DNA from: an uncultured virus (IMG/VR IMGVR_UViG_3300021961_000029)
Taxonomy: Duplodnaviria; Heunggongvirae; Uroviricota; Caudoviricetes
Virus record (IMG/VR): IMGVR_UViG_3300021961_000029
Direction: 5' to 3' (one strand)
DNA: 64,000 nucleotides
Shown: piece by piece, positions 1 through 64,000 of the stretch
Layout of the letters: each line of letters opens with the position of its first letter
Numbering within the stretch: the stretch's first letter is position 1
Made by a program: the position numbers and the translations under genes
The notes under the pieces: model-generated
What the model was told of the DNA's origin: nothing
Database searches by the model: none
Seen by the model: only the letters and a program-made list of their open reading frames with translations

Positions 1-3
1 CCA

Positions 4-429
4 TTGACATTGTCTGTAATGAGAAATAAGTTTGGTATGGATGTTATTGATGAACTTACTTATAATGGTATAATGGTTAAGTGTAAGGGTAGCACACCAA
101 CCCCTACAACAGGCACTACAACAACTACAGGTTCAACAATTACACCACCAAAACCAGCTGAACCTACTAAAACTGAACCAACTAAAACTGAACCTGCAAA
201 GGTGGCAAGTGCAACAAAAACAACTTTGAATCGTGAAGGTTGTAAAAACTTGTTTAAGACAATTGATGAAAGAGACCAACAACAAGGTGTTGCAACAGCA
301 TCAAAAACTGAAAGGGAACAATTACAATTCTGTTTACAACAATATAATTTTGGTGTAGGTACAGGAGTTAATAAAATGAAAAGAAGATATGGTTTAACCG
401 CATCAGGTGGTGATAGAGGTATAAAATAA
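4..429 (+). CDS. hypothetical protein, probably the 3' part of a gene starting before the window; Thr/Pro-rich linker
   Basis: ORF at the window edge with TPTPTTGTTT/EPTKT low complexity, in line with the downstream + genes. Confidence 0.6.
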   Translation: MTLSVMRNKFGMDVIDELTYNGIMVKCKGSTPTPTTGTTTTTGSTITPPKPAEPTKTEPTKTEPAKVASATKTTLNREGCKNLFKTIDERDQQQGVATASKTEREQLQFCLQQYNFGVGTGVNKMKRRYGLTASGGDRGIK

Positions 430-435
430 TTAACA

Positions 436-1035
436 ATGGAATTAAGAAAATACATTAACGAAACTTTATTAGAGGAAAGACAAAGAAAATTACATTCGTC
501 CTACGATGAGTTAAATGACATCAGAGATAAAGAGTATTTTCTTGAACGTTACTTTTTCATTACGTCAAATCTTTTGAATGAAGGTTATTCAATTGAAGAA
601 GTTGAATCCGCAATTCAGGGAGTTGAAAATCCACTTTCAAATGTAGATATTGGTAGTAATTTATTAAGTGCCGGTGGTTCTCAAATTAAAGAATATGTGA
701 TTAATGTATTATTAACATATGTTTTTGGTGGGAAAAATCAGGGAATAATAACAACAATATCGGTAGTATTTGCTGATTACGACATAAGAGATATATTATT
801 ACCATTTAAAGACATGTCAAATTGCTCAACTCATATGCCAAAAATGATTGATAGTGTTTTAGAGGCGTTATCAAGATACATAGCTGGTAGTACAATTGGT
901 GTTGATAGAAATAATTACGGACTTGACTTAGGTGGTATCGCTTCGGGATATGCTGGTAACATGTTTGGGGAGGTAATAAGAGATTCAAACATGGGTGAGA
1001 CCATTGCGGACAAACTTTGTAAATTTATTCATTAA
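436..1035 (+). CDS. hypothetical phage protein
   Basis: 199-aa ORF whose stop overlaps the next start (TAATG). Confidence 0.75.
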   Translation: MELRKYINETLLEERQRKLHSSYDELNDIRDKEYFLERYFFITSNLLNEGYSIEEVESAIQGVENPLSNVDIGSNLLSAGGSQIKEYVINVLLTYVFGGKNQGIITTISVVFADYDIRDILLPFKDMSNCSTHMPKMIDSVLEALSRYIAGSTIGVDRNNYGLDLGGIASGYAGNMFGEVIRDSNMGETIADKLCKFIH

Positions 1036-1985
1036 TGAAACTTACTAAAAAACAAATATTAGAAAATAGACAAGTATTAAAAGAGGATACTCTTGAGAAT
1101 ATTTTAATGGTTGCAGGATTTGTCCCTGTTATTGGTGAGATTGCCGATATAATCTTAATTATTAGATACATCTATAAGAAAGAATATATCTATGCTGCAC
1201 TAATGTTAATCGCTTTAATACCAACCGTGGGTGACTTTATTGCGAAACCATTTATTAGAGTGTTAAAGGGTGCTGGTATTGCTGGAAAAACCGCTATGAG
1301 AAGTAGTGATGATTTGGCAAAATATTTGATGCAGAATCCAAGTGCTAAAGAACAATTTTTAAAAATGTCAAAACATTTTGACGACGCAGGGGTTAAACAA
1401 ACAATTAATTCAGTGGGTAGTATTAACAAATCTTGGGCACAAAAAATGTCAGATGGTCTCGGGTCATTAAAAGCAACAGCATCAAAATTAAGACCAGTTC
1501 AAATGACACAAAGAATTGGTAAAGAAATTGCAACTCAACAACCCGCAGGGTATCTTAAAATGATGATGGGTAAAGGACCTGTTGCTACAGGAATGAAAGC
1601 GTTTTTCAGAGATGAAAAATTAGCACAGTATGTTGCAAAAAAAGGCATGGAACCAAGTAATTGGTTAAGTAAATGGTGGAATATCACAAGAGCGGGCAGA
1701 CAATCAAGACGAGATATGTTCAGGTCAATAGTTGCGGCTAGTGAGGTTGCTAAAATGTTTGGTTTACCCGATTTAAGTATGGACCAATTGGATGATATGA
1801 TGAATAACTCTAAATTCAGAGATGCGTTAGCGAATGACCCACAAGTTAGTCAATATATTGCACAGAACACTAACACTGAAGATTTAAGTCAAATTGAATC
1901 TCAAGGACAGGGTTCAGGGTTTAATCCACTTTCGGGCGTAATTGGTATAGGTTTATTAAAAACTTTAGCAAAAAAATACGTATAA
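1035..1985 (+). CDS. hypothetical protein with pre-toxin-TG-like hydrophobic hairpin
   Basis: AGFVPVIGEIAD...LIPTVGDF motif pair near the N-terminus. Confidence 0.6.
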   Translation: MKLTKKQILENRQVLKEDTLENILMVAGFVPVIGEIADIILIIRYIYKKEYIYAALMLIALIPTVGDFIAKPFIRVLKGAGIAGKTAMRSSDDLAKYLMQNPSAKEQFLKMSKHFDDAGVKQTINSVGSINKSWAQKMSDGLGSLKATASKLRPVQMTQRIGKEIATQQPAGYLKMMMGKGPVATGMKAFFRDEKLAQYVAKKGMEPSNWLSKWWNITRAGRQSRRDMFRSIVAASEVAKMFGLPDLSMDQLDDMMNNSKFRDALANDPQVSQYIAQNTNTEDLSQIESQGQGSGFNPLSGVIGIGLLKTLAKKYV

Positions 1986-2082
1986 TTTAAGATTACAAGA
2001 TATTTATAATTAGAGTCAAATGGTTTGGTCGCCATGAGACGATAATTAGACTAAAAAACGAAAGGAGGTATCCACATCTCGG

Positions 2083-2110
2083 CAAGGGAGTCTTAATCGA
2101 CTCCTTTGTT
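2083..2110 (+). terminator. intrinsic terminator
   Basis: ggagtc-ttaatc-gactcc followed by tttgtt. Confidence 0.6.
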
Positions 2111-2171
2111 CGTTATATACCTCCCATTTATTTATCCTTGATAATCAAAATCTCAATTCTTATATTATATC

Positions 2172-2375
2172 ATGGCACTTCCTTGTCCAATGTGTAAAAA
2201 TCCGCTCGGATTAACTTTAGAGTTTATTATCAAACATCCTGTTTCTGCTTGTCCACATTGTAAAACAATTTTGGATTTTACGGTAAATGAAGAGATTAAA
2301 AAAACATATACCGAAGCGATGAATGAAATTGATAAAATCAAAAAACAATATAAAGGTTTGGTCAAATTTGGGTAA
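2172..2375 (+). CDS. small zinc-ribbon protein
   Basis: CPMC...CPHC. Confidence 0.75.
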   Translation: MALPCPMCKNPLGLTLEFIIKHPVSACPHCKTILDFTVNEEIKKTYTEAMNEIDKIKKQYKGLVKFG

Positions 2376-2436
2376 AACGACTTTACCATTACTCGTGATA
2401 TTTATTGTTATATAAATTAACTAAAAAAACAAAATT

Positions 2437-3033
2437 ATGGCAGGAATTGCAGACCAATTTGTAGGTCTTCCTATTGAAGACTTAATCGTGTCCCCAATTG
2501 TCGGTATGGCTAAAGGACAAGCGAAATTAAATGAAGTTACTTGGAGATACATCTCTGAAGTTGCATTTGAAAAAGATAAGGACGGTAACACTACTGCTCG
2601 TTCATTAGACGTTGAAATGAATAGAGTTGTAACAAACGGTGAAACAGGTCAACAAGAAATTCAAAAATTATACAATAAAGTTCCAATGTTACCATTGGTG
2701 CCACTTCCAGCTTTAGCGATTACTTCTGCTGATATTGGGTTTACAATGGAAGTTAAAACTTCAGAAACATCTCAAGAGAGTTCTGATAGTGAATCATCAT
2801 ATTCAGCAACAGCATCAGCTAGTTGGTGGGGTATGAAATTCTCAGCAACTGTTGCAGGTAAAGTCGCTACACATAAGGAAAATACAAGAAGTACGGATAA
2901 CTCAGCTAAATATGAAGTTAAAGTTCATGCTGAACAATTACCACCAACTGAAGGTATGTTAAAGTTGTCTGATTATCTTACTCAGATGTTAGAACCATCT
3001 TTGATTCCTTTGACCGCAGACCCAAGTAAATAA
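2437..3033 (+). CDS. DUF2589-like protein
   Basis: N-terminal FxGLPxEDLIxxP, VPMLPLVPLPALAI and C-terminal STDNSAKYEVKVHA motifs recalled for this family. Confidence 0.7.
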   Translation: MAGIADQFVGLPIEDLIVSPIVGMAKGQAKLNEVTWRYISEVAFEKDKDGNTTARSLDVEMNRVVTNGETGQQEIQKLYNKVPMLPLVPLPALAITSADIGFTMEVKTSETSQESSDSESSYSATASASWWGMKFSATVAGKVATHKENTRSTDNSAKYEVKVHAEQLPPTEGMLKLSDYLTQMLEPSLIPLTADPSK

Positions 3034-3088
3034 GATATTTGATTTTGTCAAAAAATTGTGTTATATTTAATTAACATAATTTTTAAGA

Positions 3089-3577
3089 ATGTCAAAATTA
3101 AATATTGAAGAACTTATTGGTGGTCTTTTAGAAGCGGCTATGGTTGCTCAAAGTATTAGTGAAAGACAACACATTGATAATTTAAAAAATTATTTCAATG
3201 AGGATGGTACACCAATAACAACAACTTTTAAAGTTGGGGAAAAAGAAATAGTGGTTCCTTATTATATTTTAGCGGACCACTCTTCAATTGGATTAAATGA
3301 ATTGGATGTTGAATTTGACGCCAGACTTCTTTTTGATGATGATTCATGTGACGTATCTAATTTAAAAAAATCACTTTTAGGGATTTTTAAGAAAAAAGAT
3401 TATAAACACAATATCAGAGGAATAAAAGTTGATTCGGGTAAAAATATTGACGACTATGGAATGGCTAAGATTAAAGTTAAATTTAAATCAGATGACAAAC
3501 CTGAAGCGGTCAGTAGAATTATAGATGGTTACATTCAAAATATGTCTGAACCAAACATAAATCCAACAAAACAATAA
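3089..3577 (+). CDS. second, divergent DUF2589-like protein
   Basis: LIGGLLEAAMVAQ...VPYYILADHSSIGL pattern, tandem with the previous gene. Confidence 0.55.
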   Translation: MSKLNIEELIGGLLEAAMVAQSISERQHIDNLKNYFNEDGTPITTTFKVGEKEIVVPYYILADHSSIGLNELDVEFDARLLFDDDSCDVSNLKKSLLGIFKKKDYKHNIRGIKVDSGKNIDDYGMAKIKVKFKSDDKPEAVSRIIDGYIQNMSEPNINPTKQ

Positions 3578-3579
3578 AA

Positions 3580-3604
3580 AAGGGGACCTTTTAAGGGTCC
3601 CCTT
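3580..3604. terminator. bidirectional terminator between the DUF2589 genes and tmRNA
   Basis: aaggggacc/ggtcccctt stem with an A-tract on the left and a T-rich tail on the right. Confidence 0.75.
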
Positions 3605-3610
3605 CTTATT

Positions 3611-4007
3611 TGGTGGAGGTGGCGGGTTTCGAACCCGCGTCTTGCTCATCATACCATAAATGGACTACACGTTTATTTGGTTATTCACAACCAACAAATA
3701 TTTGATTTCATATACAGAAAAACAACAAACCTGTTCCTGACTATAATTTAAAGAGACAATCAGGCCATTCTCCTAACACTCTAAGTGGTATTACACTGTA
3801 AGGACTTCTGTTCCAAGGTTATGTGTCCATCGACCCGTTAGTTACTACCGATTAGGCAGCAACTTTAGAAGTTGCAAGAAGACCTGCTACTTCCATGTTG
3901 TTGTAAACGTTGCCGTTTGAATTTTTCCACCGTAGATTTAAGTCGTAGATGAAGTCCGACTACGTGCCCATTTAGAATATCAATGCCAATCAATTCCATA
4001 CACCCCC
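3611..4007 (-). ncRNA. ssrA: tmRNA (397 nt); tag reading frame 3914-3852 encodes GNVYNNMEVAGLLATSKVAA*
   Basis: 5' GGGGGTG pairs with 3' CACCTCC-ACCA including a G3-U wobble; T-arm GCGGGTTCGAAACCCGC; internal ORF ends AA-stop. Confidence 0.93.
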
Positions 4008-4025
4008 ATAAATCAAAGAACGAAA

Positions 4026-4033
4026 CAAAGATA
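4026..4033 (-). promoter_or_regulatory. Bacteroidota-type -7 promoter element for tmRNA
   Basis: TATCTTTG matches TAnnTTTG, 18 nt upstream of the mature 5' end. Confidence 0.6.
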
Positions 4034-4034
4034 A

Positions 4035-4754
4035 TTAATTTTCTTCGTCTACGTATGTAATTGTAAAATTACCATTATTTTCTGTTAAATCAAAAACTAA
4101 TGGTTTATTAGTTGGTTTATATCTTTCAGTACAAATTGATGCGTTTGCGAAAGTGATACCGTCTACCTCAACACCACCATAAGCACCGTGTATATGTCCA
4201 AAAACATGTAATAACGGTCTTATTTCAAAAACCCTACTTCTCAGTAACTCACATCCCACTTGTAAATTTGTGGGAGTAAAGTCTCTAATACCGTGTGGAG
4301 GTCCATGGGTGATTAAGATATCTGTATTATCAGGTATGTCCGCCCATCTTGATGCTAAAACCTCACCATTTCTCGGTAAGTTAAATGCCCAATCATAAAA
4401 TTCAGGTTGCCATGGACTACCGTATATTTTTATCGGTCTCGAAAATTCGGAACTTACAATCTCTAATTCACCGTCTTCCAAATATGTTACATTGTGTTCT
4501 GTTAAAATATTTGGGTCAATGTAGAGATTTAACCATGAAGGTTCTCTTTCAAATGCAAAATCATGATTTCCCGCAATAAAAATTTTATAACTAAATCCCT
4601 GAATATTTTGGAACCAAGTAATAAACTCACGAACATCATTTTCTTCACCAATATTTGTACAATCACCAGAATGTATTAATATATCACCATTCGGTATGTC
4701 ATGTGACATATACGGATGCAAAGAGTGGGTATCGGATATACAAACTATTCTCAT
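4035..4754 (-). CDS. calcineurin-like metallophosphoesterase
   Basis: ISDTH, HSGD, AGNHD, ITHGPP and FGHIH motifs. Confidence 0.92.
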   Translation of the reverse strand: MRIVCISDTHSLHPYMSHDIPNGDILIHSGDCTNIGEENDVREFITWFQNIQGFSYKIFIAGNHDFAFEREPSWLNLYIDPNILTEHNVTYLEDGELEIVSSEFSRPIKIYGSPWQPEFYDWAFNLPRNGEVLASRWADIPDNTDILITHGPPHGIRDFTPTNLQVGCELLRSRVFEIRPLLHVFGHIHGAYGGVEVDGITFANASICTERYKPTNKPLVFDLTENNGNFTITYVDEEN

Positions 4755-4787
4755 ATATTGTAAATATATATAAATTATTTTATTTAA

Positions 4788-4813
4788 AAAAGGGGTTAGT
4801 TGCCCAACCCCTT
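4788..4813 (-). terminator. intrinsic terminator
   Basis: aaggggtt/aacccctt stem followed by a U-tract on the minus strand. Confidence 0.7.
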
Positions 4814-4876
4814 AACAGGACGACCGGTTTTTCGGTACGACTCCACCACTTGATTTTACTAAACCAAGAAAAGTTT

Positions 4877-5326
4877 TTACTTAGAACTCAATAATTTTTC
4901 AATTGCCTCTAATTCCATTTGTGCTTTTAATTCGGGTGAAATAATTGCATTCAAACGAGATTCTAATTCGGCGAGTTCTTTACGTTTTTCTTGAATTGAA
5001 ATTTGATTTACTCGAGTTTGGAAATCATCTTTCCATTCTTCTACGGTAAATCCTAACCAAGTGAAGTTGTAATCAACTCCAAGCTCTTTTGCTGCACTTT
5101 CAGATTTATCACGTCTTTCCATCAAGAAAGCGTACATTTCTACAAGTTTACGAACATCAGTTACTAATGGAATTGATGTTCTGTCGTGTGCAGAATTTGC
5201 TGAAAATCCGAAATTACAACTTGTTTTCCAACAAGGTCTTTCCGCCTTTTCAATTGCTAATTTTTTTTCTTGTACGAGGTCAAACAGTTGTTTAACTTTT
5301 TCGTCGGTTGTTGTTTTTGTTGCCAT
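4877..5326 (-). CDS. hypothetical coiled-coil protein downstream of the RNA repeat array
   Basis: 149-aa ORF with an A-rich leader. Confidence 0.75.
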   Translation of the reverse strand: MATKTTTDEKVKQLFDLVQEKKLAIEKAERPCWKTSCNFGFSANSAHDRTSIPLVTDVRKLVEMYAFLMERRDKSESAAKELGVDYNFTWLGFTVEEWKDDFQTRVNQISIQEKRKELAELESRLNAIISPELKAQMELEAIEKLLSSK

Positions 5327-5354
5327 AATTGTTGTTTTAAATGTTGTTTTTAAA

Positions 5355-5754
5355 AATGGGAATTGTGTTAGTATCGTTGGTTTGATAATCAGTCAAAGTT
5401 AGAAGTAACTAATCACATAGCCATTAAGATTTTTAAAGTGGAAAGACTACAACTAATTTTTATTTTATCTGATATAATATAGAAGTAAGTTGGTAGATAG
5501 CCACTTAAGATGGTAGACGGAAAGGGTACAAGTGTGATAACATCCAATTGTTTAGCTAGAAGTAACTTAGTACATAGCCGTCAAAGAAGTTTATGTGGAG
5601 ATTGTGTGTCTAACGATGTATCTGATAGTTGTATGTTAGAAGTAAGACGTTTGCATTGATACTTTTGTCACCGCTAAGGCCCAAAACAGAACCACCTCGT
5701 GGTTTGGTGTGATGGGCAGTTGACTATCCTCTCAATGGCTCACATAGCCACATA
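5355..5754 (-). ncRNA. array of four structured RNA repeats (Y-RNA-like candidates): 5355-5425, 5436-5506, 5516-5582, 5592-5754
   Basis: each unit has conserved GGCUAU and UACUUCUA plus three stems whose sequences differ but stay complementary. Confidence 0.75.
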
Positions 5755-5782
5755 TAGTATTTCAAAGAACTGATGGGTGGGT

Positions 5783-7855
5783 TTAGACACCCATCAATTT
5801 ACCTGTCTCTTCATAAGAGTAACAGAAGTCCTCGTACTTAAAATGTACGTCGACATTTTCATCAAGAGTAACTTGTTTTCCTCGACCTTCTACGTGTAGA
5901 AGAATAAGGTCATAAACACTTACTTTTGGTAATTCCGCGTATTGTTGAATTACTTTCAGTGTGTTTTTGAAGTCACCTCTCGCGGTAACGAAACCTGATG
6001 AATCAACATCCAACATGATGTACTCCTTAGTTTCAAGGTCAATAATAGAAATCAATGTGTTTGACGACGCCGATTCCAATGATTGACAATTTGAAATTGT
6101 TTCAGGTAACCATGTTTTGTTTGATTCAGGATGTTCTCGTTCCATGATACCAAAAGATGTTTCAAGTGAACTCAAAGTACCACCATTGAAGTTTCTCACG
6201 TCAATAACGGCGTATTTGAATCCTTGTTTTAACGCATCTTGGATATCGATGTCGATGTACTCGGCACAAGGACCCTGTCTATGTCTCACGTCCCCTGAGT
6301 GACAAGATTTACCAACTCTCAAGTTACTGAAAGATAATACTTCTGACACTTTTTCACCAACAAACGTAACACTTAAATCCAAGTCTTCGCTACCACGTTT
6401 ATCCATCCAATGAACAAACGGTCTGATAACTTTTGCATCAGGGTTTTCAAGTGGAACTCTTTGACCTCTGATTGTTGGTTTAGTTGAGAAGTTCATACTT
6501 CTCATGTTGGTTGGTAAAGGAATTTTTTTCAATTCCTCATCAATCCAACAGTTACCTAAAGATTCCATTACCGAAAACTTATCTCTAAGTGTTTCAAATA
6601 ATTTAGAGTGGATGGTTTCCACAATTTCTTTAGGGATTGCTGGTAGTGATGGTAACGTGGTACGTTTTCTCGCTCCTTTAATCATAATAGACCTATTATC
6701 TACAGGTTCAGTACGATTTTCAAAGTGAGTGTAAACCTCAAACAATACTTTGTTTGATGTACCTTTTACCACTTCCCCGAAGAACTTCATAATTAGTTCG
6801 ATATCTTTTGGATATGTACGAACCAACCAATCCATTCTACGAGAGAATTCACCGGGTCTTTGAGACAATACTCTCAAACCATTCTCTAACCCTTTATTGA
6901 AACCTTCATTAACAAGTGCGAACCAAGATTTTACTTTCTCGTTTCGGATTTTGTTGAAGGCCTCGAAAGACTTAGGGAATTGGTTTTTATATTCACCGGG
7001 GTGTAATATTTCACCTAAACGAACCCAACGTTGGTCTCTTAAAACCATTTCACGTGGGTCGCAGTTTGTGTTCTCAAGTAAACCCAAGATGTATTTTCTT
7101 TCTTTACGAGAGAATTTCTTGAATTTAAACTTTTCTCTTTCGGGATTTGTAATCCTTTGAGTAGTCCATCTGTTTGCTCTAATTTCCTTTTCAGGAACTT
7201 TTGGTAAACTGATATCACCACCTGAAAGATGAACGGCGATTCTTAACACATCGGTTGAAGTCTTAACTGGTAATCCCGCGATTCCCATGGCCGCCAATGT
7301 ACACAAGTTCTCTTTAAAGGGAATTGTGTCAGGGAAGACCAATGTTTCACCACTCTCAACAAACCATTTAACAATCTCAAGGTCTTGAGGAGTTAATGAT
7401 GTGTTTATTGACACTAAATCAGTGAAAATTTTTGAGAATCTTTCCGAAGTACCATACTTAATCAAGTTGTATTTGATTTTTTCAAACTTGATTTCTTTCT
7501 CATAAGTATGGGTGGATGGTTCCCATTGACCGTTACTCCAATAGTGCATGATTGCGTTCATGTACAATTCGAAGTCGGACATAACCATTACTTCTTGTGG
7601 GAAATTTTTATATAAAGGTTGGTAATTACGATTACCCCCCATTACATTTTTCAAATGATTCAACACTTCGTCATTGAAGTTTTGAATAAACGATAAATCT
7701 GATTTGGATAATGCGAAGAAAGCGTCTTCGTCTAACATGTAACCCCATTGCATTAGGTGGGATTGTACGGTTGCTACGGCGATTCTGTTATCTTGACCGT
7801 CGTTTGGTGAACACACCAAATTCTTTTGAAATGCAACTAAATTTCTTGTTGTCAT
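5783..7855 (-). CDS. large helical protein with C-terminal TerD-like domain (candidate ROT/TROVE-TerD RNA-binding protein)
   Basis: C-terminal DLDLS...HSGD...AEYIDID TerD-like motifs; N-terminal PLYKNFP and RPGEFSRR motifs. Confidence 0.7.
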   Translation of the reverse strand: MTTRNLVAFQKNLVCSPNDGQDNRIAVATVQSHLMQWGYMLDEDAFFALSKSDLSFIQNFNDEVLNHLKNVMGGNRNYQPLYKNFPQEVMVMSDFELYMNAIMHYWSNGQWEPSTHTYEKEIKFEKIKYNLIKYGTSERFSKIFTDLVSINTSLTPQDLEIVKWFVESGETLVFPDTIPFKENLCTLAAMGIAGLPVKTSTDVLRIAVHLSGGDISLPKVPEKEIRANRWTTQRITNPEREKFKFKKFSRKERKYILGLLENTNCDPREMVLRDQRWVRLGEILHPGEYKNQFPKSFEAFNKIRNEKVKSWFALVNEGFNKGLENGLRVLSQRPGEFSRRMDWLVRTYPKDIELIMKFFGEVVKGTSNKVLFEVYTHFENRTEPVDNRSIMIKGARKRTTLPSLPAIPKEIVETIHSKLFETLRDKFSVMESLGNCWIDEELKKIPLPTNMRSMNFSTKPTIRGQRVPLENPDAKVIRPFVHWMDKRGSEDLDLSVTFVGEKVSEVLSFSNLRVGKSCHSGDVRHRQGPCAEYIDIDIQDALKQGFKYAVIDVRNFNGGTLSSLETSFGIMEREHPESNKTWLPETISNCQSLESASSNTLISIIDLETKEYIMLDVDSSGFVTARGDFKNTLKVIQQYAELPKVSVYDLILLHVEGRGKQVTLDENVDVHFKYEDFCYSYEETGKLMGV

Positions 7856-7893
7856 ATATGTCGTATTAAATGTTGTAATTTATTGTAGTGGTA

Positions 7894-7901
7894 CAAAGGT
7901 A
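7894..7901 (-). promoter_or_regulatory. Bacteroidota-type -7 promoter element
   Basis: TACCTTTG 38 nt upstream of the 690-aa gene. Confidence 0.55.
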
Positions 7902-7952
7902 AGAAACTTTTTTTAAAAAACAAGCCCTTTCAAAAAAAAAAATAAAAAAAAT

Positions 7953-8414
7953 TTAAATTCTCACCAAATGGTTTGCACTGTAAGTCACCATAGCACCTGC
8001 GTGTTTGTATCTTACCTTGTATCCCATACCCTCAACCAAACCAACCGCTTGTCTTAAAACTTTGTTTGATTTATATCTTGGGTCAGGATTTAAGTCTATA
8101 TCAATCCATGTGGCTTTTGGTAAACCATTATTTCTCAAATGTTCAGCAACTTCAACAGCTTTCCAAACTTCGGTCATTAATCTACTTGATGTATCTTTTT
8201 CAAATGGTGTAACGTCTTTAGTACATAATACGTGTGCACCCTTACCTGTTGTGTAAAGTGCAATAACCACTCCATAAACCGTTTTTGAATTACTAAATGA
8301 TTGTGAATCCGAACCAATTAATATCTCAACATCAGTTTTATCCACCAAATAATCTTTGATGTAACCAATAACGTCAGTTATGGGTGTTCCGTACAATGTT
8401 CTAAATTTTGTCAT
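7953..8414 (-). CDS. RNase H-like YkuK/DUF458 family protein
   Basis: ILIGSDSQ, RLMTEV, IDIDLN and ANHL motifs. Confidence 0.8.
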   Translation of the reverse strand: MTKFRTLYGTPITDVIGYIKDYLVDKTDVEILIGSDSQSFSNSKTVYGVVIALYTTGKGAHVLCTKDVTPFEKDTSSRLMTEVWKAVEVAEHLRNNGLPKATWIDIDLNPDPRYKSNKVLRQAVGLVEGMGYKVRYKHAGAMVTYSANHLVRI

Positions 8415-8445
8415 ATTACATATTATTCTAGTTATAAGTATTTTG

Positions 8446-8533
8446 CGGAAAGTGAGGGGCTCGAACCCTCGCGCCGATTACTCGACCTAACGGTTTAGCA
8501 AACCGTCCCCTTCACCAACTTGGGTAACTTTCC
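8446..8533 (-). tRNA. tRNA-Ser(GCT)
   Basis: acggt-TT GCT AA-accgt, long variable arm. Confidence 0.95.
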
Positions 8534-8571
8534 TCTCGACATATTGGTTTTTTTATGATTTAAAAATTTTG

Positions 8572-8642
8572 TTGTCCCGCAAGGATTCGAACCTCAATTC
8601 TCTGGACCAAAACCAGATGTGCTGCCGTTACACCACAGGACA
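8572..8642 (-). tRNA. tRNA-Gln(TTG)
   Basis: tctgg-TT TTG GT-ccaga. Confidence 0.95.
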
Positions 8643-8695
8643 ATAATAACAAATAGATTCTCACTAACCCGATTTAGTAGTCTCTATAATGATTG

Positions 8696-8767
8696 AGCGA
8701 ATAGCCGGAATCGAACCGACATCTCCTACTTGGAAGGAAGGAGTAATGACCATTATACGATATTCGC
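8696..8767 (-). tRNA. tRNA-Gly(TCC)
   Basis: loop CT TCC AA; GCGAATA/TATTCGC acceptor. Confidence 0.93.
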
Positions 8768-8836
8768 AAAAAGTAAACCCGGGCCCAACAAGCCGTTGTC
8801 GTACCAACGGAAGGGCCCTTTTTAAGGTTTACTTAG

Positions 8837-8909
8837 AGCGGAAAACGAGACTCGAACTCGCGACCCTCACCTTGGCAAGGTGATGCTCTACCAACTGAGC
8901 TATTTCCGC
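8837..8909 (-). tRNA. tRNA-Gly(GCC)
   Basis: tcacc-TT GCC AA-ggtga. Confidence 0.96.
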
Positions 8910-8972
8910 GGGAGTAGCCTTCCCATAACGGAGACTCATAGGTGAGTTTTGGAGTTAAGGGTACGACTACAT

Positions 8973-9344
8973 TTATTGTTGTTTTTCGTATGAAACAGAA
9001 TCTTTTGTGATTGGACCACCTTCAACCCATGTGTCACACCATTTTTTTCCTGAACACATAAAGTGGTGCATCCAACAATAACCAATTTCACCACTATTAT
9101 CACTCATACAATCTTTCATTCTTGATGAAATATCAAACGCAACACAATTTCCACAATTTTGATTTTTTTCTTTTGCTTCTTCAGTTGGTAATCCGTACTG
9201 ATGTGTCTTTTCGATTTTTTTCTTATTGGTGTCGTTAAGTTCAGTATCTTTTGTTGATTTGGGGCATTCCATCTCAGCTTCAGATAATAATCTTTTATTT
9301 AATCTTTCAATAAGTTGTTTTTTCTTTTTTAATTCAATTCCCAT
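8973..9344 (-). CDS. Cys-rich hypothetical protein (HiPIP-like Cys spacing)
   Basis: CGNC...GYC...C...WCDTW. Confidence 0.7.
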   Translation of the reverse strand: MGIELKKKKQLIERLNKRLLSEAEMECPKSTKDTELNDTNKKKIEKTHQYGLPTEEAKEKNQNCGNCVAFDISSRMKDCMSDNSGEIGYCWMHHFMCSGKKWCDTWVEGGPITKDSVSYEKQQ

Positions 9345-9371
9345 AGTTTTTTTATTATATAAATATCTCCG

Positions 9372-9445
9372 TGGTCCCTCACGGGCTTGAACCGTGGACC
9401 TACTGATTATGAGTCAGTTGCTCTAACCAACTGAGCTAAGGGACC
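9372..9445 (-). tRNA. tRNA with CAT anticodon, probably Ile2 (lysidine type)
   Basis: actga-CT CAT AA-tcagt; the GGTCCCTTAGCTCAG body resembles Ile2; identity is inferred. Confidence 0.85.
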
Positions 9446-9468
9446 GTATCGTTCAAATCGACGATAAT

Positions 9469-9545
9469 TGGTAGTGATGACGGGATTTGAACCCATAACC
9501 TTGACTGTATAAGAGTCCTGCTCTCACCAATTGAGCTACACCACT
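9469..9545 (-). tRNA. tRNA-Ile(TAT), CCA encoded
   Basis: gact-CT TAT AC-agtc; AGTGGTG/CATCACT acceptor. Confidence 0.88.
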
Positions 9546-10090
9546 GAATCTAATTGTAATTCGATGATTGTAAACATTGATTGTTCATCATCGTAAATTT
9601 TTATGTTTTCAGGTTCAATATTGTATGAACACATATCACAATCCCACAAAGCGAACCTTAAACCTTTTTTAAATTCATCCATGTTTTGAACATTTAATAA
9701 ACTCATGTAACACTCTAATGGATTTGGTAGGTATTTCCTCTCTAACATCTTATTGTGTTGATGGTACAACTCCCATTTTTCTTTATTACCATTTTCATCA
9801 ACACCATTCCATTCTCCACCGTGTGTTGTTGTTGAATACCATTCGGTATCCAATCTTTCATTTTCTAAAGTATCTTCTTCAGAAACTTCAATCACGGTAC
9901 GAGATTGTAACATATCTGTGGAAAGTGTTGGTAGATATCTGTGAACAATCTCCAAACCAACATAGTAACCAAGTTGATATTCAAGAGTTAATTTCTTTTT
10001 ACTCTCAACTCTTTCTTGTTTCCATTTCTCTTTCATTTCAGGTGTTATGTTTGATAACATCTCTGAAATTTTTTTACTTCTAGTTCCCAT
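9536..10090 (-). CDS. hypothetical protein (184 aa); start moved to MGTRSK
   Basis: the ORF-track start at 10180 lies inside tRNA-Tyr; ATG at 10090 has an A-rich leader. Confidence 0.75.
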   Translation of the reverse strand: MGTRSKKISEMLSNITPEMKEKWKQERVESKKKLTLEYQLGYYVGLEIVHRYLPTLSTDMLQSRTVIEVSEEDTLENERLDTEWYSTTTHGGEWNGVDENGNKEKWELYHQHNKMLERKYLPNPLECYMSLLNVQNMDEFKKGLRFALWDCDMCSYNIEPENIKIYDDEQSMFTIIELQLDSVV

Positions 10091-10103
10091 ATTAATATTT
10101 TTG

Positions 10104-10186
10104 TTGAAAGGGACGGATTCGAACCGCCGTACTCCAAAGAGAACAGATTTACAGTCTGTCGGTTTTAACCACTCACCCACCTTTCA
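10104..10186 (-). tRNA. tRNA-Tyr(GTA)
   Basis: acaga-CT GTA AA-tctgt, long variable arm, U1-A72. Confidence 0.93.
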
Positions 10187-10192
10187 ATTTTG

Positions 10193-10273
10193 TACCTCAG
10201 GTCGGACTCGAACCGACACGACTTTCGCCACTAGTTCCTAAGACTAGCGTGTCTACCATTCCACCACCAAGGC
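10193..10273 (-). tRNA. tRNA-Leu(TAG)
   Basis: ctagt-CT TAG GA-actag. Confidence 0.95.
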
Positions 10274-10349
10274 CTATTGTAGGATATCGCTTAACCTACG
10301 GTGTTGCTAGCATTGTACACCTTCGATGTTTCTATCAGCGATTTTTTTG

Positions 10350-10421
10350 CTCCCCGAGATGGATTCGAACCAACGACCACACGGTTAACAGCCGTGTGCT
10401 CTACCGCTGAGCTATCGAGGA
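10350..10421 (-). tRNA. tRNA-Asn(GTT)
   Basis: cacgg-CT GTT AA-ccgtg. Confidence 0.96.
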
Positions 10422-10426
10422 TTGTG

Positions 10427-10499
<73 letters not shown>

Positions 10500-10646
10500 A
10501 TAAAAAGATAGTGATGGAGTACCCATCTCGCTCCAATCTTAACGGCTTCTTCTGAGTTTTATCAGTGCACTGGCCGAGGGTGCTGAACACTATGAACCTT
10601 ACAACTACTTTGTCGACTTTCATTGTAAGAGTGACCACTATCTTAG

Positions 10647-10720
10647 TATCCCCGATTGGATTCGAACCAATGACCCACAGCTTAGAAGGCTGTTGCTCTA
10701 TCCAACTGAGCTACGGAGAC
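10647..10720 (-). tRNA. tRNA-Arg(TCT)
   Basis: acagc-CT TCT AA-gctgt. Confidence 0.96.
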
Positions 10721-10932
10721 AAAAAAAAGAAACAATCCTTCTACGCTCACCGTAGGTTTAGATTTTACCGATGGTTTGTTCCCCATCACCTGTTATGTGT
10801 GCACCATAGAGCAGGGTCCATTACAGAGTCTACTGAGCCGTGTCGTACCTTCCGATTGTGGTTGCGACCCACTTGGAAGTCAGTAGTCCTTTCAGTGAAG
10901 CATTATCACCTTCTGTAAGGATGTTTCTTTTG

Positions 10933-11017
10933 TACCGAGGATGGGAGTCGAACCCACACGAACATTACTGTCCAAGGGATTTTAAGTCCCTCATGTCTAC
11001 CATTCCATCACCTCGGC
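10933..11017 (-). tRNA. tRNA-Leu(TAA)
   Basis: aggga-CT TAA AA-tccct, long variable arm. Confidence 0.95.
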
Positions 11018-11023
11018 ATCTAC

Positions 11024-11046
11024 TTAAACCAATATGTCAAAGAACA
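11024..11046 (-). promoter_or_regulatory. boxA-like antitermination element, tRNA operon 1
   Basis: TGTTCTTTGACATATTGGTTTAA, identical to 14123-14145. Confidence 0.7.
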
Positions 11047-11077
11047 AATATAATCAAAATATAAGAGCGAAAATCTT

Positions 11078-11116
11078 AAAAAACAAAAAACCCGAACTTT
11101 TTTTGAGTTCGGGTTT
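11078..11116 (-). terminator. attenuator terminator of tRNA operon 1
   Basis: AAACCCGAACU/AGUUCGGGUUU stem followed by UUUGUUUUUU. Confidence 0.85.
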
Positions 11117-11142
11117 CACCTGTCTATAAGTTTTTTACTTTC

Positions 11143-11247
11143 TTACAACTTGTTTAACTCCGAACTTGGGCCACATAAATATATACCTCTCCCATTACCA
11201 CTAAGTGGATTGTTTGACGGTTGTTGTATGTATACCAAGTTCATCAT
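11143..11247 (-). CDS. leader peptide 1, MMNLVYIQQPSNNPLSGNGRGIYLCGPSSELNKL (34 aa; not in the ORF track)
   Basis: translated by hand; lies between the promoter and terminator; codons match the downstream tRNAs. Confidence 0.8.
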   Translation of the reverse strand: MMNLVYIQQPSNNPLSGNGRGIYLCGPSSELNKL

Positions 11248-11264
11248 TTCTTAAATAACTATTA

Positions 11265-11295
11265 CAAAGATACGAAAAGTTTTTTTATTTACAAG
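11265..11295 (-). promoter_or_regulatory. Bacteroidota-type promoter of tRNA operon 1
   Basis: CTTG-N19-TATCTTTG (-33/-7 layout). Confidence 0.7.
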
Positions 11296-11311
11296 TAATT
11301 TTAAAATTTTT

Positions 11312-11476
11312 TTATTTATTTTTTGATATGATTGACCACACACCACCAATTAATGTCATTGCAGCACCAATTAATTCATTAGATAAAACGTCTGTTGTTA
11401 ATCCTTTTGCTACTAATGCACCACCAATAAATGTTAATGTGTGTCTTACGATTCCTAGTATTTGTTCTTTTTGCAT
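11312..11476 (-). CDS. small two-TM holin-like protein, MQKEQILGIVRHTLTFIGGALVAKG...GGVWSIISKNK (54 aa; not in the ORF track)
   Basis: translated by hand; the RHxLTFxGG...WS pattern is recalled from putative phage holins. Confidence 0.7.
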   Translation of the reverse strand: MQKEQILGIVRHTLTFIGGALVAKGLTTDVLSNELIGAAMTLIGGVWSIISKNK

Positions 11477-11589
11477 AATTTTCTTTTGTTTGTTTTTATT
11501 TTTTATTATTACTTATAGATATTGTAATATAATAAAAAAAACATATTAATAAATTCCTTTAACAATAGGGTAACATAGGGTGTTATTTT

Positions 11590-11832
11590 TTAAAATAAAT
11601 CGTCACACCATATTGGTGTCTTCTCCCCAACATATGAACCTGACACATTAAAATCAAAGTATTCAACGGCTTCAGTCATATCCATTCCTTGTTTCATAAG
11701 GATTTCTATACACTTTTCAACAGAATAAATTAATCTCATTGAAGATTCGTCAATACCTATAACAGCATTATCAAATCCATCCGCGATTAAGATTTCTTCA
11801 CCTTCGTATTGTTCTAAAATTTTCTCTAACAT
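11590..11832 (-). CDS. conserved phage hypothetical protein
   Basis: ADGFDNAVIG...EAVEYFDFNVSGSYVGEKTP. Confidence 0.8.
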   Translation of the reverse strand: MLEKILEQYEGEEILIADGFDNAVIGIDESSMRLIYSVEKCIEILMKQGMDMTEAVEYFDFNVSGSYVGEKTPIWCDDLF

Positions 11833-11846
11833 ATTGGTTTTTTGTT

Positions 11847-11921
11847 TGGTAGCCCCTACGGGAATCGAACCCGTCTCTGGTCCGTGAAAGGGACCTGTCC
11901 TAACCGATAGACGAAAGGGCC
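11847..11921 (-). tRNA. tRNA-Glu(TTC), CCA encoded
   Basis: ggtcc-CT TTC AC-ggacc. Confidence 0.95.
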
Positions 11922-11929
11922 ATAATTTG

Positions 11930-12015
11930 CGGAGAGTGAGGGATTCGAACCCCCGTTACCTTTCGATAAAACGGTTTTCAAGACCGCCGCGTTCAACCAG
12001 CTCTGCCAACTCTCC
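11930..12015 (-). tRNA. tRNA-Ser(TGA)
   Basis: gcggt-CT TGA AA-accgt, long variable arm. Confidence 0.95.
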
Positions 12016-12306
12016 AATTTCCTTATCTGAGATTACAATAAGTAGATTTTAACGGGTTTCTCTCACTGTTTCGAGAACCATATCCCCCAACGCTCTCTGA
12101 ACATATTGCTTAAAAGTGTCCTCCATCATTGGGCCTTTCTCATTAGTGTCTTACCACATAAAAACCTGTCAACTCTATACGTCGGCGGTGCAGAGTCTTG
12201 CTACCGTTTTATCCGAATCGATACCTCATTAAGGTCGAGGATTTTTTTACCACCACTACTTTTTTAAAGAATGTAGCCAATCTTCCTGAGTATCTCTTAC
12301 CCATTG

Positions 12307-12378
12307 CGGTCCCACGGGGAATCGAACCCCGAACTCAGCCGTGACAGGGCTGCATTATAGCCGTTTAACTATGAGACC
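12307..12378 (-). tRNA. tRNA-Asp(GTC)
   Basis: cagcc-CT GTC AC-ggctg. Confidence 0.95.
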
Positions 12379-12475
12379 AATTTCGGTTTTATCCACATTA
12401 CCCTAACACATAGTGGACATGTGTTAGGTTTTGCTCAGGTAGGTTGTGACACCCTTTACACCGAAAACCCTGCAG

Positions 12476-12549
12476 AGCCTCCTGTCGGATTCGAACCAAC
12501 GACATCCTCATTACAAGTGAGGCGCTCTGGCCAACTGAGCTAAGGAGGC
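12476..12549 (-). tRNA. tRNA-Thr(TGT)
   Basis: cctca-CT TGT AA-tgagg. Confidence 0.95.
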
Positions 12550-12718
12550 GATAGTGGGTTGGAGTAGTCACGGCCAGCTCTGGTCCTTCCAACCCTTGAT
12601 ATAACCGTGGCAAAATCTGGCTCGACCCTAGTTATACCCATATTTTTATTTCAAAGAACAAACGAACAATTAAAATATAAACATGAAATTTCATATTTCA
12701 AAATATTCAATGAAAAAG

Positions 12719-12792
12719 TTGCGGGGGTGGGAATCGAACCCACGTCATTCAGCTTATGAGACTGAGCTGGAACCTCTCCAGTCCACCCCGCA
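12719..12792 (-). tRNA. tRNA-Met(CAT) with initiator-like acceptor
   Basis: TGCGGGG/CCCCGCA acceptor; loop CT CAT AA; lacks the three G-C anticodon-stem pairs. Confidence 0.85.
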
Positions 12793-12797
12793 ATGTT

Positions 12798-12874
12798 TGG
12801 TTGGAATAATAGGAATCGAACCTATAACCTTTCGCGTATCAGACGAATGCTCTAACCAATTGAGCTATATTCCA
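12798..12874 (-). tRNA. tRNA-Ile(GAT), CCA encoded
   Basis: ttcgt-CT GAT AC-gcgaa. Confidence 0.93.
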
Positions 12875-12880
12875 ATAAAG

Positions 12881-12955
12881 GGTAAATAATCGGATTCGAA
12901 CCGACGACCTTCTGAACCACAATCAGACGTTCTAACCAACTGAACTATATCTACC
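12881..12955 (-). tRNA. tRNA-His(GTG)
   Basis: tctga-TT GTG GT-tcaga; G-1:C73. Confidence 0.95.
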
Positions 12956-13011
12956 ATATTATAAGTTCTAGACCTAATAATCCCCCACTATTAGGTTCAG
13001 ACCTTATATTG

Positions 13012-13081
13012 AGGTCAATGTTGGAATCGAACCAACTCCGTTAGTTTTGCAGACTAACCGGCCTCCATGACCAAACTGACC
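13012..13081 (-). tRNA. tRNA-Cys(GCA), short D-arm
   Basis: ttagt-CT GCA AA-actaa; U73. Confidence 0.85.
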
Positions 13082-13087
13082 TTATTG

Positions 13088-13161
13088 TACTCTCGGAGAG
13101 ACTCGAACTCCCAACCCTTTCATCCGTAGTGAAATGTTCTAATCCATTGAACTACGAGAGT
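13088..13161 (-). tRNA. tRNA-Arg(ACG)
   Basis: tttca-CT ACG GA-tgaaa. Confidence 0.94.
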
Positions 13162-13166
13162 ATCAT

Positions 13167-13598
13167 TTATTTAATTCTTTCATTCCAATCATCTTCAGTA
13201 CCTAATCTAATCGGAACAAATAACGCAAACCCATCATCATCTTCAAAATGGTTACAGTCATCTTTCCTCCAACCAAATTTATATCTCATATGGTCAAATT
13301 TATTTGTTTCTTGATTCCATCTTGCAACATCTGTGTTTCGATGGTCACCAATATAAACTTGTCCGTGGATTAAATCTTTTTTGGGGATTGCACCCGCATC
13401 AATCAATCTTGGTACATAATACTCTTTCCATTCTTTTTCATTCACTCTTGGAAGGGTTGGTACGTCTTCAGGATTATTTAATTTGGGTATTCCGTTTTCC
13501 CAAAAATCTTTAATCCTTTGTTCTCTTTCCTCCTTTAGTTTCATTTTCTCAGCCTCAAATTTAATTTTTGCTGCTTCGATTCCCATTTGATTATTCAT
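13167..13598 (-). CDS. hypothetical protein embedded in tRNA operon 2
   Basis: 143-aa ORF filling the Trp-Arg gap. Confidence 0.8.
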   Translation of the reverse strand: MNNQMGIEAAKIKFEAEKMKLKEEREQRIKDFWENGIPKLNNPEDVPTLPRVNEKEWKEYYVPRLIDAGAIPKKDLIHGQVYIGDHRNTDVARWNQETNKFDHMRYKFGWRKDDCNHFEDDDGFALFVPIRLGTEDDWNERIK

Positions 13599-13673
13599 AG
13601 TTTTTAGTTTTATATGTTTTTAGATATAATTTTATTATGTACCGTTATTTTATATGTCTTTACATATAATTTG

Positions 13674-13744
13674 CACAGGTGGAGAGATTCGAACTCCCAA
13701 CAACGGTTTTGGAGACCGGTATGATACCCTTTCACCACACCTGT
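13674..13744 (-). tRNA. tRNA-Trp(CCA)
   Basis: cggt-CT CCA AA-accg. Confidence 0.92.
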
Positions 13745-13752
13745 GTATAATG

Positions 13753-13825
13753 TAGTTCCTGTCGGATTCGAACCAACGACCCTCTGCATGTAAGGCAGAT
13801 GCTCTACCAACTGAGCTAAGGAACT
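13753..13825 (-). tRNA. tRNA-Val(TAC)
   Basis: tctgc-CT TAC AT-gcaga. Confidence 0.95.
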
Positions 13826-13967
13826 AAGTCAAGGAAAGGAGAAGATGGTTCAGTGGACATCTCCTTTTACGATTGGCGTTACTTAGGTGAATACCTCCAA
13901 ACTCCGATTATATCAGTCAGTATTCACTCTCGAACTATAGACATAACCATTCCCCAATCAACCTTTG

Positions 13968-14041
13968 TGTCCCCGACGCGACTCGAACGCGTGACTCCCT
14001 CATTAAAAGTGAGGTGCTCTAACCAACTGAGCTACGAAGAC
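13968..14041 (-). tRNA. tRNA-Lys(TTT)
   Basis: cctca-CT TTT AA-tgagg. Confidence 0.95.
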
Positions 14042-14046
14042 AAGTG

Positions 14047-14119
14047 TGGTACCGACTGGATTTGAACCAGTGACACCCAGATTTTCAGTCTGGTGCTCTA
14101 CCTACTGAGCTACGGTACC
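14047..14119 (-). tRNA. tRNA-Phe(GAA)
   Basis: ccaga-CT GAA AA-tctgg. Confidence 0.96.
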
Positions 14120-14122
14120 AAA

Positions 14123-14145
14123 TTAAACCAATATGTCAAAGAACA
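14123..14145 (-). promoter_or_regulatory. boxA-like antitermination element, tRNA operon 2
   Basis: exact 23-nt copy of 11024-11046. Confidence 0.7.
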
Positions 14146-14151
14146 TCTTTG

Positions 14152-14221
14152 TGGACACTGTGGGAATCGAACCCAATCGTTCTGATTGCAAATCAGACGG
14201 TCTGCCGTTGACATCAGGCCC
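14152..14221 (-). tRNA. tRNA-Ala(TGC), atypical D-arm and acceptor
   Basis: tctga-TT TGC AA-tcaga; G3-U70 present. Confidence 0.8.
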
Positions 14222-14223
14222 AT

Positions 14224-14257
14224 AAAACAAAAAAACCTCGAGATTTCTCCCGAGGTT
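14224..14257 (-). terminator. attenuator terminator of tRNA operon 2
   Basis: AACCUCGGGA-GAAA-UCUCGAGGUU followed by UUUUUGUUUU. Confidence 0.85.
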
Positions 14258-14285
14258 CTTAAAGTATCGTTTTAAACTAAACAAC

Positions 14286-14375
14286 TCACAAGACACCTCG
14301 GGACATGCAAATATCAGCCACCTCTGCCCATTTTGAACAGATTGTAAACGACATTGTATGTGTTGAGCGTATCAT
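14286..14375 (-). CDS. leader peptide 2, MIRSTHTMSFTICSKWAEVADICMSRGVL (29 aa; not in the ORF track)
   Basis: translated by hand; lies between the promoter and terminator; codons match the downstream tRNAs. Confidence 0.8.
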   Translation of the reverse strand: MIRSTHTMSFTICSKWAEVADICMSRGVL

Positions 14376-14406
14376 CGAAAGTTTATTTAATTTTTAAAAT
14401 CTTTTA

Positions 14407-14438
14407 CAAAGATAACAATAAGTATTCGGAAAAACAAG
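14407..14438 (-). promoter_or_regulatory. Bacteroidota-type promoter of tRNA operon 2
   Basis: CTTG-N20-TATCTTTG. Confidence 0.7.
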
Positions 14439-14535
14439 AAAAGTTTAAAATTTTTTTAAAATAATATATATGAAAATCTGAATTGCCGTGGTATTTATAG
14501 TAAACCAAATAATAAAACTAAACTAAATTACAACT

Positions 14536-14790
14536 ATGAACTTTAAAAAATGGATTATTGACCTATTCAAAGACGAAAGAGGGTCAACTTCAATCAAACC
14601 GGTAATCGCGCTCTTAGGTGCGTTATTCCTTTGCGGAACCATGATGGCAAACTCTTTTACACATGGTGACATTAAACCATCAGAAGAATTGGTAAATGCG
14701 GTAATGGTAATTACTGCAATTGGAATGGGTGCAGATACTTTAGACAAGTTCTCACATAAGAAAAAATCAGAAGACGAAGTTTCTGAATAA
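14536..14790 (+). CDS. small two-TM membrane protein
   Basis: two hydrophobic helices and a charged tail; terminator at 14797-14821. Confidence 0.75.
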   Translation: MNFKKWIIDLFKDERGSTSIKPVIALLGALFLCGTMMANSFTHGDIKPSEELVNAVMVITAIGMGADTLDKFSHKKKSEDEVSE

Positions 14791-14836
14791 GAATTACGGG
14801 GTCTAATAACCCCGTTTTTTCCTTTTTTTCTTTTTT

Positions 14837-15334
14837 GTGATGAAAAGATTACCCATCATATTACTATTATTTTTAATATCATTTGGATTTTCTAATCTAA
14901 ATGCTCAAACTATTGTTGTTGATACTGTTATCAATAACATTAAAATTGGTCCGTTTACTGAAAACAAAAATTTAGCTTTTGGTGTAAAAAACATCATTGA
15001 AGAAATCATAAACGAACAGGATAGTTTAATTCTGATTACAGATAAAAATAAAGCCGACTACAAAATTAAAGTTGAACTTATATTTTTTGACATTGTAACA
15101 ACTAACTCGGGGGTTAGTATTTTTCACGAAGATAAAACAACGACTGTGATAAGAATGAAAGGTGTTTTATACAAAGGTGATAAAAAAATTAAACAGGAAT
15201 TCTCGGAAGGTAAATCTACCGAAATTTCAACCTCAACTATTATGATTGATGAGGGTGGTAAATTCAATCAACAATCTGCTAGTTCGGCATTAAAGAAAAC
15301 AACTCAAACCCTAATAAACAAATTAATACTATGA
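14837..15334 (+). CDS. secreted protein, possibly CsgG/TolB_N-like fold
   Basis: signal peptide ending NLNAQ; alpha/beta pattern ending SALKK, like the 18095 protein. Confidence 0.6.
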   Translation: MMKRLPIILLLFLISFGFSNLNAQTIVVDTVINNIKIGPFTENKNLAFGVKNIIEEIINEQDSLILITDKNKADYKIKVELIFFDIVTTNSGVSIFHEDKTTTVIRMKGVLYKGDKKIKQEFSEGKSTEISTSTIMIDEGGKFNQQSASSALKKTTQTLINKLIL

Positions 15335-17244
15335 AAAAAATAACACTTTTCCTAATTACATTATTTCTCACGACAATGGCGTTTTCACAAACACCTCAAA
15401 TAGGTAATCCCGTTGCGTATAAAACTATCAAAAGAGGTGACACTTTAGATGTTGTGTTTAAATACACACCAGCATCTGCGGTTGACGTAAGAACATTCCA
15501 AGTTGATTTTCAGTATAGAAAACAACTTTTCACTCACGTATCAACTACTGTTGACCCAACTGTGAGTACTATGACTCCGGCTCTTTCGATAAAATTCTTT
15601 AGCAATTACAAATACTCAAGTTATAGTTCGGGTACAGGTTTGTATTCATATACGAGTGATACTAACTACACCGTAGCGAGAAATTTCTTGGTTCTTTCAA
15701 GTGGTTCTCAAATAACACAAGACACATTTTTAATACATAACAAATTTATTATTAATGATGTCGAATCAAACTTTGACGCCGATAGCGTTGAAATTAACTG
15801 GGCTAGAATGTTCAAATATGACGGTTCTACAATTGGTGATAACATCGCAATCTTGAATGTACAAGATATGCACCTTGAACTTTTAGGTAACTTGGTGATT
15901 AGTGGCGTTGTTGAATTACCACCAACAATGAAATTGGCTGGTAGAAGACCAACAGTTATATGTACAAAGTTTAATACAGGTACTTTTGTTTCATCGTCTT
16001 TATGTGATACCGCGGGTAACTATTCACTAAACAACGTAGACAAAAACACCAAATATAAATTATTGGTGAGATTCCCCGCTGACAGTATGGAAGTCTTTAG
16101 GGATTATGCTGTTACAATATCAGACGCGGTTAAGACTTACGATGAATATACTATTACAGATGTTAACCAAGGATTTGGTCAACAATATTTAAAAAATGGT
16201 TTAGCGTACCTTATTGGTGATATGAACCAAAACGGAAAATTAGACGGTGGTGACCCATATCTAATTTACGCTAACGTAAGTGGTATGAAAAAAATAGATA
16301 CTACAACAATGATTAGAACTTTCCACGCGAGTGTTTACGACTCTTTAGTTTTAGGTTCAACCCAATGGAACGATTGGCCAAACCATTTAACCGCAACCAA
16401 TTTTATCACGGATAGTGTTGGTTTAGTGAATAAAACGGTAAACATTAAATACTTTATTCAGGGTGACGTAGATAGAACATATTCATCAAGAGTATGGAAC
16501 TCATCAGGTGTATTAGTTGCTAAAGCGGTATTCAAAGGTAAATTAGATGTTGAGATACCTAACACTTCTGCAACAGGAAGTCAACCAATATATGTACCAT
16601 TTAATGTTAACACAAATGGTGATAACAATTATGGATTACAATTTGAAATGAAGTACGATAAAACTAAAGTTAAATTTGAAGAGATTGTATCAAATTTTAA
16701 TGGGGGTCCATGGTTACAATATGTAACTCACGACGCAACCAATGGTACAATTAGATTTGGTGGTATGAATAACCAATTCAAAAATGGTTTGATTGGTCAA
16801 GCAACCCCATTTAAATTAAAATTCTCACCAATTGGTAATAATGACATCGTAAGTAATATCTATGTCAGAGAGTTGATGGATGCGTCAGATGAAAGAGGAG
16901 ACCATTTAAACATTGATTTGGTTAGTAGTATTGCGGTTATTATGTACAAAATGGCCCCACCTACAGACCAATCAATTGATGAAATCACAGCATCAATTAG
17001 ACCAAACCCGACAAGTGGTTGGTTTGAAATTGAAATTAGGTTCCCAAATCCAAATATGGAGATGATTGGTTCAATTTATGACGTGAGAGGTCAATTGGTT
17101 AAAAACATCGGTTCTGTTTCAACCAATTCATCAGAAAAAATTGCATATAAGCAAATTGATATGACATCATCCGCAGCAGGTAATTATTATTTAGTATTAA
17201 ATAATTATAATAAACAATTAACTAAACAATTCATTAAAGTTTAA
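15331..17244 (+). CDS. secreted protein with cohesin-like and dockerin-like domains and a T9SS C-terminal sorting domain
   Basis: signal peptide; FQVDFQY and GLQFEMKYD cohesin-like motifs; GDMNQNGKLDGGD; RPNPT...IYDVRGQLV...GNYYLVL...KQFIKV. Confidence 0.8.
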   Translation: MKKITLFLITLFLTTMAFSQTPQIGNPVAYKTIKRGDTLDVVFKYTPASAVDVRTFQVDFQYRKQLFTHVSTTVDPTVSTMTPALSIKFFSNYKYSSYSSGTGLYSYTSDTNYTVARNFLVLSSGSQITQDTFLIHNKFIINDVESNFDADSVEINWARMFKYDGSTIGDNIAILNVQDMHLELLGNLVISGVVELPPTMKLAGRRPTVICTKFNTGTFVSSSLCDTAGNYSLNNVDKNTKYKLLVRFPADSMEVFRDYAVTISDAVKTYDEYTITDVNQGFGQQYLKNGLAYLIGDMNQNGKLDGGDPYLIYANVSGMKKIDTTTMIRTFHASVYDSLVLGSTQWNDWPNHLTATNFITDSVGLVNKTVNIKYFIQGDVDRTYSSRVWNSSGVLVAKAVFKGKLDVEIPNTSATGSQPIYVPFNVNTNGDNNYGLQFEMKYDKTKVKFEEIVSNFNGGPWLQYVTHDATNGTIRFGGMNNQFKNGLIGQATPFKLKFSPIGNNDIVSNIYVRELMDASDERGDHLNIDLVSSIAVIMYKMAPPTDQSIDEITASIRPNPTSGWFEIEIRFPNPNMEMIGSIYDVRGQLVKNIGSVSTNSSEKIAYKQIDMTSSAAGNYYLVLNNYNKQLTKQFIKV

Positions 17245-17248
17245 AACA

Positions 17249-17590
17249 ATGAGCGAAGAAACAAACGTACCAGAATCTGACGGAACATGGTCAGGACTGA
17301 AGAAAACAATTATTGGGGTTATTACCACGGCAGTTATGGCTGGCGGAACTTACTTTACAACTACCTTATTTGGTGGTGGTGATGACAAAGAAAAGGAACC
17401 AACCCAAACACAACAAGCAGCACCTGTAATTAATTTAAATGTTGACAATTCTTCTAAGAATACGTCATCAAGTGGTGGTGGTAACACAACTATAATAAAA
17501 GAAAGAGTGGTTGAAAAACCGGTTAAGTCAGAACCCGCAAAACCTAAAAAAGAGGGTGATGAATTCAAAGAAAAGGAGCCACAATGGTAA
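17249..17590 (+). CDS. single-TM protein
   Basis: one TM helix then a low-complexity tail. Confidence 0.75.
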   Translation: MSEETNVPESDGTWSGLKKTIIGVITTAVMAGGTYFTTTLFGGGDDKEKEPTQTQQAAPVINLNVDNSSKNTSSSGGGNTTIIKERVVEKPVKSEPAKPKKEGDEFKEKEPQW

Positions 17591-18120
17591 ACAATCAACC
17601 AACCGGATTTAGAGACCTTCTTAACGCAATGATGAAAAGAAGGTGGTTTATTACCGCGATTGTGTTAGGTGGTTTTATGTTTATCATGGCTGGAATTTTC
17701 GCGGCTATTATAGGTAAAAATGAAATCGGTGGTGAATGGAAAGAATTACTTCTCCTACTATTAGGTGCTTTCATAGGTTCTTATGGTAAAATTATTGACT
17801 ATTGGTTTAGTGATACCGATAAGGATAAGATGTTAGTACAAAAAATGGATGAGGAAGATGGTGTTTCTTTTTCAAACACCGCAGATATGAAATCATCAAA
17901 TAATGAAACCAAAAACGAACCAATCACCGAGTCAACATCAAAAGTTGGTGTTGAAATTGATGAAGATGGTGATGGTGTTATGGACGGTTTAGATTATGAC
18001 AACGATGGTATAATTGATGAGTATTTTGAACATCGCCAATGCGAACATGTTTGGGGTGACCAAGACAATGACGGTGAGTTGGAATGTTTGAAATGTGGTA
18101 AAATACAAGACCCCGAATAA
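17584..18120 (+). CDS. two-TM protein with DxDxDG Ca-binding loops and a C-terminal Zn-like motif
   Basis: DEDGDG, DYDNDG, DQDNDG; CEH...CLKC. Confidence 0.75.
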   Translation: MVNNQPTGFRDLLNAMMKRRWFITAIVLGGFMFIMAGIFAAIIGKNEIGGEWKELLLLLLGAFIGSYGKIIDYWFSDTDKDKMLVQKMDEEDGVSFSNTADMKSSNNETKNEPITESTSKVGVEIDEDGDGVMDGLDYDNDGIIDEYFEHRQCEHVWGDQDNDGELECLKCGKIQDPE

Positions 18121-18880
18121 AATGAAAAAATTTGTCATAGAAAAACTATTATCACCAGTAATTCTGATAATACTATGGTTTGTATTGATGTTTGTCTTCG
18201 CCAATACTGTAAGTGCACAGGTTGTTGGTAAAACACAAACAGAACAATATAAAGCATCGTTTGAAACTAATGTGAGCATTGATTCACTAATGGATTATGA
18301 CGGACCACAAATTCCAATACAAATTCTAAAAATTGGAATCAGTGATGAAGTATATGAACAATATCCTGAATTAAAAGAAAAGAAAGTAGGTTTAGGTGTG
18401 GCAAATATAACATTAGAATATTTGGAGAATTTAAATAGATTCACATTTACTGAGGATAAAACCGAAATCAAAAATAGAATGGTGAAACAATACCAAGCTT
18501 CTCAAGCGGGTATCAGTTATGATACTTTAAATGGTAGAGGAAAAATACGTTTAGCACACTATTTTGTTACAATTGAAGTTTATGAATTTTCAGTGAGTGA
18601 GGATGAGACAGTTAATCTTAGTAATGGTGTTAAAAACACTGTTGTTACAAGATTAGGGTTACAAGTTAGATTCACCGATGCAGAAACGGGTCAAATAATT
18701 GCGGCTAGTGGATTGGGTGAATCGGTTACCGTTAGAGAATTAAGTTTACTAAATGACGATAATTTAAGTGAAGTTAAATTTAATCAATCGACAATAGGAA
18801 TTAGTACCAAAAAAGCATTAGATATTGCATGTTCTAGAATTCTATTAAGAATGATAAAAAAGGGTGTATTCCCTAAATAA
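18095..18880 (+). CDS. CsgG/HfaB-like secreted protein (start probably near 18122)
   Basis: LENLNRF...LGLQVRFTDAETGQIIAASG...STKKAL. Confidence 0.7.
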   Translation: MVKYKTPNKMKKFVIEKLLSPVILIILWFVLMFVFANTVSAQVVGKTQTEQYKASFETNVSIDSLMDYDGPQIPIQILKIGISDEVYEQYPELKEKKVGLGVANITLEYLENLNRFTFTEDKTEIKNRMVKQYQASQAGISYDTLNGRGKIRLAHYFVTIEVYEFSVSEDETVNLSNGVKNTVVTRLGLQVRFTDAETGQIIAASGLGESVTVRELSLLNDDNLSEVKFNQSTIGISTKKALDIACSRILLRMIKKGVFPK

Positions 18881-18939
18881 TTAATAATGTTTGATAATAC
18901 TAATAAAAAGGGGGTAAAACCCCTTTTTTAATATACACT

Positions 18940-20700
18940 ATGAACATTAAGACATTAATATTAACATTTTTTCTTACTTTCGTATGTAATGTATCGAAAG
19001 CACAAGTATCAACGTATACTTTTATAGACCCCTGTACAAAAGAAGTCACAATATTTAGTGTACCAATACAGGGGGGTAAAACGATGATTATTTTTTTAAA
19101 TAATGTTGGTAGTTTTGACGCGAACGATTTATCCAATGGTACATTTTCCAATTGGGTAAATCAGGTTTATACCACATACAGACAAACAAACCCATGTTCA
19201 CAACAACAGGGTCAGGTAACTCAAAACCAAATAACCGCCCAAATTATTGGTAGTACGGTTCAGTCAGTTGTGAGTTCGATTTTGTCAAGTAGTCAAGCAC
19301 AATCATCTAGTTTAGAAACTGGTTCGTCGGGTAGTAGTGATGCTGGTGGTAAGGATAATAAAAGTTCTGATAAGAAGAAAAACAATAATAACCAAGGTAA
19401 TGGAAGTAATTCATCTCAATCAAATACTACGAATAATAGTACAACTCAAAATGGAGGACAATCCCAATCGAATTCAGGAACTAATACAACAAATGGAGGA
19501 GGTAACTCGACTCAAGGAAGTGGAAATTCAACAAATGGAGGAACGTCATCAAGTACAGGTAACTCAACTCAGGGGGGAAATTCAACGACTCAACCGTCTG
19601 TAGGTTCGGGTAACTCTAATGGGACATCCCCATCAAACAATTCGGGTTCGAACAACGGTGGTTCAGGGTCTACAGGTGGTTCTAATAACGGAAATGGGTC
19701 CTCATCAAATAACGGAGGTTCAAATGGTTCGAGCACCACAGGTGGTTCGGGAACAACCAACGGAACAAACACAGGAAATAATGGTTCAGGAAGTTCGGGA
19801 ACTTCAGGTAATAACGGAGGTTCCGGTGGTTCTACCACCACAGGAAATAGCGGTAGTTCGGGAAACTCAAATAATGGTGGAACAGGTACATCCAATGGGA
19901 ACAATAATCAAAACAACACCCAAAAACAAGGTGAAGAAGTTGGTGCAACAACACAAATGAACAATGATGCCCACAACGATAATAACGCGGGTGGTTCCGG
20001 TGGTTCAAGTGGTGGTGGAAAAGGTAAATCGGGTAGTAATGGTGGTGCGAGGTCTAACCCTATCATTGTTTCTTCTGATGTTACCTCCGCTCAAAATTTG
20101 AATAGAACGTTTACCCCAATAGTAAACATTGGGACAAGTAAATCATCAATGACAGGTTTATCAAGTTATGGGGTAACTGGTATGGTTTGGTTAAATTTCA
20201 AACAGTTTGCTGTGTCAACAAAATATACTAAAATACATTATAATAAAACAAAAAAGTTGAAGTTCATTCATAACATAAACCTGACAGGGGTTTACACTTA
20301 TGGTAATTATTTAGGTTTTATTGGTTATAGTGGTATTTTAAATGGTGGAAAATATGGTATTACGGGTTTTAACGTAAGTGCTGCTGCGACAATTATATCG
20401 GAAGAAAAGAATGGTTATTATTCACCATCTATCACCGCTTTTTACACAAGACCATTTAAAGTCGGTAAAAAATTAATTGTGTCACCCGAATTGTATGTTA
20501 TTTCAACACCTTTAGTTTATTCATCCAAAGACAACGTATCAATAACTGATAGATATGTGAGTGGTTTTATTGGTAGTGGTTTTGACTATCAAATCTCAAA
20601 ACGTTTTAAGTTAAATGTTAACTATAAGGCGAACATGAGTACAAACCCTGAATTTCCAATTCTATCATTTTTCTTAGTTGGTAGTAAGATAAATTTATGA
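18940..20700 (+). CDS. secreted protein with a long Gly/Ser/Asn/Thr region and a C-terminal beta-barrel-like domain
   Basis: signal peptide; about 250 aa of GSN low complexity; amphipathic strands ending FLVGSKINL. Confidence 0.75.
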   Translation: MNIKTLILTFFLTFVCNVSKAQVSTYTFIDPCTKEVTIFSVPIQGGKTMIIFLNNVGSFDANDLSNGTFSNWVNQVYTTYRQTNPCSQQQGQVTQNQITAQIIGSTVQSVVSSILSSSQAQSSSLETGSSGSSDAGGKDNKSSDKKKNNNNQGNGSNSSQSNTTNNSTTQNGGQSQSNSGTNTTNGGGNSTQGSGNSTNGGTSSSTGNSTQGGNSTTQPSVGSGNSNGTSPSNNSGSNNGGSGSTGGSNNGNGSSSNNGGSNGSSTTGGSGTTNGTNTGNNGSGSSGTSGNNGGSGGSTTTGNSGSSGNSNNGGTGTSNGNNNQNNTQKQGEEVGATTQMNNDAHNDNNAGGSGGSSGGGKGKSGSNGGARSNPIIVSSDVTSAQNLNRTFTPIVNIGTSKSSMTGLSSYGVTGMVWLNFKQFAVSTKYTKIHYNKTKKLKFIHNINLTGVYTYGNYLGFIGYSGILNGGKYGITGFNVSAAATIISEEKNGYYSPSITAFYTRPFKVGKKLIVSPELYVISTPLVYSSKDNVSITDRYVSGFIGSGFDYQISKRFKLNVNYKANMSTNPEFPILSFFLVGSKINL

Positions 20701-22991
20701 GAAATTTAATTATTATATTACTTTTAATTTTACCGATTCTCGGTTACTCACAAGCAACATCAGTTTCTTTAGGCACATCGAGTACGGGCACACTTTCCGC
20801 AAGTTTTAATACTTGGACAACGGTTGACCCGAATCTTACTTTGACCGCAAATGGTACAATTAATGGGTTTAGAGTTCAAATATCTCAAAGTTACATAAGT
20901 GGTACAAGTGGTGACCAATTAAGGTCAACAGCGACTTTACCGTCGGGTATTACTGTTTCCGCATTCAATACAACCACAGGTGTATTAGTTTTTAATGGAA
21001 CAACAACCGCCTCAAATTGGGAAACGGTTTTAAGAGGAGTTGAATTTAGGTCAACAACCTCTACCTGTTACGCATTACAAAGAAGAGTAACATTCGTTGC
21101 GGGAATTGTATTTTACAACCCATTAACTGAACATTTTTATGAATATGTTTCCGGTTCAACAACGTGGACAAATTCAAAAACATCCGCAGAAAATCGTTCA
21201 TATTTTGGTAGAGCGGGTTATTTGGCAACAATGTCATCTGAGGCGGAAAATAATTTTATTTGGAAATTAATGTCGTCAGATGGTTGGTTTGGTGCTTCAG
21301 ATGAAATGGGTGTGGTCAATACCGCTAAAGGTACCACCGCGTTCGCATCACAAGCTGCCGTTGAACAAAAGTGGCATTGGGTTACAGGACCTGAAAAGGG
21401 AACTCAATTTTCTAACGGTAGTACCGCTGTTACAGGTCAATATGCAAAATGGGCGGGTGGGGAACCTAATAATGCCGGTGCAGAACATTACGGTCAATTT
21501 TATTCAGGTAATGCGGGTCAATGGAATGATTTACCAAACACATCTCTACCCGGATATATTTGTGAATATGGTGACATGCCAGGTGACATCACCACAAGTA
21601 CAACCATATTAACAAGAAATTTAGAAATTAGTGGGGCATCAAGTGGGTATATTAGTGGTGGTGATATTAATGTCTGTTCAGGTAGTAATAGTACAACACT
21701 AACACTTAATGGATATACAGGTAGTATCGCGAGATGGGAATCTTCATTTGATAACTTTTTTACCGCTGGTACGACAATATCAAGTACATCATCAACTATT
21801 ACCGTAACTAATCTAACTAAAACAACATACTATAGGGCGATTGTGAATTCAACTAGTCCAACAACTTGCTCAAGTTTACCAACGTCAAGTGTATTCTTGT
21901 CAGTTAAACCAACAAAATCGGGTACCATATTTGCTGTTAATAATTCAATATGTGCCGGTGGTCAAGTAGAACTAACATTATCAGGTCAACAGGGTAATGT
22001 AAATAAATGGCAACGTTCAACAGACAATATAAATTGGGTAGATATTTCTAACACAACTACAAGTTTAACACAAACGTTAAGTTCAGCCGGAACATATTAT
22101 TACCGAGTTCAGGTACAAACACCAAATTGTGGTAGTGCAGTTAATTCGGACTCAAAAACAATTACCGTGACATCAGGTACACCTCCTGTTGGTGGTTCGG
22201 TATCATCGTCGATTCATACCACAACAACAAACTCAGGAACATTAACTTTAAGTGGGTATAGTGGTAGTATTGTTAAATGGCAGAGGTCAACAAATGACGG
22301 TGTTACGTGGACCGATATTGTGAATACAACCGCATCACAGTCTTATTCAAACATATCCGTAAAAACTCTATTCAGAGCACAATTACAGAGTGGGACATGT
22401 GGATTTGCATTTAGTTCTTCAGGTTCGGTTACGATAATAACAGAAACAATATCAGGAACAGTTACTATCCCTTCAGGTTTATCTGTAAGACCCGAATTAA
22501 AATTTTATTTGGTTGAAAATGGGGTCGAGACTTTACTGCAAACCGCAATAGTTGGTGCAACAGGTTCATTCACATTTAACCCAACCAAATATAATTCAAC
22601 GTATAAGATTGTACCAACGTACACACCATCTTTGACATCAAATGACTTTAATGAAGTTTTTAATGAGTCACAAAATGAAAATACCCCAACCCAACTTCAA
22701 CCGGGTTTAGTACTTAACAACGGTCCTAAAATGAAAGCAGGGGACATAAATAAAGACGGTAAAATTAATATTTCAGACGCTTATCTGTTGGGTGCAAACA
22801 TTAGTGGAATGATACCATTTAACGAAGTGTATTGGTACACATCATCAGATTTCAACTCCCTAACTTTGTCGAATTTTAACAACGTACAACCAGTGACAAA
22901 TTTCACAATTAATTTTACCAATACTTCATTAATTTTCAATATTAAGTACATAGTAAAAGGTGATGCTAATTTATCCTCTTCGTCTTATTAA
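20697..22991 (+). CDS. secreted adhesin-like protein: C-type lectin, Ig-like repeats, C-terminal dockerin-like motif
   Basis: YLATMSSEAEN...WAGGEPNN...WNDL; repeated KWQRST; GDINKDGKINISD. Confidence 0.82.
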   Translation: MRNLIIILLLILPILGYSQATSVSLGTSSTGTLSASFNTWTTVDPNLTLTANGTINGFRVQISQSYISGTSGDQLRSTATLPSGITVSAFNTTTGVLVFNGTTTASNWETVLRGVEFRSTTSTCYALQRRVTFVAGIVFYNPLTEHFYEYVSGSTTWTNSKTSAENRSYFGRAGYLATMSSEAENNFIWKLMSSDGWFGASDEMGVVNTAKGTTAFASQAAVEQKWHWVTGPEKGTQFSNGSTAVTGQYAKWAGGEPNNAGAEHYGQFYSGNAGQWNDLPNTSLPGYICEYGDMPGDITTSTTILTRNLEISGASSGYISGGDINVCSGSNSTTLTLNGYTGSIARWESSFDNFFTAGTTISSTSSTITVTNLTKTTYYRAIVNSTSPTTCSSLPTSSVFLSVKPTKSGTIFAVNNSICAGGQVELTLSGQQGNVNKWQRSTDNINWVDISNTTTSLTQTLSSAGTYYYRVQVQTPNCGSAVNSDSKTITVTSGTPPVGGSVSSSIHTTTTNSGTLTLSGYSGSIVKWQRSTNDGVTWTDIVNTTASQSYSNISVKTLFRAQLQSGTCGFAFSSSGSVTIITETISGTVTIPSGLSVRPELKFYLVENGVETLLQTAIVGATGSFTFNPTKYNSTYKIVPTYTPSLTSNDFNEVFNESQNENTPTQLQPGLVLNNGPKMKAGDINKDGKINISDAYLLGANISGMIPFNEVYWYTSSDFNSLTLSNFNNVQPVTNFTINFTNTSLIFNIKYIVKGDANLSSSSY

Positions 22992-23329
22992 ATCTCTAAA
23001 ATCTTATTGTAGGTTTCCGTTATTTCTCCACAAGTTTCGTAATCTTCATTTTGTTCAAAGAAAGGTAAAATATCCCTGACTAAAACAACTGATTCTTGTC
23101 TTTTAAACTTTAGCTCGGTTTCCCATTGTAGTCCATTAATCTTAGCACCCAAAACTAAAATAACCACTTGTTTATCCCTTCTCTTCAAACTTTTAAAAAG
23201 ATTTGCTAAGGTTCTGTAAATGGATTCTTTGTTGATGTTATAAAAATCACTGAAGTTTTTATAATCTTGTTTTAGTATGAGTTTTTTAATTACCGTATCT
23301 TTTGGTTTGTTCGGTTCTTTTGTTGACAT
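22988..23329 (-). CDS. hypothetical protein
   Basis: 113-aa ORF with EDYETC motif. Confidence 0.7.
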   Translation of the reverse strand: MSTKEPNKPKDTVIKKLILKQDYKNFSDFYNINKESIYRTLANLFKSLKRRDKQVVILVLGAKINGLQWETELKFKRQESVVLVRDILPFFEQNEDYETCGEITETYNKILEI

Positions 23330-23414
23330 TGTCGATTTAATTTTTGGTTTATCACAAATATGACTATAAAAACCGACACAAACAAACTTTTAACCAAAAA
23401 GTTTAGAAAAACCT

Positions 23415-23855
23415 TTACACAGTATGTTCAATTTGAACTCTAATACAGTTCTGAGGTAGTCGATTAATGTGTCTGTAGTTGTTTATGTAACCCATCATAT
23501 TACCGCTACCAATAGCGTTTGCGGAATGAACAACAACGTCAACCACGGGTTTACCATTCATCCATTGTTCAACCAACCATTTGGTACAATCCATTCCGGT
23601 TTTTTCCAAGATGTTGTCATAATCTAACTCATAGTGGTGATAAACATTACGATGCCATTCGGCCATTGCTGTTTCACCTAAATCGTGGTCCAATGATATT
23701 AGAGATATGTTCTCCAAACCAATTTCACTAACTTTATTTACAAACTCTTCGTAATTTCTAACAACAACCCATTGGTCTTTTTCGATGGGGGTTCTTACAT
23801 CGTCTAAATAAATTCTCGTTTTCATTGTATAATTCTTCTTACTAATTCTCTTCAT
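23415..23855 (-). CDS. cyclic-phosphate-processing receiver-like protein
   Basis: IYLDDVR, ISLDHDLG, TGMDC and VHSAN motifs; coupled to the RNA ligase gene. Confidence 0.8.
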   Translation of the reverse strand: MKRISKKNYTMKTRIYLDDVRTPIEKDQWVVVRNYEEFVNKVSEIGLENISLISLDHDLGETAMAEWHRNVYHHYELDYDNILEKTGMDCTKWLVEQWMNGKPVVDVVVHSANAIGSGNMMGYINNYRHINRLPQNCIRVQIEHTV

Positions 23856-24912
23856 TTGTTTTAAATGGTTTCGAATATGATGGATAAATCAACTTCCAAA
23901 TTTGTTGGGAGTAATCCTTATTATCTAACATATTAAACAATATTGAGGGGTGTTTATATCTCTTTGCGTACTCAGCGAAAACAGCTCGATTTTCTATGTT
24001 CGGGGCTCGATTTATGATTTTAAAAATCCATTGGTATTCACGTTCCAAGTGTTTGTATTGGAATAATAAATCCTCTTTTGTTTTACGGACCCAATCATAA
24101 AATTCATCTGGTACACCATCAAGTATTTCTTTCATGTCACCATTGGTACGAAGTACTTCCCAAATATCTCTATTTGATACGTTGGTTAAAATTCTATGTA
24201 AACGAACATACTCCTCAAATTTTATCTTCATCCTAAAATTAGATGGATAAAATCTAATGACAAATCCCTCCTCATTTGGTAAGTTTAGTTTTTTGTAAGT
24301 ATCGAAAGTTTCTTTATTAAAAGTGACCATAGTACTATTGACAATATCTTCTTCCTTGATATTTGATGAGTGAAATATCAAATTTGATGTAGCCCAATTC
24401 AATTCTCCTTCAGGAGTGGTTATAGACAAAAATGTGATTTTATCCTCACCGTAATTTACTACGATTCTATTCTCAGGATAAATTATTTCACATAGATAAG
24501 TAAATTCTTTAGAAAACCTCCCCAAATCGTATTTTGATTTTAGAATCTCTAATCCTCGAATTGATTGTTCAGATGTGAATGAACCCCTTGTCGACATAAT
24601 CCATTCACCATCATAGAAAAATAGTATACCGAGAGAACCATCCATTTTTGTTTGCACATGAGCATACTCACTGTCCCATGGAATCATATCCTTATCAATA
24701 ACCTCTTCATAATTAAAAAACTTACCGAATGGTCTTGATATAACTTCTCCCGAATGAGTTGTAATAAGTCCACGACATTGCATAGTAATATCATCCCATA
24801 AAGATTCATATTGTACTCTTGGTGTGTAATTCCAAATGTACAAATCTTTAGTTGGGTGGGTTTGTTTTACTAACAACCCATCTTCATGATATTTTTCGAG
24901 TCTATCTATCAC
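23842..24912 (-). CDS. T4 Rnl1-type RNA ligase
   Basis: CRGL...KFFN, KMDGS, EGFV, RMKIK. Confidence 0.9.
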   Translation of the reverse strand: MIDRLEKYHEDGLLVKQTHPTKDLYIWNYTPRVQYESLWDDITMQCRGLITTHSGEVISRPFGKFFNYEEVIDKDMIPWDSEYAHVQTKMDGSLGILFFYDGEWIMSTRGSFTSEQSIRGLEILKSKYDLGRFSKEFTYLCEIIYPENRIVVNYGEDKITFLSITTPEGELNWATSNLIFHSSNIKEEDIVNSTMVTFNKETFDTYKKLNLPNEEGFVIRFYPSNFRMKIKFEEYVRLHRILTNVSNRDIWEVLRTNGDMKEILDGVPDEFYDWVRKTKEDLLFQYKHLEREYQWIFKIINRAPNIENRAVFAEYAKRYKHPSILFNMLDNKDYSQQIWKLIYPSYSKPFKTNEEN

Positions 24913-25322
24913 AACTTGACCTCAAATCGATTTTTCATTATTTCTAATTTGTCCTCAGGAACACCATGAACGTTAGACCCACCATGTCTATTTTCAACAA
25001 TAACAGTGTGGACTCTATAACCATATCTACGAGCCATTTCAAAATATGGTTCCATTTCCCATTCTTGTGTAAATGTATTTGAAACTACAACCCTAACAAC
25101 TGAATTCATCATCAGGTTTGCACATCTTTGTTGGCAGTCGTTGTGAGCTTCCCTAATTTTTGTTGGGTCGAAATTGTAGTTACCCTCTTTATCCATAAAG
25201 TAATCATCCGCAGATAAAGGTTTCAACGGGTTGTTTGGGATGTATAGGATTACCTCACCCAAAGTTGATTTACCCGAGCCAGGGATACCACGAACAAGTA
25301 TCAAATCTTTTGTATATTCCAT
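24909..25322 (-). CDS. P-loop kinase (Pnk/AAA_33 type)
   Basis: RGIPGSGKST, SADDYF, VSNTF, HGVP. Confidence 0.88.
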   Translation of the reverse strand: MEYTKDLILVRGIPGSGKSTLGEVILYIPNNPLKPLSADDYFMDKEGNYNFDPTKIREAHNDCQQRCANLMMNSVVRVVVSNTFTQEWEMEPYFEMARRYGYRVHTVIVENRHGGSNVHGVPEDKLEIMKNRFEVKL

Positions 25323-25371
25323 TTTAAGATTATTTTATCACAAATATATACAATTATTTTTAGAATACCAA

Positions 25372-25405
25372 AAATAAAAAACCCCCAACGGTGAGTCGGG
25401 GGTTT
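25372..25405 (-). terminator. intrinsic terminator
   Basis: aaacccc/ggggttt stem followed by a U-tract on the minus strand. Confidence 0.7.
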
Positions 25406-25512
25406 GTGGTCATTTTGTGGTTTCAACACCACAGACTATAAAACGAGAGGAAATCGGCAAAGATGTCCTGTGTGAATATAAATATATATGTTTTTTTAAA
25501 AAGTATGAATAT

Positions 25513-27531
25513 TTAGACCTTTTTTTTAAAAATTTTTATTTCACCATCTTTAAATTTTAAAGTTATGGTTTCATTTTCTTTGATGTCACCCTTTAAAATT
25601 GAATCACTCAAAAAGTCCTCACAGAGATTTTGAATGATTCTTTTAATTGGTCTTGCTCCATAATCTTCTTGAGTGTTGAGTTCTGAAATCCTTTCAATGA
25701 TTGTTTTATCAAATGAAATCTTGAAATTCTTATCCTTCAATCTCACAACTAATTTATTCAATTCAATTCCAATGATTTTTTTGATAACGTCTTTGTCCAA
25801 TGAATTGAAACTGATAATATCGTCAACCCTATTTAAAAACTCAGGATTAAAATGTTGCTTCAAAGATTTTTGTACAATGGATTTTTTAACTTCAAAATTT
25901 TGACTGTTAGACGATGAGGAATCAAATCCAACACCTTTACCAAACTCGGACACTTTTTTTGCACCGATGTTTGATGTCATAATCACAATTGTATTTGTAA
26001 AGTTAACCTTTCTACCAAATGAATCGGTTAAGTGACCCTCATCCAAGATTTGAAGTAAAATGTTAAACACATCTTTGTGTGCCTTCTCAACCTCATCAAA
26101 CAAAACAACTGAGAATGGATTGTTCTTTATTTTTTCGGTTAATTGTCCACCCTCATCATAACCAACATATCCCGGAGGAGAACCGATTAATTTTGCAACA
26201 TTGTGTTTTTCCATGTACTCACTCATATCTACACGCACAACTTTGTCGGGGTCTCCAAATAAAATTTCAGCGATTGATTTTGCTAAATATGTTTTACCAA
26301 CACCTGTTGACCCTAAGAAGATAAATGAACCAATAGGTTTATTTGTGTCTTTGATTCCAACTCTATTTCTTCTAATCGCTTTTGAAATGATTGAAATGGC
26401 GTCATCTTGTCCAATTACCTTTGATTTTAACTTCTCTTCTAAACTTAGTAAGTTTGATGTTTCTCTTTCATCAATCTTAGAAAGTGGGACACCTGTCATT
26501 TGTGAGATAATATCATAAACATCATCTACTGTTACTGGCGTCTTGTTATCCTTTTGTTTTTCCAACCATTTTTTCTTCTCTTCATCCAACCTACTCAATA
26601 TCTTTCTTTCCTCATCTCTCAATTTTGCCGCCTGTTCGTAGTTTTGACTTTTAACAACTTGTATTTTTCTTTCCTTTAATTCATCGGAATCTTTTTTAAG
26701 TTTTTCTAAAACTTCAGGAATTTTAGTGTTAATTTTTTTATCTGAACCAAGTTCGTCCATTACGTCAATCGCCTTATCAGGGAATTGTCTATCCGTAATA
26801 AATCTTGATGAGAGGTTAACGATTGTTTCAAATACATTCGGTTCATAAAATACCTTGTGGAAACTTTGGTACGAGTCTTTCAAATTATTTAAAATTTGTA
26901 CCGTTTCTTCTTTAGTTGGTTCTTTTAAAATTATTTTTTGAAACCTTCTAACTAACGCACCATCTTTTTCAATGTGTTTTTTAAATTCATCAAAAGTGGT
27001 TGCCCCAATACATTGAATTTCACCTCTTGCTAACGCGGGTTTCATGATATTCGCAGCATCCATTGAACCACTGGCATTACCCGCACCAACCATTGTATGT
27101 ATTTCATCAATGAAGACAATGACATTGGGTTCATTTTGTAATTCATTCAATATCGCTTTGATTCTTTCTTCAAATTGACCTCTATACTTGGTACCCGCAA
27201 CTAATGATGTTAAATCAAGTGATACGATTCTTTTATCTAAAAGATTCGACGGACAATCACCTTTAATGATTAGTTGTGCCAACTTTTCAACTAAAGCGGA
27301 TTTACCCACACCAGCATCACCAACTATTACAACATTGTTTTTCTTTTTACGAGATAAAATCTGAGCAATTCTCTTAACCTCACTATCTCTACCAATGACG
27401 GGGTCAATTTTACCTTCTTCAACCATTTTGTTTAAATCCCTTGAAAAATTATCAAGGATAGGGGTGGTAGAACCCTTTCTTGTCTTTTTAGGGTTGGAAA
27501 CATTTCCTTCTTCGAAAAAATCTACTGACAT
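25513..27531 (-). CDS. ClpC/ClpA-like AAA+ unfoldase lacking the N-terminal domain
   Basis: DPVIGR, GDAGVGKS, FIDEIH, FPDKAID, UVR-like YEQAAKLRD, GSTGVGKT, GSPPGYVG, GARP. Confidence 0.93.
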   Translation of the reverse strand: MSVDFFEEGNVSNPKKTRKGSTTPILDNFSRDLNKMVEEGKIDPVIGRDSEVKRIAQILSRKKKNNVVIVGDAGVGKSALVEKLAQLIIKGDCPSNLLDKRIVSLDLTSLVAGTKYRGQFEERIKAILNELQNEPNVIVFIDEIHTMVGAGNASGSMDAANIMKPALARGEIQCIGATTFDEFKKHIEKDGALVRRFQKIILKEPTKEETVQILNNLKDSYQSFHKVFYEPNVFETIVNLSSRFITDRQFPDKAIDVMDELGSDKKINTKIPEVLEKLKKDSDELKERKIQVVKSQNYEQAAKLRDEERKILSRLDEEKKKWLEKQKDNKTPVTVDDVYDIISQMTGVPLSKIDERETSNLLSLEEKLKSKVIGQDDAISIISKAIRRNRVGIKDTNKPIGSFIFLGSTGVGKTYLAKSIAEILFGDPDKVVRVDMSEYMEKHNVAKLIGSPPGYVGYDEGGQLTEKIKNNPFSVVLFDEVEKAHKDVFNILLQILDEGHLTDSFGRKVNFTNTIVIMTSNIGAKKVSEFGKGVGFDSSSSNSQNFEVKKSIVQKSLKQHFNPEFLNRVDDIISFNSLDKDVIKKIIGIELNKLVVRLKDKNFKISFDKTIIERISELNTQEDYGARPIKRIIQNLCEDFLSDSILKGDIKENETITLKFKDGEIKIFKKKV

Positions 27532-27736
27532 CTGAATTATTTTCTTTAAGTATACAAAATATATCCCGTAAAAACAAACAATGACATTTTTTCAATTGTA
27601 TAAAAATAAAAATGACATATTGTCTAAAACGTCTCAACAGAATATGTTCTTTACAAACATACTCAAAAAATAGAAGATGTGTTGCTCGGGGTTTTTTATT
27701 TGATATTTATTATGTATAATAATATCTAAAAAAATT

Positions 27737-27982
27737 ATGGCGATTATTTTAGAAAAAACGGAAGGTAACTTAATTGAGGTGGTAGTAACATCTTCAAATA
27801 TCGGTAGAGCGGTTTTCAATACCGAAGACAACAATCTTATGATTGAATTTAACAACGGCTCTATTTATGAATATGAAAAAGTGCCGTTAGAGGTGTTTAC
27901 AGATTTTAAGAAAGCGGAATCACAGGGTAAACATTTTAACGCAAACATTTCAAGAAGTTTTAAATACAAAAAGATAAAATGA
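27737..27982 (+). CDS. KTSC-domain protein
   Basis: SSNI...LMIEFNNGSIYEY..VP...AESQGKHFN. Confidence 0.88.
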   Translation: MAIILEKTEGNLIEVVVTSSNIGRAVFNTEDNNLMIEFNNGSIYEYEKVPLEVFTDFKKAESQGKHFNANISRSFKYKKIK

Positions 27983-28764
27983 AAAATTATAGAGAATTTA
28001 TTGAAGATATTGAAAAAGATAAAGAAATAATGAAATCCTTTATACCTAAGGATTCACTATCATTGGAAATTTTTAATAAGACAAAAAATTCTTATGTTAT
28101 AAAAGAAGAAATAAGAGAGAAACTTTTAGAAATCACCAACTCATTTCTTGATTTTATCGGTATTGATTTTTTTATTTACGATATCCATTTTACAGGTTCA
28201 TTAGCGAACTATAATTGGTCTAATTATTCTGATTTAGATATCCACATATTAGTTGATATAGATGAGTTTGATTCTGCAAAATCAAATTCTATTGTTTTTC
28301 ACGAAATAATAAAAGAGTTTTTTGAACTTAAGAAAAAATCATGGGCAGCATCAAATGATATCACTGTAAAAGGTTTTGAAGTGGAGTTTTATGTTCAAGA
28401 CATCGATTCTCCTGGTGTATCAACGGGTGTTTATTCTATTTTAAATAATGATTGGGTTGTTGAACCTAAACAAATAGAATCTGCATTTGACTTAGACGAT
28501 AAGAAAATCCTTGAGAAGAGTGAAGAATATGGTAAACTAATCGACAGTTTGGAAAAAAGTGCTGAAGAAGGTAATGACGTTATAAAACAAGTAGATGAAC
28601 TAAAAAGTAAGTTAAAGAAGTTCAGACAAACTGGATTAGAAGTGGGTGGTGAATATTCGTATGAAAATTTAACTTTCAAGTTATTACGAAGAAATGGTTA
28701 CATCGAAAAGTTATTTGATATAAAAACAAAGGTCAGAAATAAAAAATTGTCCCTACCACAGTAA
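27979..28764 (+). CDS. Pol-beta superfamily nucleotidyltransferase
   Basis: GS-x10-DLD motif and VEFYVQD. Confidence 0.75.
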   Translation: MKNYREFIEDIEKDKEIMKSFIPKDSLSLEIFNKTKNSYVIKEEIREKLLEITNSFLDFIGIDFFIYDIHFTGSLANYNWSNYSDLDIHILVDIDEFDSAKSNSIVFHEIIKEFFELKKKSWAASNDITVKGFEVEFYVQDIDSPGVSTGVYSILNNDWVVEPKQIESAFDLDDKKILEKSEEYGKLIDSLEKSAEEGNDVIKQVDELKSKLKKFRQTGLEVGGEYSYENLTFKLLRRNGYIEKLFDIKTKVRNKKLSLPQ

Positions 28765-28838
28765 ATAGAATAATTTTTTTTACTATATGCATGTATTTAT
28801 AGGATACAAGAATAATATAATTATCAACATTTAAACAA

Positions 28839-29867
28839 ATGGCAGATTTAAAACCACTAGGAAGCGAAAAACTTAACGGAGACGACAAATTGAAGCGTAT
28901 CCTTGAGTTAACCTATTACGGTAGTGATAAAAAATCAACTACATCAAATCAAACATTAACATCAAAAACCGAATATCTATCAGAATCAGTGAATGGGTCT
29001 AAATTTGGTATTGTTAAGGAGAAAGATGGATATTACGTAAAAAAAGGGTTAAATGAAAGTTCATTAGACTACATTGGTGGTCTTTTCATGAAAAATAAAA
29101 ATAGATTTAATTCATACGCTGAGGCATTAAAAAGATTACAACTATTATCTGGTGGTGAACTTAATGAAGCAACAAAATATGTTTTAAAACAAAATTCAGG
29201 ACAAGCAAATGAAGCTCCTGTACCCGCACCTGACATGGGTGGTGATGTTCCTCCTGCACCTGAAATGGGTGGGGATGTTCCACCAGCACCCGCACCTGAC
29301 ATGGGTGGTGATGTTCCTCCTGCACCTGAAATGGGTGGGGATGTTCCACCATCAGATGAAACAGATATGGGTGACGAAGGAGATATGGGCGGTGCTAAAC
29401 CATCTGATTACATGTCCGAAATTCAAAAATATTCAGGTAAACTTGGCCAAGAATTAAGAGACCAAAAAGAAAAAATGGAAAGTGATGATATCAAATACGT
29501 TTTGAATATGATTATTTCCGCTGTTGACTTGGATAAACTTGATGATGAAGATATTGAAGAAATTGGTAAAAAATTCGATAGAGAAATCGAAGACGACGCA
29601 GATATGTCTGATGATATGCCAGATGTACCCGCTGATGATGATACTACACCCGCAGAACCAACAGGAGATGAGGGAGATTTAGGTGAAATGGATGTAATGG
29701 ATAAATTGGAAACATTTATTAATACACCAATGTCAACCGAAGAAGAAATCGATTTATCAAAATACGCTGATTTAGGTAATGATGATGTTAAAGAGATTGA
29801 TTTAGACGAAATAAAGAAAGAAATCAACAAAAGTATATCTGAAACACTGGGTAAATACTTTAAGTAA
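28839..29867 (+). CDS. acidic hypothetical protein with PAPDMGGDVP repeats
   Basis: 342-aa ORF. Confidence 0.8.
   Translation: MADLKPLGSEKLNGDDKLKRILELTYYGSDKKSTTSNQTLTSKTEYLSESVNGSKFGIVKEKDGYYVKKGLNESSLDYIGGLFMKNKNRFNSYAEALKRLQLLSGGELNEATKYVLKQNSGQANEAPVPAPDMGGDVPPAPEMGGDVPPAPAPDMGGDVPPAPEMGGDVPPSDETDMGDEGDMGGAKPSDYMSEIQKYSGKLGQELRDQKEKMESDDIKYVLNMIISAVDLDKLDDEDIEEIGKKFDREIEDDADMSDDMPDVPADDDTTPAEPTGDEGDLGEMDVMDKLETFINTPMSTEEEIDLSKYADLGNDDVKEIDLDEIKKEINKSISETLGKYFK
29222..29351 (+). repeat. 66-bp in-frame tandem duplication built from PAP(D/E)MGGDVP units
   Basis: acccgcacctgacatgggtggtgatgttcc... recurs at 29222 and 29288. Confidence 0.85.
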
Positions 29868-30269
29868 ATGAGACTGATATATGTCAACGAAATCGGAACC
29901 GATTATAAGGGTCAAAAACAGTATGAATTCATTTTTAGTGAATCTACTGAGATAGACATGGACGAATGGTTTGACGTACCAGCATCTTCTACATCTACAC
30001 CAAAATCACCAAACATAGAATATATTGACCAAGTAGGTCTCTTAAAAGACACCGACATAGTTTTTGAATTGATACAAAATTCTGACTATTTCGGTGTTAT
30101 TGATGCTGTGGACGGAATAATCGCTATGGCTTGGGAAAAATCAAATTTTGATTTAGAAGAAGATAGATTGTTTTTCCGTTTTGGTGAATCATATGAAAAT
30201 GTTTCAAAAAAATTAAAAGAGAGGAATTTTACTCTTGAGAAAAAATCAATAAAATTCAAAGAATCATGA
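29868..30269 (+). CDS. hypothetical protein
   Basis: coupled ORF. Confidence 0.75.
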   Translation: MRLIYVNEIGTDYKGQKQYEFIFSESTEIDMDEWFDVPASSTSTPKSPNIEYIDQVGLLKDTDIVFELIQNSDYFGVIDAVDGIIAMAWEKSNFDLEEDRLFFRFGESYENVSKKLKERNFTLEKKSIKFKES

Positions 30270-30886
30270 ATAGAAAATTAATCATCGAAAAATTAGTTAT
30301 GGAAGGGTTTTCAGATAAGACTCTTTCTCGTTTAAGTGATAACGAACTCATAACACTTTCAAATACCGTTTTAAAAGAGGTGGGTTCTGTTATGATGAAA
30401 AAAACAACGTCTCCTGCTGAAGTTAAAAAATATACAGATGCTGGATTCAATGTCCAATTAACAGAAAAAAATAAAACAAAAGTTTGTTCCGTTTGTGGAA
30501 TGAAAGATTGTAAGTGTAAAGATAAAAAACACAAAGAAAACAAATCTCAAGAAATTGAAGAATGGGTTCTAGATTTAGCAGAATCAAAGTATTCTCACTT
30601 TACATCAAAAAAAGACATCATGGGTGTTATAAATGAAAAAGTTGGGGAAACGTTCCAACCAATGCCAAAAAGTAAAGCACGTAAAGGTCACAATGGTGTT
30701 CCTGAGTTTATGTCATATGATGCAATCGTGGCGTCACAACCAACACCCGCTGAAACTAAACCTGATGTAGATACCCCAACCAAACCAAAGACACCTGAAA
30801 AACCAACTATAGACCCGTATGAGCCAGGTCCGGGTACTGACCCAAAACCAAAGGCATTAGCAGAAAAGAAAAAAATATCAAAATGA
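30266..30886 (+). CDS. hypothetical protein
   Basis: coupled ORF with CSVC..CKC and a Pro-rich tail. Confidence 0.75.
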   Translation: MNRKLIIEKLVMEGFSDKTLSRLSDNELITLSNTVLKEVGSVMMKKTTSPAEVKKYTDAGFNVQLTEKNKTKVCSVCGMKDCKCKDKKHKENKSQEIEEWVLDLAESKYSHFTSKKDIMGVINEKVGETFQPMPKSKARKGHNGVPEFMSYDAIVASQPTPAETKPDVDTPTKPKTPEKPTIDPYEPGPGTDPKPKALAEKKKISK

Positions 30887-32232
30887 GATTTACAAAAAAA
30901 GATTTAATATCTTTAATGGAAGATATTAATGAAATGCCAATGGATTTTGATACAGAGGATAGACCTTTCCAAGGGTTACAAGATAAATTAGCTCAAGGTG
31001 ACACACCTTTAAAAAAGGTACCACTACCACAAACAGGGGATGAACCTAATAAGAATTTCCAAGAATTATTGGCTTCAGAAAGATATAGACAAGTTGTTGC
31101 TAAAGTAAGAGAATACACAGGTGTTCAAACTCCTATGTCAGGTGAACGTGGTGTAATGCCACTTGCACAAATGATGATGGGAGCTCACAATGAGATTATT
31201 CAAACAGAAGCGGCACATAAAGAAGCGCTTGAACAATTGGCAATAGAATTGGTAAAAAGAGAAATGTCTATACCTGAAGGTAGATTACAATTCGATGCTA
31301 AAATTGTTGGTGTTGGTCAAATAGATACTTCGAATTTCAACAGAGAAATGCAAGAAGAACCTAACATGGAACCTGTTGACATTGAACAAGATTTATCTGA
31401 TGATTTAAGTGTTTTAAATTTAGAAAAGGCAAAAAGAAGATTAATCAATAGTATGATACAAGGGGCATCTAAAAAAGGTCACTACATGTATCATTTTGTT
31501 GCAGATAAAATTAGAGAAATCACCGGTTCAGAAACTCTACTTAATCAATATGGGATATTAATGTCAGTAAATGACACATTATATTGGCAATTAAGTGATG
31601 ACACCATGAAAATGATGATGGGTGGAGCTGGTGGTGGCGGAAGTGTAGGTGGTAAACAAGAAGTTAGAAGAAATACTACACCACCAACCATTGTTGCTCG
31701 GGGTATTAACTTCCCAATATTAGTTCACGAATTAATTAAAGGAGTTTTAGAATTATTCGCCATTCAAGGTAGACCTAAGGATGAACAAGGTAATGAAGAC
31801 CCAAGATGGTCTGAAGTTGAACAATCTGAAGATACTTTAGAAAAAGAAATATGGGATTTGAGATTAGGTCCAGCAATTTGGGAAAGAATGAGAAGACAAT
31901 TCCCTGAAGAAATTTTAGTTGATGAAACTAAATTTGAATTACAAAACTACCTTTTAGTTAGTATTTTCAAATTACCGGCTAAAGAATTTTTGGTTTTCAC
32001 CAAAGAAGTATTATCGGGTTCCGAAAACGGAAAAAGATTTATGGGAGAATTGTTACAAGGAATTGACCAAATGTTAAAAAATCAAGATTACCAAGACGCA
32101 ATGTCAAGGTTTAATGAAGACTTAGAACAAGTGAGTGACGATATAAGTGATGATGATTTAAGAGGTTTCTTAGGAGATATAGGTATTAGATTCTCAGATG
32201 ATGATGAAGACCCTGAGGGTCCAACATCTTAA
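30883..32232 (+). CDS. hypothetical protein
   Basis: 449-aa ORF; terminator at 32242-32267. Confidence 0.8.
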   Translation: MRFTKKDLISLMEDINEMPMDFDTEDRPFQGLQDKLAQGDTPLKKVPLPQTGDEPNKNFQELLASERYRQVVAKVREYTGVQTPMSGERGVMPLAQMMMGAHNEIIQTEAAHKEALEQLAIELVKREMSIPEGRLQFDAKIVGVGQIDTSNFNREMQEEPNMEPVDIEQDLSDDLSVLNLEKAKRRLINSMIQGASKKGHYMYHFVADKIREITGSETLLNQYGILMSVNDTLYWQLSDDTMKMMMGGAGGGGSVGGKQEVRRNTTPPTIVARGINFPILVHELIKGVLELFAIQGRPKDEQGNEDPRWSEVEQSEDTLEKEIWDLRLGPAIWERMRRQFPEEILVDETKFELQNYLLVSIFKLPAKEFLVFTKEVLSGSENGKRFMGELLQGIDQMLKNQDYQDAMSRFNEDLEQVSDDISDDDLRGFLGDIGIRFSDDDEDPEGPTS

Positions 32233-32280
32233 AATAATACTAAAGGGTGGTTTTAACCACCCTTTTTCATATTTATATAT

Positions 32281-34056
32281 ATGAGTAATCAAAAAATTGA
32301 ACAATTAAAAGAGTATGCTCGTATAATGAAAGATACAACCTATGCGTTGAAAACGTATCTTCAAACATATGATAATACCCAAAAAAAATATGTACCGTTA
32401 GAGTTGTTCCCTGACCAAATTCAGTTACTCAAAGATTACGAACAATACAACGAAAATATAACTAGAAAGTATAGACAGGCGGGTGTAACTACAGTAACCG
32501 CTGCTTGGATTTCTAAAAAGTTACAATTAGCAAAACCTGAAAACCCTGAAAGGGTTCTTGTTATCGCCAACAAAAAGGATACCGCGGTCGAAATGGCTAA
32601 TAAAGTTAGACATTTCTTAGACCAATGGCCTGATTGGTTAAATGTTGGGTTCTCACCCGATAAGAATTCTGAAAGTAGATTTAGATTAAACAATGGATGT
32701 GAGGTCAAAGCGGTGGCAACATCCGCGGACGCGTTACGTGGATATACCCCAACCATACTTGTATTTGACGAAGCTGCATATATTGAAGCTGGTGAAGATT
32801 TTTGGGCGGCATCAATGGCGTCATTATCAACGGGCGGTAAAATTATTCTAATTTCTACCCCTAATGGATTTGACCCGATTTATTACGGTGTATATGACCA
32901 AGCAATCAGAGGTGTTAATGATTTTCACATTACGGATTTAAGATGGTTTAAAGACCCACGATACACAAAAGATTTAAGATGGGTTAAGTGTTCGGATATT
33001 GTTCACTATATGTTAAACAGAGAACAATACGACGATAACGAAGTTGTAATGTACGATTTTGACATCACCAATTATAAACAATATGAAGAGGATGGGTATA
33101 AACCACTTTCTTCATGGTTTGAATCCATGTCTAAAAAATTCAAATTTGATAGACGTAAAATTGCACAGGAATTAGAGTGTGATTTTTTAGGTTCGGGTGA
33201 TGGTGTAATTCCTAGTGAGGTTCAAGATAACATTGTTAAAAACATGATAAGGGACCCAAAAGAAAAATATATACAGGGTACCTTTTGGCAATGGAAAGAA
33301 CCAATACAAGGTCACAAGTATATTATGGGTGTAGACGTATCCCGTGGAGATAGTGAAGACTTTTCATCAATTAATATTATTGATTTTGATGAGAGGGAAC
33401 AAGTTGCAGAATATATTGGAAAAATACCACCAGATGATTTAGCATCCATCGCATACAAGTGGGGTATTTTATATGAGGCATTCATTGTTGTCGATATTAC
33501 AGGAGGTATGGGTGTTGCAACATCAAGAAAGTTACAAGAATTAAACTACAAAAATCTTTACATAGATGGTATTAATACCAAGAATATTTGGGAGTATAAT
33601 TCAAAAGCGATGGAGAAAATTCCTGGATTAAACTTTAACAATAAAAGAACACAAATTGTCGCGGCATTTGAGGAACAATTAAGAAAGGGATTTCAAGTAA
33701 GGTCAACAAGATTAATGAATGAATTAAACACGTTTGTTTATATAAATGGTAGGCCTGACCACATGAAAGGAGCACATGACGACGCAATTATGAGTATGTC
33801 TATGGCTTTATATGTTGGTGACATATCTTTTAGTCAATTAACTAAAAATGAAAACGCGAATAAAGCAATGTTGGAATCATGGACTTTGTCTGAAAGAACA
33901 TATGAACCAAACAAATCATTTTATTCTTACGGTACCGCTTTTGACCAAATAGGTTCAATGTCCATGGATAATGACCCGAGTATCCCAAGACATACCAATA
34001 ACGCAACAAAAGAAAATTACCAACAGTACGCATGGTTGTTTGGTAAAAAAAGATAA
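32281..34056 (+). CDS. terL: terminase large subunit (T4 gp17-like)
   Basis: KYRQAGVTT, LVFDEAA, ISTPNG, QELECDF, MGVDVSRG, HDDAIMS. Confidence 0.95.
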   Translation: MSNQKIEQLKEYARIMKDTTYALKTYLQTYDNTQKKYVPLELFPDQIQLLKDYEQYNENITRKYRQAGVTTVTAAWISKKLQLAKPENPERVLVIANKKDTAVEMANKVRHFLDQWPDWLNVGFSPDKNSESRFRLNNGCEVKAVATSADALRGYTPTILVFDEAAYIEAGEDFWAASMASLSTGGKIILISTPNGFDPIYYGVYDQAIRGVNDFHITDLRWFKDPRYTKDLRWVKCSDIVHYMLNREQYDDNEVVMYDFDITNYKQYEEDGYKPLSSWFESMSKKFKFDRRKIAQELECDFLGSGDGVIPSEVQDNIVKNMIRDPKEKYIQGTFWQWKEPIQGHKYIMGVDVSRGDSEDFSSINIIDFDEREQVAEYIGKIPPDDLASIAYKWGILYEAFIVVDITGGMGVATSRKLQELNYKNLYIDGINTKNIWEYNSKAMEKIPGLNFNNKRTQIVAAFEEQLRKGFQVRSTRLMNELNTFVYINGRPDHMKGAHDDAIMSMSMALYVGDISFSQLTKNENANKAMLESWTLSERTYEPNKSFYSYGTAFDQIGSMSMDNDPSIPRHTNNATKENYQQYAWLFGKKR

Positions 34057-34108
34057 TCCTTTATTATCATAACAGAATTAATTATATTCTCATAAACTAT
34101 TTATATAC

Positions 34109-35917
34109 ATGGCAGAAAGTAATTTGACGGTTTTTCAGAGATTAACAAAGGTGTTTGGGTTTCCTAATAAGGTAACTCCTGAAGAAGCTCCGTCTTTCAA
34201 TTTTGACAAAGAGCAAATATTAAAAACAAATAGTCGAGAAGAGTATGAGAAAGCGATGTTGCAAGCACAACAAAGTCAATACATCGCGGATAAATGGACA
34301 AAACTCGACCAATCTCTTTACAACCAATCGGTATACTATGAACCTAACAGGTTATCAGCATATTACGATTATGAATCAATGGAGTTTACTCCTGAAATTT
34401 CTGCGGCATTAGACATCTACGCTGAAGAATCAACAACTTTATCCGAAAAGGGTGAAATTTTAACCATATTTTCAGAATCAACAAGAATTAAAAGTATTCT
34501 TGAAGATTTATTCATGAATAGATTAGATTTAAACACTAATCTACAAATGTGGACAAGAGGTGTGTGTAAGTATGGAGACAATTTCGTTTACCTGAAAATT
34601 GACCCTGAAAAGGGTATCATAGGTTGCCAACAACTACCAAATATTGAAATAGAAAGACACGAGGGTAAAGAAAGTAAAACACCGAACCAACAAAATGCAA
34701 TGCAGATGCCCACAAGGGAATTAAGATTCCAATGGAAAAATAAAGATTTGGAATTCCAAGCTTGGGAAATTGCACATTTTAGATTGTTAGGTGATGATAG
34801 AAAACTTCCTTATGGTACTTCTATGTTAGACAAAATAAGGAGGATTTGGAAACAATTACTTTTGGCTGAAGATGCCATGTTGATTTATAGAACAACTAGA
34901 GCACCTGAAAGAAGAGTTTTCAAAATCTTTGTTGGTAACATGGATGACAAAGATATTGAAGCATATGTACAACGTGTTGCAAACAAATTTAAAAGAGACC
35001 AAATAGTAGACTCAAGAAACGGTCAGGTGGATATGAGATATAATCAAATGGCAGTAGACCAAGATTATTTCATACCTGTTCGTGACCCCGCTCAAACAAA
35101 TCCAATTGAAACTTTGGCGGGAGCTCAAAATTTAGGTGAGATTGCGGATATTGAATACATCCAAAAGAAAATGTTGGCAGCTCTTCGTATTCCTAAAGCA
35201 TTCTTAGGTTTTGAAGAAGTTGTGGGCGATGGTAAGACTCTTGCGTTAATGGATATACGTTTTGCAAGAACAATTAATAGAATTCAAAAATCAATAATTC
35301 AAGAATTAAATAAGATTGCATTAATCCATCTTTATTTACTTGGTTTAGAGGACGAATTAGACAACTTTACATTATCATTAACCAATCCATCTGCTCAGTC
35401 TGATTTATTAAGAATTGAACAATGGAAAGAAAAAATAACCTTGTATAAAGATGCAACATCAGACCAATCTCAAATAGGTATTCTTCCTGTTTCACATACA
35501 TGGGCTAAGAAGAATATTCTTGGTATGAGTGATAGTGAAGTAGTGTTGGATTTACAACAACAAAGACTTGAAAGAGCAATAGGATTTGAATTAACAAATA
35601 CACAAAATGTAATTAAACGTTCAGGAGTATTTGATGATGTGGATTCTAAGTATGGTGTACCTGAAGAAGAAAGACAAGAAGGTGGTGAAGCACCTGAAGG
35701 AGGAGGAGGAATGGGTTCAGATATGGGAGGAGGAGCACCTCCACCTCCACCGCCAGCCGGTGGTGAAGCTCCATTGAGTGAAAATGAAACTAAAAAACAT
35801 AATATATTGAGCATGTTAGGTGAAAATGAAAATTTAAAAGATTTATTTAACATGGATAAAGCTCAACAGAATATTTATGAAATAGAAAATAAACTAAAAG
35901 ACTTTTTAAACGAATAA
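34109..35917 (+). CDS. portal protein (T4 gp20-like)
   Basis: PEISAALDI, LAEDAMLIYRTTRAPERRVF, DYFIPVR, IETLAG. Confidence 0.95.
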   Translation: MAESNLTVFQRLTKVFGFPNKVTPEEAPSFNFDKEQILKTNSREEYEKAMLQAQQSQYIADKWTKLDQSLYNQSVYYEPNRLSAYYDYESMEFTPEISAALDIYAEESTTLSEKGEILTIFSESTRIKSILEDLFMNRLDLNTNLQMWTRGVCKYGDNFVYLKIDPEKGIIGCQQLPNIEIERHEGKESKTPNQQNAMQMPTRELRFQWKNKDLEFQAWEIAHFRLLGDDRKLPYGTSMLDKIRRIWKQLLLAEDAMLIYRTTRAPERRVFKIFVGNMDDKDIEAYVQRVANKFKRDQIVDSRNGQVDMRYNQMAVDQDYFIPVRDPAQTNPIETLAGAQNLGEIADIEYIQKKMLAALRIPKAFLGFEEVVGDGKTLALMDIRFARTINRIQKSIIQELNKIALIHLYLLGLEDELDNFTLSLTNPSAQSDLLRIEQWKEKITLYKDATSDQSQIGILPVSHTWAKKNILGMSDSEVVLDLQQQRLERAIGFELTNTQNVIKRSGVFDDVDSKYGVPEEERQEGGEAPEGGGGMGSDMGGGAPPPPPPAGGEAPLSENETKKHNILSMLGENENLKDLFNMDKAQQNIYEIENKLKDFLNE

Positions 35918-35922
35918 CTGAA

Positions 35923-36663
35923 ATGACAAACTTTGGTGAATTAAAAACAAAACTATTGACAAAATTAACCGAATCGTACACCTCTAATAAAAAGAGTGAA
36001 ATTAAAGATTTGGTAAAAAAACTAAAATCAAATAAATCTTTGGTTGAGATGTATATGTTTTATGAAAACATAGAAAATCTTAATATTACAAGTAGAGATA
36101 AAGCTAAATTGTATGTAGAATCTATTGAACCGATTTTGATTGATAAAATGAAATCTTTGAAAAAAGAGATGAAAGAATTCGGTAAATCTCTCAAAGATGT
36201 TGTTGTGGAAAATACTTCAGTATACAATGACTTAGATATCTTATCTGAAGAGTCTAATATGCACAATATCGCATCTAAAATTGACGCCAGAGAAAATTTA
36301 ATAAATCATTTAATTTCTGAAAAGAAAAAAGAAGTTGTTGAACCTTCACCAATTCAAATTGAAAACCATTCATTGTTAAATGCGGTGTTGGTAAATAACT
36401 TTAATATAAAATACGCAGATTTCTTAAATGAAGAACAAAAAGGGACGTTTAATAAGATTGTTTCCATGACAAACGATGATTTGGTTTTGGAAATGAATAC
36501 AATTAAAAAAGAGTTGAATAATAAACTCGATTCTCTTTTGAAAGAATCAACTGAAGATTCTGTTGTAAGTAAACTTAATAATGTGAAATCAGAGGTAGAT
36601 AAGTCAGAGGTTACAAAATACAATTACTACAAGTTGATTGAATTGAAAAACGGTTTAATTTGA
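35923..36663 (+). CDS. hypothetical protein in the head cluster
   Basis: 246-aa helical ORF. Confidence 0.75.
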   Translation: MTNFGELKTKLLTKLTESYTSNKKSEIKDLVKKLKSNKSLVEMYMFYENIENLNITSRDKAKLYVESIEPILIDKMKSLKKEMKEFGKSLKDVVVENTSVYNDLDILSEESNMHNIASKIDARENLINHLISEKKKEVVEPSPIQIENHSLLNAVLVNNFNIKYADFLNEEQKGTFNKIVSMTNDDLVLEMNTIKKELNNKLDSLLKESTEDSVVSKLNNVKSEVDKSEVTKYNYYKLIELKNGLI

Positions 36664-36855
36664 TTTTTCTTGATTCGTAAACAATTGTTGTTTGTAGATA
36701 GCTTTTAACTTTTTACTTCTTTTAGCAACTGAGGGTTTAGTATATTGTTGTTTTTCCCTCAATTTATCGTTTTGTTTAGTCTTTTGAACCTTGTATTTGT
36801 ATTTCTTTAATGCAGATTCAAGGTTCTTCTCTTTATTGACGTTTACGATTATCAT
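36655..36855 (-). CDS. rpsU: ribosomal protein bS21
   Basis: IIVNV...NLESALKKYK.K...LREKQQYTKPSVAKR. Confidence 0.88.
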   Translation of the reverse strand: MIIVNVNKEKNLESALKKYKYKVQKTKQNDKLREKQQYTKPSVAKRSKKLKAIYKQQLFTNQEKSN

Positions 36856-36951
36856 ATGTTTTTTTTAAATATAATTGAAAAGTTTTGATTTGTTAAGTTT
36901 ATTCTGTATATTTTAAATACACCATAAAATATATAAGTATGATAAATTTAA

Positions 36952-37377
36952 ATGAAAAAAGGAAAGTTTATTTCAATAGGTGTACACAATAATGTAAAGA
37001 TTGGGTATGGTACTGTTGATTATAAGAACTTAAAAACGGTCTACATTCAACTAAACTCATGGACCCAACCCACAATAATCGACCACGACTTTGATAAGTT
37101 AATTTCGAAAACCAGAAGACAAATCAAAGAAAAAATTTATTCTTTGAATTCTGATTTATTCAAAAAAGAATCAATAGTCGATTTAGATATTAAAACTAAT
37201 GGCATAAAAGAAAATAAAAGGTCATTCATGGACCTTGAAATTACTTTATATGTAGAGAAGTTTTTTGATGTAAGGTCAAAAGAGGTTAAAAATATTATAT
37301 CCAACTTATCAGAATCTATAGTAGATACCGTTTTAACGGACGAAACTTTATTTAATTTCTTTGAAAAAAAGAATTAA
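36952..37377 (+). CDS. hypothetical protein
   Basis: 141-aa ORF. Confidence 0.75.
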   Translation: MKKGKFISIGVHNNVKIGYGTVDYKNLKTVYIQLNSWTQPTIIDHDFDKLISKTRRQIKEKIYSLNSDLFKKESIVDLDIKTNGIKENKRSFMDLEITLYVEKFFDVRSKEVKNIISNLSESIVDTVLTDETLFNFFEKKN

Positions 37378-37412
37378 TTCAGTATTCGGGGTATTTATTA
37401 TAAAAAAGTTGG

Positions 37413-38096
37413 ATGAAAATACTCGGGCCAAATGAAACCGGTAAAGGTATACTAATTGAATACGATGCCGGATATATCTCACCATTAGAAAATCAGAAAA
37501 TAATTTCTGAGATGAAAGACGTGGATTACTCGCAAGATGTAGTCCTTTATGCTGTTTTGCAGAAATATGACACACCAAATAAAAATGGTAGAATATATCC
37601 TGAAAACATATTAAAAAGAGAAAACGAAAAATATCAAACCTTAATAAAAAAAGGAAGTGCTCTTAATGAGTTAAATCACCCAACATCTTCTCTTATCGAT
37701 TTAGATAGAGTTTCTCATTCCATATTGGAAACATGGTGGGATGGGAAAATCTTAATGGGTAAGATTAAATTGTTTACATCTCCCGCTTGGAAAAAAATGG
37801 GTATCGTTAGTACCAAAGGTGACCAAGCAGCAATGTTACTTATGAATGGAGCAACACTTGGTATTTCTTCAAGAGGTGTTGGGTCATTAAAAAATATTAA
37901 AGGACAAAACATAGTTCAAGAAGATTTTGAATTAGTTTGTTTTGATTTAGTATCATCTCCAAGCACACCAGGTGCATATGTATTCTCTGATTTAAAAGAC
38001 AGAGACCAATACCAAGAATCAATTCAAGATAAACCTGCCGACTCTGACAGAATGAAAAATTTGATGTCTAAGTTGGATACTTATTTGGGTAAATAA
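37413..38096 (+). CDS. prohead protease (T4 gp21-like)
   Basis: NKNGRIY, ELNHP, VSH, GISSRGVGS, FDLVSSPSTPGA. Confidence 0.95.
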   Translation: MKILGPNETGKGILIEYDAGYISPLENQKIISEMKDVDYSQDVVLYAVLQKYDTPNKNGRIYPENILKRENEKYQTLIKKGSALNELNHPTSSLIDLDRVSHSILETWWDGKILMGKIKLFTSPAWKKMGIVSTKGDQAAMLLMNGATLGISSRGVGSLKNIKGQNIVQEDFELVCFDLVSSPSTPGAYVFSDLKDRDQYQESIQDKPADSDRMKNLMSKLDTYLGK

Positions 38097-38176
38097 GTAT
38101 TTAATATAGTTTATCATACTATAATCCGTATTTTTTTACATTATCGACATATTTATAGGTAAATATATTTAATAAA

Positions 38177-39457
38177 ATGAGCGAAAAATCCATTCTAGAA
38201 CAAGCATTACTTCAAGTACAGACTCTTGAAGAGGCAGTAAAAGCAAACGCAAAAGGTATACTTGCATCTACTATGAAGCAAGAACTAGGTGATTTGTTGA
38301 AAGAATCAATGGAAGATGAGGAGAAGGAAGTTAAAGAACAACCTACTCCTGAAGAAGACCCCACAGATGATGTGTCAGCAAAAGCTGATGATGAAACAGG
38401 GGACGATAAATCGGACGAGGATGATGACGAATCATCTGATGAACCAACTAAAGGTATCGACGATAAAGATTCATCTGAAGATGACGATGACGACATGGGT
38501 AATATGTTTAACATGGGCGGATTCGGAGATGACGAAGATGATAATGACGTTGTTGATATGACAGGAGCTGATGAAGACGAAATTTTAAAAGTATTCAAAG
38601 CAATGAGTCCTGAAGATGGTGTAATCGTGAAAAAAGATGATGACCACATTGAATTGTCTGATGGTGATGATGAGTATATCATTAAGTTAGGTGAAGAAGA
38701 CTTAGATGAAACTATGATGTCTGAAGAAGATTTAGAAGAAGGTGATGAATCAGAATATTCCGATGAAAATTTGGGAGAAGGTGATGAATCAGAATATTCG
38801 GATGAGTCTTTGGAAGAAATGATGGATGACTCTGAAGAAACTGTTTACGAAATCGAACTTGATGATACAAACGAAGACATGTCATATGAAGATGATGATG
38901 AAACCTTAGGTGGTGAATCATTAGAAGAATATGTTGACGAAACTTACGAAGAAGGTTACGAACCTATGGAAGGTGATGTTGAAGAATCTGCTCGTACTAT
39001 GGGTAATGGATATCATGGAGGAATTAAATCCAAAAAGAAATTCTACGCTGGTAATAAGAGAGAAGAAATCAACGAAGAAGTTAGCAAACTTAGAAAACAA
39101 AATGATGAGTACAAGAAATCTCTTGTATTATTCAAAGAAAAGTTGAACGAAGTTGCTGTCTTTAACGCCAACTTAGCTTACGCTACTCGTTTGTTTACAG
39201 AACACTCAACCACCAAACAAGAAAAGTTAAACATCCTAAAAAGATTCGATTCAATTTCAACCTTGAAAGAGTCTAAGAACTTATATAGTTCTATAAAAAC
39301 TGAATTGGACACTAAAAAACCTGTGACCGAATCAGTGGTTGATAAAATAACTACGGCACCAACTTCTTCTTCATCTCAAAAAGTATTGTCGGAATCTAAA
39401 GCATACGAGAATCCACAATTCAAGAGAATGAAAGATTTGATGTCGAAATTAAAATAA
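38177..39457 (+). CDS. prohead core/scaffold protein
   Basis: very acidic coiled coil between the protease and capsid genes. Confidence 0.75.
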   Translation: MSEKSILEQALLQVQTLEEAVKANAKGILASTMKQELGDLLKESMEDEEKEVKEQPTPEEDPTDDVSAKADDETGDDKSDEDDDESSDEPTKGIDDKDSSEDDDDDMGNMFNMGGFGDDEDDNDVVDMTGADEDEILKVFKAMSPEDGVIVKKDDDHIELSDGDDEYIIKLGEEDLDETMMSEEDLEEGDESEYSDENLGEGDESEYSDESLEEMMDDSEETVYEIELDDTNEDMSYEDDDETLGGESLEEYVDETYEEGYEPMEGDVEESARTMGNGYHGGIKSKKKFYAGNKREEINEEVSKLRKQNDEYKKSLVLFKEKLNEVAVFNANLAYATRLFTEHSTTKQEKLNILKRFDSISTLKESKNLYSSIKTELDTKKPVTESVVDKITTAPTSSSSQKVLSESKAYENPQFKRMKDLMSKLK

Positions 39458-39491
39458 ACAATAAACTTAAAAATTAAAAATCAATACTAAA

Positions 39492-41249
39492 ATGGGAGCA
39501 TTATTAGAATCAGGTATGGTTGGTAACATCGGTCTTAAGCACCTTCGTGTTATCAAAGAAGATACCATCAAAAAATGGGACGACTTAGGATTCCTTGAGG
39601 GTCTTAACGGTCACCAAAAAGACAACATCGCACAATTGTATGAAAACCAAGCTTCATACCTAATCAACGAAGCGGCTGTAGCCGATGCTTCAGGTTCTTT
39701 CGAAACTGTAGTATTCCCTATCATCCGTCGTGTATTCTCTAAATTATTAGCGAATGACATCGTTTCAGTACAAGCAATGAACTTACCTATCGGTAAATTG
39801 TTCTACTTCGTACCTAAAATCCAAGACAGAAACGCCGGCGACCACCGTAAACCTTACGGATTCCCAAGTGATGAGACTGACCCAGCAGCAGGTTACACAG
39901 GTAATAACTTGTACGACCGTTTCTATGAGTCAAGTGATTCAGTAGATTCAGGTTTGTTCGATTATTCAAAAGGTACTTACACAAGTGTTACAGGTACTTC
40001 TATTGAATTCGTAACATTCAGTAACGGTACTGCATCAACTCAATCAGCAATCGCAACTGGTAACACTGTATCAAGTGTAATCTTGAAACTTTCTGGTTTC
40101 ACTACTTACGACGGTGCCGCTAAACTTGCTGGTCCTAACGGTCAAGTTATGGACACTGAAGAGTTCTTGGCTTCATTAACTGTATTTACTCTAACAGGTG
40201 TAGATAGTAGTTTGTATACTCACTTAGGTGCAACTGCGGCTGCTAACATTCCTTTTAACGTAGTAACACAAAAATACGGTAAAGGTATTGTAGAATACGG
40301 AAGTAAAGGTACTGGTAGAACTGGTAAATATGACAACATTTGTGACGCTGAAGGTGTTATCTACCTTCAAGTTGACTTACAAAAGTATAACGGTGTAACA
40401 ACTGGATACACTGACTACACAGTTGCAGGTTCTACATTGGCTGCTTCTGACCTTAAAGTTTCTTGGAGAGAATACAGTTCACTTGAATTCGAAGAAGAAA
40501 TCGGTGAAGTATCTTTCGACCTTCAATCAGTAACAGTTTCTGTAACTGAAAGAAAGTTAAGAGCTAGCTGGTCTCCTGAATTGGCTCAAGACGTAAGTGC
40601 ATTCCACAACATCGATGCTGAAGCAGAATTGACAGCTTTATTGTCTGAGCAAATCGCAGCAGAAATCGACCGTGAAATCCTTCGTGACATCCGTAAAGGT
40701 GCCGCTTGGTCCGCTAAATGGGACTACAATGAGTGGAGATACGGTAATGGTGGTTCATCATTCGCTGGTTATACTCAAAAAGATTGGAACCAAACTTTGG
40801 TTACCAAGATTAACCAAATCTCAGCTCAAATCCACAAAACTACCTTAAGAGGTGGAGCTAACTGGATTGTTGTATCTTCTGAGGTATCTGCAGTATTTGA
40901 TGACTTGGAATACTTCCACGTTTCAAACGCTAACCCTGAGCAAGACCAATACAACATGGGTATCGAGAAAATCGGTTCATTAGCAGGTCGTTATCAAGTT
41001 TACCGTGACCCTTACTTACCAGCTGGTAAAGTTATCATCGGTCACAAAGGTAAATCATTGTTGGACGCTGGTTACATTTACGCACCATACGTTCCATTAC
41101 AATTGACACCTACAATGTACAATCCATTCAACTTTACACCAATCAAAGGTATCATGACAAGATACGCTAAGAAAATGGTTAACAACCGTTACTTTGGTGT
41201 GATTAACGTTGGTGGTTTGACTACATTCAGTCTTGACACCTTGAGATAA
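39492..41249 (+). CDS. major capsid protein (T4 gp23-like)
   Basis: VSVQAMNLP, RKLRASWSPELAQD, EIDREI, YAPYVPL, GIMTRY. Confidence 0.97.
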   Translation: MGALLESGMVGNIGLKHLRVIKEDTIKKWDDLGFLEGLNGHQKDNIAQLYENQASYLINEAAVADASGSFETVVFPIIRRVFSKLLANDIVSVQAMNLPIGKLFYFVPKIQDRNAGDHRKPYGFPSDETDPAAGYTGNNLYDRFYESSDSVDSGLFDYSKGTYTSVTGTSIEFVTFSNGTASTQSAIATGNTVSSVILKLSGFTTYDGAAKLAGPNGQVMDTEEFLASLTVFTLTGVDSSLYTHLGATAAANIPFNVVTQKYGKGIVEYGSKGTGRTGKYDNICDAEGVIYLQVDLQKYNGVTTGYTDYTVAGSTLAASDLKVSWREYSSLEFEEEIGEVSFDLQSVTVSVTERKLRASWSPELAQDVSAFHNIDAEAELTALLSEQIAAEIDREILRDIRKGAAWSAKWDYNEWRYGNGGSSFAGYTQKDWNQTLVTKINQISAQIHKTTLRGGANWIVVSSEVSAVFDDLEYFHVSNANPEQDQYNMGIEKIGSLAGRYQVYRDPYLPAGKVIIGHKGKSLLDAGYIYAPYVPLQLTPTMYNPFNFTPIKGIMTRYAKKMVNNRYFGVINVGGLTTFSLDTLR

Positions 41250-41269
41250 TCATTTCAATCTCATAATAG

Positions 41270-41296
41270 AAAGGGGGACATTAGTCCCCCTTTTTT
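41270..41296 (+). terminator. terminator after the capsid gene
   Basis: gggggac-atta-gtccccc-tttttt. Confidence 0.85.
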
Positions 41297-41328
41297 ATTG
41301 CCAAATATTTTAACTATATTTATATTCT

Positions 41329-41679
41329 ATGGGTAAAATGACTAAAAAACAAATTGCTAATAGTTTAAAATCAGACGAACCAATTGATTATAATAAATTA
41401 CGATTAGATGTTTTAAAGAATTTAGTTGAGTCCCGAAACATCGAATGTAAACAAACCAAAGAAGAAATGGTAAAGTATCTTGTTATGGACGACAATGACA
41501 AGTATATTAGACCTATAATCTACACAAAACACGCAGATGGTTATATGGTTGGAATAGATTTAAGAGACTCCAACAATTTAATCGAAATGGGTAAATTGGT
41601 TGAAAAAAATATCGCATATCGAATGAACCTTTATTCTAATGACAGAATACACTATATTTCTAAACAAAAACTATTATGA
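41329..41679 (+). CDS. hypothetical protein (SAP/HeH-like N-terminus)
   Basis: YNKLRLDVLKNLVESRNI...KEEMVKYL. Confidence 0.65.
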   Translation: MGKMTKKQIANSLKSDEPIDYNKLRLDVLKNLVESRNIECKQTKEEMVKYLVMDDNDKYIRPIIYTKHADGYMVGIDLRDSNNLIEMGKLVEKNIAYRMNLYSNDRIHYISKQKLL

Positions 41680-42116
41680 ATTGGACCGAATATTTCTTAA
41701 ACATCGCCGAACAAGTAAAACTAAAATCAAAAGATAAATCTACACAGATTGGTGCCGTAATTGTTGGTGTTGATAATGAGGTACTTTCTACGGGTTATAA
41801 TTCATTTCCGAGAGGATTGGATGATACCATAGAAGAACGTCAGGAAAGACCTGAGAAATACTTTTGGTTTGAACACGCTGAACGTAATGCAATCTACAAC
41901 GCAGCACGTATTGGTGTGTCTCTTAAAAATTCCACAATATATCTAACTTCGGGATTACCTTGTATGGATTGTGCAAGAGGTATTGTTAATTCGGGGATTA
42001 AAGTGGTTTGGTGTAAAACCGAGTGTACCACTAAAAACAAAGAGAAATGGGTGGAATCACAGATGAAAAGTCAACAACTTTTCAATGAGTGTGGTGTTCA
42101 GGTGTATTATTATTAA
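41676..42116 (+). CDS. dCMP deaminase
   Basis: GYN, HAERNAI, PCMDC. Confidence 0.93.
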   Translation: MNWTEYFLNIAEQVKLKSKDKSTQIGAVIVGVDNEVLSTGYNSFPRGLDDTIEERQERPEKYFWFEHAERNAIYNAARIGVSLKNSTIYLTSGLPCMDCARGIVNSGIKVVWCKTECTTKNKEKWVESQMKSQQLFNECGVQVYYY

Positions 42117-42384
42117 GTTTTTTAACTTTAACAATTAAGTCACCTGTTCCTTTAATAATTCTGTGATAAGTACCCTCATGTATGAAAATGGGGGTATTTT
42201 TTTTAATTTGTATGGGTAATTCATTATCCATTTGAAACATCCAATCAGTGTCATGTTCACAAATAACAATCCTATCTTCTTTGTCAAAATGCCACTTCAA
42301 TTCCATCTCAGTTAAATCTGAGGTGAATGTTCTAACATGAAATCCTTCTTTTAATTCTTCTTTGAATGGGAAATCCATTACCAA
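42082..42384 (-). CDS. small cupin-like protein
   Basis: WHFDKEDR...YHRIIKG. Confidence 0.65.
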   Translation of the reverse strand: MVMDFPFKEELKEGFHVRTFTSDLTEMELKWHFDKEDRIVICEHDTDWMFQMDNELPIQIKKNTPIFIHEGTYHRIIKGTGDLIVKVKKLNNNTPEHHTH

Positions 42385-43475
42385 GGGTTTGATGATTTGA
42401 TACCAAGAGCTTTTCTATATCTTGAGATGTTACAACTCCAATATCCAGCAGTTGTTCTGTCTTTCTTTTGGTCACATTTGTGACGAGCTCTAAATGACTT
42501 CGCTGCCGCCCTATTATTGTTCCTAACTCTAAGATTTGGGTCACCGAAAGTTACTTTAACAACATTTCCACTACTATTTTTAACATAAACCGCGAATTTT
42601 TTAGGACCACCTGATGTTCTAAATGGTTTATTTAATTTTACATTTTTACCTCTGTGTTTAGCTTCAACAAGATACTCTTCTTCATTTAATATGAATGGAA
42701 TGTCTAAGTAAACTTCTTCACCTTCATAGATACCTGTTAACCCAATGTCTGTTTTAATTAAATCTAAGTCTTCACCGTCAAGTATAAGAACTCCTTTGTT
42801 GTATAAATCTCTTGACTCGTTGAATAGATTAAAAAAGTTTTCAGAATAAACTCGATATATGTTTTCAATTAATGGTTTTTCTTTTTCAATATGATACTGT
42901 AATCCCTCACTTAGTAAATTTTTTGATTCCGATACTATCCATAATTTAGGTGGATTATAGGTATCGATTATTTCATCTACATTTATTGTTATATTGTTAA
43001 TCATATTCTCATCAAATCTTGTAAATGTTGGTTTATTTCCTGTACCGGGTTTTGGGTCTTTTTTCTCTGCCCTTCTTTTTTGAGAAACCATAGATTTCTT
43101 TTCTTTTTTACTATATGAAGATGCAATTTTGGGTGTGTCTTTGGAAACCTTTTTTAGTGGTCTACATTTTGGATAACCTTTTCTACTCTTATCACCGTCC
43201 GCGGATTTTCTGCCACATGGAGGATGTTTACCATCTATTTTACGAGAAACATCAACCCATTTTTCTTTGAACCATCTAGCGAGGTCTTCTTTCAAGACTT
43301 CACCTGATTCAATACACTCCGTAACATACATTAAGTCTTCTTCACTTATGTGAATTTTTGTAAGGTAAATTTCAGAATTATCATGACCACATTTGTGACA
43401 TGAGTATGGGTCATCACCACCATCAGATAGTAACCATCCCCACTCACAATTTTCACAAATTATTTTCTTATCCAT
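42378..43475 (-). CDS. multi-module basic phage protein
   Basis: Zn ribbon, LARWFKEKWVD and KKFAVYVK...FGDPN...SFRARHKC modules. Confidence 0.75.
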   Translation of the reverse strand: MDKKIICENCEWGWLLSDGGDDPYSCHKCGHDNSEIYLTKIHISEEDLMYVTECIESGEVLKEDLARWFKEKWVDVSRKIDGKHPPCGRKSADGDKSRKGYPKCRPLKKVSKDTPKIASSYSKKEKKSMVSQKRRAEKKDPKPGTGNKPTFTRFDENMINNITINVDEIIDTYNPPKLWIVSESKNLLSEGLQYHIEKEKPLIENIYRVYSENFFNLFNESRDLYNKGVLILDGEDLDLIKTDIGLTGIYEGEEVYLDIPFILNEEEYLVEAKHRGKNVKLNKPFRTSGGPKKFAVYVKNSSGNVVKVTFGDPNLRVRNNNRAAAKSFRARHKCDQKKDRTTAGYWSCNISRYRKALGIKSSNPW

Positions 43476-43906
43476 TATTTTTTACCACTACAATATGAAC
43501 CCGAACATTTTTTTGTTCCATCAAGACCTTTTATTTTACCTTTACAGACTTGTACAGCATATCCATTGGCATAAGCACTTGGGTAAACTTTGAATTTTGA
43601 TTTAGCAGCAGAGACACCTCTAGCACACAATTTATTAGATTTGGCCTCGTTTATTGATTCTTTTGTGGTGTTCATCATAAAATCAAAAACTTGGTCGACA
43701 TTTTCTTTAGCCACTGCTATGTGGTCATCAGCCCAATCGTGTCCATTTTGTATAATAGATTCAACGACTGAGGGGTCTAATTCCAATAACATTTGACATT
43801 GTCTATGTAACTGTTTTAAGTTACTAAAGAACATATAATTTTCAGTAACTTTTTCATCTTTGTAGTTACTTAATTGCATTTTGATAATTCCGTCTAAGTT
43901 GTCCAT
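43475..43906 (-). CDS. hypothetical protein
   Basis: KFKVYPSAYANG motif. Confidence 0.75.
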   Translation of the reverse strand: MDNLDGIIKMQLSNYKDEKVTENYMFFSNLKQLHRQCQMLLELDPSVVESIIQNGHDWADDHIAVAKENVDQVFDFMMNTTKESINEAKSNKLCARGVSAAKSKFKVYPSAYANGYAVQVCKGKIKGLDGTKKCSGSYCSGKK

Positions 43907-43920
43907 AATATTAAATATTT

Positions 43921-45294
43921 TTATTTTTCTGATAATATTTCAAATTTGATGTAATCATTATAAAATATCTCTTCAGTGTACGTTTTGGCCTTAAATTCAA
44001 TAAAGTACTCTCTTGGTATTAAATAAGAAGTGTCTAAGTAGAATGAATTTTCATTGGTTACATCGGTTTTAGTCCAATCATAGACTATTACATTTGTTTT
44101 ACCTTCTTTTACGAAAATTCTATAATAGACATCGTCGAATAATATAGTTCTTGATTGTTCGATTGATTTTAAATAAAGTACAATCTTTTTCAATTCACCT
44201 CTGATAATTTTTTCATTTTGTTTTATACCGGAGAATTGAATCTTATAGTTTTGTGTTTCTGTTGGGTTTGTACCAATACTATAACCCGATGTGAATGGTT
44301 TAGGTACAAATTTCTGAGTCACATTACTTATTGATATTCCATCCAAGGATAAACCTTTCCATCTATCATAGAAGAATCTCTTACCGTCACATAATTGACC
44401 CGTTAGACCAAATCTAACTTTATAGACACCTTTTTTAATTCTTGTGGTAGTTAGACCTGTCAATCCCGAAATTGCAACACTACTTGAGTTTAAAATATCA
44501 ACCGTAGGGTTACTATTTAAATTATAAAAATTGGAACCTTTAGTAACGTATAGGTATAGATTATTATATCTTTCTTCAATGAAATTATGTCTATTGTCAT
44601 CTATTCTATCATCAAATACCGATTCAACAAATGGTTCAAAAAAAGTTTGTGTGTATTTTGAGAAGAACGCAACTGATTGTTGTGTCTCTCCGGTGGTTAT
44701 CGACTCGAATGCAGATGTGAATGCCAAACCTAATCCATGGTTGGTGTTACCTGAAAGAATAATACCATTAACGTAGTTAGTGATGTTTACATTGATGTCT
44801 TCATTACCATTGTCAAAATGTATTGTTTGTAGTATTGTTGCACCTGTGTAAATTCCTGGATATGTCCAACCTGTGGTTGTTGTTCTATCGTACCAGTTTG
44901 ATGCTCGAGTGTCATAAATTTTATTACCCAAATTATCATCGTAAGAGGTGAACTCGTAATCATAACCTACACCCTCATCCCATGATTGTGGTACGGTAAA
45001 AAGAATTAAATCGAATGATGTCGCACGGTATTTTCCGTTAGATTTACTGTCTCCTATCAATTTAGGGTCCCCGATTACCGTATTGGTCATTTTTAAATGA
45101 TGTGTTGCACCTGATGTAATTACCAAATCACCATTATTTACCTTACTTTGTAAATCACTAAAATCAACTTTAAAGATAAATCTTGAATATCCATCACCAT
45201 AAAAGATTTCTGTTGTTGGGTTTTTTGCAGTGTTAACCCTACTATTTTCAATGATAGTGTTATTTTTAGAGAAATATGAGCGATAGTATGACAT
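43921..45294 (-). CDS. putative virion structural protein
   Basis: beta-rich 457-aa ORF next to the spike gene. Confidence 0.6.
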   Translation of the reverse strand: MSYYRSYFSKNNTIIENSRVNTAKNPTTEIFYGDGYSRFIFKVDFSDLQSKVNNGDLVITSGATHHLKMTNTVIGDPKLIGDSKSNGKYRATSFDLILFTVPQSWDEGVGYDYEFTSYDDNLGNKIYDTRASNWYDRTTTTGWTYPGIYTGATILQTIHFDNGNEDINVNITNYVNGIILSGNTNHGLGLAFTSAFESITTGETQQSVAFFSKYTQTFFEPFVESVFDDRIDDNRHNFIEERYNNLYLYVTKGSNFYNLNSNPTVDILNSSSVAISGLTGLTTTRIKKGVYKVRFGLTGQLCDGKRFFYDRWKGLSLDGISISNVTQKFVPKPFTSGYSIGTNPTETQNYKIQFSGIKQNEKIIRGELKKIVLYLKSIEQSRTILFDDVYYRIFVKEGKTNVIVYDWTKTDVTNENSFYLDTSYLIPREYFIEFKAKTYTEEIFYNDYIKFEILSEK

Positions 45295-45319
45295 TACCTT
45301 TTATAATATAAATATCATT

Positions 45320-46876
45320 TTAGTTGATTTTAATGGACTTGTTTATCAATTCTTCCCTTAATTTATTATAAAGTAATTCTAGTTTAGTGTGATTTGGGTC
45401 CGATTTTACATATGGCTCGTTGATATTATGTACGTGACCAAAAAATGTATTGTACAAAGCGTCAATAAAATCCAATAGAATTTCCCCCCTAACTAACGAA
45501 TAAGTGTTGGGGTCGATTTTTTCAATATAATCAGACTGTTCATATTCGTATGTGTTAAGTGTAGGGAAATCAATTTTTTTATCGGTAAAATTGGTTTCAG
45601 TTGATAATAAGTAGATTTTATCCGCGGTGACGTTTCCAAAAGTTTGTTCAACAGATGAGGTATCGGTTTTTAATACCTTTACCGTTTTTTCTACTTGTCT
45701 CGTATTTGGGTTCACTTTATCTTTACTGTACACTAAACTAGATTTGGATGTTGAACCCGGTAATTTCACATTGTTGAATATTTTTAATCTATTTTCAGCT
45801 TCGGTTGTGGTTACAGTTCTATTTTGAAATTCATCTGTTGGTCTAAAGAAAAATGGATAGATATTTGAATCACTTTGAGTGACAATTAAATCCGTCAAAA
45901 TTTTAAAAGATACCGTACCACTAAATCCATTACTCTGTATTGTACTTAATTTATTTCTAATTTCTTGATAAATTAATTGAATCTTTTTTGTTAATGTTGC
46001 ACCACTATAATCTGTGATTGAATTTAACTCACTTCTAAAAGTGTACGTATTGCCTGATTCGGTCAAAAAAACTGTTTCACCTGATATGGTTTGAGTTGAT
46101 TCAGTAAAATTACTTGAATTATATTTTTTTGATACGTTTGGTTTTATTTGGTAAACATAAAAATTAACATAATTTGGGTTGGATAAGTCATTAACATCAT
46201 ATTCAATTATGAATTTAAGATTTGAGTTTTCTGTAATCTCTTCTATTTTTGTTTCATCAACGATGAATTGTTTTGGTCCGAATTTCTTTAAATGTAGTTT
46301 TGCAACTTTATTTGATGCAATTGGGAAACCTTTGATTAGAAGTTCTTTATTTTGATTACTTGTAATGTCTTTTTGTACGAGTTTACCACCTCTTAATACT
46401 AAACCATCTTGTGTAAAGATGGCATCAGAACCATACTTACCATTAATAGAATAATCTTTGTATTTAGATAGTGTGTCCTTACAATTTTCAGGTAAAGTCC
46501 CTTGTTCATTTTTTATGATATCGGCTTTATCTTCAACCGACACACCGTAAGATGTTTGAGATATTTGTGTGTTAAATACTTGTGAATTAAAATCGTATCT
46601 AGTTGAAAACGGGCCCGCAATATATTCTTGGTTAACGGTTGTTTTTTTAGTGTCATAACGTATTATTTTTACCGCCTGTTTTTCTTCAGGAATAAAATTT
46701 ATATTGTTTGGTAAAAATGGTGATGCGATAAATGGGTCGTCTTTACTCCACTTTTCTATACCTTCTTTTATATTCGACTTACCACCAACATAATCATCGT
46801 AATCTATTACTCTAATTCTTCCTAATCCTTTAGGGTCATTGTTTTCGGTACATACACCAATATCAACTATTTTCAT
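45320..46876 (-). CDS. baseplate hub/spike (gp5/VgrG-like)
   Basis: N-terminal NNDPKGLGRIRV OB-fold motif; C-terminal HVH. Confidence 0.72.
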   Translation of the reverse strand: MKIVDIGVCTENNDPKGLGRIRVIDYDDYVGGKSNIKEGIEKWSKDDPFIASPFLPNNINFIPEEKQAVKIIRYDTKKTTVNQEYIAGPFSTRYDFNSQVFNTQISQTSYGVSVEDKADIIKNEQGTLPENCKDTLSKYKDYSINGKYGSDAIFTQDGLVLRGGKLVQKDITSNQNKELLIKGFPIASNKVAKLHLKKFGPKQFIVDETKIEEITENSNLKFIIEYDVNDLSNPNYVNFYVYQIKPNVSKKYNSSNFTESTQTISGETVFLTESGNTYTFRSELNSITDYSGATLTKKIQLIYQEIRNKLSTIQSNGFSGTVSFKILTDLIVTQSDSNIYPFFFRPTDEFQNRTVTTTEAENRLKIFNNVKLPGSTSKSSLVYSKDKVNPNTRQVEKTVKVLKTDTSSVEQTFGNVTADKIYLLSTETNFTDKKIDFPTLNTYEYEQSDYIEKIDPNTYSLVRGEILLDFIDALYNTFFGHVHNINEPYVKSDPNHTKLELLYNKLREELINKSIKIN

Positions 46877-47073
46877 TACATTTTTCTATTTTCAATTTCA
46901 GTGATTATTACTTGATGTAAATTTTCAATTGACTCTAATTTACGTGTCAATTCAATTATGTGTAACTTAAGTTCTTCGTGTTGTTTAAACAAAAAATTCT
47001 CAGCATCAAATAAATCTTTATTTGATTTGTCCTTAGCGTTTTCTACAATGTTTTTAAGTTTTTCTATTTCCAT
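46876..47073 (-). CDS. small coiled-coil protein
   Basis: coupled ORF. Confidence 0.7.
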   Translation of the reverse strand: MEIEKLKNIVENAKDKSNKDLFDAENFLFKQHEELKLHIIELTRKLESIENLHQVIITEIENRKM

Positions 47074-47074
47074 T

Positions 47075-49033
47075 TTAAAATTCTTTTCCTACACCAGAAA
47101 TTAAACCCGGTGGAATAACCGCACCACCCGCGAGTGGTGGACCTGGTAAAACACCACCTTTTAGAACAATTTTTACAAAAGAGTTTGCATCTTTTTCTTC
47201 AGTATGTCCATCTATAATGGATTTAACTAAATCACCTATTTTATTACTTTCACCATACAAGGGTCCTGTTGGTACACCTGATGCTTCTAATTTATTCATT
47301 ATGTTCATAAACGCCCTGTCTTGACTAAATCCCGGAAGAGACTCGGAAAATAGTAACAATATTGAGGGGACTGTTATTGGTGCTTTTTGGGAAAGTGCTG
47401 CATTAATTGTTGACAAAATTGTTTGAAATAAATCGTAACAATTATTTATTTCATTTTGTAATAATTTCTTTAATAAAACTATCAATGAAGTAATAATTAA
47501 TAGATATCTTTTATATTTGTTTTTAATAATTCTTTGTACAATCGTTTGTATAAATGATAAGAGGTCAGTTTTAATTAATTTCCAAAACTCTCTTATGAAT
47601 AACCAAAATAAATCTTTTATAATATTACCTAACGCCTTATAAAATTTCTTAGCCAATTCTTTACTGTTCAAGTAGATATTGGTTAATCCCGTTTTAAATA
47701 TTTTATACAGAATTATTATTGGTAAAAATATTTTGGCGGACAATATAGACATCACCAAAGCTTTTGGTAAGTTTATAATAAAGTTGTTTATTAAATTATT
47801 CAAGAATGCGCTAAGGTCAAATGATGAATCTGATTTTGATAATGCATCTTTAGATACACTTTCTAAAACATCATCAACCGCCTGTTCAATATTTTTATTG
47901 TTTGTTAAATAGATGAAATCTTCGATGTGCATATCGTCCACAGGAACTTCAAAATTGTAACAATCTTTAAATCTCAATACTCTTCTAAATCTATTTTGTT
48001 CGTCATCTAAATCAATACCTTCTACATCGTCAAAATCAAAGTAAAACTCAATGTCTTGGTCGTTTTCACTAAACATATCAACAGGAGTTTGATTCTTCAA
48101 CTCATCTTTCTGGGTACTTGAACCACAAACTTTAAATAACTTATCTATAAGTCTCAGTGATTTGTTTAATGACACCGTAAACTTACTCGATTCACTACAA
48201 CTTGAACCACCTTGTATTGTTAACATCATAGATGTTTTCATAATTTCCTCGATATCAGGAAATTCTAAAGATTCATAATAATCTTGAATAAAATTTTGAA
48301 CTTTAGTTGCACCTGTAGTTCCTTGAGTTAAACCAGTAATTAAGAATTGTTGTGTCGATGCACTCCATTGAGACGTAAACAGGTTTTTACCATTATTAGA
48401 TGAATAGGTGTATAATCCACCTGATGACATTAAATCATATAATTTTCTATTGGCCTTTTGTTTATTCTTATTGGGTGATTTCTTTTCATAGATTAAATTA
48501 CCACAATCAGAATCGGGGTCAATGGTGAATATGTCTAAAAAATCAAATTCGTCTGGTTTTAAAGTGATAGAATCGATATTGAATACTGATTGACTACCAC
48601 AAATACCATCACCCATAAAAAGAGCTTCGGAAAAATGTTTTACTGCAATTTGTTTTGCGGATTTTAAAGTGGTTTTTGCAGAAGACACCGCATACCTTTT
48701 TATTTTTCCCTTCACAAGATTTTTATCTACGTTTACGGGAACACTGTCTTTTTGTGTTGCGGTTGTATCTTTTTTTGTTTTTTTATTGCTGGTAATGAAT
48801 TGTTCAGCAACGTCCAATAAATCTTTGAAGATGTCTTTATTATTTTCTACTTTAGATTTTAATTTATTTTTTAAATCATCACTTTTTTTAGAAAATAATT
48901 CATTTGGGTCAGGTATATTTTTTTGATATGCGTCAGCAATGGAATTCGAAGCCCCCTTTGGGTCGTCGTTAATTTTTTTGATTGCTTCAATCTGTGACTG
49001 AAGTTTTTTTTTCGTTTCTTTTGAATTGCTCAT
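47075..49033 (-). CDS. hypothetical protein, possibly virion-associated
   Basis: 652-aa ORF. Confidence 0.75.
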   Translation of the reverse strand: MSNSKETKKKLQSQIEAIKKINDDPKGASNSIADAYQKNIPDPNELFSKKSDDLKNKLKSKVENNKDIFKDLLDVAEQFITSNKKTKKDTTATQKDSVPVNVDKNLVKGKIKRYAVSSAKTTLKSAKQIAVKHFSEALFMGDGICGSQSVFNIDSITLKPDEFDFLDIFTIDPDSDCGNLIYEKKSPNKNKQKANRKLYDLMSSGGLYTYSSNNGKNLFTSQWSASTQQFLITGLTQGTTGATKVQNFIQDYYESLEFPDIEEIMKTSMMLTIQGGSSCSESSKFTVSLNKSLRLIDKLFKVCGSSTQKDELKNQTPVDMFSENDQDIEFYFDFDDVEGIDLDDEQNRFRRVLRFKDCYNFEVPVDDMHIEDFIYLTNNKNIEQAVDDVLESVSKDALSKSDSSFDLSAFLNNLINNFIINLPKALVMSILSAKIFLPIIILYKIFKTGLTNIYLNSKELAKKFYKALGNIIKDLFWLFIREFWKLIKTDLLSFIQTIVQRIIKNKYKRYLLIITSLIVLLKKLLQNEINNCYDLFQTILSTINAALSQKAPITVPSILLLFSESLPGFSQDRAFMNIMNKLEASGVPTGPLYGESNKIGDLVKSIIDGHTEEKDANSFVKIVLKGGVLPGPPLAGGAVIPPGLISGVGKEF

Positions 49034-49407
49034 TAGTCTCTATATATTCCTGACGATTCACCTTCTGAATCATTCATCAGTTTTTCTAACAAGACTCTAT
49101 CTTCATCTGTAAGTTGTAGTTTACCACCAGTTGAGTTAGGACCACTTCCTTGAGTTTGTTTTAATAGAGCACTTTGTAACTTAACTAACGAAATCTTTTT
49201 TTCAGTACAATCGTTTAGTATTTTTTGTTGTTCTTTAATTACGGGACCAATCACACTCATATCTTCAGCATCCTTCATGAATGTTAACATTTTTTTTGTT
49301 ATCATGGACGCGGTGTTTTTCTGCTCAACGATATCATTATAAATCTCCTGCATCAATGATAATGCTGAGTCGGTATCTAACGATATAATGTTTTTCTTTT
49401 CCCTCAT
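49033..49407 (-). CDS. hypothetical protein
   Basis: coupled ORF. Confidence 0.7.
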   Translation of the reverse strand: MREKKNIISLDTDSALSLMQEIYNDIVEQKNTASMITKKMLTFMKDAEDMSVIGPVIKEQQKILNDCTEKKISLVKLQSALLKQTQGSGPNSTGGKLQLTDEDRVLLEKLMNDSEGESSGIYRD

Positions 49408-49428
49408 AACATATAAATAGAGAAATTA

Positions 49429-50127
49429 TTAATTTATGAATCCAATCATGATACCTTCATAAACTTTTTTATATCTTTTTAAAGATATTCGTATTTCCTT
49501 AGTTGATAATGAGGTCATCTCACGTAACGATAATAAAATCAAGTTCTTATTGAATTTATTACCCTCACCAACTTGGAAGATTTTTTCAAAGTTGCTAAAG
49601 ATTTCAATTAATGCGTATCCTAATTTTTGTTCGTTTTCATTTAAATCCTCATCTTCCATAAACGTTTCTAATTCAATTATGAATTTTATGATTACATCTT
49701 TATAATCAATATGATATTCGTCTATGGAATAGGAGTGTTCTGTACTCTCCTCTAAATCGGATGAAATGTCATCATACGACACATTCCTATTCATTTCTTT
49801 AGCATCCTTCTGAATTGCCCCCATCAAGTAATTTTTACAGATGGTTCCGAAATAAGAATAAGCTTTGTGATTTTTTGTATGGTCGAATTTGTTAATCTTA
49901 GTCATAAGAAATGACATTGTATCCGCATGTATGTCTACGAATTCAAAGTCTTTTCTATACAATTTATAACGTCGAATTATACTTTCGACCATTATTGTGA
50001 GAGGTTCTCTTAAATATTCATTGAATATCTTATTCTTGTCAGTATCGGAGTCGGATTCTAAGTATCTTACAACCGCTTGTTCTTGTTCCTCCCCAAAATA
50101 AATTTTTTGGGTTCGTTTACGCGGCAT
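49429..50127 (-). CDS. phage sigma factor (gp55-like late sigma candidate)
   Basis: region-2-like INKFD...KAYSYFGTICKNY. Confidence 0.65.
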   Translation of the reverse strand: MPRKRTQKIYFGEEQEQAVVRYLESDSDTDKNKIFNEYLREPLTIMVESIIRRYKLYRKDFEFVDIHADTMSFLMTKINKFDHTKNHKAYSYFGTICKNYLMGAIQKDAKEMNRNVSYDDISSDLEESTEHSYSIDEYHIDYKDVIIKFIIELETFMEDEDLNENEQKLGYALIEIFSNFEKIFQVGEGNKFNKNLILLSLREMTSLSTKEIRISLKRYKKVYEGIMIGFIN

Positions 50128-50129
50128 AT

Positions 50130-50909
50130 TTAATTTTCTACATAGTTTATGTCTCTATTATTTTTAAAGAAAAATTCTTTTTTCGCAGTATCCAACCAAA
50201 ATTTAACTTCTTCGGGAGATAGTCTCATGTCATCGGAATTTTTATAGTTCCAAAATAATGAGTCTTCTCTAAAATTGACGTGTTGATATCCTAATCTTGG
50301 AATGGTCATTACAATAACATTATTATGGGTTAATCTCAATAAGAATTCATACCCAAAAGTTAATTTAATGTTTGATTTTAATTTACCATACTCAGTAATA
50401 ACTGATGTTTTGTACAAACCACCATTGATTTGGAAATTTTGATATTCTAAAAGTGCTTCATTATCTAAAAACCCTTGTTTGTCTGTAAAACCATAAGCCC
50501 AAGTTGATTCGTTTGTATAACTTAAAAAGTTACCTTCAACATTGATGTCTTTAACTAAACTTAAAAATGCACTGACTTCAGGATTTTCTCTTCTATAAGA
50601 ATTTACTAAAGTCAACCAATTTTTATGATATTCATCATCGACTTCTAAAATTGAAAACCATTCGGTTTCACACTTCTCAATTCCTAAGTTTACTTGAGAA
50701 CAAAAATCATGATTACCGGTGTTTTCGATAATATGATATTCTAAATTTGTCTCGTCAATTTTTATTTTAGAAACGACATTAGATGGACCAACAATAAATA
50801 ATTTAACATCATTATAGAATTGTTCTACCGAACTAAACGCGTTTTTAAACATTATTTCATATTCCTCATCCCATTTGTGGATTGGTAAAATTATTGATAT
50901 GTCTTTCAT
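50130..50909 (-). CDS. GT-A/GT2 glycosyltransferase
   Basis: ISIILPIH, NLGI, ILEVDD. Confidence 0.8.
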   Translation of the reverse strand: MKDISIILPIHKWDEEYEIMFKNAFSSVEQFYNDVKLFIVGPSNVVSKIKIDETNLEYHIIENTGNHDFCSQVNLGIEKCETEWFSILEVDDEYHKNWLTLVNSYRRENPEVSAFLSLVKDINVEGNFLSYTNESTWAYGFTDKQGFLDNEALLEYQNFQINGGLYKTSVITEYGKLKSNIKLTFGYEFLLRLTHNNVIVMTIPRLGYQHVNFREDSLFWNYKNSDDMRLSPEEVKFWLDTAKKEFFFKNNRDINYVEN

Positions 50910-51979
50910 GCTATTTCTTCTTTGTTTTCTTCTTTTATTTTATTTAATGCCTTTTCTATCGCATCAATTCTTTTATTGATGAATGAATCAAAAATATTCA
51001 AAATATTATTTTTTGTAATTTCAGTTTCGTATGGTAAAAGAGTATCTTTCATTTTCTGTTTAACATCATCGTTAATTTCAACACCCTCTAACCAAGCGTT
51101 TATATACGTACCAAGAATCTCCACAATTTTTGATTCATCGTATGTCCACATCCCGTTCTCACTTAACCAATCAGGTTCATTTTTAGGAATTTTACCAATA
51201 ATTGGTATACCTGATTTCATTGATTCTAATGGGAAAGTCCCGAAAGTTGAATCTTCGTCAACCCATACCGAAACAACACATTCTCTCAAATTATCAGCAA
51301 ATTCTTGATAGGACATGTTAACCATATCTCTAAACGTCAACCATCTTAAATGAGGGTATCTAATATAAAATTCTGAGATAATTCTTTTATTTGTTGACCT
51401 GTCTTTACACATAATCGCGATGATAGGTTTTGTGTTCTTTTCACTAACTTTAAATTCATCACTAATGATTGGTGGAATTATGTGTACTAAAGACTCGTTA
51501 AAAATCTCACCAATATATTTCTTAGAAAACTCGGTGGTTGTAATCACTCTGTCAAATCCATAATCAGACCATCTGCTTCCAATTGGTAATGTCTCAAATA
51601 TGTATTCTTTTTGTTGAACTAACATAACCTTTACACATCTGATGTTTGCCATGGATTCCAAAACATTTGAATAATATTCAGGTACAACAATTACATCTTC
51701 AATTTTAATTTCAACTCGGTCATCCTTAATGGTCACAACATCTAATTCATTATATGTGTCACCTAACCAAGAATTAACACCTGTGTATGTTTTATCTTCA
51801 ACAAGTAATTTAGCGTTATATCCATTTTGTTTTAGTGTCAGTGCCATATCGTAGATATGTTTAACTGAAGCTCTTGGATTGTTTTTTGTGTCATATACCA
51901 AAAAGTATATGTTATTAGTCTTGGTGGTTAGGTTTTCTAAAGCCACCGACAGTTTTTCTATGTTTTCTTTGTTATTCAT
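50906..51979 (-). CDS. GT-B glycosyltransferase-like protein
   Basis: STFGTFPLESMKSGIPII. Confidence 0.72.
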   Translation of the reverse strand: MNNKENIEKLSVALENLTTKTNNIYFLVYDTKNNPRASVKHIYDMALTLKQNGYNAKLLVEDKTYTGVNSWLGDTYNELDVVTIKDDRVEIKIEDVIVVPEYYSNVLESMANIRCVKVMLVQQKEYIFETLPIGSRWSDYGFDRVITTTEFSKKYIGEIFNESLVHIIPPIISDEFKVSEKNTKPIIAIMCKDRSTNKRIISEFYIRYPHLRWLTFRDMVNMSYQEFADNLRECVVSVWVDEDSTFGTFPLESMKSGIPIIGKIPKNEPDWLSENGMWTYDESKIVEILGTYINAWLEGVEINDDVKQKMKDTLLPYETEITKNNILNIFDSFINKRIDAIEKALNKIKEENKEEIA

Positions 51980-52253
51980 CTTCTGATATTAATATTTCGT
52001 ATTTTATTAATGTGTTATATGCAATTTTAAATGATATTGATAAGTTTGATTCACCAAATTCACCTAACGTTTCATCTGATTCTTCAAATTCATTTAACAC
52101 TCTTTCAATGCAAGTTTTTATTATTTCATATTTGAATATGTTTATCTCTAGCGTTGTGGTTCCGTCTTCGTTTTGGATTTGATTACCCGTTTGACATTTT
52201 TGACTGATTCCATCAACATCGATATAATAGTTTTTACCGAAAATTTCAACCAT
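51972..52253 (-). CDS. hypothetical protein
   Basis: 93-aa ORF. Confidence 0.7.
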   Translation of the reverse strand: MVEIFGKNYYIDVDGISQKCQTGNQIQNEDGTTTLEINIFKYEIIKTCIERVLNEFEESDETLGEFGESNLSISFKIAYNTLIKYEILISEDE

Positions 52254-52828
52254 GTTTTATTTATTTCTGATAATTTATTTATTTGTAGTTTATTTGTAAA
52301 GTTATTATTGTAAAACGTATTAAATTTTATAACCCTCTTGTGGATGGGACATTGAGAAACAACATTAATATCGTCTGTAATCCACACATCACATTTTTTC
52401 CATAATTTTTTTATCTTTTCTGGTGATGAAAAAATTACATTATCTGCCATAATACCGTTTTTTGATAAGAAGAAAAGTGTTGCGGGTTTCGCTTTACCTT
52501 TTTCACTAAGACCAACCAAGGTAATTTTCACATCCTTATTCTCAAAAATAAAACTGTTCAATTCGGTTGCCGCGTGACTGTAACTTAAACCCGCGTGACC
52601 ATATATTTCGATTGGAAAATCAAAATATAAAAATTTGTTAAACTCGTCGATTGATTGAAATTTATATGTACTTAATAAATTCTCAATAGATATAGGGGTA
52701 CCATTAACACCATATTCGAATTTTTCCTCTTCGTCTGATTCGGTGTTTAAGAAATAATCTTTATAATGATAATCAAATTTTTGTATGGTGTTTCTTAAAA
52801 CACCGTCTATACTTACAAATATTTCCAT
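52148..52828 (-). CDS. HAD-like nucleotidase homolog with a degenerate first motif
   Basis: VSIDGVL, DVWITDD. Confidence 0.6.
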   Translation of the reverse strand: MEIFVSIDGVLRNTIQKFDYHYKDYFLNTESDEEEKFEYGVNGTPISIENLLSTYKFQSIDEFNKFLYFDFPIEIYGHAGLSYSHAATELNSFIFENKDVKITLVGLSEKGKAKPATLFFLSKNGIMADNVIFSSPEKIKKLWKKCDVWITDDINVVSQCPIHKRVIKFNTFYNNNFTNKLQINKLSEINKTWLKFSVKTIISMLMESVKNVKRVIKSKTKTEPQR

Positions 52829-52865
52829 AAAGGAAATATAACTTATAATACTTTATAAGTAAAGT

Positions 52866-53582
52866 TTAATCGTATCTTTTTAAGATTTGAGTGATTATAG
52901 GATTTCTTACAATGTCCTCACTACCAAATTCAAAAACTCCAACATTTTTTAAATCTCCAAGTCTAACTTTTGCATCATATAAACCTGTTTTTGTTTTGTC
53001 TTTGAATTTATCTGATTGTTCTAAGTCTCCTGAAATGAAGAATTTAGAATTGAATCCAATACGTGTTAATAGTAGTTTCATTTGAGACGGTGTTGTATTC
53101 TGAGCTTCTTCAAACACCAATATTGTATTATCAACATTCCACCCTCTCATGTACGCTAATGCGGCGATTTCAATAAATCCTTCGTCTTTTAATTTTTCTC
53201 TAGCATCTTTACCAATTATCTTATTTAAAAGATAATACGATGGGTAGATGTATGGGTCAAGTTTTTCTTCCAAACCGCCAGGTAATGAACCCAACTTTTC
53301 TTCTGCTTCAACCGCGGGTCTAACAATAATAATTTTTTCATATTTGTTGTTATCATCCCATAGTAAATCAACCGCCCTTTTCATTGCAATATACGATTTA
53401 CCAACACCAGCTGGACCAAAACAAAGTGTTATTTCATTATCACCCAATATTCTCCAATACTCTTCTTGATTTTTGGTGAGAAATTTTTCTTTTGGTTGTT
53501 TTATAATTTCTCTAATTCTTTGTTTTTTAGCGATTTTCTTATCTTCTATAAGATTGGCGGTTTTTGTTGTTGACTTTCTCAA
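52866..53582 (-). CDS. phoH: PhoH-family ATPase (probable TTG start at 53582)
   Basis: GPAGVGKS, RPAVE, LGSLPG, YMRG, EEAQN, GDLEQSD, DIVRNP. Confidence 0.93.
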   Translation of the reverse strand: MRKSTTKTANLIEDKKIAKKQRIREIIKQPKEKFLTKNQEEYWRILGDNEITLCFGPAGVGKSYIAMKRAVDLLWDDNNKYEKIIIVRPAVEAEEKLGSLPGGLEEKLDPYIYPSYYLLNKIIGKDAREKLKDEGFIEIAALAYMRGWNVDNTILVFEEAQNTTPSQMKLLLTRIGFNSKFFISGDLEQSDKFKDKTKTGLYDAKVRLGDLKNVGVFEFGSEDIVRNPIITQILKRYD

Positions 53583-53607
53583 GTATGTATTTTTATTAAT
53601 ATAATTA

Positions 53608-54204
53608 TTATTTTCCGGTAGAACCAAATCCACCATCACCTCTTTCTGTTTGTGATAACTCATCTACTTCAACGAATGTAATTGAAGGGTATGGGATAAT
53701 CATAATCTGACCCACTCTGTCTAAGGTATTGTAAATTGAAATATTTTCTCTTTTATTATTTAAAATTGTTTTATATCTAATTTCAATTTCTCCCCTGTAC
53801 CCACTATCAATAACCCCAACGCTATTTGTTAATAGTAAATCTTTTTTAGAATTACTACTTCTCGGGAAAACTAAACCAACATAACCTTTGGGTATTTCAA
53901 TTGCAATACCTGTCTTATATGAAATATAATCGTCGGTAAACTCAACATCTACCGCGGTTAAATCCATGGCAGCATCACCCTCTTTTGAGTATGAGGGGAT
54001 GACCGCATTTGGGTTTAATTTTTTTATTTTTACCTCAAATCGATTAACTTGTTCTTCGACTTGATTTTTAATATCATCCCCGAGACTAAATAACAATTTA
54101 TTTAAGTCCCCCATGATTGATTCGTCGTTAGAATCCTCATTTAGGATTTCTTTTTCTAATTCTTGAAGTCGTTTAATGTACGACTCAATTTCATTTTTGT
54201 CCAT
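53608..54204 (-). CDS. dut: trimeric dUTPase
   Basis: AMDL, PRSS, GVIDSGYRGE, RGDGGFGSTG. Confidence 0.95.
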   Translation of the reverse strand: MDKNEIESYIKRLQELEKEILNEDSNDESIMGDLNKLLFSLGDDIKNQVEEQVNRFEVKIKKLNPNAVIPSYSKEGDAAMDLTAVDVEFTDDYISYKTGIAIEIPKGYVGLVFPRSSNSKKDLLLTNSVGVIDSGYRGEIEIRYKTILNNKRENISIYNTLDRVGQIMIIPYPSITFVEVDELSQTERGDGGFGSTGK

Positions 54205-54757
54205 TTTTTTCTTCTAATATTGATAGTTCAAAACCGACTCTTATTACATTAGACAATGTTCCTGAACGATACTTAGCCATTTTGTCATCCGATTCTTTAT
54301 CTGAATTCATTATTGATTGGAATTCATCTTCAGAAAGTTTAACACCATTTGTGGTTGCGTAGTAGACCGCTCTTTCACCGGCTTTCATTGAAACTTCTTG
54401 TTCCGTGAATTCGTACAACTTACCCAAATTTTTTCTGTGCCATTCACTTGGATTTGGTTTAAACATAAATGTTTTACCAATTTGTGAAAGAAAGATACAT
54501 TTGAGAATTGATGATGTCTGAACTCTCATGGGTTCGGGTAACAATTCATTTGTTTTAACAGAATACTTGGCCGCCTTAAAGCAGTGACTAAGTAATCCAC
54601 CGGGATAACATCCGTACATGTCTAGGGATGTGGATGCAGGTGCGATGAAGAAATCATCACCCAAAAAATCTAACAATTCATCTGTAAAGATTTTGTATTT
54701 TGAGTTTGTCTCAAGAAACTTTTTTTTGTTAGATTCTATTTGTTCTGCGGTTATCAT
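54191..54757 (-). CDS. degenerate HD-domain-like protein
   Basis: APAS...YPGGLLSH; the HD dyad is replaced (LSQIGK). Confidence 0.6.
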   Translation of the reverse strand: MITAEQIESNKKKFLETNSKYKIFTDELLDFLGDDFFIAPASTSLDMYGCYPGGLLSHCFKAAKYSVKTNELLPEPMRVQTSSILKCIFLSQIGKTFMFKPNPSEWHRKNLGKLYEFTEQEVSMKAGERAVYYATTNGVKLSEDEFQSIMNSDKESDDKMAKYRSGTLSNVIRVGFELSILEEKNGQK

Positions 54758-54759
54758 AA

Positions 54760-54996
54760 TTATTTGTTTTTAAAGTACTCAGGAGTGTTTTGTGGGTCAA
54801 TAATACATTCGATTGGCATTTTAACAATGGCCAAACTTTCTGATGAACGCATGTCACCCGCTCTGTATTTTGAAACAACTAATGTTGCCTCTTCAACCGA
54901 CTCGGCTTCTACGATGTACTTAACTTTTTGTAATCTTGGATTACCATTTCTGTCTAAATTTTCGGTTTCGTAACCTACTGTAACTAAGTAATGCAT
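54760..54996 (-). CDS. small hypothetical protein (DUF4494-like)
   Basis: YIVEAESVEEA. Confidence 0.6.
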   Translation of the reverse strand: MHYLVTVGYETENLDRNGNPRLQKVKYIVEAESVEEATLVVSKYRAGDMRSSESLAIVKMPIECIIDPQNTPEYFKNK

Positions 54997-55009
54997 GTTT
55001 TTTTTGTTT

Positions 55010-56230
55010 TTAAATTATTGATTTGAAAAATTCTGTTCTGTTTTTAGATACCGTAACTAAAGAATATTTGTCTTTTACGGTTTCATAGAGTTTATTACCT
55101 AAATCTTCAACCATATTTGGGTTTTCAATAAGTAATTTCATGTATTTTGCCCAAAGTTTATGATTTTTATTTTCATGTACTAATAAAGCATTACCATCAT
55201 CCAGTAATTTACCCTCTTTATAAGCGTTTTTTAAATCAATGGTATATGGCATCGTTTCACTAGCAATGATTGGTTTTTTGTGAAAACCAGATTCGATTAT
55301 TTTCAATTGTGATTTATATGAATTGAATTCTGAAGGTATCACGGGTGCTAAAGATACGTCAAATAAATTATAATTTGCACCATATCTACCAATTGGTTGA
55401 GTCCATACCCTTCTATATTTTTTATCACTAACGTCAATTTCAGGTGTTGGTGAGAAATTCATTAAATATGATTTATAGTCTCCATCAACAGTTTTATAGT
55501 TATCAGTGAAAATTTGTTCGTATTTGTACCAAACCGTTTCCATTGGTTGGATTGGTCTTGTTTTTCTTTCGTTGGTTTGTGGATTTACTTCAGTGATTGA
55601 ACCTCTTAAATCATAACCACAAAGAACGAATTGTACGTTATCATATTGATTTGCAATCATTGAGATACCACCTCTAATTTGTTCTAAATCATGTAAGTGT
55701 GTTGAACCACCTAACCATCCGAATCTAAGTCTATCAGATTGTGTTGGTTTTGGTTGGAATTGACTTTCATTTGGGTCAATTGCGTTTGGAAATACCAAAA
55801 CATTTTTTAAATTAAGTTTTTTTCTAAGTCCGTTCGCAAAATGTTCAGTGGTACATGTAACATAGTCTGATTCCTTCATCATGTCCACCTTCTTTTTTGG
55901 CAATTCATTTTCTTTGATATGAAAATACATTGGGTGTCTATGGTCAGGAGACCAGTGGTCATCAATATCCATAACGGTCTTAATCCCTTGGGATTTTAAC
56001 CATTTAATTCTTGAAATATTTTCTTCGTGGCTTGTTTGATGGATAAAACTATGGAAAACAACGATGTCATAGTTCTTAAAGAAATTATCATTGTTCTCAA
56101 CTGATAGTGCGATATCAATATGGAACTCATCTGAGTAATGGTCTCCAATAAATTTATATGGGTCTAATATTCTATATTTACCTACACCATGGGTATCGGG
56201 TGGTATTGCTAAAATTCTAATCTTTGACAT
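55010..56230 (-). CDS. GT-B glycosyltransferase
   Basis: MDIDD, FPNAID, GWLGGSTH, FNSYKSQLKIIE, PIIAS. Confidence 0.85.
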   Translation of the reverse strand: MSKIRILAIPPDTHGVGKYRILDPYKFIGDHYSDEFHIDIALSVENNDNFFKNYDIVVFHSFIHQTSHEENISRIKWLKSQGIKTVMDIDDHWSPDHRHPMYFHIKENELPKKKVDMMKESDYVTCTTEHFANGLRKKLNLKNVLVFPNAIDPNESQFQPKPTQSDRLRFGWLGGSTHLHDLEQIRGGISMIANQYDNVQFVLCGYDLRGSITEVNPQTNERKTRPIQPMETVWYKYEQIFTDNYKTVDGDYKSYLMNFSPTPEIDVSDKKYRRVWTQPIGRYGANYNLFDVSLAPVIPSEFNSYKSQLKIIESGFHKKPIIASETMPYTIDLKNAYKEGKLLDDGNALLVHENKNHKLWAKYMKLLIENPNMVEDLGNKLYETVKDKYSLVTVSKNRTEFFKSII

Positions 56231-56283
56231 TCAAATTCTTTCCTTTTTTATAAAGTATAAGAAAAAAATTCGAAAAGTCAAAC

Positions 56284-56862
56284 TTACTTTGATTTATTTA
56301 CACCCGTAATTTTTCCTTTAAAAACGGAGTCACCCACTTTTAAAACCAAGTTCTCGTTGATGGACATGGTTTGTTGTGCGGTTAATATTTGATTTAACTT
56401 CTTGTCCAAAATTTCAACAACAGTCTTTCTTACAATGTTTTCAATTATGGGGGTTAATTGTTTTACTAAATCTGAACTATCAACTGAAGAACCTTTTTGT
56501 GGTGACGATTTTTTAGTTGACACACCTTCGTTCTCCATTAATTTTTTTGTTTTTTCAACAAAATTTAAATCCAATGAATCCGATAAACTAATTTGAGGTA
56601 TGGGATTTTCAATCATTGCTCTTTTAATTGCTTCAGGTAATTTAGACTCTTGTATTTTTTGAAAATTGGGTTGTTGTGGTTGTCTTATTGGTGCGGAATT
56701 TTCGGTCGACATGAGGTCTTCAGGGTTAGTCCTTAATATATCTTCATTTACATTACCTCTTTCGTAATCACCATTTTCTACTTTATTTAAAATTTTTTTC
56801 GCTTGTACTAATCTTTGCATCAAATCGTTTTGTGATAGTACCCCTGTTCCTGTTTTTTCCAT
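56284..56862 (-). CDS. hypothetical protein
   Basis: 192-aa ORF. Confidence 0.75.
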   Translation of the reverse strand: MEKTGTGVLSQNDLMQRLVQAKKILNKVENGDYERGNVNEDILRTNPEDLMSTENSAPIRQPQQPNFQKIQESKLPEAIKRAMIENPIPQISLSDSLDLNFVEKTKKLMENEGVSTKKSSPQKGSSVDSSDLVKQLTPIIENIVRKTVVEILDKKLNQILTAQQTMSINENLVLKVGDSVFKGKITGVNKSK

Positions 56863-56889
56863 ATTGATTTTTTTATAAAATAAGTATTT

Positions 56890-57741
56890 TTAAAAGAAAA
56901 TTAAAGTCTTGATTCTATTTAATTGTTCTTGTAATTCCACTGTTTCTTCTGATGATGGTTCGACTATTTTGATATTATCTTGTTTTAATAATCTGTCCAA
57001 ATCAGATTCAGAATCCTTTTCAATTCTTCTTCTTGTTCCCTCACCGGCATTAGTGTTACCACCTAAATCGATTTGTGATTTTTTCCAATCATCCATTTTC
57101 TTTTTGTACAAATCGTCAATTGCATTTTTAAAATCGTCAGGACTAATTTGTTTAATATTGTCAACAACTTTGATTTTGGTTTTTAAATCGTTAAACACTT
57201 CAATTTCTCTCTTTGGTACTTCAATGGGTGACGCTGATGGTTTTTCTTTTGGTTTTGGTTCGGGTAATTTTTGTTTTTCGGGTTCTTGTTTAGGTACGGG
57301 TGTTTTACTTGGTTTTCTCTCTTGTGGTGCTGGTGGTGTAGTTCCCCAATCACTTGTTACGTATGTAGTGGAAAAACTACTATCATCACCTTCTTTGTAA
57401 CCCGGTCTTTTATTATCAAACTGTTCATCTTCATAAACTTGTATTGAACCTGCAGATATTCTATCCAGTATAAAAGTTCTCCAACCATGTTCTTTAAATC
57501 CCTTTTTAGACACCGACGGTGGTTGAACCCATCCTCTAAATGATAAGTTTCCTTTTTTTGTTAGGCCTGACGCAACTAATTCTGTTTTAATTCTTCTTCC
57601 TGGTAATACTTCACCTCTTGGACCTCTATAGTCAAAAGAAACGGGCATTCTATTCTTAATAGCATATTCAAGAGTTTTTTGTGTTCCTCTCGAAGGTGCT
57701 TCAGATAAAATGTTTGTTAATATTGACTCGAAATTTATCAT
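56890..57741 (-). CDS. WYL-like domain protein
   Basis: AIKNRMPVSFDY...GWRTFILDRI. Confidence 0.65.
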   Translation of the reverse strand: MINFESILTNILSEAPSRGTQKTLEYAIKNRMPVSFDYRGPRGEVLPGRRIKTELVASGLTKKGNLSFRGWVQPPSVSKKGFKEHGWRTFILDRISAGSIQVYEDEQFDNKRPGYKEGDDSSFSTTYVTSDWGTTPPAPQERKPSKTPVPKQEPEKQKLPEPKPKEKPSASPIEVPKREIEVFNDLKTKIKVVDNIKQISPDDFKNAIDDLYKKKMDDWKKSQIDLGGNTNAGEGTRRRIEKDSESDLDRLLKQDNIKIVEPSSEETVELQEQLNRIKTLIFF

Positions 57742-58406
57742 TAAAAATCGGGATATGTTTTTGTGCTACCGTATTTATTTTTTGCTTTTAAAACAGTTCT
57801 TTCGTTAATATCGGTTACAGTACCAACACCTCCTGTATTGTTTTCACCTCGTCCTTTTTCATCACCATCTGACAATGCATTGGGATTACCAGAAGAGTAA
57901 CCAAAATTGTTGTTATAAATATTTTTAGCAATAAGAGTGGTTCTTTCATTGATATCGGTTAAGGTACCAACACCACCTGAATTGTTTTCACCTCTTCCTC
58001 TTTCGTCACCATCTGATAATGCGTTAGGATTACCTGATGAGTATTGAAATGAATTATTGTAGACGTTTTTAGCAACAAGAGTGTTTCTTTCTGTGATATC
58101 AGTCTTAGAACCTATATTACCACTTAACTCTCCTTTACCTTTTTCATCACCATCCGAAAGTGCGTTAGCATTTCCACTTCCGTACTGATTGGTTGGTCCA
58201 TAAATGTTTTTGGATTGTAATGAGGTTCTTTCACCGATATCGGTTTTTGAACCAATACTACCACTTAATTCACCCTTACCTCTTTCGTCACCGTCTGATA
58301 ATGCACCTGTATTGCTTGAACTATATAAATCCCCGTAGTTGTATTCATTTCTTGATACAAGAAGGTTTCTTTCTCTGTCTCCGATTATTTCTAATTGTGT
58401 TGGCAT
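57741..58406 (-). CDS. protein of four 47-48-aa repeats
   Basis: ALSDGDE[RK]G[RK]GE...TDIxER...KNxY four times. Confidence 0.8.
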   Translation of the reverse strand: MPTQLEIIGDRERNLLVSRNEYNYGDLYSSSNTGALSDGDERGKGELSGSIGSKTDIGERTSLQSKNIYGPTNQYGSGNANALSDGDEKGKGELSGNIGSKTDITERNTLVAKNVYNNSFQYSSGNPNALSDGDERGRGENNSGGVGTLTDINERTTLIAKNIYNNNFGYSSGNPNALSDGDEKGRGENNTGGVGTVTDINERTVLKAKNKYGSTKTYPDF

Positions 58407-58407
58407 A

Positions 58408-58935
58408 TTAATAACTAATTAATTTTTTTATTTTATCAATCTCTTCGAATAGTTTCATAGATGTTAAAGGTGAAACACTGGTTTTGTGGGAATTACTTTT
58501 AACCAAATTTATTGGGACTTTGAAACTAAATCTTTTTGTGTGTGATTTCAAGTGACTGTTTTTTCTCTCACCAGTCATTGATGTTATATCATCCGCCCTT
58601 TTTTTGGAGTCTTTCCTATTACTTATTAAATCTCTTTCTCCTTGTAAAAATTGTTTAGCCCATTTTTCCATCAAATCTCCACCGCATAAGTCATATTTAA
58701 CTTTTTCATTCATTTTATCCATGTTTTGAATATCATGAATTATCCTCTTGAGTTGACCGTATTTTACTTTTTTATCGATTAAAAGTTTTTTAGCTCTTTG
58801 AATACCACGCACATTTTCACTATTTAAACCAACTACTGTATGGTTTATCTTATCTAAAATGTCCTGAGGAATATCAAAAATCCTTCCTTTTAATTCTTTA
58901 TTCATCGGTTTCGTCTTCTGATTTAAGAATGTCAA
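58408..58935 (-). CDS. hypothetical protein
   Basis: basic ORF; start uncertain. Confidence 0.7.
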   Translation of the reverse strand: MTFLNQKTKPMNKELKGRIFDIPQDILDKINHTVVGLNSENVRGIQRAKKLLIDKKVKYGQLKRIIHDIQNMDKMNEKVKYDLCGGDLMEKWAKQFLQGERDLISNRKDSKKRADDITSMTGERKNSHLKSHTKRFSFKVPINLVKSNSHKTSVSPLTSMKLFEEIDKIKKLISY

Positions 58936-59656
58936 TTACATCCTCAACTGACAAATTATTTTTAACTAAAGTATTTTTTAAAGAAGTGATTTGTCTTTTG
59001 ATAATTGGATTTAATTCACCCTTAATGTCTTCGGTTTGGTCTTTTTTAACCAAATCCTCTGAGGATGATTTTTTTCTTATGACACTTTCAACGTAATCTT
59101 TTACAAATTTTTTTGGGTTTTCTATTAATCTTACTTTATCACCTTTTAAATTTTCATCGTAACCATATGATGATAATCTTTCTTTACTTTCATCATCACC
59201 CATACCAAGGTCATCTTCAAAATATTCATATGCATCTTCAATGTCCTCATCTTGACCCAAAGTATTTTTATAACCTAAAGCTTTACTTAAATCAGATTCC
59301 GCCCAATATCTTAAAGATGTGTGAGTACCATGAACACCGTGAATACCCATTGACCCAGCTCCAGTGTATACCACTTTGTCAGTCGTTGATTTTGAACCAC
59401 CTTTACTTGATTTTGTATTTGGTGTTTTTCTTCTAGCGATATTACCTTTTTCGTCAACTATTTCATCTACCTCAGTTTCAACCTTTTCTGGTATTTTTTC
59501 AAAGTCGGTATCGTCAGAATATTCTTTAGCCCATTTGGACCATTTGTTTCTTTCTTTCTTTGATGTTGATTTGTCGTTCGCCTTGGCATAAAAGAATCTT
59601 TGTTGTTTTTTGGACGCAAAAGTTTCCTCAATAATATTTTTAATGTATTTATCCAT
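58898..59656 (-). CDS. hypothetical protein
   Basis: FASKKQQRFFYA motif. Confidence 0.75.
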   Translation of the reverse strand: MDKYIKNIIEETFASKKQQRFFYAKANDKSTSKKERNKWSKWAKEYSDDTDFEKIPEKVETEVDEIVDEKGNIARRKTPNTKSSKGGSKSTTDKVVYTGAGSMGIHGVHGTHTSLRYWAESDLSKALGYKNTLGQDEDIEDAYEYFEDDLGMGDDESKERLSSYGYDENLKGDKVRLIENPKKFVKDYVESVIRKKSSSEDLVKKDQTEDIKGELNPIIKRQITSLKNTLVKNNLSVEDVIDILKSEDETDE

Positions 59657-59713
59657 GCAAATATCTTTTTTAATATAAATATCAAAAGAAAGGAAAGATA
59701 TTTATAGAATAGC

Positions 59714-61084
59714 ATGAATAGTCAAAACATACTTAAATTTTGGGGGAGTAAATTAGATTTACAACTCGATTCTTCGGAATATTACGATTACGAAATTTCT
59801 AAAACTGAATTAGATTATGATAGTTTGGTTTTGGATTTGGATAATAGTATATCATATACAGGATTGACTATTAACACAACAGGTATGACCGGAACTGATT
59901 GTGTAAGGGATACTATATCCCTACTTGAAGTGAATTTAACCTCTTATATAACAGGTTCATTATTTTCAGGTTGGTCTTGGGTTTTACCTTATAGTGGATT
60001 TACAACCCAACTACAAAATTCAGATTTAATTTTAGAGAATGATGTTTATGAATACATCGATGGAAGTGGTTATAAACATTATTTTGTTCATAATGCGAAC
60101 ATTTATAATGACCCCGCATCCAATCCAAATTCTCTAAATGTTGCAAATTTTAATGGGATTGGTGCCAAATATCCTTGTGTCACAGAAATTATCAGTGATA
60201 ATTGTTGTCCTCAAGACCCAATTCCAACCGCAAAACCATGGGCATATCAAATAAATCATGGTGCTGGAACTGATAATTGTTCTTACAAAGTACAGAGAAG
60301 AAATGAAAAAGGTTGGACAATTGATTTGGTACTTAATAAAGATGGTTCTAATTGGACAAGTGGAAGGACGATTTATTATTTAGGTGTTAGAAATGAGAGT
60401 TCAATATCAAATTACGCAGATAATAATCTATCATTTTCATTCACAAATGATGGTAGAATACAATGGAGAGCAATTAGATATTCAGGTGTTTGTGTGACCG
60501 ATAGTGGTTATACAGAATCATATTATACTTCATCGGGTCAAACACCCGTATTATGTGTTAGTGGTACGTCAAAAGATTTTAATGTTACAATTACTTTTGA
60601 ACGAGATAAGTATTATACGGATTGTAATTTAGAAAATGATGGTGGGTGGAATGATTTAATACCGGGAATAAAAACTATTCCATATACCGATACTGTTATC
60701 ACCGCAGTAACATCAACACAAACAACTATTTATACAACTGCGGAAGAATTAAATAAGAAATGGGCGTTAGAAAGAAATAGAAGATTGGGTACTTTAAAAA
60801 TTTATTTAAACGGCAGAACAATCTATAAATTAAAAGGATGGGAAGAAGTTATACCATCAACTAGAGGTGACCAACCATTTATACAATCATGGGCTGGTGG
60901 TACTCAATATTCAGGTGGAATTCATAATATGGGTACCTCTTGTTTTAATTTTAAAAGAGTCCAATATTATCAAGAACCATTAAACTACGTAAGGGTAAGA
61001 CATCATTATTTGGTTGATATTAAACCAAATTACGATATAATTGAATGTGTTGAAGATTGTGTGGATAGCATGGTAGGACTTTAA
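59714..61084 (+). CDS. putative virion/tail protein (LamG-like strands)
   Basis: GWTIDL...GTLKIYLNG. Confidence 0.55.
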   Translation: MNSQNILKFWGSKLDLQLDSSEYYDYEISKTELDYDSLVLDLDNSISYTGLTINTTGMTGTDCVRDTISLLEVNLTSYITGSLFSGWSWVLPYSGFTTQLQNSDLILENDVYEYIDGSGYKHYFVHNANIYNDPASNPNSLNVANFNGIGAKYPCVTEIISDNCCPQDPIPTAKPWAYQINHGAGTDNCSYKVQRRNEKGWTIDLVLNKDGSNWTSGRTIYYLGVRNESSISNYADNNLSFSFTNDGRIQWRAIRYSGVCVTDSGYTESYYTSSGQTPVLCVSGTSKDFNVTITFERDKYYTDCNLENDGGWNDLIPGIKTIPYTDTVITAVTSTQTTIYTTAEELNKKWALERNRRLGTLKIYLNGRTIYKLKGWEEVIPSTRGDQPFIQSWAGGTQYSGGIHNMGTSCFNFKRVQYYQEPLNYVRVRHHYLVDIKPNYDIIECVEDCVDSMVGL

Positions 61085-61116
61085 AAATACTAAACAAAAT
61101 ATTATATTTTAAATAA

Positions 61117-62151
61117 ATGGATACTTTAAAAATAGTCTCAACAAATTATACTGGTCAATCGGCGGTTATTACATACTATCCCGATACGGGTGGGACTATT
61201 AATTTGGGTACACAAGTTTTACCATACGATTATGTTGCACCTTATTTTTATGGGACATATTCATTGTTTTTTCCGGCTTTTGGTAGTACATGTACTTTAT
61301 ATGTTATTGAAACGGGACCTTCACCGACACCAACAAGTTCCACAACCCCGTCTACCGTATTATCTTCACCAACACCAAGTATAACACCTTCATTAACACC
61401 AAGTAGAACACCTTCGGTAACACCTTCTCTTACCTCGTCGGTCACACCGTCGTTGACATCATCAATTACACCGACAAGTTCCGTTACTCCCTCACTAACA
61501 CCTACAGTTACACCAACACCAACTGTCACACCTTCATTAACACCAAGTAGAACACCTTCTATAACACCAACTATCACTCCAACATCATCAATAACACCGA
61601 CATTAACACCAACTATCACCCCAACATTAACACCAACTCCAACTCCAACAAGTGCGTTTAGTGCTGGTTTATATAAAACAACATATTCTGGTTATCATAG
61701 CGAAAATCCGGCGTTTTTCGCAACTGCAACCCCAACGACCTTTGGTACAAATCCTGCCACCTCGGTTCAAACAACTTCAATAACTGAACCATCAAGTAAT
61801 GACGGGTCTGATTTTAGTTGTCAATGGTTGGGGTATTTTAAGGCAACAACAACAGAAACATATACATTCTTCTTATCAAGTGATGATGGTTCTTATCTTT
61901 GGATTGGTGCAAATGCATTATCAGGTTTTACCACCGCTAATTCAAATATAAACAATGGTGGTGCTCATGGGGTTCAGGAAGTATCGGCTACGTTTTCATT
62001 AGTTGCTGGAAATTACTATCCAATAAGAATACAATTTGGTGAAATTGGTGGTGGTGATGTTATGACATTTAGTTACTCATCGCCGACCATAACAAAAACA
62101 ACAAATGTGACAGGTTTAGTTTTTTATAATCCTTCAACAAATGGATTTTAA
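61117..62151 (+). CDS. PA14-domain protein with a long Pro/Thr/Ser linker
   Basis: FSCQWLGYF...YTFFLSSDDGSYLWI...YYPIRIQFGE. Confidence 0.85.
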   Translation: MDTLKIVSTNYTGQSAVITYYPDTGGTINLGTQVLPYDYVAPYFYGTYSLFFPAFGSTCTLYVIETGPSPTPTSSTTPSTVLSSPTPSITPSLTPSRTPSVTPSLTSSVTPSLTSSITPTSSVTPSLTPTVTPTPTVTPSLTPSRTPSITPTITPTSSITPTLTPTITPTLTPTPTPTSAFSAGLYKTTYSGYHSENPAFFATATPTTFGTNPATSVQTTSITEPSSNDGSDFSCQWLGYFKATTTETYTFFLSSDDGSYLWIGANALSGFTTANSNINNGGAHGVQEVSATFSLVAGNYYPIRIQFGEIGGGDVMTFSYSSPTITKTTNVTGLVFYNPSTNGF

Positions 62152-62184
62152 TTAAAATAAAAAGAATAATATTTATTAATCAAT

Positions 62185-62553
62185 ATGGAATTTTTTATAC
62201 GACAAGGAGCATCTGACCCAATACTTAAAATGAGGTTAATTGATGATGGTAAAAATGACAAATCCGGATTTAATGATTTGTTAGAAAGTTGTGACATCAC
62301 ATTTGATATGTACGATGCAAAAACGGGTGAACCTGAAATATTAAATTCAGATTGTTTAATAACAACTAGAGATAAAAAATACAATCAAACCACTGACGAG
62401 TATTATATAACTCACAGATTTACAGAATCTCAAACATCAAAAATTGGTAAATACGAGGGTAAGATTACCGTACAATTTTTAGATACCAATTTAAATCCAA
62501 CAACAAAACTGATACTTCCGATAAAGGAAAAATTATTTATTACCATATTTTGA
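62185..62553 (+). CDS. BppU-like structural protein
   Basis: FFIRQG...T..IGKYEGKITV. Confidence 0.55.
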   Translation: MEFFIRQGASDPILKMRLIDDGKNDKSGFNDLLESCDITFDMYDAKTGEPEILNSDCLITTRDKKYNQTTDEYYITHRFTESQTSKIGKYEGKITVQFLDTNLNPTTKLILPIKEKLFITIF

Positions 62554-62639
62554 TATTTGGTAGTAATTTCGTATACTTGTTATAAGGCAAACTACAACAC
62601 GGTGTTGTAAGCAAATATGTCAAAACAAAAATATACGAT

Positions 62640-64000
62640 ATGTCAGAAGTAATTTCTCAAGAGGTAATCGAGAACTTTTTAAATGGTTGGGACCCCGAAG
62701 AATTCATTGTTGGGGTGGAATACGATTATCAACACAACAAAATCTACAAAATTATTCAAGACCCTGTAAGGGGTAAGGTTGTTAAACCTGATTCATTAAC
62801 TCCATTTCTTTGGGTGGGTGACTTAAGTTCTTGCAATTTTTATCAAGGAAGTAAGTCCTTACAAAAGAAAAAAATGGGGGAGTATGGTATCATAATCGAT
62901 AAACTTGAAACCCATGGTAACGAAAGACTTGAAAATGGTCAGTGTTATTTGGTTAAAAGTCTAAAGGGTTATCGAGAATTGATTAACTTTTTTAAACAAG
63001 GTGGAATAGACCCTTGGGGTGAAAAATTTAGACATTTGTTTACGATACTGTCACCTGTTGAACAATATCTGATTCAAAAGAAAAAAAGATTATTCAAGGG
63101 TATTGACGATTATTCGGGTGTTCATCGTTTTGTATTCGATATTGAGACCACGGGTCTTGAACCCGAAACCAATGAGATAATTCTTATTGGAGTAAAAGAC
63201 AATCGTGGTTTACAAAAAACAATTCCAGCTTTTGGTCCTGATGGTGAAAAAAAATGTATTGAACAATTTTTTGAAATCATAAAGGATTTAAAACCAACAA
63301 TTATTGGTGGTTATAATTCAGCGTCATTTGACTTTCCTTTTATTCTTAAAAGAGCAGAAATTCTTGGTGTTGATATTGAAGAGTGTACCGCGATTCTAAC
63401 CTCTGATGGTATTAAACAAAAAGAAGGGGTTCTTAAATTAGCAAATGAGGTCGAACCTTATACCCAACATATAATATGGGGACACAATATTGTTGATATT
63501 GCACACGCTGTAAGAAGAGCCCAAGCAATTAACTCTGAAATTAAATCGTGGGGTTTGAAGTATATTACACAGTATTTGGAAAAAGAAAAACCAAATCGTG
63601 TATATGTTGATGGTGCATTCATTTCTAAAATTTATTTGGAAAATGATAGTTACTACATCAACCCTAAAACAGGTAAATATAAAAAGATAGGTGAGCCGGG
63701 AACGGAAAATCTTTTAGACAAGTATCCCGGTAAGTATGAAATTTGGCCAGGTGAAAGAATTGTAGAACAATATCTTGACGATGACTTGTACGAAACAATG
63801 ATTGTGGATGATTCCTTCTCTCAATCAACTTTTTTACTTTCTAAATTGGTACCAACAACCTATGAAAGGATTGCAACTATGGGTACTGCGACTCTTTGGA
63901 AAATTATCATGTTGGCTTGGTCCTATGAAAATGGATTGGCGATACCAACAAAAGATGAGAAGAGAGCAATTACTGGTGGTTTATCAAGATTGTTAAACGT
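62640..64000 (+). CDS. family-B DNA polymerase, 5' part with exonuclease domain; runs off the window and is not in the ORF track
   Basis: hand translation MSEVISQEVIENFL...FVFDIETTGL (ExoI)...GGYNSASFDFPFI (ExoII)...YLDDD (ExoIII). Confidence 0.9.
   Translation, partial: MSEVISQEVIENFLNGWDPEEFIVGVEYDYQHNKIYKIIQDPVRGKVVKPDSLTPFLWVGDLSSCNFYQGSKSLQKKKMGEYGIIIDKLETHGNERLENGQCYLVKSLKGYRELINFFKQGGIDPWGEKFRHLFTILSPVEQYLIQKKKRLFKGIDDYSGVHRFVFDIETTGLEPETNEIILIGVKDNRGLQKTIPAFGPDGEKKCIEQFFEIIKDLKPTIIGGYNSASFDFPFILKRAEILGVDIEECTAILTSDGIKQKEGVLKLANEVEPYTQHIIWGHNIVDIAHAVRRAQAINSEIKSWGLKYITQYLEKEKPNRVYVDGAFISKIYLENDSYYINPKTGKYKKIGEPGTENLLDKYPGKYEIWPGERIVEQYLDDDLYETMIVDDSFSQSTFLLSKLVPTTYERIATMGTATLWKIIMLAWSYENGLAIPTKDEKRAITGGLSRLLN

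What the first reader, a model, noticed from the sequence alone, without database searches (positions are those of the whole stretch)
11078..11272. Leader 1: a 34-codon ORF matching operon 1, with 1:2, 2:3 and 3:4 alternative helices
Codons: ATG ATG AAC TTG GTA TAC ATA CAA CAA CCG TCA AAC AAT CCA CTT AGT GGT AAT GGG AGA GGT ATA TAT TTA TGT GGC CCA AGT TCG GAG TTA AAC AAG TTG TAA. 26 of the 32 non-Met codons belong to operon-1 boxes (23 of 26 for codons 3-28), although those boxes are only 25 of 61 codons. Both Ile codons are ATA and the only Arg is AGA, matching the unusual Ile-TAT/Ile2 and Arg-TCT tRNAs. AGUUCGG(A)GUU (11166-11156) can pair with the terminator 5' arm AACCCGAACU. GAACUUGG (11242-11235) can pair with CCAAGUUC (11169-11162) and would mask the antiterminator when the leader is untranslated. 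This is the classical attenuator layout.
Basis: seen in the sequence. Interest (0 to 1): 0.88.

Follow-up and report, generated by a model that had tools for sequence, protein, structure and literature searches.

The report
Leader-peptide attenuator guarding phage tRNA genes
A 34-codon mini-gene and a transcription stop signal sit in front of a block of phage tRNA genes, and the mini-gene contains at least one codon for every tRNA in that block, so it looks like a switch that makes more tRNAs when any of them runs short.

Summary

**The ORF and its codons.** The ORF 11247..11143(-) exists as written. 26 of its 32 non-Met codons are read by the 12 tRNAs encoded downstream, against a background codon usage of 0.40 (p=2.6e-6). 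This is the highest fraction among 195 small ORFs in the window. Every downstream tRNA has a codon in the ORF.

**A second unit.** The unit at 14414..14231(-) does the same for the other 13 tRNAs. Only 1 of 200,000 random tRNA partitions fits the two leaders as well.

**Relatives.** In 29 leader units from 16 related phage loci, all 313 downstream-tRNA/leader pairs have a cognate codon. Cognate codons make up 82% of the part upstream of the last ten codons and 48% of the last ten. The last ten hold an invariant GUUCGG that pairs with the terminator 5' arm.

**The helices.** The 1:2 helix covaries. Antiterminator strands match at least seven different terminator sequences across lineages. An unrelated 735-kb phage has a leader holding all six Leu codons before five tRNA-Leu genes.

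**Caveats.**
- There are no expression data.
- A possible second promoter lies after the terminator.
- Each tRNA species is represented by only one to five codons, not by a run.

Nine literature searches found no prior report.

The parts
11265..11294 (-). Promoter-like site P1: TTG (11294-11292), a 19-nt spacer, then TATCTTTG (11272-11265). The box ends 17 nt before the leader ATG.
   Evidence: Read from the sequence. A TAnnTTTG box lies within 75 nt upstream of the leader ATG in 26 of 29 two-operon units. It sits 17-21 nt from the ATG in the 14 leader-1 units that have it. That this is the Bacteroidota -7 consensus is recalled knowledge, not tested here.
11143..11247 (-). Leader ORF 1: 34 codons plus TAA. 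Codons about 2-24 form the sensor window.
   Evidence: 26 of 32 non-Met codons are cognate to operon-1 tRNAs, and all 12 tRNAs are covered. The ORF is conserved in relatives, with third codon positions the most variable (18 variable columns against 10 and 6 in clade A).
11235..11242 (-). Region 1, the 5' strand of the anti-antiterminator hairpin (GAACUUGG).
   Evidence: It pairs with 11169-11162 in the minimum-energy fold. Clade A has GAACUUGG/CCAAGUUC and clade B has GAACAUAA/UUAUGUUC. Pairs 26-104, 28-102 and 29-101 of alignment A2 change on both sides.
11156..11169 (-). Region 2, codons 27-31. It pairs either with region 1 (11169-11162) or with the terminator 5' arm (11166-11156).
   Evidence: The GUUCGG core is invariant in 19 of 19 relatives. 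Duplex energy with the terminator arm is -12.1 kcal/mol; 1 of 200 shuffled ORFs reaches it, and 0 of 18 arms from other unit types.
11087..11117 (-). Intrinsic terminator: 5' arm 11117-11106 (region 3), loop 11105-11099, 3' arm 11098-11087 (region 4).
   Evidence: 12 pairs, 5 G-C, loop of 7. Hairpin energy is -15.6 kcal/mol. A terminator stands at the same place in all related two-operon loci.
11078..11090 (-). T tract of the terminator (six T, one G, six T). Its first four T belong to the 3' arm.
11045..11052 (-). Possible second promoter box P2 (TATATTTG), between the terminator and tRNA-Leu.
   Evidence: A TAnnTTTG box lies in this spacer in 12 of 18 leader-1 units. Its function was not tested.
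11024..11045 (-). Conserved 22-mer just before the first tRNA, with core TTCTTTGACAT at 11044-11034. Function unknown.
   Evidence: The window holds two copies of the 22-mer at up to 3 mismatches, at 11045-11024 and 14144-14123. The 11-mer is exact only at these two places. The core is kept before the first tRNA in all 18 leader-1 units (in L018 with a changed end) and in distant clades.
8445..11017 (-). tRNA operon 1, the regulated genes: 12 tRNAs from Leu-TAA to Ser-GCT, with interspersed ORFs and a freshwater-1 RNA.
14231..14414 (-). Paralogous unit, leader 2: TATCTTTG box 14414-14407, ORF 14375-14286 (29 codons), terminator 14260-14231.
   Evidence: 21 of its 26 non-Met codons are cognate to operon-2 tRNAs, or 23 if the Ala-like tRNA is counted. 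All 13 tRNAs are covered. The fold z-score is -6.5.
14152..14221 (-). tRNA-Ala-like gene starting a few bases after the leader-2 terminator.
   Evidence: Rfam tRNA model, 31.8 bits against a gathering score of 29. The anticodon loop holds UGC and there is a G3-U70 pair. ARAGORN calls Ala-TGC at this place in L013, L015 and L026.

Best explanation
Leader 1 is a ribosome-mediated transcription attenuator that sets how much transcription from the promoter-like site at 11294-11265 reaches tRNA operon 1.

The leader RNA can fold in two ways. With no ribosome on it, its 5' half pairs with its 3' half (1:2), and the terminator (3:4) forms. A ribosome that runs quickly to the stop codon covers region 2, which lies in codons 27-31, and the terminator again forms. 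A ribosome held up anywhere in about codons 2-24 keeps 1:2 open and leaves region 2 free. Region 2 then pairs with the terminator 5' arm (2:3) before the 3' arm is made, and RNA polymerase reads on into the tRNA genes.

The sensor window holds at least one codon for each tRNA encoded downstream. A shortage of any one of these charged tRNAs would therefore raise transcription of the whole operon. This is an OR-gate with negative feedback on tRNA supply. A second unit does the same for operon 2.

Shown here: the ORF, the codon match, the three helices with their conservation and covariation, the geometry, and the family-wide rule. Inferred: translation of the ORF, the promoter, kinetic competition between the helices, and the response to tRNA supply.
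For: **1. Codon match in the window.**
- 26 of 32 non-Met codons are cognate, against 0.403 background (p=2.6e-6). This is rank 1 of 195 small ORFs.
- Leader 2 ranks first for the other tRNA set, at 23 of 26.
- The Fisher test for the two leaders against the two sets gives p=1.6e-7.
- 47 of 58 codons fit the real operon split. Only 1 of 200,000 random 11/12 splits of the 23 non-Met tRNAs does as well.
- Leader 2 uses CGC and CGA, which are 3 and 21 of 532 Arg codons in phage genes. They match tRNA-Arg-ACG in operon 2.

**2. Family rule.**
- 80 related loci were fetched. Of the 56 with at least 8 tRNAs, 44 have a leader-ORF-plus-terminator unit by an automatic rule. Seven more have one by eye or by identity.
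- In 29 units of two-operon phages, a downstream tRNA has a cognate codon in the leader in 313 of 313 cases. For tRNAs not downstream the figure is 197 of 383.
- Windows of real genes cover about 8.6 of 12-13 tRNAs on average.

**3. Co-variation of leader and tRNA set.**
- L041 operon 1 lacks tRNA-Gln and its leader has no Gln codon. All other 15 leader-1 units have both.
- Thr codons are absent from the 5 clade-A leader-1 units, where tRNA-Thr lies in operon 2. They number 2-4 where it lies in operon 1.
- L045 has Glu and Asp tRNAs downstream, and Glu and Asp codons in the early part of its leader.

**4. Position effect.** The cognate fraction is 498 of 608 (0.82) before the last ten codons and 136 of 283 (0.48) in the last ten. 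This is expected if only stalls upstream of region 2 matter.

**5. Structure.**
- The fold is more stable than shuffles.
- With region 4 left out, a ribosome mask at codons 1-14 or 20-23 gives the 10-pair 2:3 helix. A mask at codons 25-35 abolishes it.
- The 1:2 helix has 54 double-change cells against 27 in shuffles (0 of 500), and it exceeds all slid controls.
- The leader-2 2:3 helix has 14 double-change cells against 6.2 (0 of 500).
- GUUCGG is invariant in 19 of 19 relatives, including L041 and L045, where it is read in another frame.
- The best duplex of each lineage's terminator arm lies in the last 1-25 nt of its own leader ORF, for at least 7 different stem sequences.

**6. Geometry.** The distance from stop codon to terminator is 18-34 nt in 40 of 40 units. 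In 8 of 40 units the first tRNA starts 2-11 nt after the T tract, which leaves no room for another promoter.

**7. Independent lineage.** LR756501.1 has a 22-codon leader with 7 Leu codons, using all six Leu codons, and a terminator before five tRNA-Leu genes. A second leader has a run of eight Tyr/Asn/Asp/Cys/Ile codons before exactly those tRNAs. Neither pattern occurs in any of 3828 22-codon windows of real genes in that locus.
Against: - No transcript, ribosome or probing data exist.
- With region 4 present, the terminator wins at every one of the 35 ribosome positions. The switch must therefore be kinetic, which was not tested.
- With the mask at codons 15-19, the 1:2 hairpin re-forms in the model.
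- Each tRNA species is sampled by only 1-5 codons, not by a run as in trpL or hisL, so sensitivity may be low.
- A TAnnTTTG box (11052-11045) lies between terminator and tRNA-Leu in 12 of 18 leader-1 units. A conserved TTCTTTGACAT of unknown role also lies there. Either could give attenuator-independent transcription of operon 1.
- L044 keeps the terminator and spacer but has no leader ORF.
- The match is one-sided. Codons of tRNAs that are not downstream are also present in 197 of 383 cases. L005-L009 keep an almost unchanged leader although only 4 tRNAs remain. Clade-B leader-2 units keep Thr codons after tRNA-Thr moved.
- In single-operon clades some tRNAs are not covered, for example 14 of 18 in L054 and Arg-ACG missing in four units.
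- The 2:3 duplex is weak (-7 to -9 kcal/mol, no better than shuffles) in clade-B leader-2 units.
- Counts across relatives are not phylogenetically independent.
- Host tRNAs read the same codons, so the sensor cannot tell phage tRNAs from host tRNAs.
- The one paper I read on attenuator surveys does not mention Bacteroidetes.
Confidence: 0.75

Rival explanations
1. The device is an attenuator, but it senses translation in general rather than the particular tRNAs encoded downstream. Examples would be whether ribosomes are working at all, or overall amino-acid supply. The varied codon content simply samples many tRNAs.
For: - The same three-helix layout is present.
- Single-operon clades have leaders with 19-20 different amino acids in 30-46 codons.
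- Codons of tRNAs that are not downstream are present in 197 of 383 cases.
- L005 keeps its leader after losing most of its tRNAs.
Against: - The two leaders of one phage split the codons along the operon boundary (47 of 58; 1 of 200,000 random splits).
- tRNA-specific codon choices fit: CGC/CGA against AGA, ATY against ATA.
- The LR756501.1 leaders are tailored to Leu only, or to Tyr/Asn/Asp/Cys/Ile only.
- The leader of L041 lacks Gln codons where the Gln tRNA is absent downstream.
Confidence: 0.08
2. The leader ORF with its own promoter and terminator is a self-contained small gene, or an insulator ending the upstream transcription unit. The tRNAs are transcribed from a promoter after the terminator (the TATATTTG box and/or the TTCTTTGACAT element). 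The codon match then has some other cause, such as a peptide or RNA acting in trans.
For: - A TAnnTTTG box lies in the spacer in 12 of 18 leader-1 units.
- TTCTTTGACAT is conserved before the first tRNA in close and distant clades, and a related motif recurs in LR756501.1.
- L044 keeps terminator, spacer and tRNAs without a leader ORF.
- The terminator is thermodynamically dominant.
- No terminator was found after the upstream genes 11832..11312, so this hairpin also ends that unit.
Against: - In 8 of 40 units the first tRNA starts 2-11 nt after the T tract, and L024 and L045 have no box in a 25-32-nt spacer. There, read-through is the only route.
- A stand-alone gene does not explain a region 2 that copies the terminator 3' arm in at least 7 lineages, is kept in another reading frame, and sits at a fixed distance from the stop codon.
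- It also does not explain why cognate codons are confined to the part upstream of region 2.
- The peptides have no shared motif between lineages beyond their composition.
Confidence: 0.12
3. It is chance: an ordinary terminator preceded by a spurious ORF in AT-rich DNA.
For: - Small ORFs are common. There are 195 of 25-45 codons in the window.
- No Rfam family matches the region. The best leader hit is Thr_leader at 17.8 bits against a gathering score of 55.
Against: - The ORF ranks 1 of 195 with p=2.6e-6.
- The ORF is conserved across relatives down to 49% identity of the neighbouring protein.
- The helices covary.
- An independent lineage has the same device.
Confidence: 0.02

Closest known systems
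Leader-peptide attenuators of amino-acid operons (trpL, hisL, leuL, thrL, ilvL, pheL of Proteobacteria)
   Same: A short ORF lies in the 5' leader, followed by an intrinsic terminator. Alternative 1:2, 2:3 and 3:4 helices are present. The regulatory codons lie where a stalled ribosome frees the antiterminator strand. Completed translation or no translation gives termination.
   Different: The regulated genes are tRNAs, not biosynthetic enzymes. The sensor is one to five codons for each of 11-24 tRNA species instead of a run of one or two amino acids. Region 2 lies inside the ORF, just before the stop codon. There is no sequence or Rfam-model similarity. The setting is a phage of a probable Bacteroidota host without Shine-Dalgarno sites.
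pheM leader controlling pheST, and other leader-peptide attenuators of aminoacyl-tRNA synthetase genes (hisS paralogues in bacilli; passages of PMC2965389 read)
   Same: Attenuation by a leader peptide controls a component of the translation apparatus in response to charged-tRNA supply.
   Different: Those sense one amino acid and control a synthetase. Here the product is the sensed molecule's own gene, the tRNA, which gives direct feedback. Many species are polled at once.
T-box riboswitches
   Same: They couple tRNA status to read-through of a terminator by way of an antiterminator.
   Different: A T-box binds one uncharged tRNA directly through a specifier codon and needs no ribosome or ORF. 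No T-box model matched here. Here an ORF with conserved start, stop and codon content does the reading.
Translation-sensing leaders of resistance genes (ermC, cat; named in PMC2965389)
   Same: A short leader ORF reports slowed translation through alternative RNA folds.
   Different: Those respond to drug-stalled ribosomes and mostly control translation initiation. They have no codon set matched to downstream genes.

Membership tests
Ribosome-mediated (leader-peptide) transcription attenuator | Short translatable ORF between promoter and regulated genes | tested here: met
   A 34-codon ATG ORF lies at 11247..11143(-), 17 nt after a TAnnTTTG box. It is conserved in relatives, with excess third-position change in 3 of 4 groups. 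Translation itself was not observed.
Ribosome-mediated (leader-peptide) transcription attenuator | Regulatory codons that match the regulated pathway | tested here: met
   26 of 32 codons are cognate and 12 of 12 tRNAs are covered. In relatives the figure is 313 of 313. The cognate fraction is 0.82 in the sensor part against 0.48 in the last ten codons.
Ribosome-mediated (leader-peptide) transcription attenuator | Intrinsic terminator between the leader ORF and the regulated genes | tested here: met
   A 12-bp hairpin with a T tract lies at 11117..11078. It is conserved in all two-operon relatives.
Ribosome-mediated (leader-peptide) transcription attenuator | Antiterminator mutually exclusive with the terminator, and freed by an upstream stall | tested here: met
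   A 10-pair 2:3 helix forms with ribosome masks at codons 1-14 and 20-23, and is lost at codons 25-35. The core is invariant, with a covarying flank pair. The match is lineage-specific. Kinetic competition was not tested.
Ribosome-mediated (leader-peptide) transcription attenuator | Anti-antiterminator (1:2) that forms without translation | tested here: met
   It is present in the minimum-energy fold. Three compensatory pairs separate the two clades.
Ribosome-mediated (leader-peptide) transcription attenuator | Read-through rises when the cognate charged tRNA is scarce | not testable with these tools
   This needs reporters, Term-seq or coupled in vitro assays.
Rfam leader families (Thr_leader, Trp_leader, His_leader, Leu_leader and others) | Match to the covariance model at the gathering score | tested here: not met
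   The best hit is Thr_leader at 17.8 bits against 55. Nothing in 11000..11330 reaches a gathering score.
T-box riboswitch | Stem I, specifier loop and T-box sequence (Rfam model) | tested here: not met
   There is no T-box hit in 8000..15000 at E up to 1, nor in 11000..11330 at E up to 10.

The most novel reading that the evidence does not exclude
Large phages of Bacteroidota run their tRNA arrays under closed-loop control. Each array, or each sub-operon, is fronted by a bespoke 'roll-call' leader peptide that holds a codon for every tRNA it governs. Where one operon holds nearly all tRNAs, this becomes a 31-codon peptide with all 20 amino acids. A shortfall in any single tRNA species switches on the whole set. 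Such a shortfall could come from phage codon demand, from host shut-off, or from a tRNA-cleaving host defence. The device has been re-tailored repeatedly as tRNAs moved between operons, and it occurs in at least two unrelated phage lineages.
Probability: 0.6. Interest if true: 0.93.

Novelty: new variant of a known kind. Interest (0 to 1): 0.9.

Why it matters
**Regulation of phage tRNAs.** Phage tRNA arrays are usually discussed as fixed codon-usage aids or as spares against host tRNA loss. How their expression is regulated is largely unknown.

**A new form of feedback.** A leader peptide that polls every tRNA of its operon would be the first case, to my knowledge, of tRNA genes controlled by leader-peptide attenuation. 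Nine searches of the held library found no other. It would mean direct feedback from the supply of a tRNA to the transcription of its own gene.

**It is testable.** The model predicts which codon swaps and which tRNA depletions change read-through.

**Uses.**
- It offers a sequence signature for finding tRNA operon boundaries in metagenomic phages: a high-diversity short ORF, a terminator-arm mimic, a terminator, then tRNAs.
- It gives a natural multi-input sensor design for synthetic biology.

**Reach.** It would extend ribosome-mediated attenuation to phages of a phylum without Shine-Dalgarno-led initiation.

Tried and rejected
- **Own genome.** The window's assembly is not held. I used the nearest virus record, G001, which only showed a second copy of the promoter region.
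- **Full-length folds with ribosome masks.** These never give the antiterminator, because the terminator is more stable. I therefore used folds truncated before region 4.
- **Sigma-70 promoter scan.** It found fewer sites than shuffles did (16 against 20.2) and none at the leader. The full Bacteroidota pattern TTTG-N17-21-TAnnTTTG gives 6 matches against 4.4 expected, and none at the leader.
- **TAnnTTTG upstream of long ORFs.** The enrichment is weak (9 against 4.7 expected, P=0.05). The promoter call therefore rests on conservation in relatives.
- **DNA search of GenBank phages with the leader region.** It matched only the tRNA-Leu gene.
- **Protein search with the neighbouring RNaseH-like protein.** No relative above 36% identity was found, so no cultured close relative is available.
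- **crAss-like phage cr271_1 (L084).** It has only 2 tRNAs nearby and was not informative.
- **Stenotrophomonas phage RAS14 (L086).** Its tRNAs are scattered among protein genes. I did not inspect its terminators for leader ORFs.
- **Upstream tRNA groups in the L059, L062 and L079 clade.** The groups Leu-TAA, Thr and Gly have no leader of their own.
- **Correction to my notebook.** My notes give 24 of 29 for the promoter box. The recount is 26 of 29.
Full report
**What is there.**
- The window carries 25 tRNA genes, all on the - strand between 14119 and 8445. The surrounding genes look like those of a large phage. The nearest held virus record is a 116-kb fragment rated 38% complete.
- A host in Bacteroidota is likely. 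A 637-aa protein carries a type-IX secretion sorting domain, gene starts lack Shine-Dalgarno sites, and TAnnTTTG boxes stand before the leader units. The meaning of that box is recalled knowledge.
- The finding's ORF is real: 11247..11143(-), 34 codons, peptide MMNLVYIQQPSNNPLSGNGRGIYLCGPSSELNKL.
- It is preceded by TTG-N19-TATCTTTG, which ends 17 nt before the ATG.
- It is followed 25 nt after the stop codon by a 12-bp hairpin with a T tract, 11117..11078.
- Then comes a 67-nt spacer and tRNA-Leu-TAA, the first of 12 tRNAs.

**Is the codon match more than chance?**
- The 12 downstream tRNAs read 25 non-Met codons. These make up 0.403 of 15,678 codons in 45 long ORFs of the window.
- The leader has 26 of 32, a binomial p of 2.6e-6. 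It ranks first of 195 ATG ORFs of 25-45 codons; the next is at 0.68.
- Each of the 12 tRNAs has at least one codon in the leader.
AGA is 391 of 532 Arg codons and ATA is 335 of 1170 Ile codons.

**A second unit makes the case.**
- A copy of the promoter region (75% identical over 67 nt) led to 14414..14231(-). This holds the same box, a 29-codon ORF (14375..14286, MIRSTHTMSFTICSKWAEVADICMSRGVL) and a different terminator.
- 21 of its 26 non-Met codons are read by the 13 tRNAs of the other operon, and all 13 are covered. It ranks first of the 195 ORFs for that set.
- Its two Arg codons are CGC and CGA, which are 3 and 21 of 532 in phage genes. They match tRNA-Arg-ACG.
- Its two Ala codons match a tRNA-like gene directly after its terminator. 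This scores 31.8 bits on the Rfam tRNA model, has anticodon UGC and a G3-U70 pair. ARAGORN calls it Ala-TGC in three relatives.
- Together, 47 of 58 codons fit the real operon split. Only 1 of 200,000 random 11/12 splits of the 23 non-Met tRNAs does as well.

**Folding.**
- The 185-nt leader-1 RNA folds into a long hairpin that pairs the 5' and 3' halves of the ORF, including GAACUUGG with CCAAGUUC, plus the terminator. The energy is -45.2 kcal/mol, z -3.3, and 0 of 200 shuffles are as stable.
- Leader 2 does the same, with z -6.5.
- With the whole terminator present, it forms whatever the ribosome position, in 35 of 35 positions. Any switch must therefore be kinetic.
- With the RNA cut before region 4, the result depends on where the 30-nt ribosome mask sits:
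  - A-site at codons 1-14 or 20-23: the 10-pair helix forms between 11166-11156 and the terminator 5' arm.
  - Codons 15-19: the 1:2 hairpin re-forms.
  - Codons 25-35, stop included: region 2 is covered and no antiterminator forms.

**Relatives.**
- The RNaseH-like protein next to the array (7953..8414, PF04308) recovered 80 viral contigs at 49-99% identity.
- tRNA maps and a terminator scan show a conserved plan. In two-operon phages there are exactly two terminators, one before each tRNA operon, each preceded by a short ORF.
- Phages with one large operon have a single unit before it.
- Of 56 loci with at least 8 tRNAs:
  - 44 have such a unit by an automatic rule.
  - 7 more have one that the rule missed, because the T run is interrupted or by identity.
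  - L044 has the terminator but no ORF.
  - 4 loci begin inside the array.

**The leader follows the tRNA set.**
- In 29 units of two-operon phages, a downstream tRNA species has a cognate codon in its leader in 313 of 313 cases. Species not downstream have one in 197 of 383 cases (Met left out; rows are related, so this is not a probability).
- Windows of equal length from real genes of the same locus cover about 8.6 of 12-13 tRNAs on average. Full coverage is reached in 0 to 2.7% of 5000 draws per unit.
- Changes go together:
  - L041 has no tRNA-Gln in operon 1 and no Gln codon in its leader. The other 15 leader-1 units have both.
  - The five clade-A leader-1 units have no Thr codon and no tRNA-Thr downstream. 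Where tRNA-Thr lies in operon 1, the leader has 2-4 Thr codons.
  - L045 has Glu and Asp tRNAs downstream and carries Glu and Asp codons early in its leader.
- The rule is one-sided, and codons can linger:
  - L016 and L045 have Thr codons without the tRNA.
  - Clade-B leader-2 units keep Thr codons.
  - L005-L009 keep the leader with only 4 tRNAs left.
- Single-operon leaders are close to pangrams:
  - L057:7952-8047 has all 20 amino acids in 31 codons and covers 19 of 19 tRNAs.
  - L053 covers 22 of 22 and L077 covers 24 of 25.
  - L054 covers only 14 of 18.

**Where the cognate codons lie.** Before the last ten codons, 498 of 608 non-Met codons are cognate (0.82). In the last ten, 136 of 283 are (0.48, about background). 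The last ten codons hold region 2. This is what the model predicts, since a stall there would cover region 2.

**Helices in relatives.**
- Alignment A2 (19 leader-1 units, mean column identity 65%) keeps GUUCGG in the ORF and CCCGAAC / GUUCGGG in the terminator, in all 19.
- In L041 and L045 the GUUCGG is read in another frame, so it is kept as RNA and not as peptide.
- The flank pair of the 2:3 helix is A-U in 7, U-A in 5, G-U in 1 and unpaired in 4.
- The 1:2 helix changes from GAACUUGG/CCAAGUUC to GAACAUAA/UUAUGUUC between clades. It has 54 double-change cells against 27 in shuffles (0 of 500), and is 77% paired against 27-43% when slid. These are few independent events.
- In alignment A1 (14 leader-2 units) three pairs of the 2:3 helix covary: C-G 6 / U-A 5 / U-G 3; G-C 9 / G-U 3 / A-U 2; A-U 9 / G-C 4. 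The terminator itself is 98.9% paired.
- Across 29 units with at least 7 different terminator stems, the best duplex between the terminator 5' arm and the ORF always ends 1-25 nt before the ORF end.
- For 20 of the 29 units, no more than one arm from the other unit types does as well (0 in 18 units, 1 in two).
- It is weak (-7 to -9 kcal/mol) in clade-B leader-2 units and in the L059/L062 group.

**Geometry.**
- The distance from stop codon to terminator is 18-34 nt in 40 of 40 units.
- A TAnnTTTG box lies upstream in 26 of 29 two-operon units, 17-21 nt from the ATG in leader-1 units.
- In 8 of 40 units the first tRNA begins 2-11 nt after the T tract, so it can only be reached by read-through.

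**An independent lineage.** LR756501.1 is a 735-kb uncultured phage whose RNaseH-like protein is 32% identical. It has two such units in locus L085.
- *Unit A.*
  - The ORF at L085:11392-11460 has 22 codons.
  - It holds 7 Leu codons, which include all six Leu codons.
  - Its 3' end copies the terminator 3' arm.
  - Five tRNA-Leu genes follow, with anticodons TAG, GAG, CAA, TAA and TAG.
- *Unit B.*
  - The ORF at L085:18044-18112 holds eight consecutive Tyr, Asn, Asp, Cys and Ile codons.
  - A terminator follows.
  - Next comes an L7/L12 homologue.
  - tRNAs for exactly those five amino acids follow it.
- None of 3828 22-codon windows of real genes in that locus has all six Leu codons, or such a run.

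**What argues against, or limits, the claim.**
- The spacer after the leader-1 terminator holds a TAnnTTTG box (11052-11045) in 12 of 18 units.
- The spacer also holds a conserved TTCTTTGACAT. This is exact only twice in the window, both times before the first canonical tRNA of an operon.
- Either element could be a promoter, so operon 1 may also be transcribed independently.
- One to five codons per tRNA species is a thin sensor.
- Host tRNAs read the same codons.

**Comparison and novelty.**
- The layout is that of classical leader-peptide attenuation.
- No Rfam leader or T-box model matches.
- New here are the regulated genes (tRNAs), the many-species codon roll-call, the split of codons between two leaders, and the phage setting.
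- Nine full-text searches found no report of such a device.
- Of PMC2965389 I read matched passages only. It says that by 2010 leader peptides were known from Proteobacteria and Actinobacteria, with new cases in Firmicutes. It does not mention Bacteroidetes.
- I recall, unverified, that a 2004 comparative study listed candidate attenuators in Bacteroidetes/Chlorobi.

**Verdict.**
- The attenuator interpretation is supported.
- It is most likely a tRNA-supply sensor, with confidence 0.75.
- It is a new variant of a known kind.
- Interest is high.

Noticed in passing
window 14152-14221 (-): A tRNA-like gene that ARAGORN does not call. It scores 31.8 bits on the Rfam tRNA model, has anticodon UGC, a G3-U70 pair and an acceptor stem with one unpaired base. 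It would be the 26th tRNA (Ala) and would complete the set of 20 amino acids. The same sequence is kept in 11 relatives, and ARAGORN calls Ala-TGC at this place in L013, L015 and L026.
   Followed up: partly
window 11024-11045 and 14123-14144 (-); also L057, L060, L065 and L085: A conserved element with core TTCTTTGACAT lies 20-27 nt before the first canonical tRNA of each operon, after the terminator. A related GTTCTTTGAAAT recurs in intergenic regions of LR756501.1. It could be a promoter, a processing site or a protein-binding site; this is unresolved.
   Followed up: partly
window 10763-10825 (-): A freshwater-1 RNA (RF02979, 73.8 bits against a gathering score of 72) sits between tRNA-Leu-TAA and tRNA-Arg-TCT inside operon 1. 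Other long structured-looking spacers lie between tRNAs, for example 10500-10645.
   Followed up: no
L085 (LR756501.1) 11392-12260 and 18044-20700: An unrelated 735-kb phage has a Leu-only leader before five tRNA-Leu genes. It also has a Tyr/Asn/Asp/Cys/Ile leader before a ribosomal protein L7/L12 homologue (18219-18590) and the matching tRNAs. A PD-(D/E)XK endonuclease ORF (19089-19484) interrupts that array.
   Followed up: partly
L010, L011, L014, L015 (about 1.6-2.1 kb after the RNaseH-like gene): ARAGORN calls a tRNA with anticodon CTA (amber-reading, labelled Pyl) in four close relatives. None is called in the window. Whether these phages read TAG as sense was not examined.
   Followed up: no
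window 11312-11476 (-) and 11590-11832 (-): Two small protein genes lie between operon 2 and leader 1. One is a Phage_holin_10 family member (54 aa, E 3.4e-18). No terminator separates them from leader 1, so transcripts from operon 2 may run into the leader.
   Followed up: no
window 7953-8414 (-): An RNaseH-like (PF04308, DUF458) protein gene directly follows the tRNA array. It is syntenic with tRNA arrays in 80 related contigs. Distant homologues occur in Vibrio and Ruegeria phages, where some are annotated as ribonuclease. It is a candidate tRNA-processing enzyme.
   Followed up: no
L005-L009, L021, L022, L027, L030, L031, L051: Some close relatives have only 4-5 tRNAs left at this place. 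L005-L009 still keep an almost unchanged leader 1 and terminator. This suggests recent tRNA loss without loss of the leader.
   Followed up: partly

Follow-up and report, generated by a model that had tools for sequence, protein, structure and literature searches.

The question raised by this locus is what governs the transcription of the tRNA genes that a large phage brings to its host. Phages T4 and T5, along with other large phages, carry clusters of tRNA genes that are thought to compensate for differences in codon usage or for host tRNAs that are lost, and the control of phage tRNA arrays is largely unknown. The stretch of DNA analysed here (64,000 nucleotides of an uncultured virus, IMG/VR record IMGVR_UViG_3300021961_000029, referred to throughout as the window) belongs to a large phage of Bacteroidota and holds 26 phage tRNA genes in two sets, the codon boxes of which together cover all 61 sense codons. 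Each set is preceded by a short open reading frame. An earlier note, made from the sequence alone, had read one of these (leader 2) as the leader peptide of an attenuator; that reading is supported, on comparative and statistical grounds, by a conserved start, stop and frame, by a codon match that is specific to the frame, by an antiterminator, by a sister unit, and by the presence of comparable units in other phages. We assign a probability of roughly three in four to the view that leader 2 and its paralogue belong to ribosome-mediated transcription attenuators which together gate the full phage tRNA array.

The leader 2 frame encodes MIRSTHTMSFTICSKWAEVADICMSRGVL, as established both by reading the sequence and from the list of open reading frames, and its codons agree exactly with those given in the earlier note. 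Twenty-six of the 29 fall within the boxes (36 codons) of the downstream tRNAs, the exceptions being ATA (codon 2), GGT (codon 27) and TTG (codon 29), so that codons 3 through 26 form an uninterrupted run of 24 in-set codons, just as had been described. The accompanying claim that all 14 downstream tRNAs are sampled holds insofar as Met and all 13 of the 13 non-Met classes are represented, but the fourteenth tRNA gene, that for Ala, is aberrant in the window, where ARAGORN does not call it; relatives carry a canonical tRNA-Ala(tgc) in the same place. The computed probability that 26 random codons would cover all 13 classes is 5.7e-5. Set-2 codons account for 0.60 of the phage's own usage (13,663 codons in 34 long open reading frames), and a binomial calculation over the whole frame using that usage (25 of 28) yields approximately 8e-4, with leader 2 ranking third in in-set content among 319 small ATG-initiated frames of the window. 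Because of that rank, with the phage's own codon usage taken into account, the figure of 3e-6 originally offered was too optimistic for leader 2 alone; the joint evidence from both leaders, in the partition test given below, is far stronger than that figure. The in-set counts in the +1 and +2 frames are 14 of 28 and 11 of 27. Where the codons of one amino acid are divided between the two tRNA sets, leader 2 uses Ser TCN (4/4), Arg CGN (2/2) and Ile ATY (2/3). A Shine-Dalgarno sequence is not visible ahead of the frame; such sequences are commonly lacking in Bacteroidota.

The sister unit, which is paralogous to that of leader 2 and is located 3.1 kb downstream, faces the complementary tRNA set. 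Its own reading frame (leader 1) places 28 of 34 codons within boxes read by the remaining 12 tRNAs and ranks first among the same 319 small frames (P ~1e-5), with 12 of 30 and 10 of 31 in-set codons in frames +1 and +2, and its split amino acids are represented by Arg AGA (1/1), Ile ATA (2/2) and Ser AGY (2/4). In both leaders the split amino acids track the isoacceptor rather than the amino acid. When the tRNA classes were partitioned at random into groups of 13 and 11, none of 1,000,000 partitions matched the observed 49 of 58 (mean 28.8, maximum 48). The value of this sister unit as a control had been missed at first inspection.

Table 1. Positions of the two leader units, their predicted RNA elements and the tRNA arrays in the window (all on the minus strand).
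Feature	Position	Strand	Remarks
Unit 2 -33-like TTG (candidate)	14435..14437	(-)	20 nt upstream of -7 box; from reading the sequence
Unit 2 -7 box TATCTTTG (candidate)	14407..14414	(-)	TAnnTTTG type
Unit 2 region 1, predicted outer stem, 5' strand	14365..14393	(-)	5' UTR, start codon, codons 1-4; partner 14299-14274
Leader ORF 2, 29 codons + TGA	14286..14375	(-)	codon panel for 14 downstream tRNAs
Unit 2 predicted inner hairpin	14303..14361	(-)	over codons 5-25; common to both conformers; 90.7% of cells paired
Unit 2 region 2, putative antiterminator strand TCCCGAGGT	14295..14303	(-)	codons 25-27; ends 6 nt ahead of stop codon
Unit 2 predicted outer stem, 3' strand	14274..14299	(-)	codons 26-29, stop, 12 nt beyond; partner of region 1
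Unit 2 region 3, terminator 5' arm ACCTCGGGA	14248..14256	(-)	
Unit 2 region 4, terminator 3' arm TCTCGAGGT	14235..14243	(-)	GAAA loop 14247-14244
Unit 2 T tract T7-G-T4 of intrinsic terminator	14224..14235	(-)	
tRNA-Ala(TGC)-like gene	14152..14221	(-)	between terminator and boxA-like box; Rfam tRNA 31.8 bits, cut-off 29
Unit 2 boxA-like 22-mer GTTCTTTGACATATTGGTTTAA	14123..14144	(-)	
Set-2 tRNA array	11847..14119	(-)	Phe, Lys, Val, Trp, Arg(acg), Cys, His, Ile(gat), Met, Thr, Asp, Ser(tga), Glu
Unit 1 -7 box TATCTTTG (candidate)	11265..11272	(-)	from sequence
Leader ORF 1, 34 codons + TAA, MMNLVYIQQPSNNPLSGNGRGIYLCGPSSELNKL	11143..11247	(-)	codon panel for 12 downstream tRNAs
Unit 1 region 2, CCAAGTTC	11160..11169	(-)	partner GAACTTGG (11242-11235)
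Unit 1 intrinsic terminator, then T6-G-T6	11087..11117	(-)	
Unit 1 boxA-like 22-mer, second exact copy	11024..11045	(-)	
Set-1 tRNA array	8445..11017	(-)	Leu(taa), Arg(tct), Pro, Asn, Leu(tag), Tyr, Ile(tat), Met, Gly(gcc), Gly(tcc), Gln, Ser(gct)

The elements surrounding leader 2 correspond to those of a transcription attenuator. Bacteroidota promoters have a -33/-7 consensus, and a candidate promoter of that layout precedes the frame in unit 2, in unit 1 and in relatives; the string TATCTTTGTAA occurs exactly twice in the window (14414-14404 and 11272-11262), each time upstream of a leader frame, and a sigma-70 promoter scan was uninformative (36 sites versus 37.9 expected). Downstream of the frame, the GAAA-capped terminator hairpin that the earlier note had described is present, with a stem of 10-13 bp and a T tract after it, and the pairing that the note proposed between regions 2 and 3 proved to be that of exact complements across 9 positions. 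Overlooked at that stage was an anti-antiterminator, predicted in silico, in the form of an outer stem that joins the start-codon region to codons 26-29. The minimum free energy fold of unit 2 is -59.3 kcal/mol (z -6.5), with none of 200 shuffled sequences equally stable, and across 15 leader 2 sequences the fraction of cells that are paired is 97.9% for the terminator, 95.6% for the 2:3 antiterminator and 73% for the outer stem; the inner hairpin could possibly act as a pause hairpin. Covariation in the 2:3 helix of leader 2 is thin, comprising one compensatory change from C-G to U-A in a single lineage, and mismatches are found within it in L037/L058 (a central C.U) and L060 (A.G). In unit 1, AGTTCGG of region 2 pairs with CCGAACT (11112-11106); its 1:2 helix has 95.2% of cells paired and one compensatory pair, and zero compensatory pairs were found in its 2:3 helix among the leader 1 variants.

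These features suggest the following series of events. Initiation at the host-type promoter (-33 TTG and -7 TATCTTTG) would yield a transcript of approximately 175 nt that carries the 29-codon frame and four competing segments, corresponding to region 1 (the 5' UTR, start and first codons), region 2 (codons 25-29) and the two arms of the terminator (regions 3 and 4). If no ribosome were present, helices 1:2 and 3:4 would form and transcription would stop at the T tract, just ahead of the first tRNA; a fast ribosome that reached the stop codon would cover region 2, and the 3:4 helix would again bring about termination. A ribosome held at an early 'hungry' codon would occupy region 1 and thereby free region 2, which would pair with region 3 ahead of the synthesis of region 4 and so allow the polymerase to read through, and nascent RNA that lacks region 4 does fold as the antiterminator in silico. 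The polymerase would then pass the boxA-like box, where host Nus factors are presumably loaded, and transcribe the array, with unit 1 acting as the same switch for the other 12 tRNAs. Since a stalled ribosome would open the antiterminator, each unit would gauge the speed at which the codons of its own tRNAs are decoded, and would provide tRNAs on demand. Possible triggers include a shortage of host tRNAs, a mismatch in codon usage, an arrest of tRNA synthesis in the host, or the anticodon nucleases of defence systems, which cleave host tRNAs.

Related IMG/VR phages retain both units, and an ATG, an open frame and the in-set run are kept in 16 distinct variants of leader 2 and in 9 of leader 1. 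The leaders are conserved in their start codon, in their stop region and in frame, and the insertions and deletions that separate them (6 nt and 3 nt) are all in frame. Amino-acid changes tend to remain within the set, doing so in 19 of 25 cases for leader 2 (13.3 expected) and in 6 of 9 for leader 1 (3.1 expected), with modest statistical significance (P 0.017 and 0.05). In the relative G012 the set behind the leader 1 homologue includes a tRNA-Thr, and that leader contains Thr codons, which are lacking from leader 1 of the window. In a decayed copy (L044/L046), a 27-nt deletion has removed region 2, and the T tract of the terminator has also been lost.

The same association of codon panel and tRNA set recurs in other phages. 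An automatic detector found at least 25 units in at least 24 stretches, of which at least 21 remained after four homologues were dropped, those retained being mutually dissimilar (blastp-short, E 0.01). Among the matches listed, the leaders of 21 units contain 347 codons that are read by their own downstream tRNAs; permutation of the tRNA sets among those leaders gave 263.9 +/- 14.9 (maximum 329), with none of 200,000 permutations reaching 347. For the same listed units, a leader's own set ranks first of 21 in nine cases and within the top three in 15, and in-set codons make up a fraction of 0.56 in frame 0 versus 0.37 and 0.39 in the other two. Structural features accompany the codon match in many of the 25 units among the matches listed: in 16, a stretch of 7 nt or more close to the stop codon is exactly complementary to the 5' arm of the terminator; in 20, that arm finds an upstream partner when the nascent RNA is folded; and in 14 the ATG is preceded by a TAnnTTTG box. 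Two examples are the leaders of L146, in which MRTTGTTYQPKQYTQGGKP precedes tRNAs for Pro, Gln, Tyr, Thr, Gly and Lys, and of L263, in which ANINIANNYPCNAGNPDYD is found ahead of those for Pro, Asn, Asp, Ala and Tyr. Enrichment is absent from several of the detected units (L190, 9/16 versus 11.1 expected; L215, 29/47 versus 33.5; L210-5723, 1/42 versus 8.2). Neither leader peptide of the window has a PHROGs family, and in the GenBank phage collection the leader region of unit 2 was unmatched (the tRNA part of the query alone matched, in 577 records), unit 1 gave one chance match, and the 22-mer gave matches at chance level. Judged by its capsid protein (39.7% identity), the nearest relative in culture is Flavobacterium phage immuto, which lacks the 22-mer even with up to 2 mismatches allowed; given these results, no cultured carrier was found.

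The 22-mer itself, which the first inspection had missed, occurs in two exact copies in the window versus 0.01 expected. An exact 17-mer contained within it is shared with 16S-23S spacers in Bacteroidota: in 10 of 12 loci tested it stands on the rRNA strand, after the spacer tRNAs and ahead of the 23S rRNA. The remaining two loci are short contigs without rRNA, and database matches to the 17-mer are almost all from Bacteroidota. PMC13753749 gives the boxA consensus of E. coli as UGCUCUUUAACA and the B. subtilis sequence as AUGAUCUUUGAAA. By eye, GUUCUUUGACA agrees with the E. coli consensus at 10 of 12 positions, and the corresponding core, GTTCTTTGACA, also resembles the B. subtilis form as given there. 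The 22-mer is most readily interpreted as a boxA-like antitermination box that would load Nus factors in the manner of those in rrn leaders and spacers, with putative binding of NusB and S10; it differs from them in that it belongs to a phage and sits within tRNA arrays, beyond an attenuator. A promoter function was considered for the 22-mer and rejected: it is fixed at 24-30 nt before a tRNA, which is too close for either a -35/-10 or a -33/-7 promoter, it follows a tRNA in unit 2, and it occurs in rRNA spacers. Its reverse complement was also considered as a common gene start, and was dropped (4 matches versus 1.2 expected, the two exact ones being the 22-mer itself).

The most durable alternative, which we nonetheless consider improbable, is that the units are translated and do terminate transcription, but are accessory, with most tRNA transcription arising from other promoters (at a second -7 box in unit 1, or inside the array) and the leaders serving as boosters or as stand-alone small genes, the RNA or peptide of which would act elsewhere. 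In all relatives inspected, a second TAnnTTTG box is indeed found in unit 1, past the terminator but ahead of the boxA-like box and 20 nt beyond a TTTG within the T tract, and because of that box set 1 may also have an unattenuated promoter. The leaders also persist where arrays have shrunk. In the L062 lineage the tRNAs are reduced to Leu(taa), Arg(tct), Met and Gly(gcc), and leader 1 still contains codons for Asn, Gln, Pro and Tyr; in G006/L060 the Phe and Lys tRNAs are absent according to ARAGORN, and the leader codons for both are kept. Leaders lag behind changes in their arrays. Furthermore, terminated attenuator RNAs that act in trans, and leader peptides that do likewise, are reported in the rnTrpL and peTrpL papers. 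Against such an accessory role, the first tRNA of unit 2 begins 2 nt past the T tract, no promoter box being present in the sequence between them, the 22-mer appears to be a boxA-like box and not a promoter, and the match between each leader and its downstream set would be left unexplained.

A further alternative, which we regard as distinctly unlikely, is that the units sense general translation capacity (the supply of ribosomes or elongation factors, through coupling like that of pyrBI) rather than specific tRNAs, or that they operate with the opposite polarity. The behavior of the leader when folded at equilibrium with a masked ribosome bears directly on this point. That calculation, which the earlier note had proposed, produced the antiterminator for stalls at codons 3 and 6, but at the seven other positions (codons 10, 13, 16, 20, 24, 27 and the stop) region 2 was taken up again by the vacated 5' strand, leaving the terminator to form, so that the model lacks antitermination for stalls past approximately codon 8. 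The opening of the antiterminator by early stalls alone fits a sensor of initiation or coupling, as does the fact that each type of codon is present only 1-4 times. For attenuation by specific tRNAs, codons 21-26 are too near region 2 for sensing, and sensing at codons 10-20 would, given this model, need kinetic effects or a second, queued ribosome. A sensor of general capacity, however, needs no particular codons, yet the two leaders divide their codons exactly as the tRNAs are divided, and the codon content of leaders varies between phages along with the arrays. As to polarity, the short distance between region 2 and the stop codon means that a terminating ribosome covers region 2, as had been claimed at the outset, and the classical polarity is therefore fixed.

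That the region is instead a structured non-coding leader or a small RNA with its own terminator, in which the frame and its codons are accidental, would suit the conserved and very stable fold and the lack of a visible Shine-Dalgarno sequence, but is very unlikely indeed, since the codon match is frame-specific, the start, stop and frame are kept and indels preserve the frame, non-homologous frames recur with matched tRNA sets, and Rfam searches of 14224-14414 and 11076-11272 left the leader families and T-box unmatched (best hit ARRPOF, 17.8 bits against a cut-off of 127.2, E 0.33).

Attenuation by leader peptides is well established for amino-acid operons (trp, his, leu, thr, ilvGMEDA and pheA; Rfam Trp_leader, His_leader, Leu_leader and Thr_leader), where it relies on codon runs, with ilv and thr as precedents for multivalent sensing. 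The phage units resemble these systems in having a short frame between promoter and terminator, enriched in particular codons and adjoined by the terminator, mutually exclusive 1:2, 2:3 and 3:4 helices (the antiterminator and anti-antiterminator being predicted in silico), and a region 2 beside the stop codon. The known operons regulate enzymes and employ runs of one or three amino acids, whereas the phage units would regulate tRNAs, present a panel of up to 13-17 codon classes, each of them once or a few times, and choose codons by isoacceptor (Ser TCN versus AGY, Arg CGN versus AGR, Ile ATY versus ATA); neither sequence similarity nor an Rfam match relates the phage leaders to those of amino-acid operons. 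The unit is filed as a variant, outside the classical attenuator families, because its downstream genes are tRNAs and not genes that make or charge the sensed amino acid. The pheST attenuator of E. coli, in which a leader with Phe codons precedes the genes for phenylalanyl-tRNA synthetase, likewise governs a component of the decoding apparatus, but responds to a single amino acid and has a synthetase rather than tRNAs as its target. T-box riboswitches (RF00230) also report on the tRNA pool by a choice between terminator and antiterminator; they bind one uncharged tRNA directly, without a ribosome, and control synthetase and amino-acid genes in Bacillota, in contrast to the phage units, which have a conserved reading frame and no Rfam T-box match. 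A literature search for leader-peptide control of phage tRNA arrays, or for any attenuator of tRNA genes, found none. The likeness to clusters of the T4 and T5 type lies in the presence of tRNA gene arrays in a T4-like genome (tRNA clusters of large phages are also treated in PMC10264068).

Beyond this locus, the evidence leans toward the existence in Bacteroidota phages of a widespread and undescribed class of decoding-capacity sensor, composed of a codon-panel leader, a switch and a boxA-like box, that would turn on tRNAs, one isoacceptor set after another, when the host pool fails to decode their codons. If this is true, attenuation by leader peptides would extend from one amino acid to as many as 17 codon classes at the level of the isoacceptor, and phage tRNAs would follow a demand-driven logic that bears on codon compensation and on counter-defence to tRNA cleavage. 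The leader peptide would then serve as a readable label of membership in a tRNA operon, from which operon boundaries could be read, and the unit would provide a compact template from nature for tRNA-pool biosensors.

Two further genes at these loci may be mentioned. A gap within the set-2 array holds an open reading frame of 143 aa, and a neighbouring gene of 80 aa is far more widely spread than the arrays, with only 19 of the 80 loci of its relatives holding any tRNA.

The minus-strand sequence at 14414-14224 agrees with the earlier note, which had described a 29-codon open reading frame (leader 2), a segment complementary to a terminator arm, and a capped hairpin, all ahead of an array of 14 tRNAs (set 2); that observation is confirmed as real. 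A tRNA-Ala-like gene starts 2 nt downstream of the T tract of the terminator. In a sister arrangement (unit 1), a 34-codon frame (leader 1) precedes an array of 12 further tRNAs (set 1). The promoter box TATCTTTGTAA is found exactly at two sites only in the window, ahead of leader 2 and of leader 1, and an exact copy of one 22-mer is located downstream of each of the two terminators.

Features of the two tRNA units and of the surrounding window
Feature	Position	Strand	Remarks
Promoter box TATCTTTG of unit 2	within 14414-14224	minus	sequence read
Leader-2 ORF, 29 codons	14375-14286	minus	sequence read
Antiterminator strand TCCCGAGGT	leader-2 codons 25-27	minus	sequence read
Unit-2 terminator ACCTCGGGA-GAAA-TCTCGAGGT, then T7-G-T4	38 nt past TCCCGAGGT	minus	sequence read
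tRNA-Ala(TGC), 26th tRNA, weak	14221-14152	minus	Rfam 31.8 bits; missed by ARAGORN
25 ARAGORN tRNAs	14119 to 8445	minus	
boxA-like 22-mer GTTCTTTGACATATTGGTTTAA	14123-14144 and 11024-11045	minus	also at loci L265-L344
80-aa protein (phrog_13182)	11590-11832	minus	directly upstream of unit 1
Leader-1 ORF, 34 codons	11247-11143	minus	upstream of unit-1 terminator
Unit-1 terminator, strong	11117-11087	minus	just before tRNA-Leu(taa)
Second TAnnTTTG-like box	11046-11086	minus	20 nt past TTTG within T tract
Freshwater-1 RNA (RF02979)	10825-10763	minus	Rfam 73.8 bits (cut-off 72)
tmRNA, phage-encoded	4007-3611	minus	Rfam 90.5 bits; own terminator at 3607-3577
637-aa protein with type-9-secretion C-terminal sorting domain	15331-17244	plus	
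ClpB-like double AAA+ ATPase	25513-27531	minus	AAA_2, E 1.4e-69

Together, the boxes of the two tRNA sets (8445-14221, minus strand) cover 61 of 61 sense codons, which are split into 36 (set 2) and 26 (set 1) with ATG as the only overlap. As had been claimed, leader 2 draws 26 of its 29 codons from the 36 of its own downstream tRNAs; the accompanying probability of about 3e-6 was, however, too generous for leader 2 alone, because a binomial over the whole frame using the codon frequencies of this phage (0.60 for set 2) gives 8e-4, and because the frame ranks third among 319 small ORFs of the window for in-set codons. Leader 1, in which 28 of 34 codons lie within the 26 of set 1, ranks first among the same 319. 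The remaining two frames are at background in both leaders (leader 2: 14/28 and 11/27; leader 1: 12/30 and 10/31), and all 13 non-Met classes of set 2 are represented in leader 2 and all 11 of set 1 in leader 1 (simulated chances 5.7e-5 and 4.2e-3). When the 24 non-Met tRNA classes were dealt randomly into sets of 13 and 11, the observed 49 matching codons of 58 were reached by none of 1,000,000 partitions (mean 28.8, sd 4.9, maximum 48). For those amino acids with tRNAs in both sets, the two window leaders contain 13 codons of the served kind against 3 of the unserved kind; codon choice there follows the tRNA and not the amino acid.

Folding of the leader-2 RNA (-59.3 kcal/mol, z -6.5, with 0 of 200 shuffles equally stable) predicts an outer stem in which the 5' UTR, start codon and first codons pair with codons 26-29 and the next 12 nt, an inner hairpin spanning codons 5-25, and the terminator. 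In this model the leader is of the classical 1:2, 2:3, 3:4 arrangement, with the outer stem as anti-antiterminator, region 2 (the 3' end of the frame) ending 6 nt ahead of the stop codon, and regions 3 and 4 as the terminator arms. With the 9-bp antiterminator imposed, the energy is -49.2 rather than -58.6 kcal/mol, a penalty of about 9 kcal/mol; nascent RNA lacking the 3' arm of the terminator is predicted to adopt it spontaneously. Leader 1 follows the same plan, with GAACTTGG pairing with CCAAGTTC and AGTTCGG with CCGAACT. The model has one weakness: in equilibrium folds with a masked ribosome the antiterminator formed for stalls at codons 3 and 6, but at none of seven later positions, where the freed 5' strand paired again with region 2, so that sensing at later codons would need kinetics or a queued second ribosome.

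Two IMG/VR pattern scans yielded 14 and 23 loci homologous to leader 2, besides six unrelated matches and one by chance, and in five of five records examined a leader-1 homologue lay 2.5-3.7 kb downstream, with tRNA order and partition as in the window. Each of the 16 distinct leader-2 and 9 distinct leader-1 ORFs retains its ATG, its reading frame and its in-set codon run, and indels are in frame (a 6-nt insertion adding two Ile codons; a 3-nt deletion removing one Gln codon). Among distinct amino-acid variants, counted without the decayed type described below, 19 of 25 in leader 2 are in set (13.3 expected, P 0.017) and 6 of 9 in leader 1 (3.1 expected, P 0.05). The leader-1 tail overlaps region 2, and there only 2 of 15 variants are in set. 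Across 15 aligned leader-2 sequences, 97.9% of cells are paired in the terminator helix, 95.6% in the antiterminator, 90.7% in the inner hairpin and 73% in the outer stem; one lineage carries a compensatory C-G to U-A change in the antiterminator, in which Ser TCC becomes TCT and a G of the terminator arm becomes A. In leader 1, pairing reaches 95.2% in the 1:2 helix, where there is one compensatory pair, and 93.5% in the antiterminator, which shows no covariation. Several relatives count against an attenuator: the antiterminator has a mismatch in G006/L060 and a central C.U mismatch in L037/L058, and the L062 lineage retains only four ARAGORN tRNAs, yet codons for Asn, Gln, Pro and Tyr persist in its leader 1. 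ARAGORN found no Phe or Lys tRNA in G006/L060, yet the leader keeps codons for both. In a decayed copy (L044/L046), a 27-nt deletion between GAGGT repeats removed region 2, and the T tract of the terminator is gone; its promoter box is also altered, and odd tRNA-like genes lie downstream.

The decisive comparison, judged from sequence, is with other phage contigs, in which dissimilar putative leaders of the same architecture precede different tRNA sets. These were reached via relatives of the 80-aa protein gene and via a 16-mer core of the 22-mer (at least 80 matches; a same-strand tRNA less than 400 nt away in 29 of 80 retrieved loci). At least 160 IMG/VR stretches contain a relative of the 80-aa protein; of the 80 retrieved, 19 have a tRNA nearby and most have none. 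Examples include leaders containing MKTMSIHMNSINWRRSS (L087; downstream His, Trp, Ser(gct), Asn, Arg(acg), Arg(tct)), MRTTGTTYQPKQYTQGGKP (L146; Pro, Gln, Tyr, Thr, Gly, Lys) and MKRANINIANNYPCNAGNPDYD (L263; Pro, Asn, Asp, Ala, Tyr), and a 32-codon leader (L257) with 29 of 30 non-ATG codons read by its 20 downstream tRNAs. A rule-based detector, taking the longest ATG ORF of 15-50 codons that ends just upstream of a hairpin at least as stable as -8 kcal/mol and followed by a T run, with a tRNA within 400 nt, returned 25 units from 24 stretches. After removal of four homologous units (L086, L260-1027, L260-3808, L210-2912), blastp-short at E 0.01 detected no similarity among the remaining 21 leaders. 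Their own downstream tRNAs read 347 leader codons, a value reached in 0 of 200,000 permutations of tRNA sets among leaders (263.9 +/- 14.9, maximum 329); the own set ranked first of 21 in nine units and in the top three in 15, and in four units (L170, L257, L258, L259-425) the sets are too large to inform. In detected units the in-set share is 0.56 for the ORF's own frame, compared with 0.37 and 0.39 for the alternative two. Of the 25, 16 have, close to the stop codon, a stretch of 7 nt or more that is exactly complementary to the terminator 5' arm, 19 give the terminator in the full-length fold, and 20 pair its 5' arm upstream in the nascent fold. Three detected units without codon enrichment (L190, L215, L210-5723) may be false detections. 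Long inserts and a common TTCGAATCC T arm mark a pair of tRNA-like elements in a small array (L086 2040-3130, L087 3440-4510), one of them called 'Asp(atc)' by ARAGORN at a relaxed threshold.

The frame-specific, partition-specific and cross-phage evidence supports interpreting these elements as leader-peptide attenuators. The predicted machinery is that of a classical attenuator, but here the regulated genes would be tRNAs and the codon panel is composite; both features, together with isoacceptor resolution and coupling with a boxA-like box, appear to be new. In a full-text collection with few subscription journals, no description of tRNA genes preceded by a leader peptide or attenuator was found, which does not prove absence; Rfam holds no family for the leader element and PHROGs none for either peptide, and neither leader nor box was found in cultured phages of a GenBank collection at the sensitivity used.

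Were the 22-mer a promoter, the attenuator would be irrelevant. That role was rejected from its position, 24-30 nt upstream of a tRNA in phage contigs and after the first tRNA in unit 2. The same 22-mer is common to phage tRNA arrays and, in many Bacteroidota, to the 16S-23S spacers. When each prokaryote species was represented by one genome and scanned with a 17-mer, almost all matches listed were from Bacteroidota, and many lay on contigs of about 5 kb, the size of an rRNA operon; in 10 of 12 loci analysed with Rfam the box lay in the spacer on the rRNA strand, after the spacer tRNAs and 80-200 nt upstream of 23S rRNA. Its core GUUCUUUGACA matches the E. coli boxA consensus at 10 of 12 positions and is similar to that of B. 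subtilis, and the rrn antitermination complex opposes both Rho and intrinsic termination, according to PMC13753749. Because of this placement, spacer occurrence and boxA likeness, we infer that the 22-mer is a host-type antitermination box located past the decision point, where it would act after the choice between terminator and antiterminator. Relatives have another TAnnTTTG box in unit 1, after the terminator and before the 22-mer, so that set 1 may also have a basal promoter; the similar box in the window may be such a promoter overlapping the terminator tail. Tandem promoters are likewise a feature of rrn operons.

The window comes from the genome of a T4-like phage, as indicated by Pfam matches to T4 portal (E 1.8e-76), Gp23 capsid protein (1.1e-75) and T4-type large terminase; a family was matched for 9 of 23 window proteins scanned, and GC content ranges from 28 to 41%. 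The nearest record found, an IMG/VR contig (G001; 115,864 bp, rated 38% complete), is identical over the leader element, and relatives G002 and G003 extend to 310,691 bp (rated 93% complete) and 288,260 bp (rated 92% complete). The sorting-domain protein and the rRNA-spacer motif (the 22-mer) point to a Bacteroidota host. Within the set-1 array, the freshwater-1 RNA sits with tRNA-Leu(taa) on one side and tRNA-Arg(tct) on the other. The window's tRNA-Ala(TGC) is aberrant, with imperfect acceptor and D arms, and takes the same form in L002, L007 and L159; a canonical tRNA-Ala occupies the site in G002, G004 and G005. In the last two of these (loci L010 and L017), an amber-reading tRNA (anticodon CTA), labelled 'Pyl' by ARAGORN and found also in L259, is positioned directly after tRNA-Ala, between it and the boxA-like box, and some related phages may therefore recode TAG.
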